Of a stretch of 64,000 nucleotides of DNA, positions 1 through 64,000 are shown one piece after another; the first letter of the stretch is position 1, and each line of letters starts with the position of its first letter. Source of the DNA: a virus (Duplodnaviria; Caudoviricetes); IMG/VR virus record IMGVR_UViG_3300037851_000671, positions 64,001 to 128,000 of that record; one strand, 5' to 3'. The notes beneath the pieces are model-generated. The model made no database searches. It was not told where the DNA came from and saw nothing but the letters and a program-made list of their open reading frames with translations. Made by a program: the position numbers and the translations under genes.

Positions 1-11
1 CATATGCTGAG

Positions 12-653
12 TTGTTTAGTACAATAATGTTTGCAATAGGTATATATGGCGTTGCGGCAATGACAAGTGCATTCATCAATTCACTTACCCACATGCAAAC
101 AGATATTAACGGTTTGAAATCCAAGCTTGAAGAAATGATTGGTTTGGTTGAGAAGCAGAGAGCAGATGGTTTTGGCCAGTTTGAATCTATTTTCAATGAC
201 TGGGAAAAAAGCGCAAAGACAACGGTTAGGTTGATTGATGGCGTGTTGCAAACTCCAAAAGACAAGATGGACAAAAGCCAGATTGAAAATGCAACTAAAT
301 TTTTGGAAGCGGCCCAGCAAACACTATACTCTAGCGGAGCTGTGCTTGGTGCTCTAAAACAAATGCAAGGTTTATTCAGTGGTGTTGGAGAATTGATTCA
401 TGGCATCAGTTTGAACTTTGGGTTTGATCTGACACGTTGGGAGGCTTTCAATGCCGCCACAGGACAGGTATCAGGTTCTTTGTCTTTGGTTATAAAGCAG
501 GTTGAAACGGCTCTAAAGAACGCTTCTGAGGTTGGCAAAAAAGCACATATGGAAGCGGCTGAAAAAGGACCAACACAAGAACAATTAGCTTACAAACAAC
601 CAAAACCAATAACAGGAACGTTCGCAGATCTTGCACTACTAAACGTTGGGTAA
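12..653 (+). CDS. Hypothetical alpha-helical protein, probably 5'-truncated by the window edge
   Basis: 213-aa ORF from a TTG. The frame is open back to base 3 (TAT GCT GAG TTG), so the true start may be outside the window. No family motif recognised. Confidence 0.6.
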   Translation: MFSTIMFAIGIYGVAAMTSAFINSLTHMQTDINGLKSKLEEMIGLVEKQRADGFGQFESIFNDWEKSAKTTVRLIDGVLQTPKDKMDKSQIENATKFLEAAQQTLYSSGAVLGALKQMQGLFSGVGELIHGISLNFGFDLTRWEAFNAATGQVSGSLSLVIKQVETALKNASEVGKKAHMEAAEKGPTQEQLAYKQPKPITGTFADLALLNVG

Positions 654-656
654 TCC

Positions 657-1190
657 ATGAAAGAGGTACATACCAAAGGTATCCCACATAGAAAGCTTAG
701 GCCCATCATTCAGGATTTCAAAGACAAAATCCGAAACAATGATGTGGTCAAAGACATGTTCAAAGAGCATGGCGTAAGCATGGATGAACTTGATCTTGTG
801 CCGATGTGTTTTGCTCATATACCTGTCACGGCTCGTACAGATCATGGCGTCATCTATCTAAACGTTGACATGTTAAAAGATGGAAATATAGAAGACAAGG
901 ATGACCATTTCATTGTCCATGAGATGACCCATTACCTTCAACAAACAAATGGCACCAAGCCCACGCCAGGGTCAACAGATGATACCTATCTTGATAACCC
1001 TGCCGAACAAGAAAGCTTCCAGAACCAAACCAAGTACATCTCAGAAACAGACGGCCCAGAAGAGGCCAAAGAGTACGTTGATGATTTGTTGGAACACTTC
1101 GAGGTTCCTAAAAAAGACCGCAAGAAAAGAGAGAAACAACTGCTGGATTTGGCTAGATCTGTCGGTGTTGTTATGCAAAGACATGGATAA
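657..1190 (+). CDS. HExxH zinc metallopeptidase-like protein
   Basis: FIVHEMTHYLQ (HExxH) followed by a candidate third-ligand Glu in NPAEQES. Confidence 0.65.
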   Translation: MKEVHTKGIPHRKLRPIIQDFKDKIRNNDVVKDMFKEHGVSMDELDLVPMCFAHIPVTARTDHGVIYLNVDMLKDGNIEDKDDHFIVHEMTHYLQQTNGTKPTPGSTDDTYLDNPAEQESFQNQTKYISETDGPEEAKEYVDDLLEHFEVPKKDRKKREKQLLDLARSVGVVMQRHG

Positions 1191-1205
1191 TCTTGCATAC
1201 AAACG

Positions 1206-2810
1206 ATGAGCTGCATTCCTGTTGTCTTCCGTAGTTTTGACTATGCATTGAGCGGTTTGAAAGCCGTTTCTCCGCGTGGTGATGGCTATACTATTGACGT
1301 TGAGTGGTACAAGTCATACGTTACTCCTCAAAATTACGAGGTTTACTACAACATCTATTACGCCACAAACAACACGGATACTTTTTCAGAGGGTATCAAG
1401 TTCATATCAAACTCCCCAAGCCTTAGCATAACCCTACGTGATGGTTTCAAGCCAGGGGACGTATACTACTTTGCTGTCAGGGCCACAGCATTTCCTCCTG
1501 GCACTTTCAACTTTGCCCTCTTGCCAGTAGCCGGGGATAACCTTGCCATCCTGCCAGAAACAGCGTTGTCGCAAAACATCTCTAGCACTGACCTACAGAT
1601 ACCAGTTATAGATGCTACAGGTTTTCCAGGGGCTGGAACTGTACAAATTGGCACTGAGATCATCGGATACTCTGCCGTTGACCTTGTGGACAACACTCTG
1701 ATACTAGCTAACCCTGGTCAAAGAGGGCTTTATGGTACACAAGCCAGGTCACATACCACAGACGGGTATGATGGATACAACTATACCGATGGTTTCGTGA
1801 GGTTTTTCTCTGGATTTGAGGATAAAAATTCTGTCATCGGTCTTGGTATAAACAAATTCTCGATGCAATACCCTCGCACCAACGCTGATGGGTACAAGGA
1901 TAGGGTTGATGTTGTGACTTCAGCCAAGAATCTAGCTGCCAATGAGACTGAGTACACAGATTTTCCGATGTTTGATTACGCCGGATACCGCAGAACGAGT
2001 CCAAAAGACCTGTTGTCAGGAAAATGCCTCGGCACTTATTTCGGAGGAGAACTTGGATGCGCCGATGGATACGATTCTCTTGGCGGTTTGCGTGGAGTTT
2101 CTGTCCAAGATCAGATGTTGCAACGTCAAGAGATGCTTTTGGAAACTGATGGCGATGATTGCATCCTGTTCAAGCGCATGTGGGAAGGAAAAGTATCCAA
2201 ACATTACGATTCAACCAAAGAGAACACTGCCTACAGAGGTTTGGACAACCATGGAACATCATTGGTTGGAGGATACTCTCAGTATTTCTATCCAAGGAAC
2301 TCAAGTGGGCGTATCAAGGTTCGTTTTTCACCAATCAAAGAGAATTTTGAACGCCAAGAAGCTGGTTTGGAAAATGTTTTCACAGGATCTTGTTGGACAT
2401 TGGTAGTTCCAGTCCTTCAGGATGGAGATTTCATCATTCGTTTCAACAAAGACGGAACGGAAGAGTGGAGATATGAGATTTTGGACGTAGAGCGCAACAA
2501 AACTCTACTCATGGATAGCGGTTTACAGAAATTCACCGTAGCTCGTGTCAGGAAAACAGACCCAATATGCCAGGTGAGGGTAATTCGTGACACCAGCATG
2601 TTCCCTAAGGAGCTTTTGACTGGAATTGGTATGGTTGCCGGCCCCGGTGGCATTCCAGCTCACATGCACAGGATTGTTGTATCACAAGATAAAATAGTGA
2701 GCGTTTCTCAAATTAATCAAACAACATCAATCGCCCAAGGTCATACGCATGACGTAGTTGGGGGTGAAATATTAGAATCTCTTGGGCACACTCATAAAAT
2801 TACTTTGTAA
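1206..2810 (+). CDS. Neck/head-tail connector protein with N-terminal FN3-like and decoration domains and a His-rich C-terminus
   Basis: FN3-like pattern (VEWYKS..YNIYY..YYFAVRAT). Phage decoration pattern TALSQNISSTDLQIPV-GFP-GTVQIGTEII. C-terminal half (LLETDGDDCILFKR..GTSLVGGY..GDFIIR..RYEILDV) resembles myovirus head-completion proteins. Lies upstream of the tail genes. Confidence 0.55.
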   Translation: MSCIPVVFRSFDYALSGLKAVSPRGDGYTIDVEWYKSYVTPQNYEVYYNIYYATNNTDTFSEGIKFISNSPSLSITLRDGFKPGDVYYFAVRATAFPPGTFNFALLPVAGDNLAILPETALSQNISSTDLQIPVIDATGFPGAGTVQIGTEIIGYSAVDLVDNTLILANPGQRGLYGTQARSHTTDGYDGYNYTDGFVRFFSGFEDKNSVIGLGINKFSMQYPRTNADGYKDRVDVVTSAKNLAANETEYTDFPMFDYAGYRRTSPKDLLSGKCLGTYFGGELGCADGYDSLGGLRGVSVQDQMLQRQEMLLETDGDDCILFKRMWEGKVSKHYDSTKENTAYRGLDNHGTSLVGGYSQYFYPRNSSGRIKVRFSPIKENFERQEAGLENVFTGSCWTLVVPVLQDGDFIIRFNKDGTEEWRYEILDVERNKTLLMDSGLQKFTVARVRKTDPICQVRVIRDTSMFPKELLTGIGMVAGPGGIPAHMHRIVVSQDKIVSVSQINQTTSIAQGHTHDVVGGEILESLGHTHKITL

Positions 2811-3693
2811 TGACACATGTACAGTGTCAAGTATGGTAATAATGATGTATTGCCTTATGAAACGCATTGAGAGTTTATTGAACATTGACGCACAACAGCT
2901 TACAGAAGACTATAAAAATCTTGGTTCTTTGAGAGAGATTGCCAAAAAATACAAAACTAGTCACAACGCTGTTGCTGGTATGTTTACGCGATTTGGAATT
3001 GTCTATCGTTCTAGAAACTGGAAAAGAACAGATGTGAATGATTGTTTTTTTGATATGGATATGTTAGATGAGAGGTCCGCCTATTGGGCAGGTTTTATAG
3101 CAGCCGATGGTTGTGTTTACAAGAAAACTCTCAGAATATCGCTATCTGAAGAAGATTTGAGTCATCTAATCAAATTCAAAGATAATATTCAATATGCCGG
3201 TAACATATTAAAAAGCGTGAATAAACTGAGTCGTCACAATAAAAAATGGAAAAACGTTAATATGGTAACCATTAGTATAACATCAGCGCAAATAGTAGAA
3301 GCGCTTCTGTGTCTTGGTATAACAGAACGCAAAACCAAAACACTTGAATTTCCGAACTTGCCAGATCATTTAATTAAACACTTTTGCAGAGGATATTTTG
3401 ATGGTGATGGCAGCTGGTCATTTTGGAAACCGCGAACCAGACCAAATCATTCAAAACAGCTTATGTTTTGCTTGAGAGGAACCGAAAAATTCTTGAATGT
3501 GTTTAACGAAAATCTTGTTAGAGGGTGTGGTTTGGACCAAAACAAACTTAGAAAAAAAACAGACGGCGATGGAAAAACACACGTTCTAGCATACACAGGC
3601 AATATAATTTGTGAGAGAATAGCCAAATGGATGTACGATGGCTCTTCTACATATTTAGTAAGAAAATTTGAAAAAGCTCTTGGACATACTCAC
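2779..3693 (+). repeat. Imperfect 17-nt direct repeat flanking the endonuclease (2779-2795 and 3677-3693)
   Basis: CTCTTGGGCACACTCAT vs CTCTTGGACATACTCAC: 14/17 identical. All three differences are at third codon positions and both copies encode LGHTH. Confidence 0.85.
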
Positions 3694-3711
3694 ATCGGTC
3701 TTCTTATTTGA
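2857..3711 (+). mobile_element. Free-standing double-motif LAGLIDADG homing endonuclease with N-terminal helix-turn-helix
   Basis: Motifs YWAGFIAADGCV and FCRGYFDGDGSW, plus the HTH-like SLREIAKKYKTSHNAV. Visibly AT-richer than the flanking genes. Start placed at ATG 2857 (alternative 2833). Confidence 0.9.
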
Positions 3712-3738
3712 TCTAACCTAATATTTGGACATAAGGCT

Positions 3739-6700
3739 ATGGCAAGAGATAAATGGCAGGGTAGCACACGAGTTAGAGAAGGTGGATTTCTTGTAACACA
3801 TAAGCAAGATTTCCTTCTGCACGTCCAAGGTTCAGCTGACATAAGCCAGGCCAGAACCGATTGGCGTCATACTGCCGATCAAATCGACATGAACGGTCCT
3901 CTTCCCATGCCTTTTGATGCCCCAGACGTTCAGCGTACACTTGAGAAAATTGTTGATTTGGTTGGGCAAGGATTCGTTACCATCGGTGATGGTTATATGG
4001 TTGATGAATACGGCATTGGCACTGATGGCTATGCTGCTAAAGACCTGTACGATGCCTTTCAATCCGCTTTTGCCAAGAGAAGGATTGCTACCACGGGCGG
4101 AATCATTGTCGTAAAGTCTGGTGACTACATTCTAAAAACCACTGTGGTTGTTCCAGCCGGATACACCATTTTTGCCGAACCAAATGGTGCAAGAATCACT
4201 AGTGAAGTTGTTGGTGGTCCAGCTTTCAAGTTCTCGGCATCCACAGATACCATAGATATCGGAGATTCTACCAACCCAGAGGTTCAAACAAAGCAAAGCC
4301 GTATGTGGAACCTTACCATATTCGACAACAGATATGGAAACGTTGCTTTTGGTGGTCCATCAGCTCCATCTAAACCACTTGTTGAAATTGATCAAGCAGC
4401 AAACGTTTTCATTGATATGTGTATGTTTGTTGGTAGGTACCTTGCCTCTGGTGGAAGTGTAACAACCTCAGCTATTGCCGTATCTGGGGTGGCAGGGCCA
4501 TTTTACCCAACAATCTTGCATGTACACAAATCTATTTTTGATGTTGTTTCCACGGCGGTAGCATTCAACCCGATTATTACATCAACCTGTGAGTTGCGTG
4601 TAGAGCAATGCAGAGCAAGAACATTTACAACAGCAATTACAGATTCTTTTGTTCGCACCATTATCGGCAAGATATTTGTGCATAACAACTATCATATTTC
4701 TTTTACACCAACAGGATCAACGGCCGGTTCGTTCATCAATATAATGAACCCACTAATCTCTGATGCCGCTGATGGTTTTGTTAGTGTTATTGGGAACCAA
4801 GGCGGACTTAGAATACCAGACCTTGCCTCAACAAATAACATAGCAAAAAGCCATTTCATTCTTGACTCTCGCCCAACACCATGGGCTTACAAGCTATTGG
4901 ACATCGGCAATGGTTGGGGAAGCGTAAATGGAAACTCTTGGTACATTACTGTTGGTGATGGTATACACTCAACAGGAGATTTCACAGGAGTAGACGCTCT
5001 AGATCGTGTAAATGCTTTGTGTAACACCGAGTTAACTGCTTTGTTTTCAAGAACAGAGCAGGTAGTTATTGTAAACCCAGGCTCATACACAACTACCACC
5101 GCTCTAAATATAGGAAAGTTGATTGGTAACGTTTCTCCAAACGAAACACTGGGAACAAGCAAGAAAGTCATAGTTAGTCTCGGGTCAAACTCTCAGATAG
5201 CCTCTAGCGGCGTATATGACAACATGATTGGTAAGGCCGAGAACATTGATTTCTTTGCATCTGGTAATTTCCAAAGGATACGATCCGATCTTAACGGTGT
5301 TCAGGACCGAAACCTGTTCAAGAACTGCAACTTCACCGATGTAAGCATTTTGATTGACAACTATGAAGGATCTGTTGTTAGCAACTGTCATTTCACACAG
5401 ACAGGAACATACGAAGATCAAATTGGTCTCGTTGTATCTTCTGATAACCTATCTATTGTTGAGGGTTGTGTATTCGACGGCTATGGATATGCACTTTCTC
5501 AATCTTCTTGGGATGGAATGACCGTCCTGAGAGATTGCGCATTCACACAGCACTTCAACTATGACGGATATCAGAACGTAATCAGGAATATAGATCCAAT
5601 ATATGATCAGTCAGTTTACATTTCAATAGGAAACCTGACCAGCAAGACAATAATTGATAATGTTACAGTAAATAGCGGTTCATACCCAATTAGCTCCGCT
5701 ATGCTTGATATGGTTCCAAAATATATCGTTGTAAAAGGAAACGAATCAGTAGCAATTAGAAATAGTCGTTTCATGGGACCAGATCAAGTAACTTCTACTG
5801 GTCCAATTGTAAACTGCTTTGTAGCTCCCGGTATCTCTGCCACAATTACAGATAATGAATTCATGGGAGCTTTACCGCTACACATCTCTGAGTTCAATCT
5901 GGTAAATGGGTTTACTCTTGGTGGTGATTTGAATGTGTCTAACAATCAAATAAAACACTATCTTGGTACCATGACAGCCGTGGCATCTGGAATGGTTATT
6001 GACATAAGCTTGGCAGGCGGTTTGTTCTACTCAAACTGTGATGGATACGATGGTTACGATGGGTATGGTGGAGATGGTTACGATGGATACGGAACAGACG
6101 GATACATACCAGTCACCGATCCTTTCGACGGACAGTTCCCATTCAGCAGCGTGGATGTAACCAATAACAGAATCATTGGACTGTACCGTGGAGGTTTGGC
6201 GCCGGTTCAGTATGTAACATCAAGTTATACAAACCTAGCTTTATGCCAAATCTATGCACCAGGGTGGTCTGTAAACTTCAATGAGAATGAAGTGGTTTAC
6301 GCATGTGATGACAGCCCTCTTCCACCAGGAATATACAGCCAATCTGCGGTATTTATCAACAACGCCAGAGCGATGCCGATCTTTTCCAAAGCCGGGGTAA
6401 AAAACAATGGCATATATCATAAGTGTGATGGATACCAGGGACAATTCTTGAGCGGGCTATATGTCATAACCGATGTTTTGCAAGCTCAGGGCAATAACTT
6501 CCTTTCTTGGTATTGCACTAACCAAGACGTTGAGGACGGATACTTGTTTAGGGCTTATATCAGAACCGAAACACATAGAGCTGGCTCATTGATACAGAAC
6601 AATAGTTTCAATGCCAACGTTGAAAATTCAATGAGTTATCCGATATACATAGACACAACATCTGATGGTTACGGAGCCATCAGCGAAAACTATTTTGATT

Positions 6701-6810
6701 CCACTATGAGTGGTTCAATAAAAACAGGCGATGGATTTGGACACTGGCTATTGACAGACAGAAACTACGCACCAACCACAAGCGGTTACTTGGTACGTGT
6801 TGATTTCTAA
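3739..6810 (+). CDS. Neck-proximal fibre/tailspike with two tandem right-handed beta-helix modules
   Basis: Two beta-helix cap motifs (VTIGDG..GGIIVVKSGDY and ITVGDG..VIVNPGSY), Asn/Ile-rich repetitive strands, an N-terminal HxAxxI..DVQxxL linker and 13 DGY motifs. Confidence 0.65.
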   Translation: MARDKWQGSTRVREGGFLVTHKQDFLLHVQGSADISQARTDWRHTADQIDMNGPLPMPFDAPDVQRTLEKIVDLVGQGFVTIGDGYMVDEYGIGTDGYAAKDLYDAFQSAFAKRRIATTGGIIVVKSGDYILKTTVVVPAGYTIFAEPNGARITSEVVGGPAFKFSASTDTIDIGDSTNPEVQTKQSRMWNLTIFDNRYGNVAFGGPSAPSKPLVEIDQAANVFIDMCMFVGRYLASGGSVTTSAIAVSGVAGPFYPTILHVHKSIFDVVSTAVAFNPIITSTCELRVEQCRARTFTTAITDSFVRTIIGKIFVHNNYHISFTPTGSTAGSFINIMNPLISDAADGFVSVIGNQGGLRIPDLASTNNIAKSHFILDSRPTPWAYKLLDIGNGWGSVNGNSWYITVGDGIHSTGDFTGVDALDRVNALCNTELTALFSRTEQVVIVNPGSYTTTTALNIGKLIGNVSPNETLGTSKKVIVSLGSNSQIASSGVYDNMIGKAENIDFFASGNFQRIRSDLNGVQDRNLFKNCNFTDVSILIDNYEGSVVSNCHFTQTGTYEDQIGLVVSSDNLSIVEGCVFDGYGYALSQSSWDGMTVLRDCAFTQHFNYDGYQNVIRNIDPIYDQSVYISIGNLTSKTIIDNVTVNSGSYPISSAMLDMVPKYIVVKGNESVAIRNSRFMGPDQVTSTGPIVNCFVAPGISATITDNEFMGALPLHISEFNLVNGFTLGGDLNVSNNQIKHYLGTMTAVASGMVIDISLAGGLFYSNCDGYDGYDGYGGDGYDGYGTDGYIPVTDPFDGQFPFSSVDVTNNRIIGLYRGGLAPVQYVTSSYTNLALCQIYAPGWSVNFNENEVVYACDDSPLPPGIYSQSAVFINNARAMPIFSKAGVKNNGIYHKCDGYQGQFLSGLYVITDVLQAQGNNFLSWYCTNQDVEDGYLFRAYIRTETHRAGSLIQNNSFNANVENSMSYPIYIDTTSDGYGAISENYFDSTMSGSIKTGDGFGHWLLTDRNYAPTTSGYLVRVDF
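6040..6105 (+). repeat. Tandem DGY peptide array DGYDGYDGYGGDGYDGYGTDGY
   Basis: Six DGY units written with varied synonymous codons (GGA/GGT/GGG, TAC/TAT, GAT/GAC). Confidence 0.95.
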
Positions 6811-6821
6811 GGAGTGTAAGA

Positions 6822-7319
6822 ATGAATGATCAAGTTTTGAATGCGTTTTTCTCGATACAGACGGTTGTTTTCTGTGTTGTTGTTTACACAATAGTACAGA
6901 TAGTGAGAAGTACCCTTGAACGTCTGTATAAGGCACTTCACTTGAAGGTTTCTGCACACTTTGAGGAACACTTGAAGGATTTTTGGGAGCAGTGGTTCCT
7001 ACCAGGAGCACCAATCATTACCGGATTTTTGCTGGGTTGGCTTGTTTCACAATATCCGTATCCAGACCCGTTTGTAAAGACACTTGGAGGAAGGATGTTC
7101 TTTGGAATTGTCGCTGGTGGAGCTAGCGGTTACGTCTATCGTTTTTTCCGCTTCTATGTGAAGAAGTTTCTACCACCAGAGGTCAATAAGAAACTAGATT
7201 CGGTTCTTGGAACTGTTCCTAGCATTTCTCCCGACAGCACCCCTCCAACAGCAGAGGGTGAAAAACCAAACGCTGAGTCAAAAGCCGATGAAGCTCAAAA
7301 AACAAACGATAATCCGTAA
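6822..7319 (+). CDS. Small membrane protein, holin-like candidate
   Basis: About three hydrophobic segments, a basic stretch (RFFRFYVKK), a charged C-terminal tail and an AGGAG ribosome-binding site. The holin call rests on topology only. Confidence 0.4.
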   Translation: MNDQVLNAFFSIQTVVFCVVVYTIVQIVRSTLERLYKALHLKVSAHFEEHLKDFWEQWFLPGAPIITGFLLGWLVSQYPYPDPFVKTLGGRMFFGIVAGGASGYVYRFFRFYVKKFLPPEVNKKLDSVLGTVPSISPDSTPPTAEGEKPNAESKADEAQKTNDNP

Positions 7320-7328
7320 TAGGAAGTC

Positions 7329-10300
7329 ATGACAGTATATCCACAAGCCATAGATGATGACAAAACAATAATCAGAATCGATGACAACCTTTCAGATCTT
7401 GGTGGTATCTCAATCAACCAACTCAGAGAAGCTGTTTTCGCTTTGGAAAAAACCATTGGTACGATGGTTTTTGGTGCCAAGTCTTCCTTGACAGATAGGC
7501 TTGCGGTATCTCTGAATGACGATGGAACAATTCGTACAGAGGCGCTTCAAGCTGTCGGTTTGGCCACACTCCCAATCACAAATTCTCAGGTTGCACCTAA
7601 TGCCGGCATTCTTGAATCAAAACTATCTCTATCTTATTCAACCGGAGACCTGAACACTCGTTTGGTATCTCAATTGAATCAGATTAACAACCTGAATGAC
7701 CTGTTCATAGCCAACAGATCAAATCTTGGCATACACACTGCTGGCGGACAGTTTTTAGTTGATGGTTCTACTCCAGCAAGACACGTAGCCAGCCAGATAG
7801 ACATCAACGCAGTCCCATTTGACGCAAGAGATGCTGCATTTGTGTGGACAGGTATCAAGGATAAATATGGAAATCTGCGTAGCGCCACCCAGGTTTCCCA
7901 GGCCATACAACAAGTAAATGACGACCTTGTAAATCATGAGAATTTGACAACGGGCGCTCACCCGGCAACTGCCATTACAGTTGATGCAACCAAATTTACC
8001 ACAATATACGGAGCCTCAAACGTTCAACAGGCTTTGGAGTTCTTGGATGACAATGAAACCAAGTCATCTGGCATTGATAGAGCAACAATGGGCTCCAATG
8101 GTATTCCAAGAGCAGCAAGAGGACAAGCTTTCAACTTGCCTGACGGATATCACATCAACGTTGTCCCACCAACACCGGTTGTTACGTTCCTGGCCCAACC
8201 AGCACACACGGCTCCAAGAGATTCTACAACAAACGGAGATGATCTTGTCAGATTTTATCCAACTGACAATACAAACTACGTTTTTGATTCTATGTTTACC
8301 AATGTTGTGGTTGGTGATATCATAAGAATCAATTACGGAAATGGAATTGAAGGTGTATTCGAAATTGCATCGATAAGGTTGGATGCTGGCCTTGAATGGC
8401 AAGTAAGGATCAATGGCTATAACCTGGCAGATGGAGCTGGTGTTGCTAGAATTGATCGTCCACGTTTTGACACAACCACAAGAGGTGCTTTTGCTGTAGC
8501 TATGGCTCCTCCAGATGTTAATCCGGATCTTGGTTGTGCTACAAATGCTTCTAGTGTGATTGTTGGCAGCCCTCGTGGTGCTGTTGCTGTTGGTGTTGGA
8601 TTTGATCCAAACCAACTAGACAAAAATCACTATGCTTTGTATCTTAGACTATACCCAACAGGTGTTCCGTCTGTTTTTGTAGACCTCCCTGGTATAGACG
8701 TAACCGGAAACCTCGGCTCAACACCGGGACACTATAATCTTGATATTGTTGTAGAGGAAACAAACAAGCAGCTTAGGAAAGCTGGTTACAACTATCGTTT
8801 CATAGCATTTGCATCAAAGGGCGAATACGGTATTATGCTTGCTGATGCAATAAATCTAGCATCATTCAGTATTATTACTGGTACTGTTGATAACACACAG
8901 GTGGTGGTTGGATCGTATATCAGTAACGTCATCGGAGATGCTACTGACGGATATGATGCTTTGGGTCTTGGCGCAACAAGGGCAGGATACGCTTCACCAG
9001 CACAGTCAACGTATACAAACGCACAAGCCGCAGCAGGGTTCAGCACAAGAATTATTGCCCCTGTAAAAAATAGAAACGGAATTATCAACGGTGTTAGAAG
9101 AGATTTTCTTGCTAATGCTGGACAAACTGGTGTAAATGATTTCTGGACAGCTACAATAACAAATACAAATGTAGATTTTGCTGCTGGAACTGTAACTGTA
9201 CAATATACGGTTGCGGCAGATTTGGCAACACAAGAACTTGCAGTTGGTAAAACATTGGTTGTGCAGCCTGTAACAACACCTGGAACCAATGTCTCTGACT
9301 ATGGACGATTCATCATCGGGAGCGTAACATATAGTGCTGGAACAACCATCATATCTGTTATCAATGGTGTTCATGGACAGGGAACGGCCATCAGTCCAAC
9401 ACTACCTGTTGGAGCACAGGTAAGGCTTTACTTCTCCAATGATTCTGTGTCTTTTGATGGTTTGAATCTCGCTGGTAACGGTGTTGATTCAAATGATTTT
9501 CATAGATATCACGAGGTATTTGTAGATCAAGACTCAAATACATTTGCTGTTGAGAGAGCCCGTATGGAAAAGGGCGGAATGACAGCAGGAAAGCTTGATA
9601 CAAATCTTTCAGGTTGGAGAATACGTCAAGTATCTCCAAAATTGAGCGGATACAGGACAGGTTCAGGTTTCAACCACTGGGTTCGTTTTGTAATCAGCTC
9701 TTGGAACCAGACAACAGGAGAGTTTACTGGCTATCTGTGTGAACCAAGTGGAACCCTTGTAACAAAAAACAAGGGACCAGTTGTTATTGGTAAGAAAAAT
9801 CATCCAGTTAGGTTCTATGATATAAGCGGTGTAAACTTTATAGACATAGAATACCGTGAAAATGACATTTCTCCTGGTGTTGTGCTTTTGCCAGACACAA
9901 CGGCAAGATATGCTGACATAGAGCTGTTCCAAAGCATGACAACAGACGATGAGGTGTTCTTATTGGCTGGTGTAAGCCATAACGTCAAAACAATCACTGC
10001 TGTCACTGACCTTAGAGAGTTTGGAACGCTTAGTGAAAGGAATTTTACAGATTCGGCTATTCGTTTCATTGAGGCTGGAGAACGTCACCTGCATGCAAAT
10101 GGTATTGTAAGAGGTTTTGAATACCAAAGCACAGTAAGAGGTTCATTGCTATTCTTTGCCGGTGGTATGGCGGTTGTCAATGGTAAATTTGTTGCCGTTG
10201 ATGCGTTGAACGTCAAAATACCAGACATCAATACAACAAGATCTACAACTGTTCAATTCTTTATTTGTGTAACAGAGCTTGGACAGTTGAAAGCTGTTGT

Positions 10301-12398
10301 AAAATCTGACGGTCAGCAATTCTTTACAACCGATAACTATTTTGTAGAATCACTTACTTTCCAAGAGATTGTTGACAGAAGAAAAGACCTTCTTGTGTTG
10401 GCAAGGGCCTCTGTCACATTCTCTGGTGGATTACCAACAAGCGTATCGGTTACAGATGCCAGAAGATTCTCAACAAACGAAAGCATCAACCATTATTCGT
10501 GGTCTAACGATGATGGATACATGGCGTCGTTCAGGAACACTGATTCCATCGGTGTTTGGGTTGATGAATATGGAATATCAGAAATTGAACTAAGGTATCT
10601 AAAGATTACCGATACAACACCATCAATAAATATATCTGCGTCAAAACAACTAACAATCAAAGGCGGTTTGATTGAGGTTAATGCAAATAACGGTTTGACA
10701 ATTGGTACAAATATAAAACTTCAAAACGCAAAAATAGTATATGCACCAACGTCAACGTTTGTAGAAAATGATATTGTAAATGTTGTGAACAATAACGCGG
10801 CTGTATTTCTGACAGCCGGTTCCAACAACATGTCTATTGATAATTGTTATCTGTACTCAAGCACAAATAGAAGACCACCATACATTGCGATGTATTCTGG
10901 TTTTAGCAATAGAACGCTAGATGTGCAAATATCTAATAACAAGTTTGTTGACAACGGTTTGGCTAATTCGGATGTTGCGATAGCTGTCATAAATACAGAT
11001 CCGATGGGTGTAATGTTCCCAGCAATCAAAAACTGGATCATTGATAATAACACTGTAAGTTCAAAACAAACGTTATTGATAACATCAAAAACAAATCCAA
11101 ACCCTGTTGCTGTAGACGGAGAGATAACCAACATAAGCGGTGTATTGGTTGATAACGTAACAATTTCAAACAATATTTTTGGTGCTATCGCGTACTCCGT
11201 TATCGGTGATGGCCCTGGTCATTTCAAGATTAATAAAAACACAGCTGACGTGATATTGTCGGGTGTTGGTGCTACAATTCATCCAATTACGCATACCTAT
11301 GGGCTTGGCATCAACGAATTGTCACTAATGGGGGCGTATACAACAATCAGTGATAACAAAACAGGAACAATCAAAACAGAGGCTGTAAAAACAACGATAG
11401 TATCTGATAACATTGTTAACAAAGACGATGCCAATGTAACAATTACAAGATTTATTCCACTACAAACACAACAGTCTTACGGAATCACAATTCTACAAGA
11501 TGACGGTGATACCACATCAAAGGCGGTTTGTATTGGAAATGAGATAACAGGTTCGTTTGACCACCCAATCCACTTCATTGCTGGCGGAACGATTAGCGGG
11601 AACACCATCTCTGGTATTGCTACTGGTGGGTGTGGAATATACTCGGTTGGTGAAGAGCCTAACCAGATAACATCAATAAACGGAAACACAATACAGCGCG
11701 GTACCACAACAATCAGCGCATATATTTCCGCAAGTGATTCAACTGCAATTGTTGGAAACGCTTTTGACAAGTTTGGCGTTGGTGATGGGTATGGTGATGG
11801 GTATGTGGACGGATACTTCGGAGCTGATGGTTACACTATCATTGGTGGAAACTATGCGGCTCACAACATCAATCAGGTTGTAAAACAGGGCATCAATCTT
11901 CAGAATTCAATTCCTTTGATTGGTGCGGTTGACCACGTGTGGGTAAATGACCCTACAACATTTGAGGTTGCTGATATCAAGACTGCCAAAAACATATACT
12001 CAATAAATAACCTTGATATAATAAGCACTTGGACTTTCAACGGGTTCAGTGATGTAGCAGAAAGAGCCACGGCTGGTATATACATACCTCTCGATTCGTG
12101 GCTTCCAAGAGAGTCATTTGTGCTTGAGTTCTCATTTGGATGGAATATATCCCACGCTCCAACACAAGGTACACTCAATTTCTCATTCAATGGCGTTACA
12201 TTTCATTCTGTTGATTTGAGCGTTACGACAGCGGGTGCGGCAGTGTACTACAGTAATTATCTAGTGACAGGTTTGAGGCCACCGAACCCACAGTCAATTC
12301 GTAAGTTCATCAAGGTTTGGGTAACCGATCTGGTAACGGATACAATTCCGAAGCAAACAATCCAAATATCAAGTCCAAACATAACTTGGGCGTATTAA
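7329..12398 (+). CDS. Large fibre-like virion protein (1689 aa) with C-terminal beta-helix
   Basis: N-terminal YPQAIDD..INQLREAVFALE anchor pattern, HxAxxI..NVQQAL linkers, an NGIVRG..GGMAVVNG fibre module, Asn/Ile-rich beta-helix strands and 7 DGY motifs. Confidence 0.65.
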   Translation: MTVYPQAIDDDKTIIRIDDNLSDLGGISINQLREAVFALEKTIGTMVFGAKSSLTDRLAVSLNDDGTIRTEALQAVGLATLPITNSQVAPNAGILESKLSLSYSTGDLNTRLVSQLNQINNLNDLFIANRSNLGIHTAGGQFLVDGSTPARHVASQIDINAVPFDARDAAFVWTGIKDKYGNLRSATQVSQAIQQVNDDLVNHENLTTGAHPATAITVDATKFTTIYGASNVQQALEFLDDNETKSSGIDRATMGSNGIPRAARGQAFNLPDGYHINVVPPTPVVTFLAQPAHTAPRDSTTNGDDLVRFYPTDNTNYVFDSMFTNVVVGDIIRINYGNGIEGVFEIASIRLDAGLEWQVRINGYNLADGAGVARIDRPRFDTTTRGAFAVAMAPPDVNPDLGCATNASSVIVGSPRGAVAVGVGFDPNQLDKNHYALYLRLYPTGVPSVFVDLPGIDVTGNLGSTPGHYNLDIVVEETNKQLRKAGYNYRFIAFASKGEYGIMLADAINLASFSIITGTVDNTQVVVGSYISNVIGDATDGYDALGLGATRAGYASPAQSTYTNAQAAAGFSTRIIAPVKNRNGIINGVRRDFLANAGQTGVNDFWTATITNTNVDFAAGTVTVQYTVAADLATQELAVGKTLVVQPVTTPGTNVSDYGRFIIGSVTYSAGTTIISVINGVHGQGTAISPTLPVGAQVRLYFSNDSVSFDGLNLAGNGVDSNDFHRYHEVFVDQDSNTFAVERARMEKGGMTAGKLDTNLSGWRIRQVSPKLSGYRTGSGFNHWVRFVISSWNQTTGEFTGYLCEPSGTLVTKNKGPVVIGKKNHPVRFYDISGVNFIDIEYRENDISPGVVLLPDTTARYADIELFQSMTTDDEVFLLAGVSHNVKTITAVTDLREFGTLSERNFTDSAIRFIEAGERHLHANGIVRGFEYQSTVRGSLLFFAGGMAVVNGKFVAVDALNVKIPDINTTRSTTVQFFICVTELGQLKAVVKSDGQQFFTTDNYFVESLTFQEIVDRRKDLLVLARASVTFSGGLPTSVSVTDARRFSTNESINHYSWSNDDGYMASFRNTDSIGVWVDEYGISEIELRYLKITDTTPSINISASKQLTIKGGLIEVNANNGLTIGTNIKLQNAKIVYAPTSTFVENDIVNVVNNNAAVFLTAGSNNMSIDNCYLYSSTNRRPPYIAMYSGFSNRTLDVQISNNKFVDNGLANSDVAIAVINTDPMGVMFPAIKNWIIDNNTVSSKQTLLITSKTNPNPVAVDGEITNISGVLVDNVTISNNIFGAIAYSVIGDGPGHFKINKNTADVILSGVGATIHPITHTYGLGINELSLMGAYTTISDNKTGTIKTEAVKTTIVSDNIVNKDDANVTITRFIPLQTQQSYGITILQDDGDTTSKAVCIGNEITGSFDHPIHFIAGGTISGNTISGIATGGCGIYSVGEEPNQITSINGNTIQRGTTTISAYISASDSTAIVGNAFDKFGVGDGYGDGYVDGYFGADGYTIIGGNYAAHNINQVVKQGINLQNSIPLIGAVDHVWVNDPTTFEVADIKTAKNIYSINNLDIISTWTFNGFSDVAERATAGIYIPLDSWLPRESFVLEFSFGWNISHAPTQGTLNFSFNGVTFHSVDLSVTTAGAAVYYSNYLVTGLRPPNPQSIRKFIKVWVTDLVTDTIPKQTIQISSPNITWAY

Positions 12399-12403
12399 AT
12401 GCC

Positions 12404-12432
12404 AAAGGCCAGGGATGAAACCCTGGCCTTTT
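12404..12432. terminator. Probably bidirectional rho-independent terminator
   Basis: Perfect 11-bp stem AAAGGCCAGGG-atgaaa-CCCTGGCCTTT with A/T tracts on both sides, located between convergent genes. Confidence 0.85.
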
Positions 12433-12450
12433 AAATTTGCAATTTGTATT

Positions 12451-13143
12451 TCAAGGAGTGAGGCAACACCAACCGTTAAGTCCGGAAGCAATGGGGGTTT
12501 TTGCACACCTGGTGGCTGTAGAAGGAGGGGCTACACATTTGAAAGCTGCAAAGAAATATGCATAACCACCTTCGCTACAAAATGTTGGAAGATTCGATCC
12601 TGATGACGGTTCACAAGTACAACCGCCAGTACAAGTAGAAGGAACGTTAGCGGTATTTCCTGTATTATTGTTGCCGGCTACACTGCCACTTCCAGTTGTA
12701 TTTCCGGTTCCAGCTGTGTTGCCAGTATTTCCATTCCCAGATCCAGCATTGCCAGATCCAGCATTGCCGGTCCCTCCGCCGCCAGCATTGCCCGACCCTG
12801 TGTTGCCAACATTTCCAGTTCCAGCGTCACCGGATCCGGCCTCACCAGATCCTTTGTTACCGGATCCAGCATCACCAGATCCGTTGTTACCGGATCCTGC
12901 AATTATGGTGGGTTCTCCGGCAATATTGATAGGCATACCGGCAACACCTGGATTTTTACCAGCAATTACGGGTTCCTTGCCAGCGGCGGCGTTGTTTCCA
13001 GCATTTCCGTTTGAGACGTAATTTGCTGTATTGCCTGTATTTGGAGCTCCGGCGGGTTGCTCAACATCTGGCCTGGCCTCGAACCCTGGGCCTGAGCAAG
13101 CAACAGCTGAAAAGCAAAGGGCAGCGAGTATCAGCTTGTTCAT
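12451..13143 (-). CDS. Lipoprotein with Gly/Asn/Ser low-complexity linker and Cys-rich C-terminal domain
   Basis: Signal peptide MNKLILAALCFSAVA-C (lipobox Cys16), GSGNA(G)-type repeats, eight Cys in the last ~60 aa and an AGAGG RBS. Confidence 0.85.
   Translation of the reverse strand: MNKLILAALCFSAVACSGPGFEARPDVEQPAGAPNTGNTANYVSNGNAGNNAAAGKEPVIAGKNPGVAGMPINIAGEPTIIAGSGNNGSGDAGSGNKGSGEAGSGDAGTGNVGNTGSGNAGGGGTGNAGSGNAGSGNGNTGNTAGTGNTTGSGSVAGNNNTGNTANVPSTCTGGCTCEPSSGSNLPTFCSEGGYAYFFAAFKCVAPPSTATRCAKTPIASGLNGWCCLTP
12737..12900 (-). repeat. 15-nt and 30-nt tandem repeats encoding the GSGNA-type linker
   Basis: CCAGATCCAGCATTG occurs twice at 12737-12766. A 30-nt unit occurs twice at 12841-12900 (27/30 identical). 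Confidence 0.85.
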
Positions 13144-13184
13144 GTTATTTTCCTCTGGTTTGGTTGCTCAAGCTGTTGATTGCC

Positions 13185-13212
13185 AGTGTAACTCTTCTTG
13201 TTCGGATGTCAA
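13185..13212 (-). promoter_or_regulatory. Sigma70-type promoter for the lipoprotein gene
   Basis: Minus strand TTGACA-N16-TACACT, with the -10 box ending about 40 nt upstream of the lipoprotein ATG. Confidence 0.6.
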
Positions 13213-13373
13213 CGGGGTCTTTTCGTTTTACCTACACTGGAATAAGATGCTGAATCGCGTCATCTATGTTTGCTTCTGAATCGTTATCGAGAGCAATCAA
13301 GTGCTTAGCTAGCAGATATACACGAAAAGATGCCTGTCAAGGAACGTGGCGGCGAATATTTCCGCATACGACC

Positions 13374-14213
13374 ATGGTCAATCCAACAACCGGCATTCCT
13401 TCTTTTGGCACACCAGCCGTTGGCAACCTGGAAAGATCAGATCTCTACGGGATATACAACGTTGTCCAGAACACCCTGATGGCTTATCCGAAGGATTTGG
13501 TTGTCAGCGTGTTGAGAGACGAATTTAGTAAAGATTCGTATTATCATTTTGTTTTAGACGAATTCGGTTTCCCAAAAACCCCGGATCATACTGACATGCC
13601 ATTGGATGCTGGTTTCAATGACGATCAGACAACCAGAATTTTCATTGGGGAGCCTTGGAGATTTGATGTAATCCTGTATCCTGCAATTTTAGTGAAAATA
13701 ACCTCAGCCAAATACGTACCAATCTCGATGAGTAGAAATAAGTATGTAGTTGAGTATGATAGGCAGTTATTTGCAGATGGATATGGAAACTACAAAGAAG
13801 TTATGACGCCTTTGTATTACGATGTTGCTGGTGTGTGGGAAGGCAACATGCAGATTGATATTATTGATCGTGACATACTTTCTAGGGATAATCTAGTAAG
13901 TCTAGTGATGTTGATGCTTGCTGATGTGAAGTATGAAAACTTCAGGAAAGCTGGTTTGGTATTGAAACCACCATCTCTTAGCGGTTTGACTGAGGGAGAT
14001 GACAGACAGCAAGAAAAAATATACAAGGCAACAATAAGTGTTGATTACAGAACAGAGTGGCGCAGGCTCATCCCTATAGAGAAGATTGTTGATAAAATCA
14101 ATGTTTGTCTGGAATTTGGCCAGATTGTTAACAATCAAGTAACCGGGCCAACCAATCCAAACTTTGATATCAACATAAGCCTTAGCATTCTTGATCAAAT
14201 AGAGAACTTGTAA
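13374..14213 (+). CDS. Tail terminator/tail completion protein
   Basis: YPAILVK..WEGNMQIDII..RDNLVSLV pattern, directly upstream of the sheath. Start placed at ATG 13374 rather than the 13266 track start. Confidence 0.55.
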   Translation: MVNPTTGIPSFGTPAVGNLERSDLYGIYNVVQNTLMAYPKDLVVSVLRDEFSKDSYYHFVLDEFGFPKTPDHTDMPLDAGFNDDQTTRIFIGEPWRFDVILYPAILVKITSAKYVPISMSRNKYVVEYDRQLFADGYGNYKEVMTPLYYDVAGVWEGNMQIDIIDRDILSRDNLVSLVMLMLADVKYENFRKAGLVLKPPSLSGLTEGDDRQQEKIYKATISVDYRTEWRRLIPIEKIVDKINVCLEFGQIVNNQVTGPTNPNFDINISLSILDQIENL

Positions 14214-14214
14214 C

Positions 14215-14280
14215 GCATAACCAAGCATAGTTTTGAGGCTTAGCGTGTAAGGGTAATAATTGAGCATAACACCAAGCATA
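14215..14280 (+). promoter_or_regulatory. Imperfect direct repeat upstream of the sheath gene
   Basis: GCATAACCAAGCATA (14215-14229) and GCATAACACCAAGCATA (14264-14280) in a 105-nt intergenic gap. Confidence 0.4.
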
Positions 14281-14318
14281 ACCCACTTCAACATGGCAAG
14301 CATTTTTAGGAGAGTCTG

Positions 14319-16796
14319 ATGGCGGCAAATATAGAAGGAGCTTCTAGAGCAGTACCTGGAACATACACAAGAACCGAAACCCTGCAAAGAGGGGTTAGTG
14401 TTCCTGCTGGTGCCCGTATTGCAATGATCATGGGCGAAGGTTTGACCCAGGAAACGCTGGTCGGATCGGCCAACGGAAATGGCAATGACGGTTTCAATTC
14501 AACCTACACATCAACAACAGGTTCTGATGGACGTCACTTCCTTCTTGGTCGTGGATCCGTAACCGTTGCCCCTGTGATTGAAAACAGGTCTCGTCTTTTC
14601 AAGAATGGAGTTGAGTTATCCGTTCTTGAGGGTGTAATAGATAACGCTGCGTTTGACAGTAGGTTTGATGCCAAGCTGGATCCGCTTACCGGACAGATTG
14701 TTCTTCAAGCTGCCAGACTTGTCGATCAGGGTGGAAGTCTATACAAGGCCTCTCTATCCAACGTAGGAACAGGAACCATCCAGAACCTTCAGCTTGTTGA
14801 TGTCAATGCGCCGCCAGAGACTTGGACCATCAGATGCTCAAGTGTTCGTAGAGATGGGTATGGAAACCCAATAGATGGTTATGCTAAATTCATTGCTCGT
14901 GGTTCTGTCAGCGGTTTGATTCTTGATGGTTATGGAAACCAGATTACATGGCAGTCAAACGGCACGGTAGTCTCTAACGGAATTCTCAGCTTCTCTATCG
15001 TAGAGGGTTTGATCAAGTTCCAAGAGGGAGATTCGTTTACGCTGGCCACAACAGCTGGAGCGTTGGTAGCTGGAGACTCTTTGAGTGCCAGGTACATCCC
15101 AGAGATATACCTAGAAGACCCAGAGTTTTTCACTGACTTGAATCAGTTGGTAGCCAAGCATGGTCAGCCAAGCACCACAGACGGAAGGCTGTCTTTGGGA
15201 GCGCAGTTGGCATTTGCTAACGGAACGCCAGGAGTATTTACACTACAGACAAAGCCATCATTGCCACGTAGAATTTCGTATTCTCTGGTAACTTCGGCTT
15301 CTGGTCTGACAAGCATTGACGACCTTACATTCGAGCTTCCGCTGAATGTGGTACCAGACGCTGACAGTAATATCAACTTCTTTGTAACGAACCCAATATC
15401 CAAGGCTGAGACACAGGTCATACCAAACAAGGTATCATTCTTCGACCCAACAATCACAGCCAACCCAGCATCGTTTGTGTACGGAGCATATAGCTGGTCA
15501 TACACGGTCATTCTTGATGACTCGGTACCAAAGCAGGGAATAGATGGTGTTTTGACTGTCACCGGCCCAACAACGGCTACATTGTCCAGTTTGACGGTGG
15601 CGTTTGACTCAAGCGATGTTTCTGTAACAAGAACGGTCAAGATCTATGACTCTCTGAATGGAAATGACGGAACGTATGCGATAGCCAGCGTAAGTGGTGG
15701 AGTGATGACGCTCTACAGTGGAACAGGATTTGGAACAAACGAAACAGGAGTTAGATTCGATGTTTTGGATTCCTCGGCACAGAGCTCAAAAATCTTGTTT
15801 ACACAGGATCTGGCACTGGCACTAGGCTCAGCTCTTAGGGCAACTGTAGTGGATGTCAAAGACGCACCGTTCTTTGATGCTGGATGGTTGGATGCATTTG
15901 CAGCGGCCGAGAAGGTCACTGTACAGATGATTGTACCACTTCCTGCACAAACAATCTCTGCAATCTTCCAGAACGGCAAGGTACACGTAGAGAAGATGAG
16001 TGATATCAGGAACAAGAATGAAAGAGTTCTTTTGATAGGAGCCATCAACGGTTTGACACCAGAAAACATCACTGGACAGAAGCCAGCAGCTGTTGAGGAC
16101 ATTGGTATCCTTGAGGGTATCCAGGGAGACAGCGTATCTGAGATTCTGGCCGGAAACACCGAAGATCTAGCTAACTACTCTATCTTTGATAACTACGGTG
16201 ACAGCTACCGCGTATTCTACTTCTACCCTGACCAGATTGTTGTTCAGATTGGAGCTGACAACGTTATAGTTGATGGTTTCTTCATGGCGGCAGCAGCGGC
16301 TGGATACTTCTCCGGCAACTCCTCTATCAACGAGCCATTGACCAACAAGAGGCTGTCAGGATTCTCTATTCTGCGTAACCGTTTGTACTCACCAATCGTA
16401 CAAGAGAACATTGTAAATAGCGGCGCAACCCTACTGGTACCAGTTGCCGGTGGTGGTCGCGTAATCTGGGGTAAGACAACCACGATAAGCCTGGCTGCGG
16501 AAGAGCAGGAGATGAGCATCATCTTCATTCGTGACTCTATTGCCAGCTCTATGCGTAGGGCGTTCCTGCCATACATTGGTCGCCCAGAGAGCCCAACATT
16601 CCAAACATCTCTATATGCAGTAGCCCAAGGGTTGATGCAGAGCTTCATTGAGCAGAGACTGATCACAGCCTACGCAGGTTTGACAGTGAAGCGTGATGAT
16701 GTTGAGCCAAGACAGTGGAATATAACGGTTGCAGTACAGCCTACATATCCTGTCAACTGGATTTACATCAAGATTAATGTTGGAAGGCTGGATTAA
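14319..16796 (+). CDS. Contractile tail sheath protein
   Basis: N-terminal VPGTYTRTE and a typical sheath C-terminus (EMSIIFIRD..YIGRP..NITVAVQPTYPVNWIYIKINV), followed by the tube gene. Confidence 0.92.
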   Translation: MAANIEGASRAVPGTYTRTETLQRGVSVPAGARIAMIMGEGLTQETLVGSANGNGNDGFNSTYTSTTGSDGRHFLLGRGSVTVAPVIENRSRLFKNGVELSVLEGVIDNAAFDSRFDAKLDPLTGQIVLQAARLVDQGGSLYKASLSNVGTGTIQNLQLVDVNAPPETWTIRCSSVRRDGYGNPIDGYAKFIARGSVSGLILDGYGNQITWQSNGTVVSNGILSFSIVEGLIKFQEGDSFTLATTAGALVAGDSLSARYIPEIYLEDPEFFTDLNQLVAKHGQPSTTDGRLSLGAQLAFANGTPGVFTLQTKPSLPRRISYSLVTSASGLTSIDDLTFELPLNVVPDADSNINFFVTNPISKAETQVIPNKVSFFDPTITANPASFVYGAYSWSYTVILDDSVPKQGIDGVLTVTGPTTATLSSLTVAFDSSDVSVTRTVKIYDSLNGNDGTYAIASVSGGVMTLYSGTGFGTNETGVRFDVLDSSAQSSKILFTQDLALALGSALRATVVDVKDAPFFDAGWLDAFAAAEKVTVQMIVPLPAQTISAIFQNGKVHVEKMSDIRNKNERVLLIGAINGLTPENITGQKPAAVEDIGILEGIQGDSVSEILAGNTEDLANYSIFDNYGDSYRVFYFYPDQIVVQIGADNVIVDGFFMAAAAAGYFSGNSSINEPLTNKRLSGFSILRNRLYSPIVQENIVNSGATLLVPVAGGGRVIWGKTTTISLAAEEQEMSIIFIRDSIASSMRRAFLPYIGRPESPTFQTSLYAVAQGLMQSFIEQRLITAYAGLTVKRDDVEPRQWNITVAVQPTYPVNWIYIKINVGRLD

Positions 16797-16826
16797 TTTC
16801 AACTTCGATGAACTAAAAGGTGAACA

Positions 16827-17489
16827 ATGGCATACCCTCATACAGGATCTATTCTAACAGCAGGTGGCGACAATAAAGGCGCCAACACAACCCGCACCTC
16901 AGTAAGCACCAATATCATCATCGTTGTTGATGGAAATCCGGTGGGTGCGATAAAGCAAATCAGCATCAACGAACAGCGTACCATTGAGCAGATCAAGGAA
17001 ATTGGCACTGATGGTAGCGTTGACTCTGTTCCAAAGTCAGCCACCAAGATAACTGGTGACTGTCAGCGTGTAAGGTTTGATAACCTTCGCGTGGCAACAG
17101 CGTTCTCCCGTGGCTTCGTTCACGTAGCCGCCCAGCGCGTACCGTTTGACATTCTGATATTGGATATCTTTGGTGCTACAGAAGATGAGCAAGGAAACAT
17201 TGACCCATCAGGTGTTGTTACTACCGTTTTGAAAAATGTGTGGATTAACAAACTTGATACAAGATACAACTCTGATGATTACATAATCACAGAAGGCATG
17301 GGCTTTGAAGCTGAGTTCATCTACAGCTATGTTGGAAACGGACAATCTGCAACCAATGCAGTCAGCGCTCGTCCTCTCAACTTCATTGACAACGATCCAT
17401 TCGAGAAACAGGCGGATCTTGGAAAGAGGCGTGGAGCGTTGGATGCAGCTGGACTTATCAATGTTGTGGATTCTATTGCTACAACCTGA
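16827..17489 (+). CDS. Tail tube protein
   Basis: IIIVVDGNPVGAIKQISINEQRTIEQIKEIG..ITGDCQRVRF pattern, immediately after the sheath. Confidence 0.8.
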   Translation: MAYPHTGSILTAGGDNKGANTTRTSVSTNIIIVVDGNPVGAIKQISINEQRTIEQIKEIGTDGSVDSVPKSATKITGDCQRVRFDNLRVATAFSRGFVHVAAQRVPFDILILDIFGATEDEQGNIDPSGVVTTVLKNVWINKLDTRYNSDDYIITEGMGFEAEFIYSYVGNGQSATNAVSARPLNFIDNDPFEKQADLGKRRGALDAAGLINVVDSIATT

Positions 17490-17502
17490 TATATGACAGT
17501 GT

Positions 17503-18237
17503 ATGGGAAAGATTAGAAGTTCAGTTAGTTCTCCAATATCAGAACCTCAGGGAATTCCAAACGTTTCCAAAAGGGTTTTTACAGTACCAGACGGTCATGG
17601 ATCAGATGACGATATACCTCCGGAGAGGAATTTTGTAACCTCCGGAGGTAAACGTTTTGAGCTTCCAGAGGGTGCAAGACAGATTTCTCCTGGTGAGTTT
17701 CATGAGACCAGAAGCCGCATGCAACAAATGGCGGAACAACCCAAACAAGCTCAGTTGCAAGAGGCTAAAACAAGGGTTGAAATTATAACTGGTATTGGTA
17801 GAAAAACAAAGGATGTTCCTGTTGATATGGGGAACGGACAGGTAACCACATTCTCTATCAGAACATTGAAAGGCAAGGAGCATTTTGCGCTTGCTGAGGT
17901 TATTGAGGGTTCAAAGACAATTAGGACCCATGATGGCGAAATGATGATGACGATCACAAGCGCCTATGACATACGTATTGAGACATTGAAGCATGCGTTG
18001 TATGCTATTGATGGTGTTGATATCAATGTTGTTCTTGGTGTGTCTGCAAGACCGCTGGAAGAACAACTAGCTGCAAGAGAGGACTTGCTCCATGATATGG
18101 ATGATGCCTTTACAAAGAAATTGTACAAGACATATGAAGAACTTTTGCAGGATATTGCGGACAAATTCGGTGTGAAGAACGAAAAAGACGCAAAGGAGTT
18201 GGCCGAAGCCATAAATAAAAGTGGCGAGGCTCCCTGA
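17503..18237 (+). CDS. Tail assembly chaperone (G-like)
   Basis: Position between tube and tape measure, FSIRTLKGKE pattern and acidic helical C-terminus. Confidence 0.6.
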   Translation: MGKIRSSVSSPISEPQGIPNVSKRVFTVPDGHGSDDDIPPERNFVTSGGKRFELPEGARQISPGEFHETRSRMQQMAEQPKQAQLQEAKTRVEIITGIGRKTKDVPVDMGNGQVTTFSIRTLKGKEHFALAEVIEGSKTIRTHDGEMMMTITSAYDIRIETLKHALYAIDGVDINVVLGVSARPLEEQLAAREDLLHDMDDAFTKKLYKTYEELLQDIADKFGVKNEKDAKELAEAINKSGEAP

Positions 18238-18565
18238 GCATCAGTTCCTATTCTTTCTTGTAGAGCTGTTTAGAAAGCCTCCTGACGATCCTTTTTATGA
18301 GCATATTAACCCATATTTGAAGATATGGTTGTATGAGTGCTGGATACACAAACAGGAAGTTGAAATAAAGCGAATGAGAGATCACGCTTTGTTCATAGGC
18401 TCATTCTCTAACCCAGAGGCTGCTAACAAATACTACAAACTTGAAAATCCGGACTTCAAATCAACAGACGAAGAAGAAACGGCCAAGATGGTTCGCAAGC
18501 AGATTTTGGAAGAGGAGAAGCAAAAATCCGGCAAGGGAAGAAAACGTCGCAAACTTGTTAGGTGA
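18221..18565 (+). CDS. Second tail assembly chaperone ORF (T-like), possibly expressed by frameshift
   Basis: Overlaps the end of the preceding gene in the +1 frame, has a GTG start with no nearby SD, and lies directly before the tape measure. Confidence 0.55.
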   Translation: MARLPEHQFLFFLVELFRKPPDDPFYEHINPYLKIWLYECWIHKQEVEIKRMRDHALFIGSFSNPEAANKYYKLENPDFKSTDEEETAKMVRKQILEEEKQKSGKGRKRRKLVR

Positions 18566-18570
18566 TTAGA

Positions 18571-20748
18571 ATGGCTGAAATATTTACCACAGAACAGATT
18601 CAGGCTTTTGCAGATAAAGCTGGTGCTGCAAAAGATTCGGTTATGGCGTGGTGGAATAGTCTTACCGGTATTCAAAAATCACTTGTAACAACAGCCACCA
18701 TAACGGAGCAGTTTAAAGGTAAAATACAAGACCTTGACAAGATAGTAAAAGAGACGCTAACATCTTCTGATGCTCTTTCTGGTGCGATGAAACGATTGCA
18801 AGAGAATGTTGGTTTCTCCTCTGAGAAATTTGAACAATTCGCGCAGAGCATAGAAAGGGCGGCTGGGAAAGCTACAAATTTCCAGATTCAAACAATGATG
18901 CTTATGGAGCCGATGCTTGGTGTTCTTCCAAAAATACCAACAGCATTTGGTAACATGGGAGATGCTGGGGATATAGCCGGAACCAAAATTGCCAATAGTT
19001 TTTCTATAGCTATTCCCTATCTTGAAAAACTGGGTTCTTTTGGGGCAGCTGGCGCAGCAATGTTCAAAGAATATACCGCTGGCGCAGATAGAGCCAATGG
19101 TCTTGAAAGAAGCATAGTTAGCCTTGTTTCAAGTGCCGGAGGCTTGAATTCTATGCTTGTTGAAAACGGACAATTAACAGGTGAGGTTCTTGACAGAAGA
19201 TATGCAACCTTTACCAGAAGGATGCATGAGATTGGAGATGCTACTGGGCACACAATAAGTGAAACCATGAATTTCGCTCAGGCTCTTGGTGCGATTCCAG
19301 AAGCTCTTAACCAGCCAATTAAATTATTGGATGGTGTTCGTGGTTCGTTATCATCTATGAGTCAGCTTGAAGCAAGTCTAACACTTGCCTCTTCATATGG
19401 ATTGAAGCACGGAGATGTTGTTGCCAGATTGACAGAGCTGTATCAGCGTTTTGGCACTCGTGGTACTGAGGCGTTTGAGTCTGTCAATGGAATATACAAA
19501 GCGGCTCAAGACCTGAACATGCCATTGAGCAACGTAACTAAAATTGTCACTGATTCTGCTAATCATTTCAAGCTTCTTGGTGATAATACACAAGCCGCAA
19601 CCAATGTTCTAAGGGCATTTGGATCTGCACTGAAGGACAGTAACCTTGGACCGGAAGGTGTAGAAAGAATTGTTGCATCAATGTCGGTAGGCGTTTCAAA
19701 AATGAGCGAGAGCCAGCAGGCTTTTGTATCTGCGTCTACTGGCGGGCCTGGCGGATTGGCTGGCGCATACCAAATCGAAAACGCCATTCAAGAAGGCAAA
19801 ATGGATGAGGTTCTTGGCCGAACAATGGAGGCCATGAAACGCGAGTTCGGCGGTCCAATACTTACTTTGAAAGATGCCGCTTCTGATCCTTCCAAATCAG
19901 GAGAGTTCTATAAGCAGGTACAATACCTTACTAAAGTAACTGGCATTGCAAGTGATAAACATGAGGCATATCGTATCTTGGAAGGAATGCAGAAAGGCGC
20001 TTTGGATGAAACTCAGATCGGAAGAAGGGCAAAGGGACCTGAGTTAAAGCAAGCACTGGAAAGGGGACATTTCCTACAAGAGCGCGGAAACACAGAACTA
20101 ACCAGGATTTACAATAGGATTAGTGAATACAACATAATTCAAGCGGCTGTTGAGCGTGGGGCCATATCAAAAATCATTGGTGCCGAGGGTTTTACAGGTC
20201 TTGGAGAAAGCATGAGAACAGCCGGTGGTAGGGCTGGTGCTGGCGGCGCTCTTGGACAATCATATGATGAAAATGGGAATGTATTGAGTACCACAAGGAT
20301 GGCAAGGGAAAGTTTTCAAGGCGCTGTCCAAGCTCCGCTTGATGTTGTACACAAAATAGCGCCAATGCTTGCTCCGTTAGTAGGAAGTTTAAAAGACCAC
20401 ACACAAGCATTTCTTACCGGAGGAAAGATTAAACAAACAACTAGGACAGCTGGTTTCATAAGCACAAGACCAACAAAAGCAGAGGGTCACAAATGGGGGC
20501 AGCCTGGTTTTGGAGTATCGCCGGCCGCAAGAGGAATGCCATCTTTTCCAGGTCCTAATGCTGCCGGCGCCCAAGGCTTTACCATCAATCAAGGCAAACC
20601 ATTTGCGCTTGAACCGGTCAAAGGAACTATTGATGTTCATATCAAATTCTCCGATATAAAAGATGGGTTGTCTGATCTTGTTAAAAAAGAACTCAAGATT
20701 CAAGGCAGAGAAAACCAGTTCGGTAGAAACGCTGGTGTTAAGCCATGA
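18571..20748 (+). CDS. Tape measure protein
   Basis: Ala/Gly/Leu/Met-rich helical protein of about 725 aa after the chaperone pair. Start at ATG 18571. Confidence 0.75.
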   Translation: MAEIFTTEQIQAFADKAGAAKDSVMAWWNSLTGIQKSLVTTATITEQFKGKIQDLDKIVKETLTSSDALSGAMKRLQENVGFSSEKFEQFAQSIERAAGKATNFQIQTMMLMEPMLGVLPKIPTAFGNMGDAGDIAGTKIANSFSIAIPYLEKLGSFGAAGAAMFKEYTAGADRANGLERSIVSLVSSAGGLNSMLVENGQLTGEVLDRRYATFTRRMHEIGDATGHTISETMNFAQALGAIPEALNQPIKLLDGVRGSLSSMSQLEASLTLASSYGLKHGDVVARLTELYQRFGTRGTEAFESVNGIYKAAQDLNMPLSNVTKIVTDSANHFKLLGDNTQAATNVLRAFGSALKDSNLGPEGVERIVASMSVGVSKMSESQQAFVSASTGGPGGLAGAYQIENAIQEGKMDEVLGRTMEAMKREFGGPILTLKDAASDPSKSGEFYKQVQYLTKVTGIASDKHEAYRILEGMQKGALDETQIGRRAKGPELKQALERGHFLQERGNTELTRIYNRISEYNIIQAAVERGAISKIIGAEGFTGLGESMRTAGGRAGAGGALGQSYDENGNVLSTTRMARESFQGAVQAPLDVVHKIAPMLAPLVGSLKDHTQAFLTGGKIKQTTRTAGFISTRPTKAEGHKWGQPGFGVSPAARGMPSFPGPNAAGAQGFTINQGKPFALEPVKGTIDVHIKFSDIKDGLSDLVKKELKIQGRENQFGRNAGVKP

Positions 20749-20770
20749 GGCATAATCAGCCATATTTGGT

Positions 20771-21802
20771 ATGGTGTATGATCTTCAAGGACAAGCAGAA
20801 AACACGTACAGAATAACTCAAGGAGCGGTAAATGGACCATCTCCAGATCCTCCTGGTTTTACTGATACGGCATCAATACCAAGCAAAACCGGAAATGCTG
20901 TAAGACAAGCTCGTTTTCAATCCAATAGAGCTGCTACTGCTCGTCGAAACCTTATTCGTTGGTTCGTGCCTGAGACCGGTATTGTTGAGATGTTTGTTAA
21001 CCCATCTTCAATCAAATACACAGAAAAGAAGGTGATTTCAGAAACAAGAACCAGGGGAGGTTATGTTCTTCAATACTGGGGAGAGGAACTTGAAACCCTA
21101 AACATCACTGGAAATACAGCAAGCTCTGGTATTGAGGGAATCAATGTCCTCAGAGACATATACAGAAACGAACAGGTATCCACAGATCCTTTGGCCATTG
21201 CGTTGACCGCTTATCGCGAGAAGCAAAACGCAACCGCCAAGTCTGAGTTTACAGTTGACAATTTCTTCGGTGGCGTTGGAAACCTTCTTCAGGGCGCGGC
21301 AGACGATGTGTTTCGCTCAGTCAATAACCTTGTGCAGTATGGAAACATCAACCCTAGCGTTCCAAGACCAACTCTAGCCTCAATGGCCTTTACAGTAGAG
21401 ATGTATTGGTCAGGTTGGGTGTTCAGAGGTTACTTTACTGATTGTGCTGTTGATGAAACAGCAGATAGCCTTGGTTTGTTCAATTATCATATCAACTTCA
21501 AAGTAACACAGATGAGAGGATGGAGAAATAACTTCATGCCTTGGCATAGGTCTGCTGTCAACGGTCCATCCAACTCGGACCCTCAATATGGCCGTCCTTA
21601 TTCGTTTGCGTATATGAAAAGGCAAACACCACAACCAAATATTGTTGGTGGTAGGGAGATTCTTCCCCCTTTGCTAACTCCTACAACTGGAATAGATCCA
21701 AACACAGAAATAACAACCAATACATCTATGAATCGTTTGCCAAACAACGTTATACCAATTCAACAATCATTGACAAGCGGTCGTGCTATTATTGGTAAAT
21801 GA
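20771..21802 (+). CDS. Tail tube initiator/baseplate-tube junction protein
   Basis: FVNPSSIKYTEKK..RTRGGYVLQYWGEELETLNITG..FRGYF..YHINFKV pattern, located after the tape measure. Confidence 0.6.
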   Translation: MVYDLQGQAENTYRITQGAVNGPSPDPPGFTDTASIPSKTGNAVRQARFQSNRAATARRNLIRWFVPETGIVEMFVNPSSIKYTEKKVISETRTRGGYVLQYWGEELETLNITGNTASSGIEGINVLRDIYRNEQVSTDPLAIALTAYREKQNATAKSEFTVDNFFGGVGNLLQGAADDVFRSVNNLVQYGNINPSVPRPTLASMAFTVEMYWSGWVFRGYFTDCAVDETADSLGLFNYHINFKVTQMRGWRNNFMPWHRSAVNGPSNSDPQYGRPYSFAYMKRQTPQPNIVGGREILPPLLTPTTGIDPNTEITTNTSMNRLPNNVIPIQQSLTSGRAIIGK

Positions 21803-21826
21803 AAACAGGTGGATATAAGGTAAGTC

Positions 21827-24800
21827 ATGGGATTTCTTTCAGGTCTTGGCGATGTCATCAACGATCAGTTGGGCACAGGTGAAAATACAACACACTCACT
21901 TGACTCAAGTGATGGCGTTGTAAAAGGTTACGGAAAACTGGGCTCATATGCTCAGAAGATAGATCAGTCTGCCGAACGTTCCTACATAGAAGACGGTTTC
22001 ATCCGTAACTTTGGCCCAAGACTGAGAAACATCATTTTCCAAGAGCCAGACGTTGTTATTGTAATCAAAAAGAGGATGTTCTCTTCTTTGATAAACAATC
22101 ATAAACTTGACCTTCTAGAAGAAAAAGAACAACTTGTAGTAAGGGCTGCTAAGAAACTGTTTCAGAATAAGTGTCGTTTAATATCAGCATATGAGAGATT
22201 GATCAAGGTTGAAAAGATGACTGTTGAGGCCGGTACGTTCAATACGTATCTTGGCCCAATGGTATTGAACTCTCTGGATGCTTTGGCTCCGGTTCTTGCA
22301 TTGATGGGAATACCTATCGACCCATCAACACAAAGGGCATTTGAGACACTTCGCCGTATTCTTGCTTACTCAGAGCCAGCCTCAGTATCTGGGTGGACCA
22401 ATACTGATTGGGATAGCGAGTTTGGAAACTCCTATGTTGGAGAGGGGCCAGGAACGTTTGAGCTTACGGTGGCAAGCTCAATCAGTACAACCACATCAAC
22501 TGAGCTTGGAGAAGGCAAAGCAGATCTTACTTTTGAGGACCCATACAACCTAATGTCCATTACAGAACAGGACATAGATCAGGCTTTGACAGATGCATCA
22601 AACCTATTCGTATCTGGTAGGTTTTTCAAATTCACAGAAATTGAAACACAGAATAGAGTTGAGGAGCTGAAGCGCAAGCTCGCACTGATAAGAGCCAACA
22701 GGGGCGCCAGCAACATTACCATAATGATTTCAGAAGGAACACTGCTTAGCCAGCGTGTTCGTGCAGTTGTAGATGAAGAAGGTATAGAGATCAAGTTCAC
22801 ATACAACACTGGCGTTCAAGAGGCTTTCAAGGGGTTCGAGAAAGCAAAAAGCTTCAAGGACGGAGCGTCATCTGTTGGAAGCCTATTCTCAAATGGCGGC
22901 ATTACATTTGATCCTCTGTTTGTTGTTGATAATGCTGAGCTGGTAAAAAATAGAGAAGGACCAGGGAACAAGCTTACGCAGGAAGAGGCCAAAATTCTTG
23001 CTGATCTGATCAAGTCAATATACAGCTTGATCAGTTTCAGGAAAACCAGCCAAAGAACGTTGAGCCGTCAAAATGCCGAACTCAACTATGCCAGAAACAG
23101 ACTCAGGATGATGTTCAATGGTCGTCACATCATTCAGCCAATGGACGTTGTCAACATTTTCATAACAACCAAGACTTATTACGATGAGCAGCTGACCAAT
23201 GGTTTCAAGAACGTATTTTCTGGTACCGGAAACTTGCGCCTGGCAGAGAAGTTCGACTCTTTGTTTTCTGGTATCAACAACAGTCTGAATCAGTTGCTTG
23301 GAAAGACATCCTATGATGACCTTGAGAAAAACGCTATTGTAGGACCGGAGTTCCCGATGTGGCTTTGGAGGATGTTCAAGAATGACATCACCAAGCAGGC
23401 AGCAGGTACGTGTGTATTCGTTGGAATATGCACAAACGTTTCTAGCAACTACTCGGCCGCTAATGGTAAGTTCAATCTAAACGTTTCATGCAAGGATAAC
23501 GCTCACTACTTTGAGCTTGGACAGGTAAACTTCCAGCCAGCTGCTGATGTGTTCAACTCAAGTATCTATGATCCGCTTACTCCTTTTGATGTTAGTTTCG
23601 ACGCAGCAACGGGAGCGCCACTAACATCCAATTCTGAGAACTACTTTCCTCCTTTGCTACCACAGAACCAAACCTTGCTTCAGACAGGTAAAGCCAGTTT
23701 CAGAACTGGCCCAAACAAAGGAGAGCAAGCAACCCCATTCCTTTATGGGGTCAATGATAAAGAGTACGCTTTCAATAACTTCAACCGTGTTTTGAATGAC
23801 CCGGCAGGTCTTGTGTATCGCTGGAAACAAGGAATACAAACCATAACAAAATTTGGAAGACCATCCCCAGTAAGTAGCCCAGAGCAAGAGCGTTCTGTGG
23901 TTCTTACAGATCATCCTTTTGCTGGCCAAGACATGATGAATGTGTTGTCATCTTTGATCACCGGAGAACCTTACAACTATGTCACATTTTTGAAAGCTGC
24001 TATTGCTAATGGTAACTCTGGCGGAATCACTAATACAAATGGGTCTCCTCCAGCCCAGTCATTTTTGGAAGGTTTGATGTATGACCTCCAAAAGAACAAC
24101 GCAATATGGGGCAATTTCGTACCATTCAAGAAACTGGTCATACCAAGAAGTTTGAATGAATTTATTGCAAAGACTACCCTTCAGGCGTTGCAGGTTAATA
24201 ACCAATTGAGTACACAGCTAAGGGAACGTGCGAAACTTATGGATGAGATAGCCCTGACCAATAATGGTATGGCAAAAGATCCTTATTCAACACTTCCTAA
24301 AGATGAAAACGGATACTACAAACAAAGAAGTGACGCCAACCCAACCATAATAATAAACCAGCTCAAGAGACAGTTGGACAGTGTCAATAAATCTGTAAAC
24401 AATTTGCAGAACGCATACATGGACACAATCAAAAACGCGCATGCTCCAAGCCCTGAATATGGTGTTGCGATTATTGGTAGTAACATAGATATCGTCAACG
24501 GAAATCAGTCAAATGTAAACGTCAAGAAACAAGCAGCGGCAGAGGATGATCGTCGTCGCAAACTACACTCCATCACACAGAGAAGGTTATGGGATGTCAA
24601 GGCCAACACTGATAAAAACCTATTCATTGTTGATGATCAGTATGACAACAATCTTGACTTGCAAGCATTTGAGAGAAAGATTGGCGGGAAGATGGAAATC
24701 TTCAGCAGTACATACGCCACAGTGATGGAGAAGATCAAAACTGTAAAAAGTTTCTTGGGGCTTGAGGTGTTTGCCAATACACAAGGACACATAGAGGTAA

Positions 24801-26992
24801 GACCACCACAGTACAATAAGATTCCAAGCAGCGTATTCTACCGCATGTTCCGCACCAGGGATGAAACAGGGTTTAGGGTATTTCCTGAGTTTCTTGAAAG
24901 CCTGTATTTCAATCAGCTTCAAGGTCTGTTTGATAGGATAGAGATCGTAGAAGATCACATACGCCTTCGTTGCATTGCGCTTGGAGCAACTGATGACAGA
25001 ACCAGTAAAGACCTTATTCTTAAATATCCTGAGTTTGCGTTCATAACAGATGAGAATACGGGTAAAATTACAGAAGGGTTGAGGCTCATGATTATGCAGG
25101 CTCACCCAGATCTGAAAGAGGGCCTGCAAAGCGAAGCTCTGAAAACACTTGATAAAAGCACAGCTACTTTCTCTGCTGTTGCCGGTGTTTCAAAACTGTT
25201 TGATGCGGTAACCCAAGCAAAACTCACAGAAGGAGCTGCCAACTATAGCATCTCTAACATGTCTGAGAACAGCGCCAAAATACGTGAGCGTCTGCGGTCA
25301 AAAACAGGACAAGAACCACCAAGCATAGTTGATATGTTTGGAACAAGTAAAGTTGGTGTTCTTGGTAAATCTGTAAGCCAGGTTGATAGGCTGGCGGTTG
25401 TAGATCAATTAGCAACGTTTCTTTCAGAGCGTCAAGAGGTTATCAAGTCCGCTACCAATGCAATGAAGAACTTGAAAGATGGTTTGTCACTAGTAGCGCC
25501 ACAGGTACAGAAGTCATTTCAAATAGATTCTGAGGGAACAGCTGTTACGTTGGGATCAAACGGCTCTGGTAATTTTGCAAGATCAGTAACTACTCCATTC
25601 CTAGCTCAGAAGACAGGAATACCACAACCTTTGCGCCATATGATTGAGTATGAGCAGGATGATGAATACGGTCCTGGTTCTGGCAATCGCTACATCATCA
25701 AAGGCAGCATGTACTCTTCTCTTTCAATAAGAGAAACACCACCAAAGCACACAATGATTAGCGTAACCGGGCTTATTGAACAAGGTTTTGTAGATCCTCC
25801 TTCTGATATGAATACAAGCTCTGATGGAAATGGCATGACAACCGCTTATGCAGTTGATTATGACATGTGGTATATGTACGGATTCCGCGTAGCGCCAGTT
25901 ACAAAGATTCCATTTTTCGGAGATCCAAAAGCTCAGTGTGCTCCTTTTGCAATAGCTCAGCTATTGCAAAACAGAGAGGAAATTCTAAGCGGCACGATTG
26001 AGATGAACGCTTACAACGAGTTTTACCAACCAGGAGATGTTGTTTACATAGAGGACAAGAATCTGTTGTTCTATGTAAGGTCTGTCTCACACAAGATGAA
26101 CGAGTTCAAGAGCCTTTCTACCACACTTGAATTGACATACGGCCATTCACCTGGCGAATATCTACCTAATATGCTGGATGTGGTTGGTAAGGTTATTTAC
26201 AACGCTAAGGGATTCCATGGTGCGTTTAGAAGCGATAGGTATGATTCAGTTGGAGCAAGGCGTCCGCTTGGGGTTATCATATACAATGCTACACAACCAT
26301 CAGCTACCAAGGCCAATACCAATCCAACAGCGGTGGCATCTTCTAGAAGCAGCAGTAATGTAAATCAAAACGCCACAACAGCTGGGGCTACCAAAATCAA
26401 CAACATCACAAAAGCCCTGTTTGGTGGCGCTTTTGGAACTCGTAACAAAGGTATTCTTTCCAATATCATGCTTGGAACATCTGGTGCTTTGAATCAGATG
26501 CATCTGCAAAGGACAAAGGCGTACATTGTGTTGAGGTATTACAGCCCAAGTGACAGAGAAGAAGAAATGCTGAATGCCGCTGATGCAATCAAACAGTGGT
26601 TGGTTGACCCTACACAATTCTCACAATCAACTCAAACCCTAATATCTGGTGGAGGAGGTGCGCCAAAGAATGGGTTTGGAATATCAGAAGATGACATCAT
26701 CATAGAACGAGTTGATCTTGATAAGAACGAATATGACACCGTAGACCCTGAAGAACAAGATACTCAACCAAATGATCAGGGACCGTCTTCTGCGGCATGG
26801 TCTGTGGCATGGGAGCTTGGAGGCGTAAAGCAGAAGCCAAAAGAGCTTGTGAAAAAGATGTCTGAGAATGTTATAGATGTGTTTATTGCTTACTACAAGA
26901 TACCGGCTGCTCAAACCACAACCAAAGACCAAACCAGCCAATCTGGACAGGCCAGTGCCGAAACTGTTATAGTTGCAAATAGGAGAGGCTAA
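21827..26992 (+). CDS. Baseplate hub protein (gp27/gpD-like) with large insertions
   Basis: C-terminal GTIEMN..YQPGDVVYI..FYVRSVSH..TTLELTYG motif typical of hub proteins, located before the spike. Confidence 0.65.
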   Translation: MGFLSGLGDVINDQLGTGENTTHSLDSSDGVVKGYGKLGSYAQKIDQSAERSYIEDGFIRNFGPRLRNIIFQEPDVVIVIKKRMFSSLINNHKLDLLEEKEQLVVRAAKKLFQNKCRLISAYERLIKVEKMTVEAGTFNTYLGPMVLNSLDALAPVLALMGIPIDPSTQRAFETLRRILAYSEPASVSGWTNTDWDSEFGNSYVGEGPGTFELTVASSISTTTSTELGEGKADLTFEDPYNLMSITEQDIDQALTDASNLFVSGRFFKFTEIETQNRVEELKRKLALIRANRGASNITIMISEGTLLSQRVRAVVDEEGIEIKFTYNTGVQEAFKGFEKAKSFKDGASSVGSLFSNGGITFDPLFVVDNAELVKNREGPGNKLTQEEAKILADLIKSIYSLISFRKTSQRTLSRQNAELNYARNRLRMMFNGRHIIQPMDVVNIFITTKTYYDEQLTNGFKNVFSGTGNLRLAEKFDSLFSGINNSLNQLLGKTSYDDLEKNAIVGPEFPMWLWRMFKNDITKQAAGTCVFVGICTNVSSNYSAANGKFNLNVSCKDNAHYFELGQVNFQPAADVFNSSIYDPLTPFDVSFDAATGAPLTSNSENYFPPLLPQNQTLLQTGKASFRTGPNKGEQATPFLYGVNDKEYAFNNFNRVLNDPAGLVYRWKQGIQTITKFGRPSPVSSPEQERSVVLTDHPFAGQDMMNVLSSLITGEPYNYVTFLKAAIANGNSGGITNTNGSPPAQSFLEGLMYDLQKNNAIWGNFVPFKKLVIPRSLNEFIAKTTLQALQVNNQLSTQLRERAKLMDEIALTNNGMAKDPYSTLPKDENGYYKQRSDANPTIIINQLKRQLDSVNKSVNNLQNAYMDTIKNAHAPSPEYGVAIIGSNIDIVNGNQSNVNVKKQAAAEDDRRRKLHSITQRRLWDVKANTDKNLFIVDDQYDNNLDLQAFERKIGGKMEIFSSTYATVMEKIKTVKSFLGLEVFANTQGHIEVRPPQYNKIPSSVFYRMFRTRDETGFRVFPEFLESLYFNQLQGLFDRIEIVEDHIRLRCIALGATDDRTSKDLILKYPEFAFITDENTGKITEGLRLMIMQAHPDLKEGLQSEALKTLDKSTATFSAVAGVSKLFDAVTQAKLTEGAANYSISNMSENSAKIRERLRSKTGQEPPSIVDMFGTSKVGVLGKSVSQVDRLAVVDQLATFLSERQEVIKSATNAMKNLKDGLSLVAPQVQKSFQIDSEGTAVTLGSNGSGNFARSVTTPFLAQKTGIPQPLRHMIEYEQDDEYGPGSGNRYIIKGSMYSSLSIRETPPKHTMISVTGLIEQGFVDPPSDMNTSSDGNGMTTAYAVDYDMWYMYGFRVAPVTKIPFFGDPKAQCAPFAIAQLLQNREEILSGTIEMNAYNEFYQPGDVVYIEDKNLLFYVRSVSHKMNEFKSLSTTLELTYGHSPGEYLPNMLDVVGKVIYNAKGFHGAFRSDRYDSVGARRPLGVIIYNATQPSATKANTNPTAVASSRSSSNVNQNATTAGATKINNITKALFGGAFGTRNKGILSNIMLGTSGALNQMHLQRTKAYIVLRYYSPSDREEEMLNAADAIKQWLVDPTQFSQSTQTLISGGGGAPKNGFGISEDDIIIERVDLDKNEYDTVDPEEQDTQPNDQGPSSAAWSVAWELGGVKQKPKELVKKMSENVIDVFIAYYKIPAAQTTTKDQTSQSGQASAETVIVANRRG

Positions 26993-28986
26993 TGTCAGAC
27001 TACGGACAGCTTTTACACTCAATCAAGTTCGGCTCGATTGATAGTTATGATTTTACCAACAACCGAGTGCGTGTTGAAATTCCTGGTGAAAGCACAACAA
27101 AATACACAACCGATGTTCCGGCTGGTTGGCGCGGACCCAAGGGAGAGTTCTCTGGAGGTTATCCTGCCAAAGGTACTCCAGTCATGCTTGGGCTTACTAC
27201 AGGTAACAGATACACAATCGTAGCCTATGCCACCTCAAACACTGGTGGAAACTTTGAGTGGAACGGTGTCAGACGCGTTGACATGAGCAAACTCAACAAA
27301 GAGGGCATGTGGGGTACCCTCATCACCAATGACATCCATATCATTCTTGACCCAGATCAAGGCGTCAAGACTGGTGACTCGAAACAGTATATCCAACAAG
27401 ACCCAATCAAGAAGATATTCACTGCCAATTTCGATCAGCACATGGCCTTTAGCCAATCGCACAGAAGCGTTACAGGCCCAGTGTTTAGGGATATTCGTGT
27501 TGATAGAACTCGTGGTATCAAAGGCTCAGCGCTTACTGACCATTTCTCACAAGGTCCACAAGGCTCCCTTACCAAAATAGGATTGGACGCAAAAAACTCT
27601 GTGGATTCTGCTCCAGGCAACACATCCATCAGCAAATCAGGTAAACGTAACCCTGGTTTTGTGGAGAGTCATACCACCTACTATGAGTTTGAAAACGCTT
27701 ATGGATTTACAACAGATCACAACGAGATAAAACAGCTTGATGGAGAAGACCCAGATCAGATTGGCGCATTCAGCCGTTACGATAGCAGAACCAATGTTCT
27801 AAGCTTGAGCATGGAGGCCCCTAACCATCTTGTGGAGACGGTTACAGGCACACTCGTTGACCTATATGGTAACATTCTTGACATCAATAGAGCCGTACTG
27901 CCAAACGGACAGAAAGAACTGACATTCAAGGGTAGTGATAAGCCTGCTTCAGAGGTGTACAAGAAACTTAGACAATTCACCTCTAAGAGTGTGGCATATC
28001 ACTGGGAATTGAATGCTAGAAAACCTGGATTCGATCTTCCTGACTACAATAACCAGTCTGACTACATCAGGGCGCGTAGCACTTTCTTCTGCGAGGTTGA
28101 TAAAGAAGGACAATTCAAAGTCAATGTTCCAGCATCTAGTGAAACTGGCAACGTACCGCTTCATACACGCTACGATAACTTCTCTGCTTTGAATGGGGCA
28201 AGCAAGAACGGAGACAGAACAGAGTTTGTTAGAAACGCTACTGATGGTACAGATGTAAAGCTTGTGGCTTTTGGTAAGGGATTTGCAACCCTCAAGAGTG
28301 GAGATCCAGATCTTCAGGCTTATGCGGCTCCTTTGGACAGGCTGACCAAAACACAAATCACACTTGGAACTGTGTTTCATGATCTGTCAACTACAATGGA
28401 TTTGCACAAGAGCACACAACCAACACCGCTCTATCCACAAAGCTATTTTACAACCATAGGGCCACAGATTACTGATGTGGTATCAAAAGAGGTAGTTGTA
28501 TATGGTGATGGGGCAAATGCTGGAGGACGAAGCGGCACCATAGCATTGGATGGTTTCTTATCCCTGAGCGTTGGCGCCAATACGGTGGATCGTCAAAGCC
28601 TGTGGTTGGATACAGCCGGAAGCATAGTTGGAGCTATTGGAAGAGATAGGTTCAACAGGTCTATGACATTGCAACTAGACGGTGACATGTATGTCCAGAT
28701 AGGGGCCGAGGGAGTCACTGGAGATAGCCGCTTCTCTGATGTACAAAGACTGAAAAATGGAACACTTGACATAAGGGTTGTAAACCAAGGTGGACAACAG
28801 ATAATAAGAATAGATTCTCGTGGTGTTTACATATACACACCTCAAGCAATTGAAGTTGTTTCTCAAGGAAACCTAACACTAAAATCAAGAGCCGATATGT
28901 ATCTTGATGCAGAGGGTATATACTTCTACACAGGAAAAAGCTCAGGTGGGCGTTATTTGGAAAGAAGCCTAGCTACAATACCTTAA
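26992..28986 (+). CDS. Baseplate central spike (gp5/gpV-like)
   Basis: N-terminal OB-fold pattern (GSIDSYD..RVRVEIPG..YPAKGTPVMLG) and C-terminal beta-repeat strands (IEVVSQGNLTLKSRADMYLDA). Confidence 0.7.
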   Translation: MSDYGQLLHSIKFGSIDSYDFTNNRVRVEIPGESTTKYTTDVPAGWRGPKGEFSGGYPAKGTPVMLGLTTGNRYTIVAYATSNTGGNFEWNGVRRVDMSKLNKEGMWGTLITNDIHIILDPDQGVKTGDSKQYIQQDPIKKIFTANFDQHMAFSQSHRSVTGPVFRDIRVDRTRGIKGSALTDHFSQGPQGSLTKIGLDAKNSVDSAPGNTSISKSGKRNPGFVESHTTYYEFENAYGFTTDHNEIKQLDGEDPDQIGAFSRYDSRTNVLSLSMEAPNHLVETVTGTLVDLYGNILDINRAVLPNGQKELTFKGSDKPASEVYKKLRQFTSKSVAYHWELNARKPGFDLPDYNNQSDYIRARSTFFCEVDKEGQFKVNVPASSETGNVPLHTRYDNFSALNGASKNGDRTEFVRNATDGTDVKLVAFGKGFATLKSGDPDLQAYAAPLDRLTKTQITLGTVFHDLSTTMDLHKSTQPTPLYPQSYFTTIGPQITDVVSKEVVVYGDGANAGGRSGTIALDGFLSLSVGANTVDRQSLWLDTAGSIVGAIGRDRFNRSMTLQLDGDMYVQIGAEGVTGDSRFSDVQRLKNGTLDIRVVNQGGQQIIRIDSRGVYIYTPQAIEVVSQGNLTLKSRADMYLDAEGIYFYTGKSSGGRYLERSLATIP

Positions 28987-29004
28987 ACCACAGGAAATTC
29001 TACC

Positions 29005-31152
29005 ATGGTATGTAATCCAGCAGACAACTCATTCGACCTTCCGGTTTTGCCACCGTTGAATATTCCTGGTATTGGAAATCCTACTTCTGTTCCAAAATTG
29101 CCAATTCCAGATGTAACAATTCCAGAAGGCATACCAGAAGACATCATTGCGCTGATAGATCAGATTTCAGCCTTGTTCCCAACTGGAATAAAACTTGGAC
29201 CAAATCCAGGTAAGTTTTTCAAAGACGTAATGGATGCTATTGCCAACCTGTTTACGGTGATAGCTCCATTCCTTGCTTTCTACAAATTCATACAGGCCAT
29301 TCTTGATATCATTGTATGTATCATTGATGTAATCTGTGCTTTATTGAACCCATTTGCTTTACCTGGAGCAGTGATGAAGCTGTTCAAGAAATGCATTCCT
29401 AATTTCTTGAGCCTGTTTCCGTTTTTAGCTCTTATCGTAATGATTATTGCTCTACTTCTATTGCTGTTGGCTATTATAGAGTATATAATCAATGTAATAA
29501 TTGATGTCATAAACCAGATTATACAGAACATAAAAAGGCTTGAGGAGGCTTTTAGAGCAAGTGACTCTGAGGGCATTCTAGCCATCATCAGGAAAATCTC
29601 ATACCTGCTGTGTTTGATACAGAACGTATTTGCAATCCTGATAGCATTGCAATCACTACTGGCAATCATCCAGCCGCTAATGGAGCTGAGTGGATTTGGA
29701 ATATGTAGCGACAAGGATGCATGCTGTGGCCCTGACTTCTGCCCTCCGTTCATCAAGAACAACCCAGATGGAATCAAGGGTAACGTTGGGCACCTTTACT
29801 ACATGCCACAAATCAACCAAACACCAGATCCATCACTTACAGTGCCTATGGATTTGGCCCCAAGAAGAGCGGAGTTTTGGCAGTTTTTTGAGGAGGCGAA
29901 TTCAGCTCCTAACATCATTGCCTCAATCATCACTCCATCTCCAAATCTAGGACTTACGTTCTGGGCAGAGGGAGAGTCTTACGCCGACGACGCCAACAAG
30001 ATCAAGGTTCCATATCTTCTTGATATGACCTTCCTGATTGATCCAAAACAATTTGGGCATACCGATGACAAACTAGGAAGGCGCAAATTCCAGATTAAAG
30101 ACATCATTATCAAACAGAAGCCTACAACTTTCCGCAAAAACTACAATGACGCTACTGGAAACGCTTCTGTCTACATACCAAACGGAGTGGCTGTTATCGG
30201 CGGTGGAACGGTATGGGAAGTTCAGAGCGATGGGTCTCTCACCTCATACATGGTCAATGGTAAGCAAGCTACGCTAAATACATTCATTCATCTTCCTACC
30301 ACAAATGCCATTGCCCTACCGTCTACCGATGATGGTTACATGATAAATCAGATTGAGTATACATTCAGGTGGAACTATGAAATGCTGGTAGACAAGCGCC
30401 TTACCTCAATGATGTGTAATCCGCTTTTGGCAAGTGAATCGGCTGTCATAAACGTCGAGAATGACAACATGTCAACAATGGCAAAGATTGGTCCAATGCC
30501 AGATCCATCCAAAACGGTTGCAGCATGTAACAAGTGTATCTCAGAGTTCAGAAAGGGTATCAACGAAGATACGGCCAATGCTTTGCAGGCTTGTTTGCTT
30601 AGTAACCTCAACGGACTAAAGGATGAGACAACGGCGTATTTGTGCAACGCCATCACGGTGGCCGCTAACAGGTTTACAAGCGATGTATCAGTTACTCCTA
30701 AAGTACAGTTTGTGACGCTGCCAATCAAGGTTGCTGTAACGCTCAAGGACAAGAGCGGAACGCAGTTGGCTGTCAAAATTCCAACAGACCTTGGTGAGTG
30801 TATTGCAAAATCCATAACAGCACGTTCTGTTGTTGGACCAAACGGAGAACCAACACTTGGAAAGATAAGCGAGTTCTCATATGATGGTTACGGGCAATTT
30901 GTAGCAGATCTTACAACCAAGGAAGCTGGTGTCGGTTACTTGCAAGCGTATATCAAAGACGAATCAATATCGCGAATACTGAACCGTGACAACCTTACTA
31001 TAAATTCGTCTTTTGAGGAGCTACTTGTCCAGTATGAGTTTGTGGGCGGAGTCAGACCTACAAGCCGCAGAACGGTTCTTAGCGAGGAGCGTGGTGGCGA
31101 TCAGACGGTTGATCGTTTTGATGCGAGCGATACTTCCAAGGATGGTAGCTAA
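29005..31152 (+). CDS. Baseplate-region protein with long hydrophobic segment, Cys clusters and C-terminal Ig-like domain
   Basis: Hydrophobic FLALIVMIIALLLLLLAIIEYII, a CSDKDACCGPDFC cluster, and a Big-1/invasin-like pattern (VAVTLKDKSG..GQFVADLTTKEAGVGYLQAYI). Confidence 0.55.
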   Translation: MVCNPADNSFDLPVLPPLNIPGIGNPTSVPKLPIPDVTIPEGIPEDIIALIDQISALFPTGIKLGPNPGKFFKDVMDAIANLFTVIAPFLAFYKFIQAILDIIVCIIDVICALLNPFALPGAVMKLFKKCIPNFLSLFPFLALIVMIIALLLLLLAIIEYIINVIIDVINQIIQNIKRLEEAFRASDSEGILAIIRKISYLLCLIQNVFAILIALQSLLAIIQPLMELSGFGICSDKDACCGPDFCPPFIKNNPDGIKGNVGHLYYMPQINQTPDPSLTVPMDLAPRRAEFWQFFEEANSAPNIIASIITPSPNLGLTFWAEGESYADDANKIKVPYLLDMTFLIDPKQFGHTDDKLGRRKFQIKDIIIKQKPTTFRKNYNDATGNASVYIPNGVAVIGGGTVWEVQSDGSLTSYMVNGKQATLNTFIHLPTTNAIALPSTDDGYMINQIEYTFRWNYEMLVDKRLTSMMCNPLLASESAVINVENDNMSTMAKIGPMPDPSKTVAACNKCISEFRKGINEDTANALQACLLSNLNGLKDETTAYLCNAITVAANRFTSDVSVTPKVQFVTLPIKVAVTLKDKSGTQLAVKIPTDLGECIAKSITARSVVGPNGEPTLGKISEFSYDGYGQFVADLTTKEAGVGYLQAYIKDESISRILNRDNLTINSSFEELLVQYEFVGGVRPTSRRTVLSEERGGDQTVDRFDASDTSKDGS

Positions 31153-32897
31153 TGGCTGAGATAGACAAACTTCTAGAAGATGCTGCGAAAATTGATGAGG
31201 CTGTCAAAGAAGAGTACCTTGATGATGTTCAAGATTTGAATCTTGACCTGAACAAGCTATACAATGATTGGATCGTTCCAATTGAAAACATACGCAGCAA
31301 GACTGTTATCAATGTAAGCGCTGGACCCAAGATCGGTAAAGAGGGCGTGATTGATGATTCTGGAGAAAGCCAAGAGCCTCAAGAAAGCCGGGCCCATGCA
31401 TTTTTGCGTGGGCTTGGAATACCTGTTGTAGCCTCTGATGGTAAGTTTTTCAATCCTGGCTTCAACCCTAAGAAAACTTCAGCTCAGCAACAGGAGATTC
31501 TATCAATCTCAGGTAATGTAGCTCAAGTCGTTAGAGTGATGCAGGCTAAAAGGGAAATAGACACCAAAGCCAGGCGTAATATATTCCGTAATGCCGGGCA
31601 AGATGCTGCGCTGTTTTCTTTGGCGTTATCATTGCCAGAGGGTCAGAAGAAATTCAACAACATGAAAGAAGGCGCTGACCCCTTGGAGAAAGATTCCCAA
31701 GAACTATCAATACCAAACCGCCATACAATCATCAACAAGGTTTACACCAAGAACGCCGATGGAAACTTTGATGCATTCAGCGAGAAAGAGACATTCAGTG
31801 TTGGCAACTCTCACATGATACGTCCTTTGACAACTGATCCTCTTATCTGCTCTACTGTAAGAACACGTGACAGACAGCTTTGTGTACCATTCCCTGAAAA
31901 CAACAATGATACCTATAAATCACAGAAGCTAAAGCTTAAAAGGTGTGGACTTGAGCTTATCATCAGGCTCAGGTTGAAGCAGAGGTCTGTGCCCGAGGAT
32001 GCTGCGGCAGCTCTATCTTTTCCAGAAATCAAGGATGTGATAGGTGATAACACTATGGGTATTTCCACACAGCAACTAAAGCAATTGAAAGCGGCTCTTG
32101 GGAACCTGGATCCATATGCCCCAAGCGTTGATGACATGATCAATGCCAGCAACTTTATTGAGCTTAGGACCCTTGATGAGTATGTCAGGACTCTAAAAGG
32201 TGTTATCATTATTTATGCTCAAGCTTTGGATACTATAAAACGGGTAAGTAGTGAAATAACATGGGTTCCGTTTTGCCGTGACCGTGGTCCAGAAGGTGGA
32301 ACACAGATGATTCCCGGTTTCGCTGTTCCAAGAAAATTCCTTAAATCATGGGAGCTTGAGAGGCGGATTATTGGCCTAAAAGCCAGGGCGCAAATAGCAA
32401 AGAACCAGCAGAATCTTGGTTCTGTAACCGATGATGGCCAACCATCAGATGAAGACAAGATAGATTACAGTGACTTTGTATTCTCTCAGCACAACAATGT
32501 GGTAAGCACTTTTGATAATGAGTTAGCACAAGCGGAACAGCAAAAGAAACAACTAGAGACAGAGGCCAGTGATGCCATCAGAACTATTGAGATAGTGATG
32601 GGTGAGGTTTCTGGACTTGGCCTAGTTGACATATTGGCAGTTCATATTGCTCTATGGTCACTTGATATCTCTGTTTTGCTTAGTCTTCTTGATGATGCCG
32701 CAGCTGAAAGACTGTGGAATTTGAAGTATCTACGTACTCAAGAAGTTCAGGATAGAAAAGATAACGGATCTGATATTGAAACTGCTTTGAAAAAGTTTGA
32801 TGACAGGGTTTATAGCATTCTTTCGTATTCAGACATGATCTTCGACATTGTAACTGGAAATTACAAGTCAGGAATCGGAGACGTACCAAGAGGGTAA
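31152..32897 (+). CDS. Hypothetical baseplate-region protein
   Basis: 581-aa ORF coupled by a TAATG overlap. No motif recognised. Confidence 0.6.
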   Translation: MAEIDKLLEDAAKIDEAVKEEYLDDVQDLNLDLNKLYNDWIVPIENIRSKTVINVSAGPKIGKEGVIDDSGESQEPQESRAHAFLRGLGIPVVASDGKFFNPGFNPKKTSAQQQEILSISGNVAQVVRVMQAKREIDTKARRNIFRNAGQDAALFSLALSLPEGQKKFNNMKEGADPLEKDSQELSIPNRHTIINKVYTKNADGNFDAFSEKETFSVGNSHMIRPLTTDPLICSTVRTRDRQLCVPFPENNNDTYKSQKLKLKRCGLELIIRLRLKQRSVPEDAAAALSFPEIKDVIGDNTMGISTQQLKQLKAALGNLDPYAPSVDDMINASNFIELRTLDEYVRTLKGVIIIYAQALDTIKRVSSEITWVPFCRDRGPEGGTQMIPGFAVPRKFLKSWELERRIIGLKARAQIAKNQQNLGSVTDDGQPSDEDKIDYSDFVFSQHNNVVSTFDNELAQAEQQKKQLETEASDAIRTIEIVMGEVSGLGLVDILAVHIALWSLDISVLLSLLDDAAAERLWNLKYLRTQEVQDRKDNGSDIETALKKFDDRVYSILSYSDMIFDIVTGNYKSGIGDVPRG

Positions 32898-32899
32898 AT

Positions 32900-33334
32900 A
32901 TGTCATTTGATTTGAAGCTGTTCAATGGAGACTTGGTTATCGGAAAGAAAGGTGACGTGGACATAGTTGAAAATGGGGATAAACTTGTCCAAGATGTTCT
33001 GAAGATAGTCAGCACTCCGCTGGGGTCCAATCCATTTTTTCCTTGGTATGGTTCTCCCATGAGTTCAGCTTTGATTGGAACTGGGTATGAAGAAGAGTTC
33101 ATAAGTACAGTTGCTTCCCAGCAGCTCAACGCAGCTCTTGATAACCTGAAGCAACTTCAGAACCAGCAAAAGCAATACAATCAAATAATTACGCCGGCTG
33201 AGCAAATCGCCGCTGTGCAAGATGTTTCGGTAAATCAGGACGCTCACGATCCAAGATTTTACATAGTGAGGCTAACCGTTATTTCCAAGGCCTTTCAGCG
33301 GGTTGAACCAACGTTTGCTGTTCCAATCAGCTAA
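32900..33334 (+). CDS. gp25/gpW-like baseplate wedge (sheath initiator)
   Basis: DLKLFNGDLV..KLVQDVLKIVSTPLGSNPFFPWYGS pattern, directly before the J-like gene. Confidence 0.85.
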   Translation: MSFDLKLFNGDLVIGKKGDVDIVENGDKLVQDVLKIVSTPLGSNPFFPWYGSPMSSALIGTGYEEEFISTVASQQLNAALDNLKQLQNQQKQYNQIITPAEQIAAVQDVSVNQDAHDPRFYIVRLTVISKAFQRVEPTFAVPIS

Positions 33335-33409
33335 ACAACCACGCATTCTCAGGCATAACAGAGCCAGCACTAAGGTGTTGGATATATGCTATTTTGAGGC
33401 CGAGGAGAC

Positions 33410-36400
33410 ATGGTAAATATCAAGACATCGGATGAAATCATCCTTGAAATTTTGGACTTCTTGCGAACGGCGATACCTCAACTTGATCTGAAGCCAGGAA
33501 CCGTTGCGCGAGATTTGTTCGTTGATGCTCCCGGTAATCAGCTTGGTAGCTTGTATGATGAGCTGGCAAATGTCAGCGGTTCTCAATCGCTAAGCCAGGC
33601 GCTTGGTTCGGATCTTGATGATATTGCTGCAAATTTCGGCGCCATAAGAAAACAGGGTTCCCGCGCCTCAGGAACAGCCCTGCTTACTTTCAACGCTATT
33701 GATGCTGACATTCCAATCAACTCTGGAGACATTGTTGTAGCCACGAACGGCACTTCTTTCCAGGTAGTCAACAGCATGACCGTGGGAGCGGCCAGCAAGA
33801 ACACCTACAGAGCGGTTGCGGCCAAATACGCAGCTGACTTGAATTTCCTTGGAATCACAGATCAGTATGCAGTTGAAGTGAATGTTCAGGCCACAACCTC
33901 TGGAATCGGTGGAAACATATCCAAGTATACCCTGACATCTACTACAATCTCGGGCGTATCAAATGTAACAAACGTAGTGTCATTTGGTGGTGGTTCTGAT
34001 GTTGAAACTGACGAAGCCCTCAAACGCAGAGTGTATGGAATTTTCTCTGGTTCAAATACCGGTACCACAGCAGGTTATCGTGACACTGTAAGAGGAGACC
34101 CTGAGGTTATTGATGCGGTTGTGGTTGGGCCAGGAGACCCTTTGATGACAAGGGACGGCACCATAGTAAACGTAGCTGAGGATGGCACGAAAACAATCGT
34201 ATCAGAGGGAACCGGAGGAAAGGTTGATATTTACACTTTTGGCTTCCGTCTTACACAAGTGATAGATAGCTACATCTATCATGACAAGAGCAACAAGGAC
34301 GATCCAACAGATCCAATCAATGATTTCGTTCTTGGACAGATTGATTCAGATGCCGGAAAGAGCGTAACCAGGAAAAGGATTGATGACCTGCAAAACGGAG
34401 TTTTGCCTGACCAACCTGTAAATAACATCATTCAAGTGTCTGGTTCAAACAGCGGATCAAACTATGTAGAGATGAGTGTTGATTCGCTGGGGCGTGTATC
34501 TGGAAACTATGAACTACTCAAGGACACAGGGGCTTACGCCGGTAGTGTTTGGGGTTTCGATAAACTGCACTGGATAAGTAATCACATTAGCGGATTTGAA
34601 GAGGACCAGACCAAAGGCAAGTTCAATAGCGTTGACCCCACAGGATTCTCTGACGTGTTGAACATCTCTGGCATAAAGCAGAACATCCAGGTGATCAATG
34701 AAAACAGTAAAGTAAACCCATCTGATAGGTCTTCCATACAGCTGTTCCACGCTCCATTGACATCTGTCAGCAGGGTATACAACCAGACAACAGGAGAAAG
34801 GTATACCGTTTCAAATCAGAACCCTGACGGATCGGGAAGCACCAACACATCTGGAAGAATTATCATCTCTGGTAATTCTCTGCCGTCTGTCAGTGATATT
34901 CTACAGGTAGACTACACCTGGATATTCAGCTACGATCCAACATTCGATTTTGACAACAAGTCAACATCAAACAATCCAAGAGAGGTTCTTGACAGCATAG
35001 ATTGGGGATACTCAAGCGCTGTTAGAAGGGAAGAGTCAGTAATTGCCGCAAGTGGTAGTCAGAAAATAGTTACCACTACCCATCCAGTCAACGCTGTCAT
35101 ATCTGTAAACTCATTTGTTGAAGATTCATCAGTTGTAACACTGATTAGCAATCGTCTGGCTGTAGTTGTTACAGGACAAGTAACCAACGTCATATCAGTA
35201 TACCAAAGCACAACAGAGGCAGAGTTCTACAATACCGGAGCTAATGACGGTAGTTTTAGCGGGTTTGCTATCTTCTTGCCAACCGATACACCTGCAAAAA
35301 TTGGTGAAAGTGTGTTGGTAAGATACAATGCCAACAACCTGTTCATGGACAACGGTATATCTGGAAACTTCAGCAGCAACATAATTACTCTTCCATCTGG
35401 AGTGACGGCTTTGGCAGGTACCATTGTGGAGTGTACCTACATTGCTGATATCAGGCAGCTTCTCCCGGCAACAACGATATCCACGCTGCCAGTCATGCGT
35501 AACTTGAACTCTTTCCAGAACACAGCTAATACAAGTTTTGGAAATCAGCTAACCACACACTTGTACAGTTATGGAACAACAATAAGAAAGAACCTCGTTC
35601 TGGCGCCAAGCAGACTGAAGCTTACCATTGCCGGAACAATCTCGCCTGGAACCATGACGGTATCTGGCACAACGTTCCAAGGTATTTTTGATGGTGTATT
35701 CGTCGCTAGTGCTAATGGGTTGGCACACGATCTGTCTTCTTTGATTAGACAGGCGCTTGGACAAAACAGCAATCAAACGGTCCCGTCCAACGTCTCGATT
35801 GTAAGGCTTGTGAAATTTGAGAAGGTTGAGACAACATCTGATCTTCAGGTGCTAAGTGTCCTGACCAACTATGACATCACAGGGTACAAGATGCAATCCA
35901 ATGATTTTGCCAAAGATACCGCTTTGGCAAACACGCTGCTAACACCATCTCAGATTGAGTTGCCATCAACCCTGACTAACACAGAAAATATGCCAAAGAT
36001 TGGTGACAGATTCAGGGTCACGTTCTACATCTCAAAAACCGGCGATGTAGAAAGCGTTCCATTCAGCAAGAGCGGTACGCTGTACACTGACAAGATATTT
36101 GCCTTTGTTGATACGATATCTGTATCGAATGGATTTACATCAACAGCTTCACAGTCAGCAACACTAAGTGTAGCGGCTCAGAACCAACCAGTACAAGGAT
36201 CAAGGTACACCGCTACATACGATTATCTTGCACCAAAACCAAACGAAAGAATCACAATACAGTACAACAAGAATACTGTGATATCAGACAACACGTTCCA
36301 GATTGAAAGAACAAGAACCATTGGCGCTGACGTGCTGGTAAAAGCGGCTGAGCCTGTTTTAGTGGATGCTTCCTTGTCTGTTGTTGTACAGTCTAATTTC

Positions 36401-36652
36401 ACCAATTCAAGTACAGTAATCAAACAGAACATACAAGACGCTGTGGTATCAGCCCTAAATGCTCAGTCTCTTGGCACTATTGTGGATGCCTCTGATTTGG
36501 TCAATACAGCCTACACAATCAGCGGAGTTGATAGGGTAAGAATAACACACTTCAACTACGCAAATACAGTTGGTAACCTACTAAGCATCACGGCAGAGAA
36601 AAACCAGTATATCCAAGCGAACAACGTTGAGATAACCATTGAAGAGAGATAA
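33410..36652 (+). CDS. Baseplate J-like (gp6-like) wedge protein, enlarged
   Basis: PGTVARDL..GSDLDDIAANFGAIRKQGSRASG..GGSDVETDEALKRR motifs. Confidence 0.88.
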   Translation: MVNIKTSDEIILEILDFLRTAIPQLDLKPGTVARDLFVDAPGNQLGSLYDELANVSGSQSLSQALGSDLDDIAANFGAIRKQGSRASGTALLTFNAIDADIPINSGDIVVATNGTSFQVVNSMTVGAASKNTYRAVAAKYAADLNFLGITDQYAVEVNVQATTSGIGGNISKYTLTSTTISGVSNVTNVVSFGGGSDVETDEALKRRVYGIFSGSNTGTTAGYRDTVRGDPEVIDAVVVGPGDPLMTRDGTIVNVAEDGTKTIVSEGTGGKVDIYTFGFRLTQVIDSYIYHDKSNKDDPTDPINDFVLGQIDSDAGKSVTRKRIDDLQNGVLPDQPVNNIIQVSGSNSGSNYVEMSVDSLGRVSGNYELLKDTGAYAGSVWGFDKLHWISNHISGFEEDQTKGKFNSVDPTGFSDVLNISGIKQNIQVINENSKVNPSDRSSIQLFHAPLTSVSRVYNQTTGERYTVSNQNPDGSGSTNTSGRIIISGNSLPSVSDILQVDYTWIFSYDPTFDFDNKSTSNNPREVLDSIDWGYSSAVRREESVIAASGSQKIVTTTHPVNAVISVNSFVEDSSVVTLISNRLAVVVTGQVTNVISVYQSTTEAEFYNTGANDGSFSGFAIFLPTDTPAKIGESVLVRYNANNLFMDNGISGNFSSNIITLPSGVTALAGTIVECTYIADIRQLLPATTISTLPVMRNLNSFQNTANTSFGNQLTTHLYSYGTTIRKNLVLAPSRLKLTIAGTISPGTMTVSGTTFQGIFDGVFVASANGLAHDLSSLIRQALGQNSNQTVPSNVSIVRLVKFEKVETTSDLQVLSVLTNYDITGYKMQSNDFAKDTALANTLLTPSQIELPSTLTNTENMPKIGDRFRVTFYISKTGDVESVPFSKSGTLYTDKIFAFVDTISVSNGFTSTASQSATLSVAAQNQPVQGSRYTATYDYLAPKPNERITIQYNKNTVISDNTFQIERTRTIGADVLVKAAEPVLVDASLSVVVQSNFTNSSTVIKQNIQDAVVSALNAQSLGTIVDASDLVNTAYTISGVDRVRITHFNYANTVGNLLSITAEKNQYIQANNVEITIEER

Positions 36653-39600
36653 TGGCAAATCTAAGAGTTCTTGACATAAATGCAGCTGACAGCAGAACCA
36701 TCAAGGTCAGGTTTTCAAGCCCTGTAACTGAGTATGTTTCTGCGTCAAACGTTCTTGTGGTTTCTAAAGAAAGCGGCATCCCAGATGCTGAGGTTATTGG
36801 TGTCTCAACGACAGATGACATCCTGATCATAGAAACGCAACCAATGACACCATTCAGCAGGTATGATGTCATATTCAGATCCACTAACGCAGTGAAGTTT
36901 ACCAGCGTAGACGGCCAAAGCTATCTGGTAGAGGATGGTCAAGCCAATGTTCGCCAGGTTTTGGGTTCAGAAGACCCTGATAATCAGATACGAGATTATC
37001 TGGCTATGGCTATCGGTGGAATGGAAGGTGTATACGACATATCAAGAGAGTCTTTGGTAAGAACCATTCTAAACATGTTGTCTGATGAAATCAGAAAAGC
37101 AAAAGCTGACATTCGCGAATCGAAAAGCGCTGTGTTTTTGAGAAGGTTCGTAAAAGACGAGCAGAAGGTACGTGGGTTTGGTCCGTGGGATCGTTTGAAT
37201 CAGGAAGGCGCTTACAGTGTGGTTCGTGTTGGTCTTCAACCAACCGATACCACAATCCCCGGTTCTATACCTTTCTCCTATTTCCCACACGATCCGGTAA
37301 CACTACAAAGAGTCGTTATATCGAAAGAAACCCTGTCTGCTGGCTTTGGTTCTGGAACTTTTGATGGGTTATTGCTTACAGTTGAGAATAGTCCTGTAAC
37401 AAAACTAAAGTCTGTCTCCATCCAGTACGAGAACGGTGATGTGTACAACTACAACATATCCTCATACGGTTACAGAATCAACAACACTCGCTATGATAGT
37501 CAATTTTCTCGTACATTGGTAACACTGGAAGATAACCAGTTCCAACTTAGTGATGATCTTCTTGATGATGCTACGTTTGTTTTGCCAGGTGGTAATGACA
37601 AAATAGTTGTCTCATATGAGTACAAGAATCTTGGCATCAATGTCGATGAGCAGTCCGTTACCGTAACTCAAGTGATACCTGTTGTAAGAGAGCCAGCCCC
37701 AGCATTGTCTACGGTTTTCTCGCTGATAGGTGGTCCGGTAGTGACGGCTGGAGATCAGATTCCAACGTCAGGCGGGGTGGTTTTTCTAGACCCTTACTCG
37801 GCCACACCATTTAGAAACATACATCCGGCTTTCTTGAGAGAGCTACCATACAGACAGGAAGGATTGCCAAAGCAACCAGGCGAGTATTGTGTTGATTACA
37901 GCACAGGAAGAGTCTACGTCTATGGGGCCTCTTCCAATGATGGTACTGGTTATTTCCCTCCGGCCATGACGTATAACTACCGCAAGTCATATGTCTCTAA
38001 ACTGGACTACACCTATGTACCAGAATACATGGACTTGGTTGCATCTCCTTTGAGAGAGTTGATTGGGCAACCGGCCAAAATCAACTTCAACCTACAGGTT
38101 TCTCTAGTCCCAGGAAAGGACTATGTTGCCAATGTACATGAGGAATCACGTAACGAACGCATAGGAAACAAGATAGCTTCTCTTGGTTCCGTTTACACAT
38201 CACACTCCCCAATCACCAATGTATTCAGAGTTTACAATGAAACAAGTGGTGAGGTGTACACAATCAACAGATTCAACAAGAACAGAATCTATTACTCATA
38301 CAGAACTCCGCCAAACATCCAAGATGCCATAAGAGAACGCGCAACGTTCGCTCAGGTATTGAATGAACAGCTTGTTTTGGATTCGGAGACAATCAATGGT
38401 CTTGGAACAAGGATTTTCAAGTTCGTTTTGAGAAATAGCGTTGTGATATCTGCAACGGATGATTCAATAGGATCTAATTACAACACAAGCGCAACATTCA
38501 GCAGGCCTGACATTTTTGGTACAGAGCTTTACTATGATGGACAAGAGCTTCCTGTATCAACCAACATCAACAGGATAACTGTAGGGGATTACCAGATCAA
38601 CTACAGAACTGGCGAGGTATATGTTGGTGTTCCAAATTCTCAAGAAGCAAATGTAGGAAGCATTACCTACAAGAAAAAAGTCATAGCGCCAAACAACCCA
38701 CACGTAATATCTGTGTCCGATGTTTACTACAGCATTGCGCAAAACACAGGTATAACCAAAAAACTTGATTTCACGTCATTCGATGATGGAGAGATAACCC
38801 CAAGTGTGGTTGATCCTTCTGATGAAAGGTTCACGAACAATGACACCTCTGCACCGTACTTTTTCTACAATGGTACTATAACTGTAACTGATGACATCAA
38901 AACAGTCAGAGGTGTTTATGATGCCTACGATCTGAACAACAACCGTTCTCCGGTAAACTTTGCTGACAGTGCGAGCTGGGACGCTAACGTAATCACACTC
39001 TCTGCAACTGGAATCAACCAAACGGCCACAGTGGTAGTTGGGCCTGGGCTGGTTATCTCAACGCCATTCATATCTCCTGGCATGAATGTATCACTTGCCA
39101 TCAGCGCAATCAGAGCTTCAGACAACCAGCAGTTGATAGATGGGTACGAAACAATCAGTGGAAATGACATAACCCTTAGTGTTACATCAGGGGCTGTGGT
39201 TGGTGATGTTGTAAACGTCATATACACAATAGTTCTAAATGGCGCGTCAACACCTGTTGTCGATTACAACAAGGGAGATTATTTCGTTGACTATAGCTAC
39301 TTATTAGACGAAATCCTGGTGACATACGAGTGGGGAGATAATGTCATAGACTTCAGGACAAGCAAAGCCCTTGACGAGAATGATGAATACTATGTTTCGT
39401 ACATAGTTGGAGCCTTGCGCGATGACCTGTTGAAAAACTTTGGTTCAATGGTCCAGATTGATGAGCTTCAGGCTTTTGATGAGGACATGGATCGTGAGAT
39501 TTACAGAGCGGCTTTGTCTGGTGCTCTGCAAACGTTTACACAGGGACCAACGCTTCCAGCCATGAAACAGCTTGTAGCTTTCATAACCAAAATCGAACCA

Positions 39601-48340: not shown

Positions 48341-49150
48341 ATGACAGTTCTTCATATACTTACATTGAATTGGAATGGCATCGGTATTATCGGTGATCTT
48401 CACAAATCACTGAAGCCAGCTCTTGATGTTTTGAAAGATATACAGACTGTTTGGCATGTTAGAGACAATGGCTCAACCGATGGTTCGCTTGAGTATATCA
48501 ACACAATCAAAGATATTCCAACAAACATATTGGCAGCTGGTCATAACAGGGATTCATTTGCTGGTGGTGTAAATTCTCTTTGGTGTGAAGCAAAGCCAAA
48601 TGACAATGACTATCTCCTTCTTTTGAATAATGACGTGGTGTTTTTTGATCCTACGTCAATTGAAAAGATGATCAGCCTACAGAAAGCAACCAAGGCAGGG
48701 GTTGTTGGGGCAAGGTTACTATTCACAGGAACGAACAAACTACAACACGCTGGTGTCATTTTCAGCGATAGGTATGGGAGAATGCCTTTCCATTATCGCC
48801 CAAATGAACCAACGGATGCCGCTGCTGAGAAGAACCGTTATTTCCAAGCCGTAACCGCTGCGTGTTGCCTGGTGAAGGCGGGAGCTTTTGCCAAGATCGG
48901 TGGTTTGGACGAAGGTTATCGTTGGGCCTTTGAAGACATAGATATGTGTTTGGCTATTGGAAAAGATCATAAGATTGTCTATTGTGGCAACACCGGCATC
49001 TTCCATGGCGAGAGTGTAAGCTTGAAAAAGAACAATGTGAATAAGTTGTTCTTGAACCCAAACGTAAAACTGTTCAGGGAGAAGTGGACAGGTAAGTATA
49101 AGATAGATCACGATGCGTATTTGCGTGATGTAAATTTCAACGTTGTTTGA
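48341..49150 (+). CDS. Glycosyltransferase family 2
   Basis: DNGSTDG, LLLNNDV, AVTAACCLV..GGLDEGY..EDIDMC motifs. Confidence 0.9.
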   Translation: MTVLHILTLNWNGIGIIGDLHKSLKPALDVLKDIQTVWHVRDNGSTDGSLEYINTIKDIPTNILAAGHNRDSFAGGVNSLWCEAKPNDNDYLLLLNNDVVFFDPTSIEKMISLQKATKAGVVGARLLFTGTNKLQHAGVIFSDRYGRMPFHYRPNEPTDAAAEKNRYFQAVTAACCLVKAGAFAKIGGLDEGYRWAFEDIDMCLAIGKDHKIVYCGNTGIFHGESVSLKKNNVNKLFLNPNVKLFREKWTGKYKIDHDAYLRDVNFNVV

Positions 49151-49152
49151 CG

Positions 49153-50130
49153 ATGGCAAAGAAGCGGTGTTACAAGCCTCAGTTTTTCCCATTCTGCCCT
49201 GGTATTCAGTGGAAGGTTGAGAGGGGCAAATACGTAGTTCCAGAGGTTGATTCTGAGACGTGGCAGAAAACCATTCATGGCAAAGAGATTGTTGTTACTG
49301 TTTTTGGAGGACTGTTAGAGTCCTTCATCTCTTTAAGCGTACTTGAAGCCATAACATCAATTGAACCTTCCAGAAACGTAACATGGCTTGGCAACGCTGG
49401 TTTCAATCAACTGTTACAACTGCATGGTTTGTGTAAAAGCTCCTCTATTGGTTTGACTAAGGAGCATCTTGCCAAATATCCTGCGCCTGTGTTTTTCGAT
49501 CAGGACAACAGGGTATACTTCAACGTATTGAACAACTACCTGACACGCTATAGTTATTGGGGAGAAAACCCAGAGACCGTTGATGACCCGGTGGTGAAGC
49601 AGATATTCTCCAATTCACTATTGCCGTGGAACTATCAGGTTCCGAGACTGAGGGCTTTGAATCCTGTTGATTCTAGCAAGATCATGAAAGACAACAAGGA
49701 TAGGGTTATCCTTTTTGTTTTGGATGGTGTATACGAACATTCTTTCAAAACTCTAGAGTGGGGTGTTCACAACATCAGAGAGTTGGCGGCCATGTTGTTT
49801 GGCAAAAAGTTCAAGGTGGTTGTGGCTACTGATAAACCTGGACCGTTCTATGGTACGAAAGCTGTGCCGATTCCATGTGACCAAAAAACCGTACTCACCA
49901 TGATTAGCAAGGCATGGATGGTTTTGTCACCAACGATAGATTGGCTTTTGATTGCCCTGATGCTTTCCAAGGCTATCGTTGTCGAGAATCATATTGGAGA
50001 GATTCCACCTGCGTTTGATTTATTTGCAAACGCCGAATTTCTTAACGCTCAGAACGTTATATCAACAGATCACAACGATAGGATATCACCAATAGATATT
50101 TACGCACTGTGTTGCAATGAGGGATTATGA
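49153..50130 (+). CDS. Divergent GT9-like (GT-B) protein
   Basis: IVVTVFGGLLESFISLSVLEAI..NVTWL resembles the GT9 N-terminus but lacks the usual GD. Cluster context supports a GT role. Confidence 0.4.
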   Translation: MAKKRCYKPQFFPFCPGIQWKVERGKYVVPEVDSETWQKTIHGKEIVVTVFGGLLESFISLSVLEAITSIEPSRNVTWLGNAGFNQLLQLHGLCKSSSIGLTKEHLAKYPAPVFFDQDNRVYFNVLNNYLTRYSYWGENPETVDDPVVKQIFSNSLLPWNYQVPRLRALNPVDSSKIMKDNKDRVILFVLDGVYEHSFKTLEWGVHNIRELAAMLFGKKFKVVVATDKPGPFYGTKAVPIPCDQKTVLTMISKAWMVLSPTIDWLLIALMLSKAIVVENHIGEIPPAFDLFANAEFLNAQNVISTDHNDRISPIDIYALCCNEGL

Positions 50131-50903
50131 CAAGTAAAGTTTGTTTGATGATGGTCACGTACAACCGCCTTGCTCTAACCAGGCGTACCATGGTTGGCCT
50201 TGGTAAAAGCATTCAGATGCCGTTCGATATGGTGGTTGTTGATAATGGTTCGGCTGATGGAACGGTGTCCTATTTCGATAGTCGTGATTTTGACACTGAC
50301 ATCGGTAACAAGCCAGATTGGAAACAGAACAAACTATCCAACCTATTCATCACTGACAACAAAGAGAACAAGGGGATTGCGATTGGAAGGAACCAAGCTC
50401 TCAAGCATGGGATGGAAGGAGGGTACGATTGGCTTGTTACCTTGGATAATGATGTGGAGATGCCCGAGGGTTGGCTAGAGGAAGCAATCTCAATTCTATC
50501 AGCTAACAGAAGCTACGGTGCTATTGGTGTGAATATGGAAAATACACCATATCCTTTGGTTACCAAGAATGGATTTACTTTCCAAGATAAACCGGCAGGC
50601 AACCTTGGAACTGCCTGTATAGTGTTCCCGAAATCAACACCAAAGATGCTTGGATACTTCAACACAGAATACGGAAGGTATGGTGAGGAGGATGCTGATT
50701 ACGGCATGAGGATACGTGTTGCCGGTTTCAAACTGGGATACATTGAAAGAATGGGGACACACTTTGGCGAGGGTGAGTTGGACAAAGGTGAGTATAGAGA
50801 ATTTAAGACTAAGGCTCATAGGGATAATCTGAGAAAGTTTCAGGAGAATTGTGCGGCTTATGCCCAACGCCGAAAGCCTATATTTATCCCATATAAGGAC
50901 TGA
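50127..50903 (+). CDS. Glycosyltransferase family 2
   Basis: MVTYNR..VVDNGSADG..GIAIGRN..LDNDV..YGEEDADY motifs. Confidence 0.9.
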   Translation: MTSKVCLMMVTYNRLALTRRTMVGLGKSIQMPFDMVVVDNGSADGTVSYFDSRDFDTDIGNKPDWKQNKLSNLFITDNKENKGIAIGRNQALKHGMEGGYDWLVTLDNDVEMPEGWLEEAISILSANRSYGAIGVNMENTPYPLVTKNGFTFQDKPAGNLGTACIVFPKSTPKMLGYFNTEYGRYGEEDADYGMRIRVAGFKLGYIERMGTHFGEGELDKGEYREFKTKAHRDNLRKFQENCAAYAQRRKPIFIPYKD

Positions 50904-50904
50904 T

Positions 50905-52551
50905 ATGTTTCAGAAAGTGATAAAAAACGAAGATCTAAAAAACTACATATTATCTTCCAATCATACCTTTTCTTCTGGCGAATTCACCACCATTCAACCA
51001 AAGTTCGGTTTGTTGACTTTGGATTTTTCAAGTGAGCCTGATGCTGTTTCTTGTTTGTTGAGGTTCAGGAGAGTATCTGGTAATGGGCTTGTTATTCTCA
51101 CAGCTGACTCAATCACCAAAGAGATTCAGATCATTTCTCAAACATCTCAAGAGGCAGCTTTCGAGCTTGGTCCTTCTAAGATTCTGAAAATACAAAGAGC
51201 CAATAGAAGTAGTGGTGATCTTTGTTTGTCTCAAGTTTCATTAGTATACAGGACACAGCAAGCAGTCGAACCCAATCTGATAGGTGAGCTGAAAAAAGCC
51301 AAGAGCTATAGCCTTATCAGAGTAGTTGATGGAAAGCTGTTCGCTAGTGGTGGTGGCGGAAGCATTGAAAGCTCATCAATCTCAAACATACAAACAGATC
51401 CTCCTGGTGTGTTTAAGAAGACAGATACAGGTGTTGTTTTCAATGATTCGTGTGTAATAACCTCATTAAGTATAGATGTAAATGAAAGCGTCCAAAAACA
51501 TGTTGTCGATGTTGTTGTCAAAGCACAACCTGAACCTATTGAGCCTACGGTTTTGACAAAGGAGACAGAATACGTTCCAACAGATCCTATAGTGGTTAAT
51601 AAAACCTTTGTGTACGACACTTCATCGAGTCATTTCAACCCGGCTTTCTGCGTAAAGTCTTCTGAGGTTAATGGAAACTCTGCTGTAATTGATTTTGACG
51701 GATCATACACAATACCTCTAAAGATGCTTGGCGAAAAAACCGGATACAGCGTTACGGTTGAAGTAGAGAGGGTTAATGGTAATGGAAAGTTTGCATTTGG
51801 TATTCTGCCTGACACGGAGACCATCAATGTAAAGGTGGCAGCTGGTGCGTCTAGAACATTTGGTTGTACGGTTTTCATTGAAGATGCTGGAAGGGATTAT
51901 AGTTTCTCAATCTGGAGGACTGCATCTTCTGTTGGTAAAATAAGGGTAAACAGAATAGTTATCAAGCCAGATGGGGCTATTCGTTCTGCCAGGTTTGCCG
52001 CTAGAGAGAATCATGTCACTCATCAGCCAATCGGATACATACCAAATGCCCCATATGCCTCTAAGCTTGAACAGAAGGCGCCTGAATTCACTGGTCGTGA
52101 TATACTTTCATCAGCTAGGCCTTTGTCTATTCCAATTGCCAGGTGCAACGGAGATATGGTAATGCGTTCTGCTATGCAGTATTCGGCAGAGCAAGGATAT
52201 TTGTGGAATCTGTTGAACAACGTGTCTTTGCCGTGGGATAGGTCTACGTCAAAAAGATTTGTACCAGTTACACATGATGGTTTTATTGTAATAATCAACA
52301 GGGACTATCAGCTTACAAACAACGTTTTGAAGAAGCTTACAAACTCTAGTAATGTGGTTGTTGTGGGGGCTAGAGGGGTTTATCCTAATTGCATAATATC
52401 AATCAATGACTATACTGAGTACGAGTGCGTGATGGATGTGCTTGAAAGAAGCTCAGCTGTAGTGGATACAGCGGACTCTGGTATAGTTCCGTTATTACAC
52501 GTACTTGGAAAGAGGTTTGTTGATATCAATGGAACGTTAGAGGACTTCTAA
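50905..52551 (+). CDS. Multidomain protein: beta-sandwich-like N-terminal region plus GT9-like C-terminal segment
   Basis: C-terminal AVVDTADSGIVPLLHVLG resembles the GT9 DSG motif. The N-terminal part is beta-strand rich. Start at ATG 50905. Confidence 0.4.
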   Translation: MFQKVIKNEDLKNYILSSNHTFSSGEFTTIQPKFGLLTLDFSSEPDAVSCLLRFRRVSGNGLVILTADSITKEIQIISQTSQEAAFELGPSKILKIQRANRSSGDLCLSQVSLVYRTQQAVEPNLIGELKKAKSYSLIRVVDGKLFASGGGGSIESSSISNIQTDPPGVFKKTDTGVVFNDSCVITSLSIDVNESVQKHVVDVVVKAQPEPIEPTVLTKETEYVPTDPIVVNKTFVYDTSSSHFNPAFCVKSSEVNGNSAVIDFDGSYTIPLKMLGEKTGYSVTVEVERVNGNGKFAFGILPDTETINVKVAAGASRTFGCTVFIEDAGRDYSFSIWRTASSVGKIRVNRIVIKPDGAIRSARFAARENHVTHQPIGYIPNAPYASKLEQKAPEFTGRDILSSARPLSIPIARCNGDMVMRSAMQYSAEQGYLWNLLNNVSLPWDRSTSKRFVPVTHDGFIVIINRDYQLTNNVLKKLTNSSNVVVVGARGVYPNCIISINDYTEYECVMDVLERSSAVVDTADSGIVPLLHVLGKRFVDINGTLEDF

Positions 52552-53445
52552 CATCTTCTTGTACACTGTTGTATTTACGATTCTGGAACACAATCCGTTA
52601 GGATCTGATAACGTAGTACGAATAGCAGATCTAAATAGTTCATAGTCCTGTTTACCGTAGTTTTTGATAACATCAATGATTGCGGGATTGATGTTGATAT
52701 TTGATCCGTTCTTTGTGACAAACTTTCTAAGATCAATGTAAGTGTGTTCTGGCAGGTTGAAAGAGTCTATGTTGTAGCATCCCATGTACATTGGGACCGT
52801 GCCTGAGAATATAGAATCAGGTAGTTTTTCCGTCATGTAGTTCTTGGAATACACTGGGTCATATGTGTTCTCAGAGCATAGAGAAAAACAGAATTTTGCA
52901 ATGGTTTGTGCTTTATTGTCAACTCTGCCTTTGTAGTATGATCTGTTCAATGGCATTGTACCGAACCAAGAAACTTTAATACCTGAATTGTAAAACAAAT
53001 CAGCCAGCATAACTCTAAGATTATATATACTGGCCGGATGATCTGAATGTTTTGCATTTGCAACAATAACAATCTCTTTTTCTCTATTTTCCCAAGGAAA
53101 CCATGAGTCAACTATATTTGGGTTCTCTCCGTAAAAATAACTTGGGTAGTTTATCTGTACTGTATTTTTTAGTGTTGGGAAAGCTTCCGAACACCATGTA
53201 AAAACCTTCTTGAATTTACTGAGAAAACCTACATCATAATCATTTGGAGAAACCACTATTGGTTCAAGTATAAGGGCACTATCTTCTGGTCTTGGATTGT
53301 TGTTAGCATACCATCCAGTGAATACATTTGGAACGCTTTCTTTACGGGCATTGGACATGTACACTGATCCATCATCTCCTTGGTAGTGTAAATACGGCTC
53401 TCCATAATGTGATTGATAGATTACGTTTACTTCTCTTGTCACCAT
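52537..53445 (-). CDS. GT10 alpha-1,3/1,4-fucosyltransferase-like protein
   Basis: FSLCSENTYDPVYSKNYMTEKLPDSIFSGTVPMYMG matches the alpha-1,3-FucT motif. Confidence 0.85.
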   Translation of the reverse strand: MVTREVNVIYQSHYGEPYLHYQGDDGSVYMSNARKESVPNVFTGWYANNNPRPEDSALILEPIVVSPNDYDVGFLSKFKKVFTWCSEAFPTLKNTVQINYPSYFYGENPNIVDSWFPWENREKEIVIVANAKHSDHPASIYNLRVMLADLFYNSGIKVSWFGTMPLNRSYYKGRVDNKAQTIAKFCFSLCSENTYDPVYSKNYMTEKLPDSIFSGTVPMYMGCYNIDSFNLPEHTYIDLRKFVTKNGSNININPAIIDVIKNYGKQDYELFRSAIRTTLSDPNGLCSRIVNTTVYKKMLEVL

Positions 53446-53452
53446 GTTAGCT

Positions 53453-53470
53453 CATATACCAGGATATATG
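53453..53470. promoter_or_regulatory. Quasi-palindromic divergent element carrying the recurrent TATATG motif on both strands
   Basis: CATATACC-A-GGATATATG sits in the 32-nt gap between divergent genes. Confidence 0.45.
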
Positions 53471-53477
53471 TACGTTT

Positions 53478-54239
53478 GTGAGTGAAACATCGACAATGAC
53501 ACATAGGTTTGTAGCTTGCATACCATCGTACAACAATAGCCAATGGTATGAGAAGAATCTCCTATCCGTTATGTCACAGCAATACGCTGATTTTCGGGTA
53601 ATCATCACAGATGACTGTTCTACCGATGGGGGCGGAGATCAGATCGAATCATTGATCGAGCGCAAGAATTTTGGCAATGTTGTAACTTTGATTAGAAACC
53701 CTGAACGTCTTGGGGCTATGGCGAATATGTACAACATGTACCGTATGTGCGATGACAAAGAGATCATCGTACACATTGATGGTGATGATTGGCTAGCTCA
53801 CGATAAGGTTTTTCAGAAGTTGAATGAAGTATACCAAGACCAGAACATTTGGCTTACTTACGGCCAGCATCAATTATATCCAGATGGTGGGCTTGGCTGT
53901 TCAAGAGAGATTCCGAAACACGTTATTGACAAAAACTCTTTCAGAAGGTTTAGATGGTGTTCTTCACACTTGCGTACTTTTTATGCGGCATTGGCCAAGA
54001 ACATCTGCATGATAGACTGTATGATTAATGGGGAATTTTATCCGATGACTAGCGATCTGGCTACCATGTTTCCCATGCTGGAAATGGCTGGTCATCACCA
54101 AAAATTCATACCAGACATTCTTTACATCTACAATTACTCATCTGACATAAATGACGCAAAGGTAAATATAAAGTTGCAACAAAATCTTGAGAGGTTTATA
54201 CGAAGTAAACCTTCATACAGTAAACTGGAAGCTCTATGA
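53478..54239 (+). CDS. Glycosyltransferase family 2 (paralog 1)
   Basis: IPSYNN..WYEKNL..TDDCSTD..IDGDDWL motifs. Start is GTG 53478 or ATG 53496. Confidence 0.88.
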   Translation: MSETSTMTHRFVACIPSYNNSQWYEKNLLSVMSQQYADFRVIITDDCSTDGGGDQIESLIERKNFGNVVTLIRNPERLGAMANMYNMYRMCDDKEIIVHIDGDDWLAHDKVFQKLNEVYQDQNIWLTYGQHQLYPDGGLGCSREIPKHVIDKNSFRRFRWCSSHLRTFYAALAKNICMIDCMINGEFYPMTSDLATMFPMLEMAGHHQKFIPDILYIYNYSSDINDAKVNIKLQQNLERFIRSKPSYSKLEAL

Positions 54240-54976
54240 ACAAGTTTGTATTTGTAATGCCATCGTATCAGAACAAAGACTGGTATGAAAAGAACCTAAC
54301 ATCTGTACTGGGACAAACATATCCACACTGGAGAGCTATCTATACTGACGATGCTTCTCCAGATGGAACGGGTAAACTGGTAGAAGAATTCCTGAGGCAT
54401 TTTGACAAGGGTGGCAGGTTCAAACTTTGGCGAAGAACAGAGCGTGTTGGTGCCATGGCCAACATTTACGAAATGTCTCATACCTGCGATGATGACGAGA
54501 TACTTATCCACCTCGATGGTGATGATTGGTTGCCGGATAACGACACACTGAACAGATTGAATAAAGTGTATGGTCGAGGAAACGTTTGGATTACTTATGG
54601 GCAATACAGGTCTTATCCAGACCAGAGGATTGGGTGTGCAAAACAGATACCGGACAACGTGATTGCCAACAATAGTTTCCGTTCATATGACTGGTGCACC
54701 TCTCACATGCGTACCTACTACGCTTGGCTTTTCAAGAAGGTGAAACGTGAAGACTTTATGTACAATGACAAGTTCATAGAGATGACTAGTGATTTGTGGA
54801 CGATGTTTCCAATGCTAGAGATGGCTGGGCCCAATCAGGCGTTCATCTCTGATGTTATGTACATTTACAACTACGGAACACCACTCAACGATGCCAAGGT
54901 CAATGGTGGTTTACAGACAAAGCTTGAGCATATTGTCAGGTCTAAGGCGCCATACCAAAGGATTGTAAATAGATGA
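54236..54976 (+). CDS. Glycosyltransferase family 2 (paralog 2)
   Basis: MPSYQN..WYEKNL..TDDASPD..LDGDDWL motifs. Colinear with the preceding gene. Confidence 0.88.
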   Translation: MNKFVFVMPSYQNKDWYEKNLTSVLGQTYPHWRAIYTDDASPDGTGKLVEEFLRHFDKGGRFKLWRRTERVGAMANIYEMSHTCDDDEILIHLDGDDWLPDNDTLNRLNKVYGRGNVWITYGQYRSYPDQRIGCAKQIPDNVIANNSFRSYDWCTSHMRTYYAWLFKKVKREDFMYNDKFIEMTSDLWTMFPMLEMAGPNQAFISDVMYIYNYGTPLNDAKVNGGLQTKLEHIVRSKAPYQRIVNR

Positions 54977-55716
54977 CAGCAACATTCTCTCATCTTGGTT
55001 CATATGGAAGGCTGGCTAATGGGCTTTTCCAGATAGCCGCAACCGTTGGGTATGCCAGAAAGCATGGTGACAACTTTCTTTTCCCTAAGTGGCAGTACCA
55101 GGACGCTTTCGAGATAGGTAAGCTTGGATGTTTTGGTAACCCACGGTGTATACAGTTTTCAAAGTATGTTGAGCCGAAGTTTGCATACACAGAGATACCT
55201 AAAATTCAAAACATAGATCTTTATGGGTATTTCCAGAGTCCGAAGTATTTTCAGCACTGTGAGGGAGAGATTAAGAAGTTGCTAACACCAAGCGAGAACA
55301 AAGACGATCCTGCCATGTTCCGTGGAATCTGTAGTGTTCATGTAAGGAGAGGAGATTACGTTCACCTTAGCCATTGTCATCCGCCATTGACCATGGACTA
55401 TTACAGGGCTGCTATGGATAAAGTACCAGCATCCAGGTTCATGATTTTCTCTGATGATGTAGCTTGGTGCCGTGAGAATTTCGGACATGACTCAAGGTGT
55501 ATAGTGACAGATCCGGCAGATCCTGTTGTTGATTTTTCATTACAGCGCATTTGTAATTACAACATCATAGCCAACTCATCCTTTTCATGGTGGGCGGCAT
55601 GGTTAAATCCGCATGAAGACAAGGTTATAGTAGCTCCTAGTAAGTGGTTTGGTCCCAGTCTGGAGAAAGACCATCCAACAAACGATTTGATTCCAGAGTC
55701 ATGGGTGAGAGTATGA
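54973..55716 (+). CDS. GT11 alpha-1,2-fucosyltransferase
   Basis: GRLANGLFQ, HVRRGDY, IFSDD and IIANSSFSWWAAWL motifs. Confidence 0.92.
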   Translation: MTATFSHLGSYGRLANGLFQIAATVGYARKHGDNFLFPKWQYQDAFEIGKLGCFGNPRCIQFSKYVEPKFAYTEIPKIQNIDLYGYFQSPKYFQHCEGEIKKLLTPSENKDDPAMFRGICSVHVRRGDYVHLSHCHPPLTMDYYRAAMDKVPASRFMIFSDDVAWCRENFGHDSRCIVTDPADPVVDFSLQRICNYNIIANSSFSWWAAWLNPHEDKVIVAPSKWFGPSLEKDHPTNDLIPESWVRV

Positions 55717-56687
55717 GAGTTTTGTTTGCCCCATTAAATTTCGGTGACGTAATACAGGATGGAATATACGATGCGTTCATTCAACTTGGTTGTGAGTTTC
55801 GTGTTTTCGACTTCATGTCCAAATATCTGAAAACCAAAAACCATAACACCATACGTGATGAGTTTGTGAGAGAGGTTCGGGCATTCAAGCCGCACCTGGC
55901 ATTGTTCCAGATACAGCATACGTCAGTTATAGACGGTGACACTATTAGCCGGGCCAAGGCAGAGTTTCCTGATATGGTGACCGTCAACTGGACAGGAGAT
56001 GTTAGAAACTACATACCATCAACCTACAAGGATGTAGCCAGGGCGTGTGATTTCAACCTCATATCTTCCACTGGACAATTGCAGATGTTTGAGAGCGGTA
56101 TTGGAAAGGCTATTGGATACTGGCAGATTGGATACAATCCTAAACTGTATAAGCCAGCAGATTATCCGGTCAGAGAGTTTGAGAATGATGCCGTATTCAT
56201 TGGAAATTGTGACTTGAATGAGAGGTATCCTGGCACAAATGACAGGCAGAATACGTGCCGTCTTCTGAGGGGCGCTTTCGGATCAAGGTTCAAGCTGTAT
56301 GGAACTCGTTGGCCACAAGGGCTGGGTAGTCTTGGAAGCGTTGATCAAAGAACAATATCATCAATCTATCATAAAACATGCGCACTTGTAAGTGTGAATC
56401 ACTACAACGATTTGTCACATTACTTTTCTGATAGATTGTTGATGTGTATGGCTTCAGGAAGACCGACAATCTCTTTGAAGTTTCCAAACATAGAAACATA
56501 CTTTACAAACATGTGTGATCTGGTGGTTGTTGATTCTGTAGATCAGATACCGGATAAGGTTAGGATGTTGAAAGACAACCCTGAGCTGGCAAATTTCATT
56601 GGCACCTCTGGAGCTGCCAAGGTACGGGCCGAACACACCTATTTTAGCAGAGTAAAAGAACTGTTTAACATAGTTGGATTAACATGA
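55713..56687 (+). CDS. CgeB/Glyco_trans_1_2-type glycosyltransferase
   Basis: YFSDRLLMCMASG..AEHTYFSRV C-terminal motif. Start at ATG 55713 (ATGA overlap). Confidence 0.82.
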   Translation: MRVLFAPLNFGDVIQDGIYDAFIQLGCEFRVFDFMSKYLKTKNHNTIRDEFVREVRAFKPHLALFQIQHTSVIDGDTISRAKAEFPDMVTVNWTGDVRNYIPSTYKDVARACDFNLISSTGQLQMFESGIGKAIGYWQIGYNPKLYKPADYPVREFENDAVFIGNCDLNERYPGTNDRQNTCRLLRGAFGSRFKLYGTRWPQGLGSLGSVDQRTISSIYHKTCALVSVNHYNDLSHYFSDRLLMCMASGRPTISLKFPNIETYFTNMCDLVVVDSVDQIPDKVRMLKDNPELANFIGTSGAAKVRAEHTYFSRVKELFNIVGLT

Positions 56688-57352
56688 ATCTTAATGAAAA
56701 CACAATACATTGCATTGGTGATAGTCATGTTTCTGTGTTTACTGGACAAGACGTTATATCAAACGGTTTCCATGGCGAAGAAGATACATTACCGTATTTC
56801 AAGACATATCGTTTGGGAGCGTGTTTGGCATACAACACACTGACAGAGGGTCACGGAAACAGATCTTCATTTTTCAAGATTCTGTTAGCATTGCCGCCTA
56901 CCGATTTCATACTCCTATCATATGGTGAGATTGATTGTAGGGTACATATACTACGACAAGCAGAGAAGCAGGGTAAAACCAAGTACAGTGTTGCCATAGG
57001 ATGTGCGGCTAGGTACTTCAGGTTTGTGTTAGAGGTTTTTTGGCTTGGGTACAAGAACCTTATAGTCTACGCAGCTCCTCCAACACCATACAACACCCCA
57101 ACTCCAGAAGACCTGAGATACAACGAGGATCTGCCTCATAGTGGAAGTTATGAGGATAGAAGATACGTTACCAGCGTCTTCAACAAGGCATTGAAGAGAA
57201 TGTGCAAGAGGAGCGGTATACATTTCCTTTCTGTTGAAGACGTTGTATTGAAGGATGGCCTGGTAAAAGATGATAGTTTCTTCATGGACAAGGTACACTT
57301 ATCACAGAAGGTCATGCCACACATAGAGCAAGAAATAAAAGGATTCAAATGA
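56684..57352 (+). CDS. SGNH/GDSL hydrolase-like protein (candidate O-acetyl esterase/transferase)
   Basis: IGDSH block I, YGEIDCR and a terminal DKVH (DxxH). Confidence 0.7.
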   Translation: MNLNENTIHCIGDSHVSVFTGQDVISNGFHGEEDTLPYFKTYRLGACLAYNTLTEGHGNRSSFFKILLALPPTDFILLSYGEIDCRVHILRQAEKQGKTKYSVAIGCAARYFRFVLEVFWLGYKNLIVYAAPPTPYNTPTPEDLRYNEDLPHSGSYEDRRYVTSVFNKALKRMCKRSGIHFLSVEDVVLKDGLVKDDSFFMDKVHLSQKVMPHIEQEIKGFK

Positions 57353-57957
57353 ACGAGTTTGAGGAAATGGTAGAGCTGTGCAAAAGGGATAACGCTGAGA
57401 AAGACCTGATGTACAAGTTTGATTTGAACAGTGATAGTTTTGTGGTTGATTTGGGTGGATATCACGGAGATTGGTCAGCAGAGATAGCTAAGAGATACAA
57501 TCCAAACATTGTTATTGTGGAGGCTGTTCCAGATTTCTACAACGGAATTGTAGAGAGGTTCAAGGACAACACAAAAATTGCAACGCTAAATTTCGCTGTT
57601 GGAAATGAGGTTGGTAGAGATGTTATATCTGTAGAGAATGATGGATCTAGTTTGTTTGGTGTTTCGTTTGCTCACGTGGTGAGTGTGTCGGTAGAGCGTC
57701 TGAGTAATCTTATCCCAAACGATAGTGTAATTGACCTGCTAAAGATGAATATAGAAGGGTCTGAGTACGATGTGTTTCAAGACCTATTTGAATCAAAGAT
57801 GATAAACAACATTCGCAATTTGGTGGTTCAGTTTCACAAGATTACAAAGATACCATCTGTAGAAAGGCGGAACGAAATACGCGCAATGCTGAGTCAAACA
57901 CATACATGCGAATGGAACTATGAGTTCGTGTTTGAGTGCTGGAAAATGAATATTTGA
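57349..57957 (+). CDS. FkbM family methyltransferase
   Basis: VVDLGGYHG..IVEAVP..IDLLKMNIEGSEY motifs. Confidence 0.9.
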   Translation: MNEFEEMVELCKRDNAEKDLMYKFDLNSDSFVVDLGGYHGDWSAEIAKRYNPNIVIVEAVPDFYNGIVERFKDNTKIATLNFAVGNEVGRDVISVENDGSSLFGVSFAHVVSVSVERLSNLIPNDSVIDLLKMNIEGSEYDVFQDLFESKMINNIRNLVVQFHKITKIPSVERRNEIRAMLSQTHTCEWNYEFVFECWKMNI

Positions 57958-57970
57958 GCGAGATGAACCA

Positions 57971-58876
57971 ATGAAAGAGATGTGCTTCTATAACGATTTT
58001 CATAACGGTGATGTTCATTTGTCTCGTGGCCTGGTTAGATATATAGTTAAAGAGCGCCCATCGCTAAAATACAGTTACATTCATGGGTGTAATGCCGATC
58101 TTCTTAGTGATATAGAAAACGTTACGCTTGTACAAGATCGAAGCGCATTGGATTTGATTTGCAAACACAGGTATGAGTGGGGTTTTTCTATAGATGAGAT
58201 TTTGTACGTAAACACTTGGTATGGTTCTTGTGAACATAGAAACATGCACAAATACGGCCTGACCTTTGACTGTTTATTAAATGTGCTCAATGATATTACT
58301 AGTCATACATTAGATCTTGATCTGCGTACCGTTGATGCAAAGATACTATTCCCATGGATTGATTTCTCAAAATACCAAATTCAACAAGCAACAGGTAAGT
58401 TATCAGGTATTGCAAAGCCAATGGTAATGGTTGCGAACAACCTAGCACTAAGCGGGCAGGCTGAGAACTTCTCATTCAACCCTGTCATAGACACGCTTTC
58501 AGATAGGTATCCAAATGTGTTATTTGTGGTAACAAACAAGATAGATCCAGTCAACAAGCAAAACGTAATGTATGTATCTGATATCGTTGGTAAAAACGGG
58601 TTCGACTTAAATGAGTTGGCATATGTATCAACGTATTGCAGTGTTATTGTTGGGCGGCCATCTGGTCCGTTTTCATTTGCTTTAAATCGTGTCAATATGT
58701 TTGATAGGACTTGTGATATGCTGTCTATCTCAAACCTCCAAAACTCAGATGAGTTTTGGATTGGACCAATGCTATCTGGTAAACTGCGATACAGTGGAAT
58801 TTGCAAAAACTACAACACCAACGATATGTCTGTTATCATTAAGATGGTTGATGAATTGATACAGAAAAACCTATAA
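57971..58876 (+). CDS. Putative GT-B glycosyltransferase-like protein
   Basis: FHNGDVHLSR near the N-terminus and VIVGRPSGPF near the C-terminus resemble GT9-like motifs. Cluster context is consistent. Confidence 0.4.
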   Translation: MKEMCFYNDFHNGDVHLSRGLVRYIVKERPSLKYSYIHGCNADLLSDIENVTLVQDRSALDLICKHRYEWGFSIDEILYVNTWYGSCEHRNMHKYGLTFDCLLNVLNDITSHTLDLDLRTVDAKILFPWIDFSKYQIQQATGKLSGIAKPMVMVANNLALSGQAENFSFNPVIDTLSDRYPNVLFVVTNKIDPVNKQNVMYVSDIVGKNGFDLNELAYVSTYCSVIVGRPSGPFSFALNRVNMFDRTCDMLSISNLQNSDEFWIGPMLSGKLRYSGICKNYNTNDMSVIIKMVDELIQKNL

Positions 58877-58989
58877 CTAATCCCATTACCAATGTTTTAC
58901 ATTGATCCGGTTGTTGGTGAAGATGGCAGTGATATATAGATGGTCATGCGCAAATGAGTTATTATACCAGTAGCGCGCAAAGGTTAATC

Positions 58990-59298
58990 ATGTCAGATAC
59001 GCTTGGTAGCATTATAGACAAACTGATCACTGCTGATTTGAAAATGTGGAACAACCAGGAGTTGCTTTACGAGATTCGTAGGATGACATTCGATGAGTTC
59101 AAGGAAAAATATTGGGCCACAGAAGATGGTGCAGAGCGCTTGTGGAAATATCTCAAGAAAGCATGTGACCTAAACCTTCAACGAAATGCTCTTATAGATG
59201 AAATTGACGAGGCAGTGGTTGAAGTGGTCAAAGCCGCTCAATCAGGGGAAGACCTAGACAATGGAAAATTCATCCAACGAAAACACAAAACATACTAA
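58990..59298 (+). CDS. Small helical protein, DUF4254-like
   Basis: TLGSIIDKLITADLKMW..QRNALIDEID pattern. Start at ATG 58990. Confidence 0.45.
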   Translation: MSDTLGSIIDKLITADLKMWNNQELLYEIRRMTFDEFKEKYWATEDGAERLWKYLKKACDLNLQRNALIDEIDEAVVEVVKAAQSGEDLDNGKFIQRKHKTY

Positions 59299-59881
59299 AT
59301 TTTCTGGTAATCGTCAGTTTTTCTTTTCACAAGACGATGATTTCAAACTGCCAAGGCAATCCTCGTTTGATTTTGCAAAAGTCATAGCTGACTATGTAAC
59401 CAAACATGACAACCTGAAGGTTCTGGAAATAGGACCTTCAGGATCGTTTGATCCAAATACTTCATACGATGAATTTGATACCTCAAGTTTGATACGTCAG
59501 TCTTGCAAATCATCACAGTATTTGACATGCGATCTTGTTGATACTAGGTGTGACTATACTTGTTCTGTAGAAAATCTGTCGAGCCTTGGAGTGAAGTTTG
59601 ATGTCATTGTAATGCTATCGGTTCTTGAGCATGTACGTGATGTTTTCTCGGTTCCAGAAGAACTACACAAATCATTAAATGATGGAGGTGTAGTATTCAT
59701 TAGCACTCCTTTTCTGTTCAAGGTACATGGCCCAGTGCCAGATTATTGGCGTCTGACACAATACTCATATGATGTTTTGTTTGGTAGTTTGTTTGATCTT
59801 GATGTAACCACTTACCCACCGAATCAACTTGGCAAGAATTCGTTTCCTTTATGTTTCAATGTAGTTGCGGAGAAGAAATGA
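59261..59881 (+). CDS. Class I SAM-dependent methyltransferase
   Basis: VLEIGPSG, FDVIVMLSVLEHV and GGVVFISTPF..HGPVPDYWR motifs. Confidence 0.88.
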   Translation: MENSSNENTKHTKFSGNRQFFFSQDDDFKLPRQSSFDFAKVIADYVTKHDNLKVLEIGPSGSFDPNTSYDEFDTSSLIRQSCKSSQYLTCDLVDTRCDYTCSVENLSSLGVKFDVIVMLSVLEHVRDVFSVPEELHKSLNDGGVVFISTPFLFKVHGPVPDYWRLTQYSYDVLFGSLFDLDVTTYPPNQLGKNSFPLCFNVVAEKK

Positions 59882-60789
59882 AAGTGTTGTTTTTGGGTGG
59901 TGGAAGGCGCAATTCTTTGGCTAGAAGATTCAAGGCTAAAGGCTGTGAGGTTTTAGCTTACGAACTTTCAGAGAGCGTTCCAATAGCCAAAGAATGTAAA
60001 GTGATTGTTGGTAAACCATGGCAGACTGCGGAACGTCATGTATCTGAAGTCTGTTCTGAGTATGGTATAAATTTGACGATACCACTTGATGATAGAGCAA
60101 CCTTGATTGCTGCTAGTATATCTATGGCCGGTGTGGTCAAATCGCCAACATCAACTGTTGAAACAAACAATATATGTTTAGATAAACGTGCATTTGAATC
60201 CTCAATTGTACTTGGTACAAACATTCCTTATCCAACGCTAAGTGATGATTTTAAAATCATTCGAAAACCTAGATTCGGTTTTAATTCAAAAAACATTTCT
60301 GTAGTTGAAAATATAACAGAGAAAGATGAAGATTTCGTATATCAAAGTTTCATAGAAAACGGGATTGAGTATTCTGTTGATTGTTATTTTGATGTTGACT
60401 CACATTTGGTAGGGGCTGTTCCAAGGACAAGGTTATTGGTACAAGGTGGTGAGGTTGCAAAGAGCCAAACCGTATCAAGAGAAAGTTTAGACTATCAACT
60501 TCTCAGAAGTTATGTTCATGAGCTTGGTTCAGTGTTGAATATGAGGGGGCCTGCGTGTGTTCAATTCATCAAGCATCCAATCACCGGTATTTTTTACATC
60601 ATGGAAGCAAACGCTAGGTTTGGCGGTGGCGTAATACTATCTTTAGAAGCTGGATTTGATATCATACAAATGATTCTAGATGAGTATATAAACGACAAGG
60701 CTGTTTCGTGCTATGAAAAATGGACAGAAAACCTTGTAATGCATAGGTATTTTGATGAGTATTTCTACGAAGAAAAGATATGTGTTTGA
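59878..60789 (+). CDS. ATP-grasp ligase (CarB/PylC-like family found in polysaccharide loci)
   Basis: IRKPRFG, YQSFIENGIEYSVD and EANARFGGG motifs. Start at ATG 59878. Confidence 0.82.
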   Translation: MKVLFLGGGRRNSLARRFKAKGCEVLAYELSESVPIAKECKVIVGKPWQTAERHVSEVCSEYGINLTIPLDDRATLIAASISMAGVVKSPTSTVETNNICLDKRAFESSIVLGTNIPYPTLSDDFKIIRKPRFGFNSKNISVVENITEKDEDFVYQSFIENGIEYSVDCYFDVDSHLVGAVPRTRLLVQGGEVAKSQTVSRESLDYQLLRSYVHELGSVLNMRGPACVQFIKHPITGIFYIMEANARFGGGVILSLEAGFDIIQMILDEYINDKAVSCYEKWTENLVMHRYFDEYFYEEKICV

Positions 60790-61090
60790 TCTTGATGGGA
60801 CGTTGTGCGAAGAGCGCCCTACTTTTGAGAGGTCTTTATCTCAACCAATTACAACAATGATTGAGTTTGTAAATTGTCTATATGACCATGGACATAGAAT
60901 TACAATCTATACCGCCAGAAGCTGGGCTGAGTATGAAATGACAGAACACTGGTTGAAAGCAAACAGCGTTAGATATCATACGCTTCTTTGTGGTAAACCG
61001 ATATATGATACCTGGATAGACGATAGGGCAATCAATGTCAAAGACGTCCAGGTGAAAAATGATTCCGATATATGCACCTTACCTAAATGA
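60755..61090 (+). CDS. HAD-family (capsule biosynthesis-type) phosphatase
   Basis: FDLDGTL, YTARS and GKP..WIDDRA motifs. Confidence 0.85.
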   Translation: MSISTKKRYVFDLDGTLCEERPTFERSLSQPITTMIEFVNCLYDHGHRITIYTARSWAEYEMTEHWLKANSVRYHTLLCGKPIYDTWIDDRAINVKDVQVKNDSDICTLPK

Positions 61091-62168
61091 AAACATACTT
61101 AAATACGCTCATCAGGCGATTGACTCTACATGGATATCGTCAAAAGGTAGGTTTCTTGAGGAGGCTACCTATGACATTGCTAATTTTTACGAACATAGGA
61201 AATTGCCGCTATTGTGTAGCAACGGTACAACGGCAATGCACCTTCTGGCTAGGTGCTTAAAAAAATACCACCCTCATATCAAAAAGATCATTGTACAAAA
61301 CAATGTGTATGTAGCTGCATGGAACGCGTTCCTTTTTGACCAGAGTTATGAGCTAGAAGCTGTTGATGCTTCTGTTGATACCTGGAACTATGATCTTGAT
61401 TTGTTATACGATGTTCTTGGTAAGCAAAACATTGAAGAAACTGCCTTGTTAGTTGTACACAATGTTGGCAACATCATAAACGTTCCAAAAATTCAAAGGG
61501 ATTGGCCTGGACTTGTTGTAGTGGAAGATAACTGTGAGGGTTTTGGCGGAACCTACGAGGACATGAGGTCAGGTGAAGCTGCTGTGTTTTCGGCTATCAG
61601 TTTCTTCGGTAACAAAAACATTACTAGCGGTGAGGGCGGGGCCATTATCTTGAACACGCAAGAAGAACATGATTTTGCGTTTTGTTTACATGGACAAGGA
61701 CAATCATCCAAGCGTTTTATTCATGATGAGCTTGGTTACAACTACCGTATGACCAATATACAAGCAGCTATCCTTCATGGACAGATGCTTGCGTACTCTG
61801 AGATAGCAGATAAAAAACGAAAACTATTCGCTGCGTACCAATCTCTCTTAGAAAACGTTGAAGATGTTGTTTTACCACAGATAGAACCAGGAACCACACA
61901 CTCTAATTGGATGTTTGGTATTCGTGTGCTGAATGGTAATTACAGCGATATGGAATCGTTTTTCAATGAGCGTGCGATAGAGGTAAGGCCAATGTTCTAT
62001 CCCATGACCTCTCACAAGTATCTTGGTCACATAAAACAGAACGGTCTAAAAGTGGCGAAGCAACTAAACCAAGAGTGTTTGATTTTACCAAGCTATCCTG
62101 ACTTAAAAGATCACGAGATATATCACGTTGTGCAAACACTTAAGTGTTATGTAGAAGGAGTTAAATGA
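61059..62168 (+). CDS. DegT/DnrJ/EryC1/StrS aminotransferase, probable GDP-perosamine synthase
   Basis: SNGTTAMHL, VEDNCE, SFFGNKNITSGEGG and GYNYRMTNIQAA motifs. Adjacent to gmd. Confidence 0.85.
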   Translation: MIPIYAPYLNENILKYAHQAIDSTWISSKGRFLEEATYDIANFYEHRKLPLLCSNGTTAMHLLARCLKKYHPHIKKIIVQNNVYVAAWNAFLFDQSYELEAVDASVDTWNYDLDLLYDVLGKQNIEETALLVVHNVGNIINVPKIQRDWPGLVVVEDNCEGFGGTYEDMRSGEAAVFSAISFFGNKNITSGEGGAIILNTQEEHDFAFCLHGQGQSSKRFIHDELGYNYRMTNIQAAILHGQMLAYSEIADKKRKLFAAYQSLLENVEDVVLPQIEPGTTHSNWMFGIRVLNGNYSDMESFFNERAIEVRPMFYPMTSHKYLGHIKQNGLKVAKQLNQECLILPSYPDLKDHEIYHVVQTLKCYVEGVK

Positions 62169-63142
62169 GGAAAGCGTGCATCACTGGAATTACTGGGCAA
62201 ACGGGTAGCTATCTAACAGAACTTTTGCTTGATAAAGGCTACGAAATTCACGGCATGGTCAGACGTAGCAGCTCTTTCAACACAGAGCGTATCGACCATG
62301 TATTCGATAGAGTAAAATTGGTCTACGGAGATCTTTCTGACTACTCTTCTATCTCTAACTGGATCCAAAAGGTTCAACCAGACGAGTTCTATAACCTGGG
62401 GGCCATGAGCCATGTTCGTGTGTCGTTTGATATCCCAGAGTACACAATGGACATTGGAGCTACTGGAGTGGTGCGTTGTCTGGAGGCTATTCGTCAACAC
62501 AGTCCTAAAACCAAGTTCCTACAAGCTTCTACCAGCGAACTGTTTGGTGGTTTCAATCCGCCACAGAACGAGAACTCTCCATTCTATCCGCGTTCACCAT
62601 ATGGAGCGGCCAAGATTGCTGGTTACTGGTCTACCATAAACTACAGAGAGGCATATAACATTTACGCAGTGAATTCAATCAGTTACAATCACGAATCAAG
62701 CAGGAGAGGTGAGACATTTGTAACGCGAAAGATTACAAGAGCGGCTACTCGCATCAAGCTTGGTTTACAAGACAAACTTGTTCTTGGTAATCTATCAGCC
62801 AAGCGTGACTGGAATCATGCCAAAGATGTAGCGAATGCCATGTGGCTGATGATGAACGCCCCTCAGGCTGATAACTGGGTTGTGTCTTCTGGTGAGATGC
62901 ACTCTGTTCAAGAGTTTGCAGAGATGGTGTTCAAGAAATTAGACCTTGACTGGAATAGGTACGTTGAAAGCGATGCTAAGTATTTTCGACCAACAGAAGT
63001 CGAGGAACTGTGTGGCGATAGCACTAAAATTAGGACCCAGCTTGGTTGGAAACCAGAATATTCATTTGAGCAACTTGTTGACGAAATGATTCAACATGAT
63101 TTGAAATTAGCTGGACAAGAGCTTATCATAAAAAGGATGTGA
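62165..63142 (+). CDS. gmd: GDP-mannose 4,6-dehydratase
   Basis: ITGITGQTGSYL, YNLGAMSHVRVSF, PRSPYGAAK and HESSRRGETFVTRKIT motifs. Confidence 0.96.
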   Translation: MRKACITGITGQTGSYLTELLLDKGYEIHGMVRRSSSFNTERIDHVFDRVKLVYGDLSDYSSISNWIQKVQPDEFYNLGAMSHVRVSFDIPEYTMDIGATGVVRCLEAIRQHSPKTKFLQASTSELFGGFNPPQNENSPFYPRSPYGAAKIAGYWSTINYREAYNIYAVNSISYNHESSRRGETFVTRKITRAATRIKLGLQDKLVLGNLSAKRDWNHAKDVANAMWLMMNAPQADNWVVSSGEMHSVQEFAEMVFKKLDLDWNRYVESDAKYFRPTEVEELCGDSTKIRTQLGWKPEYSFEQLVDEMIQHDLKLAGQELIIKRM

Positions 63143-63143
63143 G

Positions 63144-64000
63144 ATGAAGAAAATACTAGTTACCGGATCTGGCTCTTTTTTGGGTCAGCATGTGGTTCCG
63201 TTGCTTAAAAGCGTTACTGGTTTCGAGGTTCTAACACCACGTAGAGATGAGCTGGATCTTTTCGACAGGGCACAGACAAAAACGTATCTGCGTAGACACC
63301 AGCCAGATACCATCCTTCATATGGCGGCTCTTTGTGGTGGGATTGGAGCAAACAAAAATAGCCCTGCCATGTTCCTTCAGCGCAACGTTGAGATGACCAT
63401 GAACTTGTTTGAGGGGGTCCTGTTCACCAATAGATACAATGACAGCGTGCCATACTTTCGTGGGTTCGAACCAATCCAACGTGTCTATGGACTTGGTTCG
63501 GTGTGTATGTATCCGAAGTTCACTCCGGTGCCATTCAAGGAGGAGAACATCTGGAACGGCATGCCAGAGGAAACCAATTTTCCATACGGCGAGTCAAAAA
63601 GGGTTTTGCTGGTGATGCAGCAGGCATATCGCAAACAGTTCGGACTTCGTGGTGCTCATCTGGTTCCTGTCAACATGTACGGCGAGCATGACCACTTTGA
63701 CCTTGAGAACAGTCACGTCATTCCAGCTCTCATTCGTAAGTTCGTGGAGGCCAGGGATTTCGACATTCCATCTGTTGAAGTGTGGGGCAACGGCGAGGCT
63801 ACCAGAGAGTTCTTGTATGCTGGAGATTGTGCCAAAGCTATCGTTAAAGCTGTGACCACCTCTTTGGACTACAATGAACCTATAAATCTCGGCACTGGCG
63901 TTGATATATCAATCAAGAGGCTGGCCGAGAAGATTAAGAATCTCACCGGATACAACGGACAGATAACCTTCACTGGTGATGTGGTTATCAACGGTCAGCC
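63144..64000 (+). CDS. fcl: GDP-L-fucose synthase (3'-truncated by window)
   Basis: Absent from the ORF track. Manual translation from ATG 63144 gives MKKILVTGSGSFLG..HMAALCGGIGAN..LGSVCMYP..PYGESK..PVNMYG..SHVIPALIRKF..WGNGEATREFLY. Confidence 0.93.
   Translation, partial: MKKILVTGSGSFLGQHVVPLLKSVTGFEVLTPRRDELDLFDRAQTKTYLRRHQPDTILHMAALCGGIGANKNSPAMFLQRNVEMTMNLFEGVLFTNRYNDSVPYFRGFEPIQRVYGLGSVCMYPKFTPVPFKEENIWNGMPEETNFPYGESKRVLLVMQQAYRKQFGLRGAHLVPVNMYGEHDHFDLENSHVIPALIRKFVEARDFDIPSVEVWGNGEATREFLYAGDCAKAIVKAVTTSLDYNEPINLGTGVDISIKRLAEKIKNLTGYNGQITFTGDVVINGQ

What the first reader, a model, noticed from the sequence alone, without database searches (positions are those of the whole stretch)
2779..3711. 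Homing endonuclease that replaced the neck gene's 3' end and absorbed the old C-terminus in frame
Seen: the neck protein ends ES-LGHTH-KITL*, and the endonuclease ORF ends KA-LGHTH-IGLLI*. The two 17-nt copies differ only at three synonymous third positions. Established: some free-standing homing endonuclease genes (well known in fungal mitochondria) insert into a gene's 3' end carrying a recoded replacement end that the nuclease no longer cuts. Inference: the nuclease target is the GHTH-coding end of the neck gene, one copy is the displaced original and the other the replacement, and the displaced tail is now translated as the nuclease C-terminus. The synonymous changes may protect against self-cleavage.
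Basis: partly seen in the sequence, partly recalled or inferred. Interest (0 to 1): 0.75.

Follow-up and report, generated by a model that had tools for sequence, protein, structure and literature searches.

The report
Homing endonuclease carrying a spare gene end
A selfish nuclease gene sits in the last codons of a jumbo-phage virion gene, supplies that gene with a substitute end and reads the cut-off original end as its own tail; this arrangement is documented in fungal mitochondria, and my searches found no description of it in phages.

Summary
The 534-aa gene (1206-2810) ends LGHTHKITL*. The LAGLIDADG endonuclease gene (2857-3711) ends LGHTHIGLLI*. The 17-nt copies (2779-2795, 3677-3693) differ at three synonymous third positions and occur nowhere else in the window.

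Comparison with relatives supports the core reading:
- More than 100 metagenomic homologues of the 534-aa protein end VLGH[TS]HxIIL(P)*. Nuclease-free relatives run straight into the homologue of gene 3739.
- The nuclease belongs to a small subfamily, and every member with known context (7 lineages) lies directly after this gene.
- One member (L004/L005) ends VVQTVLGHTHDIVLP*, a complete host-gene tail. Another (L021) carries a decayed tail.
- L004 and L005 are about 80% identical in the host gene. They become 100% identical from the start of tail copy 1 through the nuclease and copy 2, which indicates a recent lateral transfer of the whole cassette.

Not shown: the cleavage site, and that the synonymous changes protect against self-cleavage. 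Ordinary divergence of two tails under purifying selection explains the synonymous pattern equally well. The tail shows no sign of a role in the nuclease. The 'neck' label has only moderate fold support.

The closest precedent is the fungal mitochondrial mORF with a C-terminal duplication. I rate this a new variant of a known kind, of moderate interest.

The parts
1206..2810 (+). Host gene: a 534-aa virion protein. It has an N-terminal fn3-like domain, a central neck-protein-like domain, and a C-terminal region with three HxH motifs that ends LGHTHKITL*.
   Evidence: ORF. 235 homologues, mostly 525-545 aa. AF2 model pLDDT 82.6. Fold matches to fn3 and to phage neck proteins. No Pfam hit and only one weak partial PHROG match.
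2779..2795 (+). Repeat copy 1 (17 nt), which codes (S)LGHTH of the host gene.
2781..2810 (+). Tail copy 1, LGHTHKITL plus the stop codon: the end the host gene now uses. It fits the family consensus.
   Evidence: Position +2 is I (89/118), +3 is T (3/118), +4 is L (85/118), and a stop follows four residues in 43/118.
2811..2856 (+). Spacer between the host-gene stop and the nuclease start. It holds the alternative in-frame ATG at 2833 (MVI..., the same nine bases as in L005). No terminator-like site was found; one weak sigma-70-like consensus match (9 of 12, 2810-2837) lies here, with the region's match count at the shuffle level.
2857..3711 (+). Free-standing double-motif LAGLIDADG homing endonuclease gene (284 aa) with an N-terminal helix-turn-helix domain.
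   Evidence: G+C is 0.34-0.39 here against 0.42-0.47 in the flanks.
3082..3117 (+). LAGLIDADG motif 1 (YWAGFIAADGCV). The catalytic Asp84 codon is at 3106-3108.
   Evidence: sequence. G79, A83, D84 and G85 are invariant in 65 homologues.
3382..3417 (+). LAGLIDADG motif 2 (FCRGYFDGDGSW). The catalytic Asp184 codon is at 3406-3408.
   Evidence: sequence. G179, D182, G183, D184 and G185 are invariant.
3677..3693 (+). Repeat copy 2 (17 nt), which codes (A)LGHTH in the nuclease frame.
3679..3711 (+). Tail copy 2, LGHTHIGLLI plus the stop codon: the displaced relic of the host gene's end, read as the last 10 residues of the nuclease.
   Evidence: Gly at +2 is seen in 0 of 118 functional tails. The last four residues have pLDDT below 50 in the nuclease model.
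3712..3738 (+). Native intergenic spacer before the next gene. It contains a motif (3720-3736) that is also conserved upstream of the homologous gene in relatives, with or without the nuclease.
3739..6810 (+). Downstream 1023-aa gene. Its homologue directly follows the host gene in nuclease-free relatives.

Best explanation
A free-standing LAGLIDADG homing endonuclease gene is lodged inside the last 10-15 codons of a conserved virion gene of a freshwater jumbo phage. The mobile unit is a cassette made of a substitute gene end with its stop codon, the nuclease gene, and whatever remains of the resident end.

Shown:
- The host gene is completed by the upstream copy.
- The downstream copy keeps the resident position just before the next gene and is read in frame as the nuclease's C-terminus, so the nuclease borrows the host gene's old stop codon.
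- The same layout exists in other lineages.
- In one pair of relatives the cassette moved recently between phages that differ by 20% in the host gene.

Inferred: the nuclease cuts nuclease-free alleles in or next to the conserved LGH[TS]H-coding end. Double-strand-break repair from an occupied genome in a mixed infection copies the cassette in, with the crossover at the start of the substitute tail. The occupied allele escapes cutting for two reasons: copy 2 has lost its upstream half-site, and copy 1 differs in sequence. After invasion the relic and eventually the nuclease decay.

The absorbed tail is most likely a passenger with no role in the enzyme.
For: (1) Both tails are host-gene ends. 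The family consensus is GVVQEVLGH[TS]H[TSD]IIL(P)*.
(2) LGHTH is not a feature of LAGLIDADG proteins. The generic C-terminus is YLDRKFEK plus 5-20 variable residues. Of the 120 closest homologues, only P0122 ends with a host-gene tail, and P0122 lies at the same site.
(3) In L004/L005 the host gene ends GVVQEVLGHTHTIVLP*, the nuclease ATG follows at once, the nuclease ends RKLD-VVQTVLGHTHDIVLP*, and the 3739 homologue starts 17 nt later.
(4) The L021/L022 nuclease ends ...VVGFLDDDCSIILP*, a decayed tail in frame.
(5) Site exclusivity. Every subfamily member with known context lies directly 3' of this gene: window, L004/5, L007, L016, L021/22, L035/40, L096-98. 71 of 80 IMG/VR loci have no nuclease there.
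(6) Recent transfer. L004 and L005 are about 80% identical across the host gene. They are 100% identical from the Q codon of copy 1 through 864 nt of nuclease, copy 2 and about 130 nt more, then 90-98%.
(7) The two tails diverged under purifying selection: L005 has 8 synonymous against 2 non-synonymous codon differences (P < 5e-5), and the window has 3 against 0 (P = 0.009). This fits tails that evolved as working gene ends in two different phages.
(8) Decay series. Copy 2 in the window has Gly at a position that is I, L or V in 118/118 homologues. The L016 nuclease is truncated to its last 94 residues. One cluster representative has lost the second catalytic Asp.
(9) The window nuclease looks intact: both catalytic Asp residues are present and the AF2 model has pLDDT 93.5.
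(10) G+C dips by 8-10 points over the nuclease.
(11) No intron was found.
Against: - No cleavage data exist. T4 free-standing nucleases cut hundreds of base pairs from their own genes (PMC2988022), so the target could lie elsewhere in the host gene or in the next gene.
- No close relative of the window phage exists in the databases (best host-gene match 62% aa). Which window copy is foreign and which is resident therefore cannot be tested by similarity to a sister genome.
- In L004/L005 both copies lie inside the identical tract, so that pair does not separate them either.
- The junction is uncertain by about 6 codons. The IVKxxL segment seen after RKF[DE] in several subfamily members resembles the host VVQxVL, but it also resembles the native C-terminal helix of unrelated LAGLIDADG proteins, for example P0207 RKFEKVKEFC.
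- Occupied alleles differ sharply from their nearest empty relatives in the last 150 nt. This is not specific: the same drop occurs in empty-empty pairs.
- Nuclease and host-gene identities roughly track each other across lineages. Long vertical residence with only occasional transfer is therefore possible.
Confidence: 0.72

Rival explanations
1. Same origin, but the window copy is now a resident, non-mobile or domesticated nuclease gene. It is inherited vertically, and the duplicated tail is a frozen scar with no present activity.
For: Nuclease and host-gene identities are of similar size across lineages (41-61% against 52-66%). No nuclease-free allele was seen in the two freshwater samples that hold this DNA, although those data were contigs only. 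Copy 2 is already decaying. Degenerate members exist.
Against: Both catalytic Asp residues and all family-invariant residues are kept, and the fold is predicted with high confidence. A sister member was transferred recently. Presence is patchy among relatives.
Confidence: 0.15
2. The duplication arose in place, when the nuclease gene inserted and repair copied the resident tail twice. The downstream copy has been kept since then by selection, because the tail matters for the nuclease protein.
For: The copies differ almost only at synonymous sites. This would also follow if both were under protein-level selection after an in-place duplication. The tail is in frame in three lineages.
Against: The tail is destroyed or absent in most lineages: L021 has lost GHxH, and L035, L016, L007 and L096 have no recognisable tail. 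The window copy carries a residue never seen in working tails. The tail is the least confident part of the nuclease model. In L005 the synonymous divergence is near saturation (14 of 45 nt) while the nuclease genes of L004 and L005 are identical, which fits two old lineages joined recently.
Confidence: 0.08
3. The nuclease is encoded in a group I intron or an intein that interrupts the host gene near its end, so the true gene product ends with copy 2 after splicing.
For: Many homologous phage LAGLIDADG genes are annotated as intron or intein proteins.
Against: No Rfam intron reaches E 1 in 2300-4300. The host ORF is complete with a consensus end and a TAA stop before the nuclease. The nuclease is in a different frame (+1) and has its own conserved start. 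No Hint or intein domain was found. Splicing from before copy 1 to copy 2 would make the in-frame consensus end of copy 1 a coincidence.
Confidence: 0.02
4. Chance resemblance of a short peptide.
For: The shared stretch in the window is only 17 nt.
Against: Zero matches are expected in shuffles. A 15-residue host tail sits on the sister nuclease, with the same position and frame.
Confidence: 0.01

Closest known systems
Fungal mitochondrial mobile ORFs (mORFs) with C-terminal duplication: Allomyces macrogynus atp6 and Glomus sp. atp6, atp9, cox2 and nad3 (PMC3630166, which cites Paquin et al. 1994)
   Same: A LAGLIDADG (or GIY-YIG) gene is inserted in the 3' part of a conserved gene. The cassette brings a foreign C-terminal segment that completes the gene, and the native C-terminus is displaced downstream of the nuclease. 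The nuclease ORF is in phase with neighbouring coding sequence in some cases. The two copies are more alike as protein than as DNA.
   Different: Here the host is a jumbo bacteriophage and the gene is a virion protein. The duplicated piece is very short (5-15 codons, against 17-90 or more). The substitute end has its own stop codon and the nuclease its own start, so the fusion is nuclease plus relic rather than gene plus nuclease. No sister genome is available to show that copy 2 is the native one.
Free-standing homing endonucleases of T4-like phages (seg and mob genes; 'intronless homing', PMC2988022)
   Same: A nuclease gene outside any intron, placed between conserved phage genes in the same orientation, apparently without its own promoter. 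It spreads with co-conversion of flanking DNA, and its presence among relatives is patchy.
   Different: The T4 enzymes are GIY-YIG or HNH, sit in intergenic DNA, and cut hundreds to thousands of base pairs away. They do not carry a substitute gene end or absorb a host tail. Here the enzyme is LAGLIDADG and the insertion lies inside the coding end.
Nuclease genes at recombination boundaries in ICP1 phages (PMC10448857)
   Same: A sharp switch of sequence identity between related phages occurs at a homing endonuclease gene next to an essential gene, as seen between L004 and L005.
   Different: Different nuclease families. A text search of that paper for 'duplicat', 'recoded', 'fused' and 'C-terminal' found no gene-end duplication or in-frame relic.
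Aeromonas phage Aeh1 mobE in nrdA and 'fractured genes' with split inteins (PMC2988022 names the Aeh1 mobE endonuclease only in a figure legend; its insertion in nrdA is recalled from the literature and was not read here; PMC2677866 abstract)
   Same: A free-standing nuclease gene inserted inside a coding sequence without killing the gene.
   Different: In those cases the gene is split in two and both halves are needed. Here nothing is split: the cut-off end is replaced and the old one is redundant.

Membership tests
LAGLIDADG homing endonucleases (double-motif, monomeric) | Two LAGLIDADG motifs, each ending in a catalytic acidic residue | tested here: met
   Motifs YWAGFIAADGCV (3082-3117) and FCRGYFDGDGSW (3382-3417). 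D84 and D184 are invariant in 65 homologues. Pfam PF14528 E 3.3e-9, above its cut-off.
LAGLIDADG homing endonucleases (double-motif, monomeric) | Two alpha-beta-beta-alpha-beta-beta-alpha half-domains | tested here: met
   AF2 model pLDDT 93.5. Secondary-structure order: H72-84, E85-88, E91-97, H98-110, E118-122, E134-142, H144-152, then H170-184, E185-190, E201-208, H210-224, E242-247, H249-260. Profile hits to solved LAGLIDADG enzymes: 2dch_X 3.8e-10, I-AniI 1.3e-7, I-HjeMI 5.3e-7.
LAGLIDADG homing endonucleases (double-motif, monomeric) | Site-specific double-strand cleavage of a long target | not testable with these tools
   Needs purified protein and substrates.
Free-standing (intronless) homing endonuclease gene | Own ORF, not inside an intron or intein | tested here: met
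   No Rfam intron. The host ORF closes with TAA at 2808-2810. The nuclease is in another frame with a conserved start. No Hint domain.
Free-standing (intronless) homing endonuclease gene | Present or absent at the same site among related genomes | tested here: met
   Subfamily nuclease directly after the gene in 6 of 80 IMG/VR loci, plus L004/5, L096-98 and the window. It is absent in 71 of 80 loci.
Free-standing (intronless) homing endonuclease gene | Lateral spread with co-conversion of flanks | tested here: met
   Met for a sister member only. L004 against L005: about 80% identity switches to 100% over the cassette, then tapers. Not testable for the window copy, because no close relative exists.
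mORF-type gene-end replacement (fungal mitochondrial type) | Host-gene C-terminal segment present on both sides of the nuclease gene, with the upstream copy completing the host gene in frame | tested here: met
mORF-type gene-end replacement (fungal mitochondrial type) | Downstream copy is the native one (closer to the sister genome) and the upstream copy is foreign | tested here: inconclusive
   Position next to the native spacer and next gene, together with relaxed constraint on copy 2, favour this. No sister genome exists for the window. In L004/L005 both copies lie in the transferred tract. The comparison of occupied alleles with their nearest empty relatives is confounded by a generally variable gene end.
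Group I intron-encoded endonuclease | Ribozyme core flanking the ORF | tested here: not met
   cmscan of 2300-4300 at E up to 1 gave only a spurious snoRNA hit.
Phage neck (head-to-tail) proteins, for the host gene | Fold of a neck, stopper or terminator-type subunit | tested here: inconclusive
   Residues about 276-460 align to phage 812 neck 8q01_S (Z 10.4, 143 residues), Pam3 neck 8hdr_A (Z 9.4) and the T1 stopper/terminator 9l0e_A (Z 9.2). Identity is 10-15%, TM-score by the query is below 0.2, there is no Pfam hit and only a weak partial PHROG match, and the gene neighbours look like tail fibres.

The most novel reading that the evidence does not exclude
The absorbed host-gene tail is not a passenger. 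By carrying the same HxH-containing C-terminal strand that the virion protein uses, the nuclease could co-assemble with that protein, or be regulated by it. It might, for example, be carried in the particle and act early against co-infecting relatives. Alternatively, the two short direct repeats could serve as a built-in route for precise excision that regenerates a working, cuttable gene end.
Probability: 0.05. Interest if true: 0.8.

Novelty: new variant of a known kind. Interest (0 to 1): 0.45.

Why it matters
- It would carry a mechanism documented in fungal mitochondria into bacteriophages. In that mechanism a homing endonuclease can live inside an essential coding sequence without an intron or intein, because it brings a replacement for the codons it cuts off.
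- It defines a LAGLIDADG lineage dedicated to one site in a virion gene across many uncultured jumbo phages. The series runs from fresh to decayed copies and includes one caught-in-the-act transfer, which makes it a natural system for studying the invasion-decay cycle.
- It offers a candidate explanation, still untested, for why the last ~150 nt of this gene is unusually variable across the family.
- On the practical side, annotators should expect short host-gene relics fused to nuclease ORFs.
- The inferred target, a conserved sequence of about 20 bp coding LGH[TS]H, is a testable specificity for a new LAGLIDADG enzyme.

Tried and rejected
- DNA and protein searches of GenBank phages with the host gene found nothing, so no cultured relative is available.
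- The Rfam search for an intron was negative.
- The promoter and terminator scan gave nothing above the shuffle level.
- 'LGH-stop' after the nuclease in L007, L016 and L035 looked at first like a tail relic. I rejected this reading. The same motif (AATATTGGGGCATTAG) precedes the next gene in the empty allele L026, and it also occurs in the window downstream of copy 2. It is an intergenic element.
- The sharp identity drop in the last 150 nt of occupied alleles against their nearest empty relatives (L035/L026 -30 points, L016/L019 -28) looked like proof of a foreign end. The control showed similar drops in empty-empty pairs, down to -26, so I do not use it as evidence.
- A metagenome-contig scan with the nuclease profile added no new locus.
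- Sequencing runs: only the probable source sample and two 151-nt unitigs of a second freshwater sample hold this DNA. No nuclease-free allele and no joint were seen, and no RNA holder was listed.
- Longer host-gene variants (645-714 aa) were checked for inteins. Pfam found no intein or Hint domain; the only match was a weak, sub-threshold DUF7304 hit in P0033.
- Literature searches found no phage case of gene-end replacement by a homing endonuclease. Subscription journals are not covered, so this is not proof of absence.
- Earlier notes of this scan held nothing on this feature.
- No complex prediction was run, because the report does not claim binding.
Full report
**What is in the window.**
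The window is bases 64001-128000 of a 218.8-kb IMG/VR virus record. The record is estimated to be about half complete, which points to a jumbo phage. The DNA is held by freshwater metagenome runs.

Gene 1206-2810 encodes a 534-aa protein ending ...QGHTHDVVGGEILESLGHTHKITL*. After a 46-nt spacer, a 284-aa ORF (2857-3711) encodes a double-motif LAGLIDADG endonuclease ending ...YLVRKFEKALGHTHIGLLI*. The next gene starts 27 nt later, at 3739.

The 17-nt copies at 2779-2795 and 3677-3693 are the only matches in 64 kb, where none is expected by chance. They differ at three third-codon positions, all synonymous. The likely start is 2857: the N-terminus M-K-[RK]-x-E is shared by all relatives. ATG 2833 is an in-frame alternative that the L005 relative also shares.

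**The host gene.**
The protein has no Pfam hit and only one weak partial PHROG match (E 7e-4 over residues 117-157, 'virion structural protein'). It has at least 235 metagenomic homologues, mostly 525-545 aa, many on contigs of 200-450 kb. Their C-termini are strikingly uniform: G-V-V-Q-E-V-L-G-H-[T/S]-H-[T/S/D]-I-I-L, followed by P or a stop.

An AF2 model (pLDDT 82.6) shows two features:
- an N-terminal fn3-like domain;
- a central domain, residues about 276-460, that aligns to neck proteins of phage 812 (Z 10.4), to the Pam3 neck (Z 9.4) and to the T1 stopper/terminator (Z 9.2).

The 'neck' label is thus plausible but not secure. The neighbouring genes look like fibres.

**Is the second LGHTH a piece of that gene?**
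Yes, on three grounds.
- The generic C-terminus of this LAGLIDADG group is ...YLDRKFEK plus 5-20 variable residues. None of the 118 more distant homologues ends in GHxH.
- The closest homologue, P0122 (45% identity), ends RKLD-VVQTVLGHTHDIVLP*, which is a full consensus tail of the host family. It lies in L004/L005 immediately after a homologue of the 534-aa gene that itself ends GVVQEVLGHTHTIVLP*. The homologue of gene 3739 follows 17 nt later.
- In the nuclease-free closest relative L001 (62% aa), the gene ends LGHTHSIIL*, and the 3739 homologue starts 31 nt later. The same direct succession holds in many other loci.

Copy 2 therefore sits exactly where the gene's end belongs.

**A site-specific nuclease lineage.**
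I scanned 80 IMG/VR loci that hold the host gene. I also searched 1.84 billion protein representatives with a profile of the subfamily. Only a handful of close members turned up, with a clear score gap to the rest. Every member with retrievable context lies directly 3' of this gene: the window, L004/5, L007, L016, L021/22, L035/40 and L096-98.

Their C-termini form a series:
- an intact host tail in L005;
- a partly decayed tail in the window, with Gly at a position that is I, L or V in 118 of 118 working tails;
- a tail in L021 with the HxH motif destroyed but ...SIILP* kept;
- no recognisable tail in L035, L016, L007 and L096.

In L016 the nuclease gene itself is truncated to its last 94 codons. 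One cluster representative has lost a catalytic Asp. This looks like the usual invasion-decay cycle of homing endonuclease genes.

Two further lineages, L037 and L078/79, carry unrelated LAGLIDADG genes at the same spot on the opposite strand. The site is therefore a hot spot.

**Evidence of movement.**
L004 and L005 come from two JGI metagenomes. Their identity profile is:
- about 80% over the host gene;
- 100% from the Gln codon at the start of tail copy 1, through the whole 864-nt nuclease gene, copy 2 and about 130 nt more;
- 90-98% after that.

This is the pattern expected from recent lateral transfer of the cassette with co-conversion. It places the left crossover at the start of the substitute tail.

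**How the two tails relate.**
In L005 the copies differ at 14 of 45 nt, yet at only 2 of 15 residues, and both of those residues lie at positions that vary across the family. Eight differing codons are synonymous (P < 5e-5). The window shows 3 synonymous and 0 non-synonymous differences in LGHTH (P = 0.009).

The simplest reading is that the two tails evolved as working gene ends in two diverged phages and were then brought together. This matches the fungal mitochondrial cases, in which a mobile ORF brings a foreign C-terminus and displaces the native one (PMC3630166).

This reading also gives a mundane reason for 'only synonymous differences'. The differences would also lower recombination between the repeats, which would otherwise delete the nuclease gene.

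**What is not shown.**
- There is no cleavage evidence. T4 free-standing nucleases cut far from their own genes (PMC2988022), so the target assignment is an inference from site exclusivity, the junction and one crossover boundary.
- The window phage has no close relative in any collection searched. Which of its two copies is foreign therefore rests on position and on relaxed constraint of copy 2.
- The junction is uncertain by about six codons. The I-V-K-x-x-L segment after RKF[DE] could be a native nuclease helix rather than host VVQxVL.
- Two leads were dropped after controls. The 'LGH-stop' behind some nucleases is a conserved intergenic motif. The divergent last 150 nt of occupied alleles is matched by empty-empty pairs.

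**The tail in the enzyme.**
The nuclease model is very confident (pLDDT 93.5), except for its last residues: the last ten-residue block averages 79 and the final four fall below 50. Together with the loss of the tail in most lineages, this argues that the tail is a passenger. The nuclease simply runs on to the host gene's old stop codon.

**Rivals and verdict.**
An intron or intein is excluded as far as sequence can tell. Chance is excluded. In-place duplication with selection on the tail is unlikely, given the decay series. A now-immobile resident copy cannot be excluded for the window itself.

Overall this is a phage counterpart of the fungal mORF gene-end replacement, built around a LAGLIDADG lineage specific to one virion-gene end. 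I found no description of this arrangement in phages in the open literature searched.

I rate it a new variant of a known kind. Interest is moderate, and the architecture is well supported. The mechanism of targeting and of immunity is still to be tested.

Noticed in passing
window 3720-3736; L035 about 7927-7950; L026 just after 7049: A conserved intergenic motif (AATATTGGGGCATTAG-like; AATATTTGGACATAAGG in the window) lies just upstream of the start of the gene that follows the host gene. It occurs in phages with and without the nuclease. It may be a late promoter or a translation signal.
   Followed up: partly
L037 (neck stop 4346, HEG -7..+775 on the minus strand); L078/L079 (neck stop 6578, +4..+771 on the minus strand): Unrelated LAGLIDADG genes (about 30-34% identity to the window nuclease) occupy the same spot after the host gene, but in the opposite orientation. 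The site is therefore an insertion hot spot for several nuclease lineages.
   Followed up: partly
last ~150 nt of the host gene across loci L007-L086: The 3' 150 nt of this gene is typically 5-25 identity points more diverged than the preceding 600 nt, even between nuclease-free relatives. This may be a trace of repeated end replacement, but it could also reflect relaxed or diversifying selection.
   Followed up: partly
L096 4390-5406; many loci 2-6 kb upstream of the host gene: These jumbo phages are crowded with homing endonuclease genes. A GIY-YIG/NUMOD3 gene lies two genes downstream in L096. Further LAGLIDADG genes lie within 6 kb upstream in about a third of the loci.
   Followed up: no
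L004 4979-6476: The host gene of L004 is called as two overlapping ORFs and lacks about 89 nt relative to L005 (a gap). It may be a frameshifted gene or an assembly error.
   Followed up: no
P0033, P0034, P0038, P0046, P0048, P0054, P0062, P0096 (645-714 aa); L035 neck gene: Some homologues of the host protein carry an extra segment of about 110-180 residues. Pfam found no intein or other significant family in the four tested, only a sub-threshold DUF7304 hit in P0033. These are not inteins by Pfam.
   Followed up: partly
window 657-1190: The 177-aa protein just upstream of the host gene contains an HEMTH (HExxH-like) motif. It has no Pfam or PHROG hit. It may be a small metallopeptidase-like virion or assembly protein.
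   Followed up: no
window 1206-2810, residues about 484-530: The C-terminal part of the host protein holds three invariant HxH motifs (H486/H488, H513/H515, H528/H530). From memory, HxH motifs in phage fibres and spikes bind iron. This was not tested here.
   Followed up: no
window 32739-32867, minus strand: A weak tblastn match (E 3e-4, 44% over 43 residues) to a LAGLIDADG protein. It may be a remnant of another nuclease gene.
   Followed up: no
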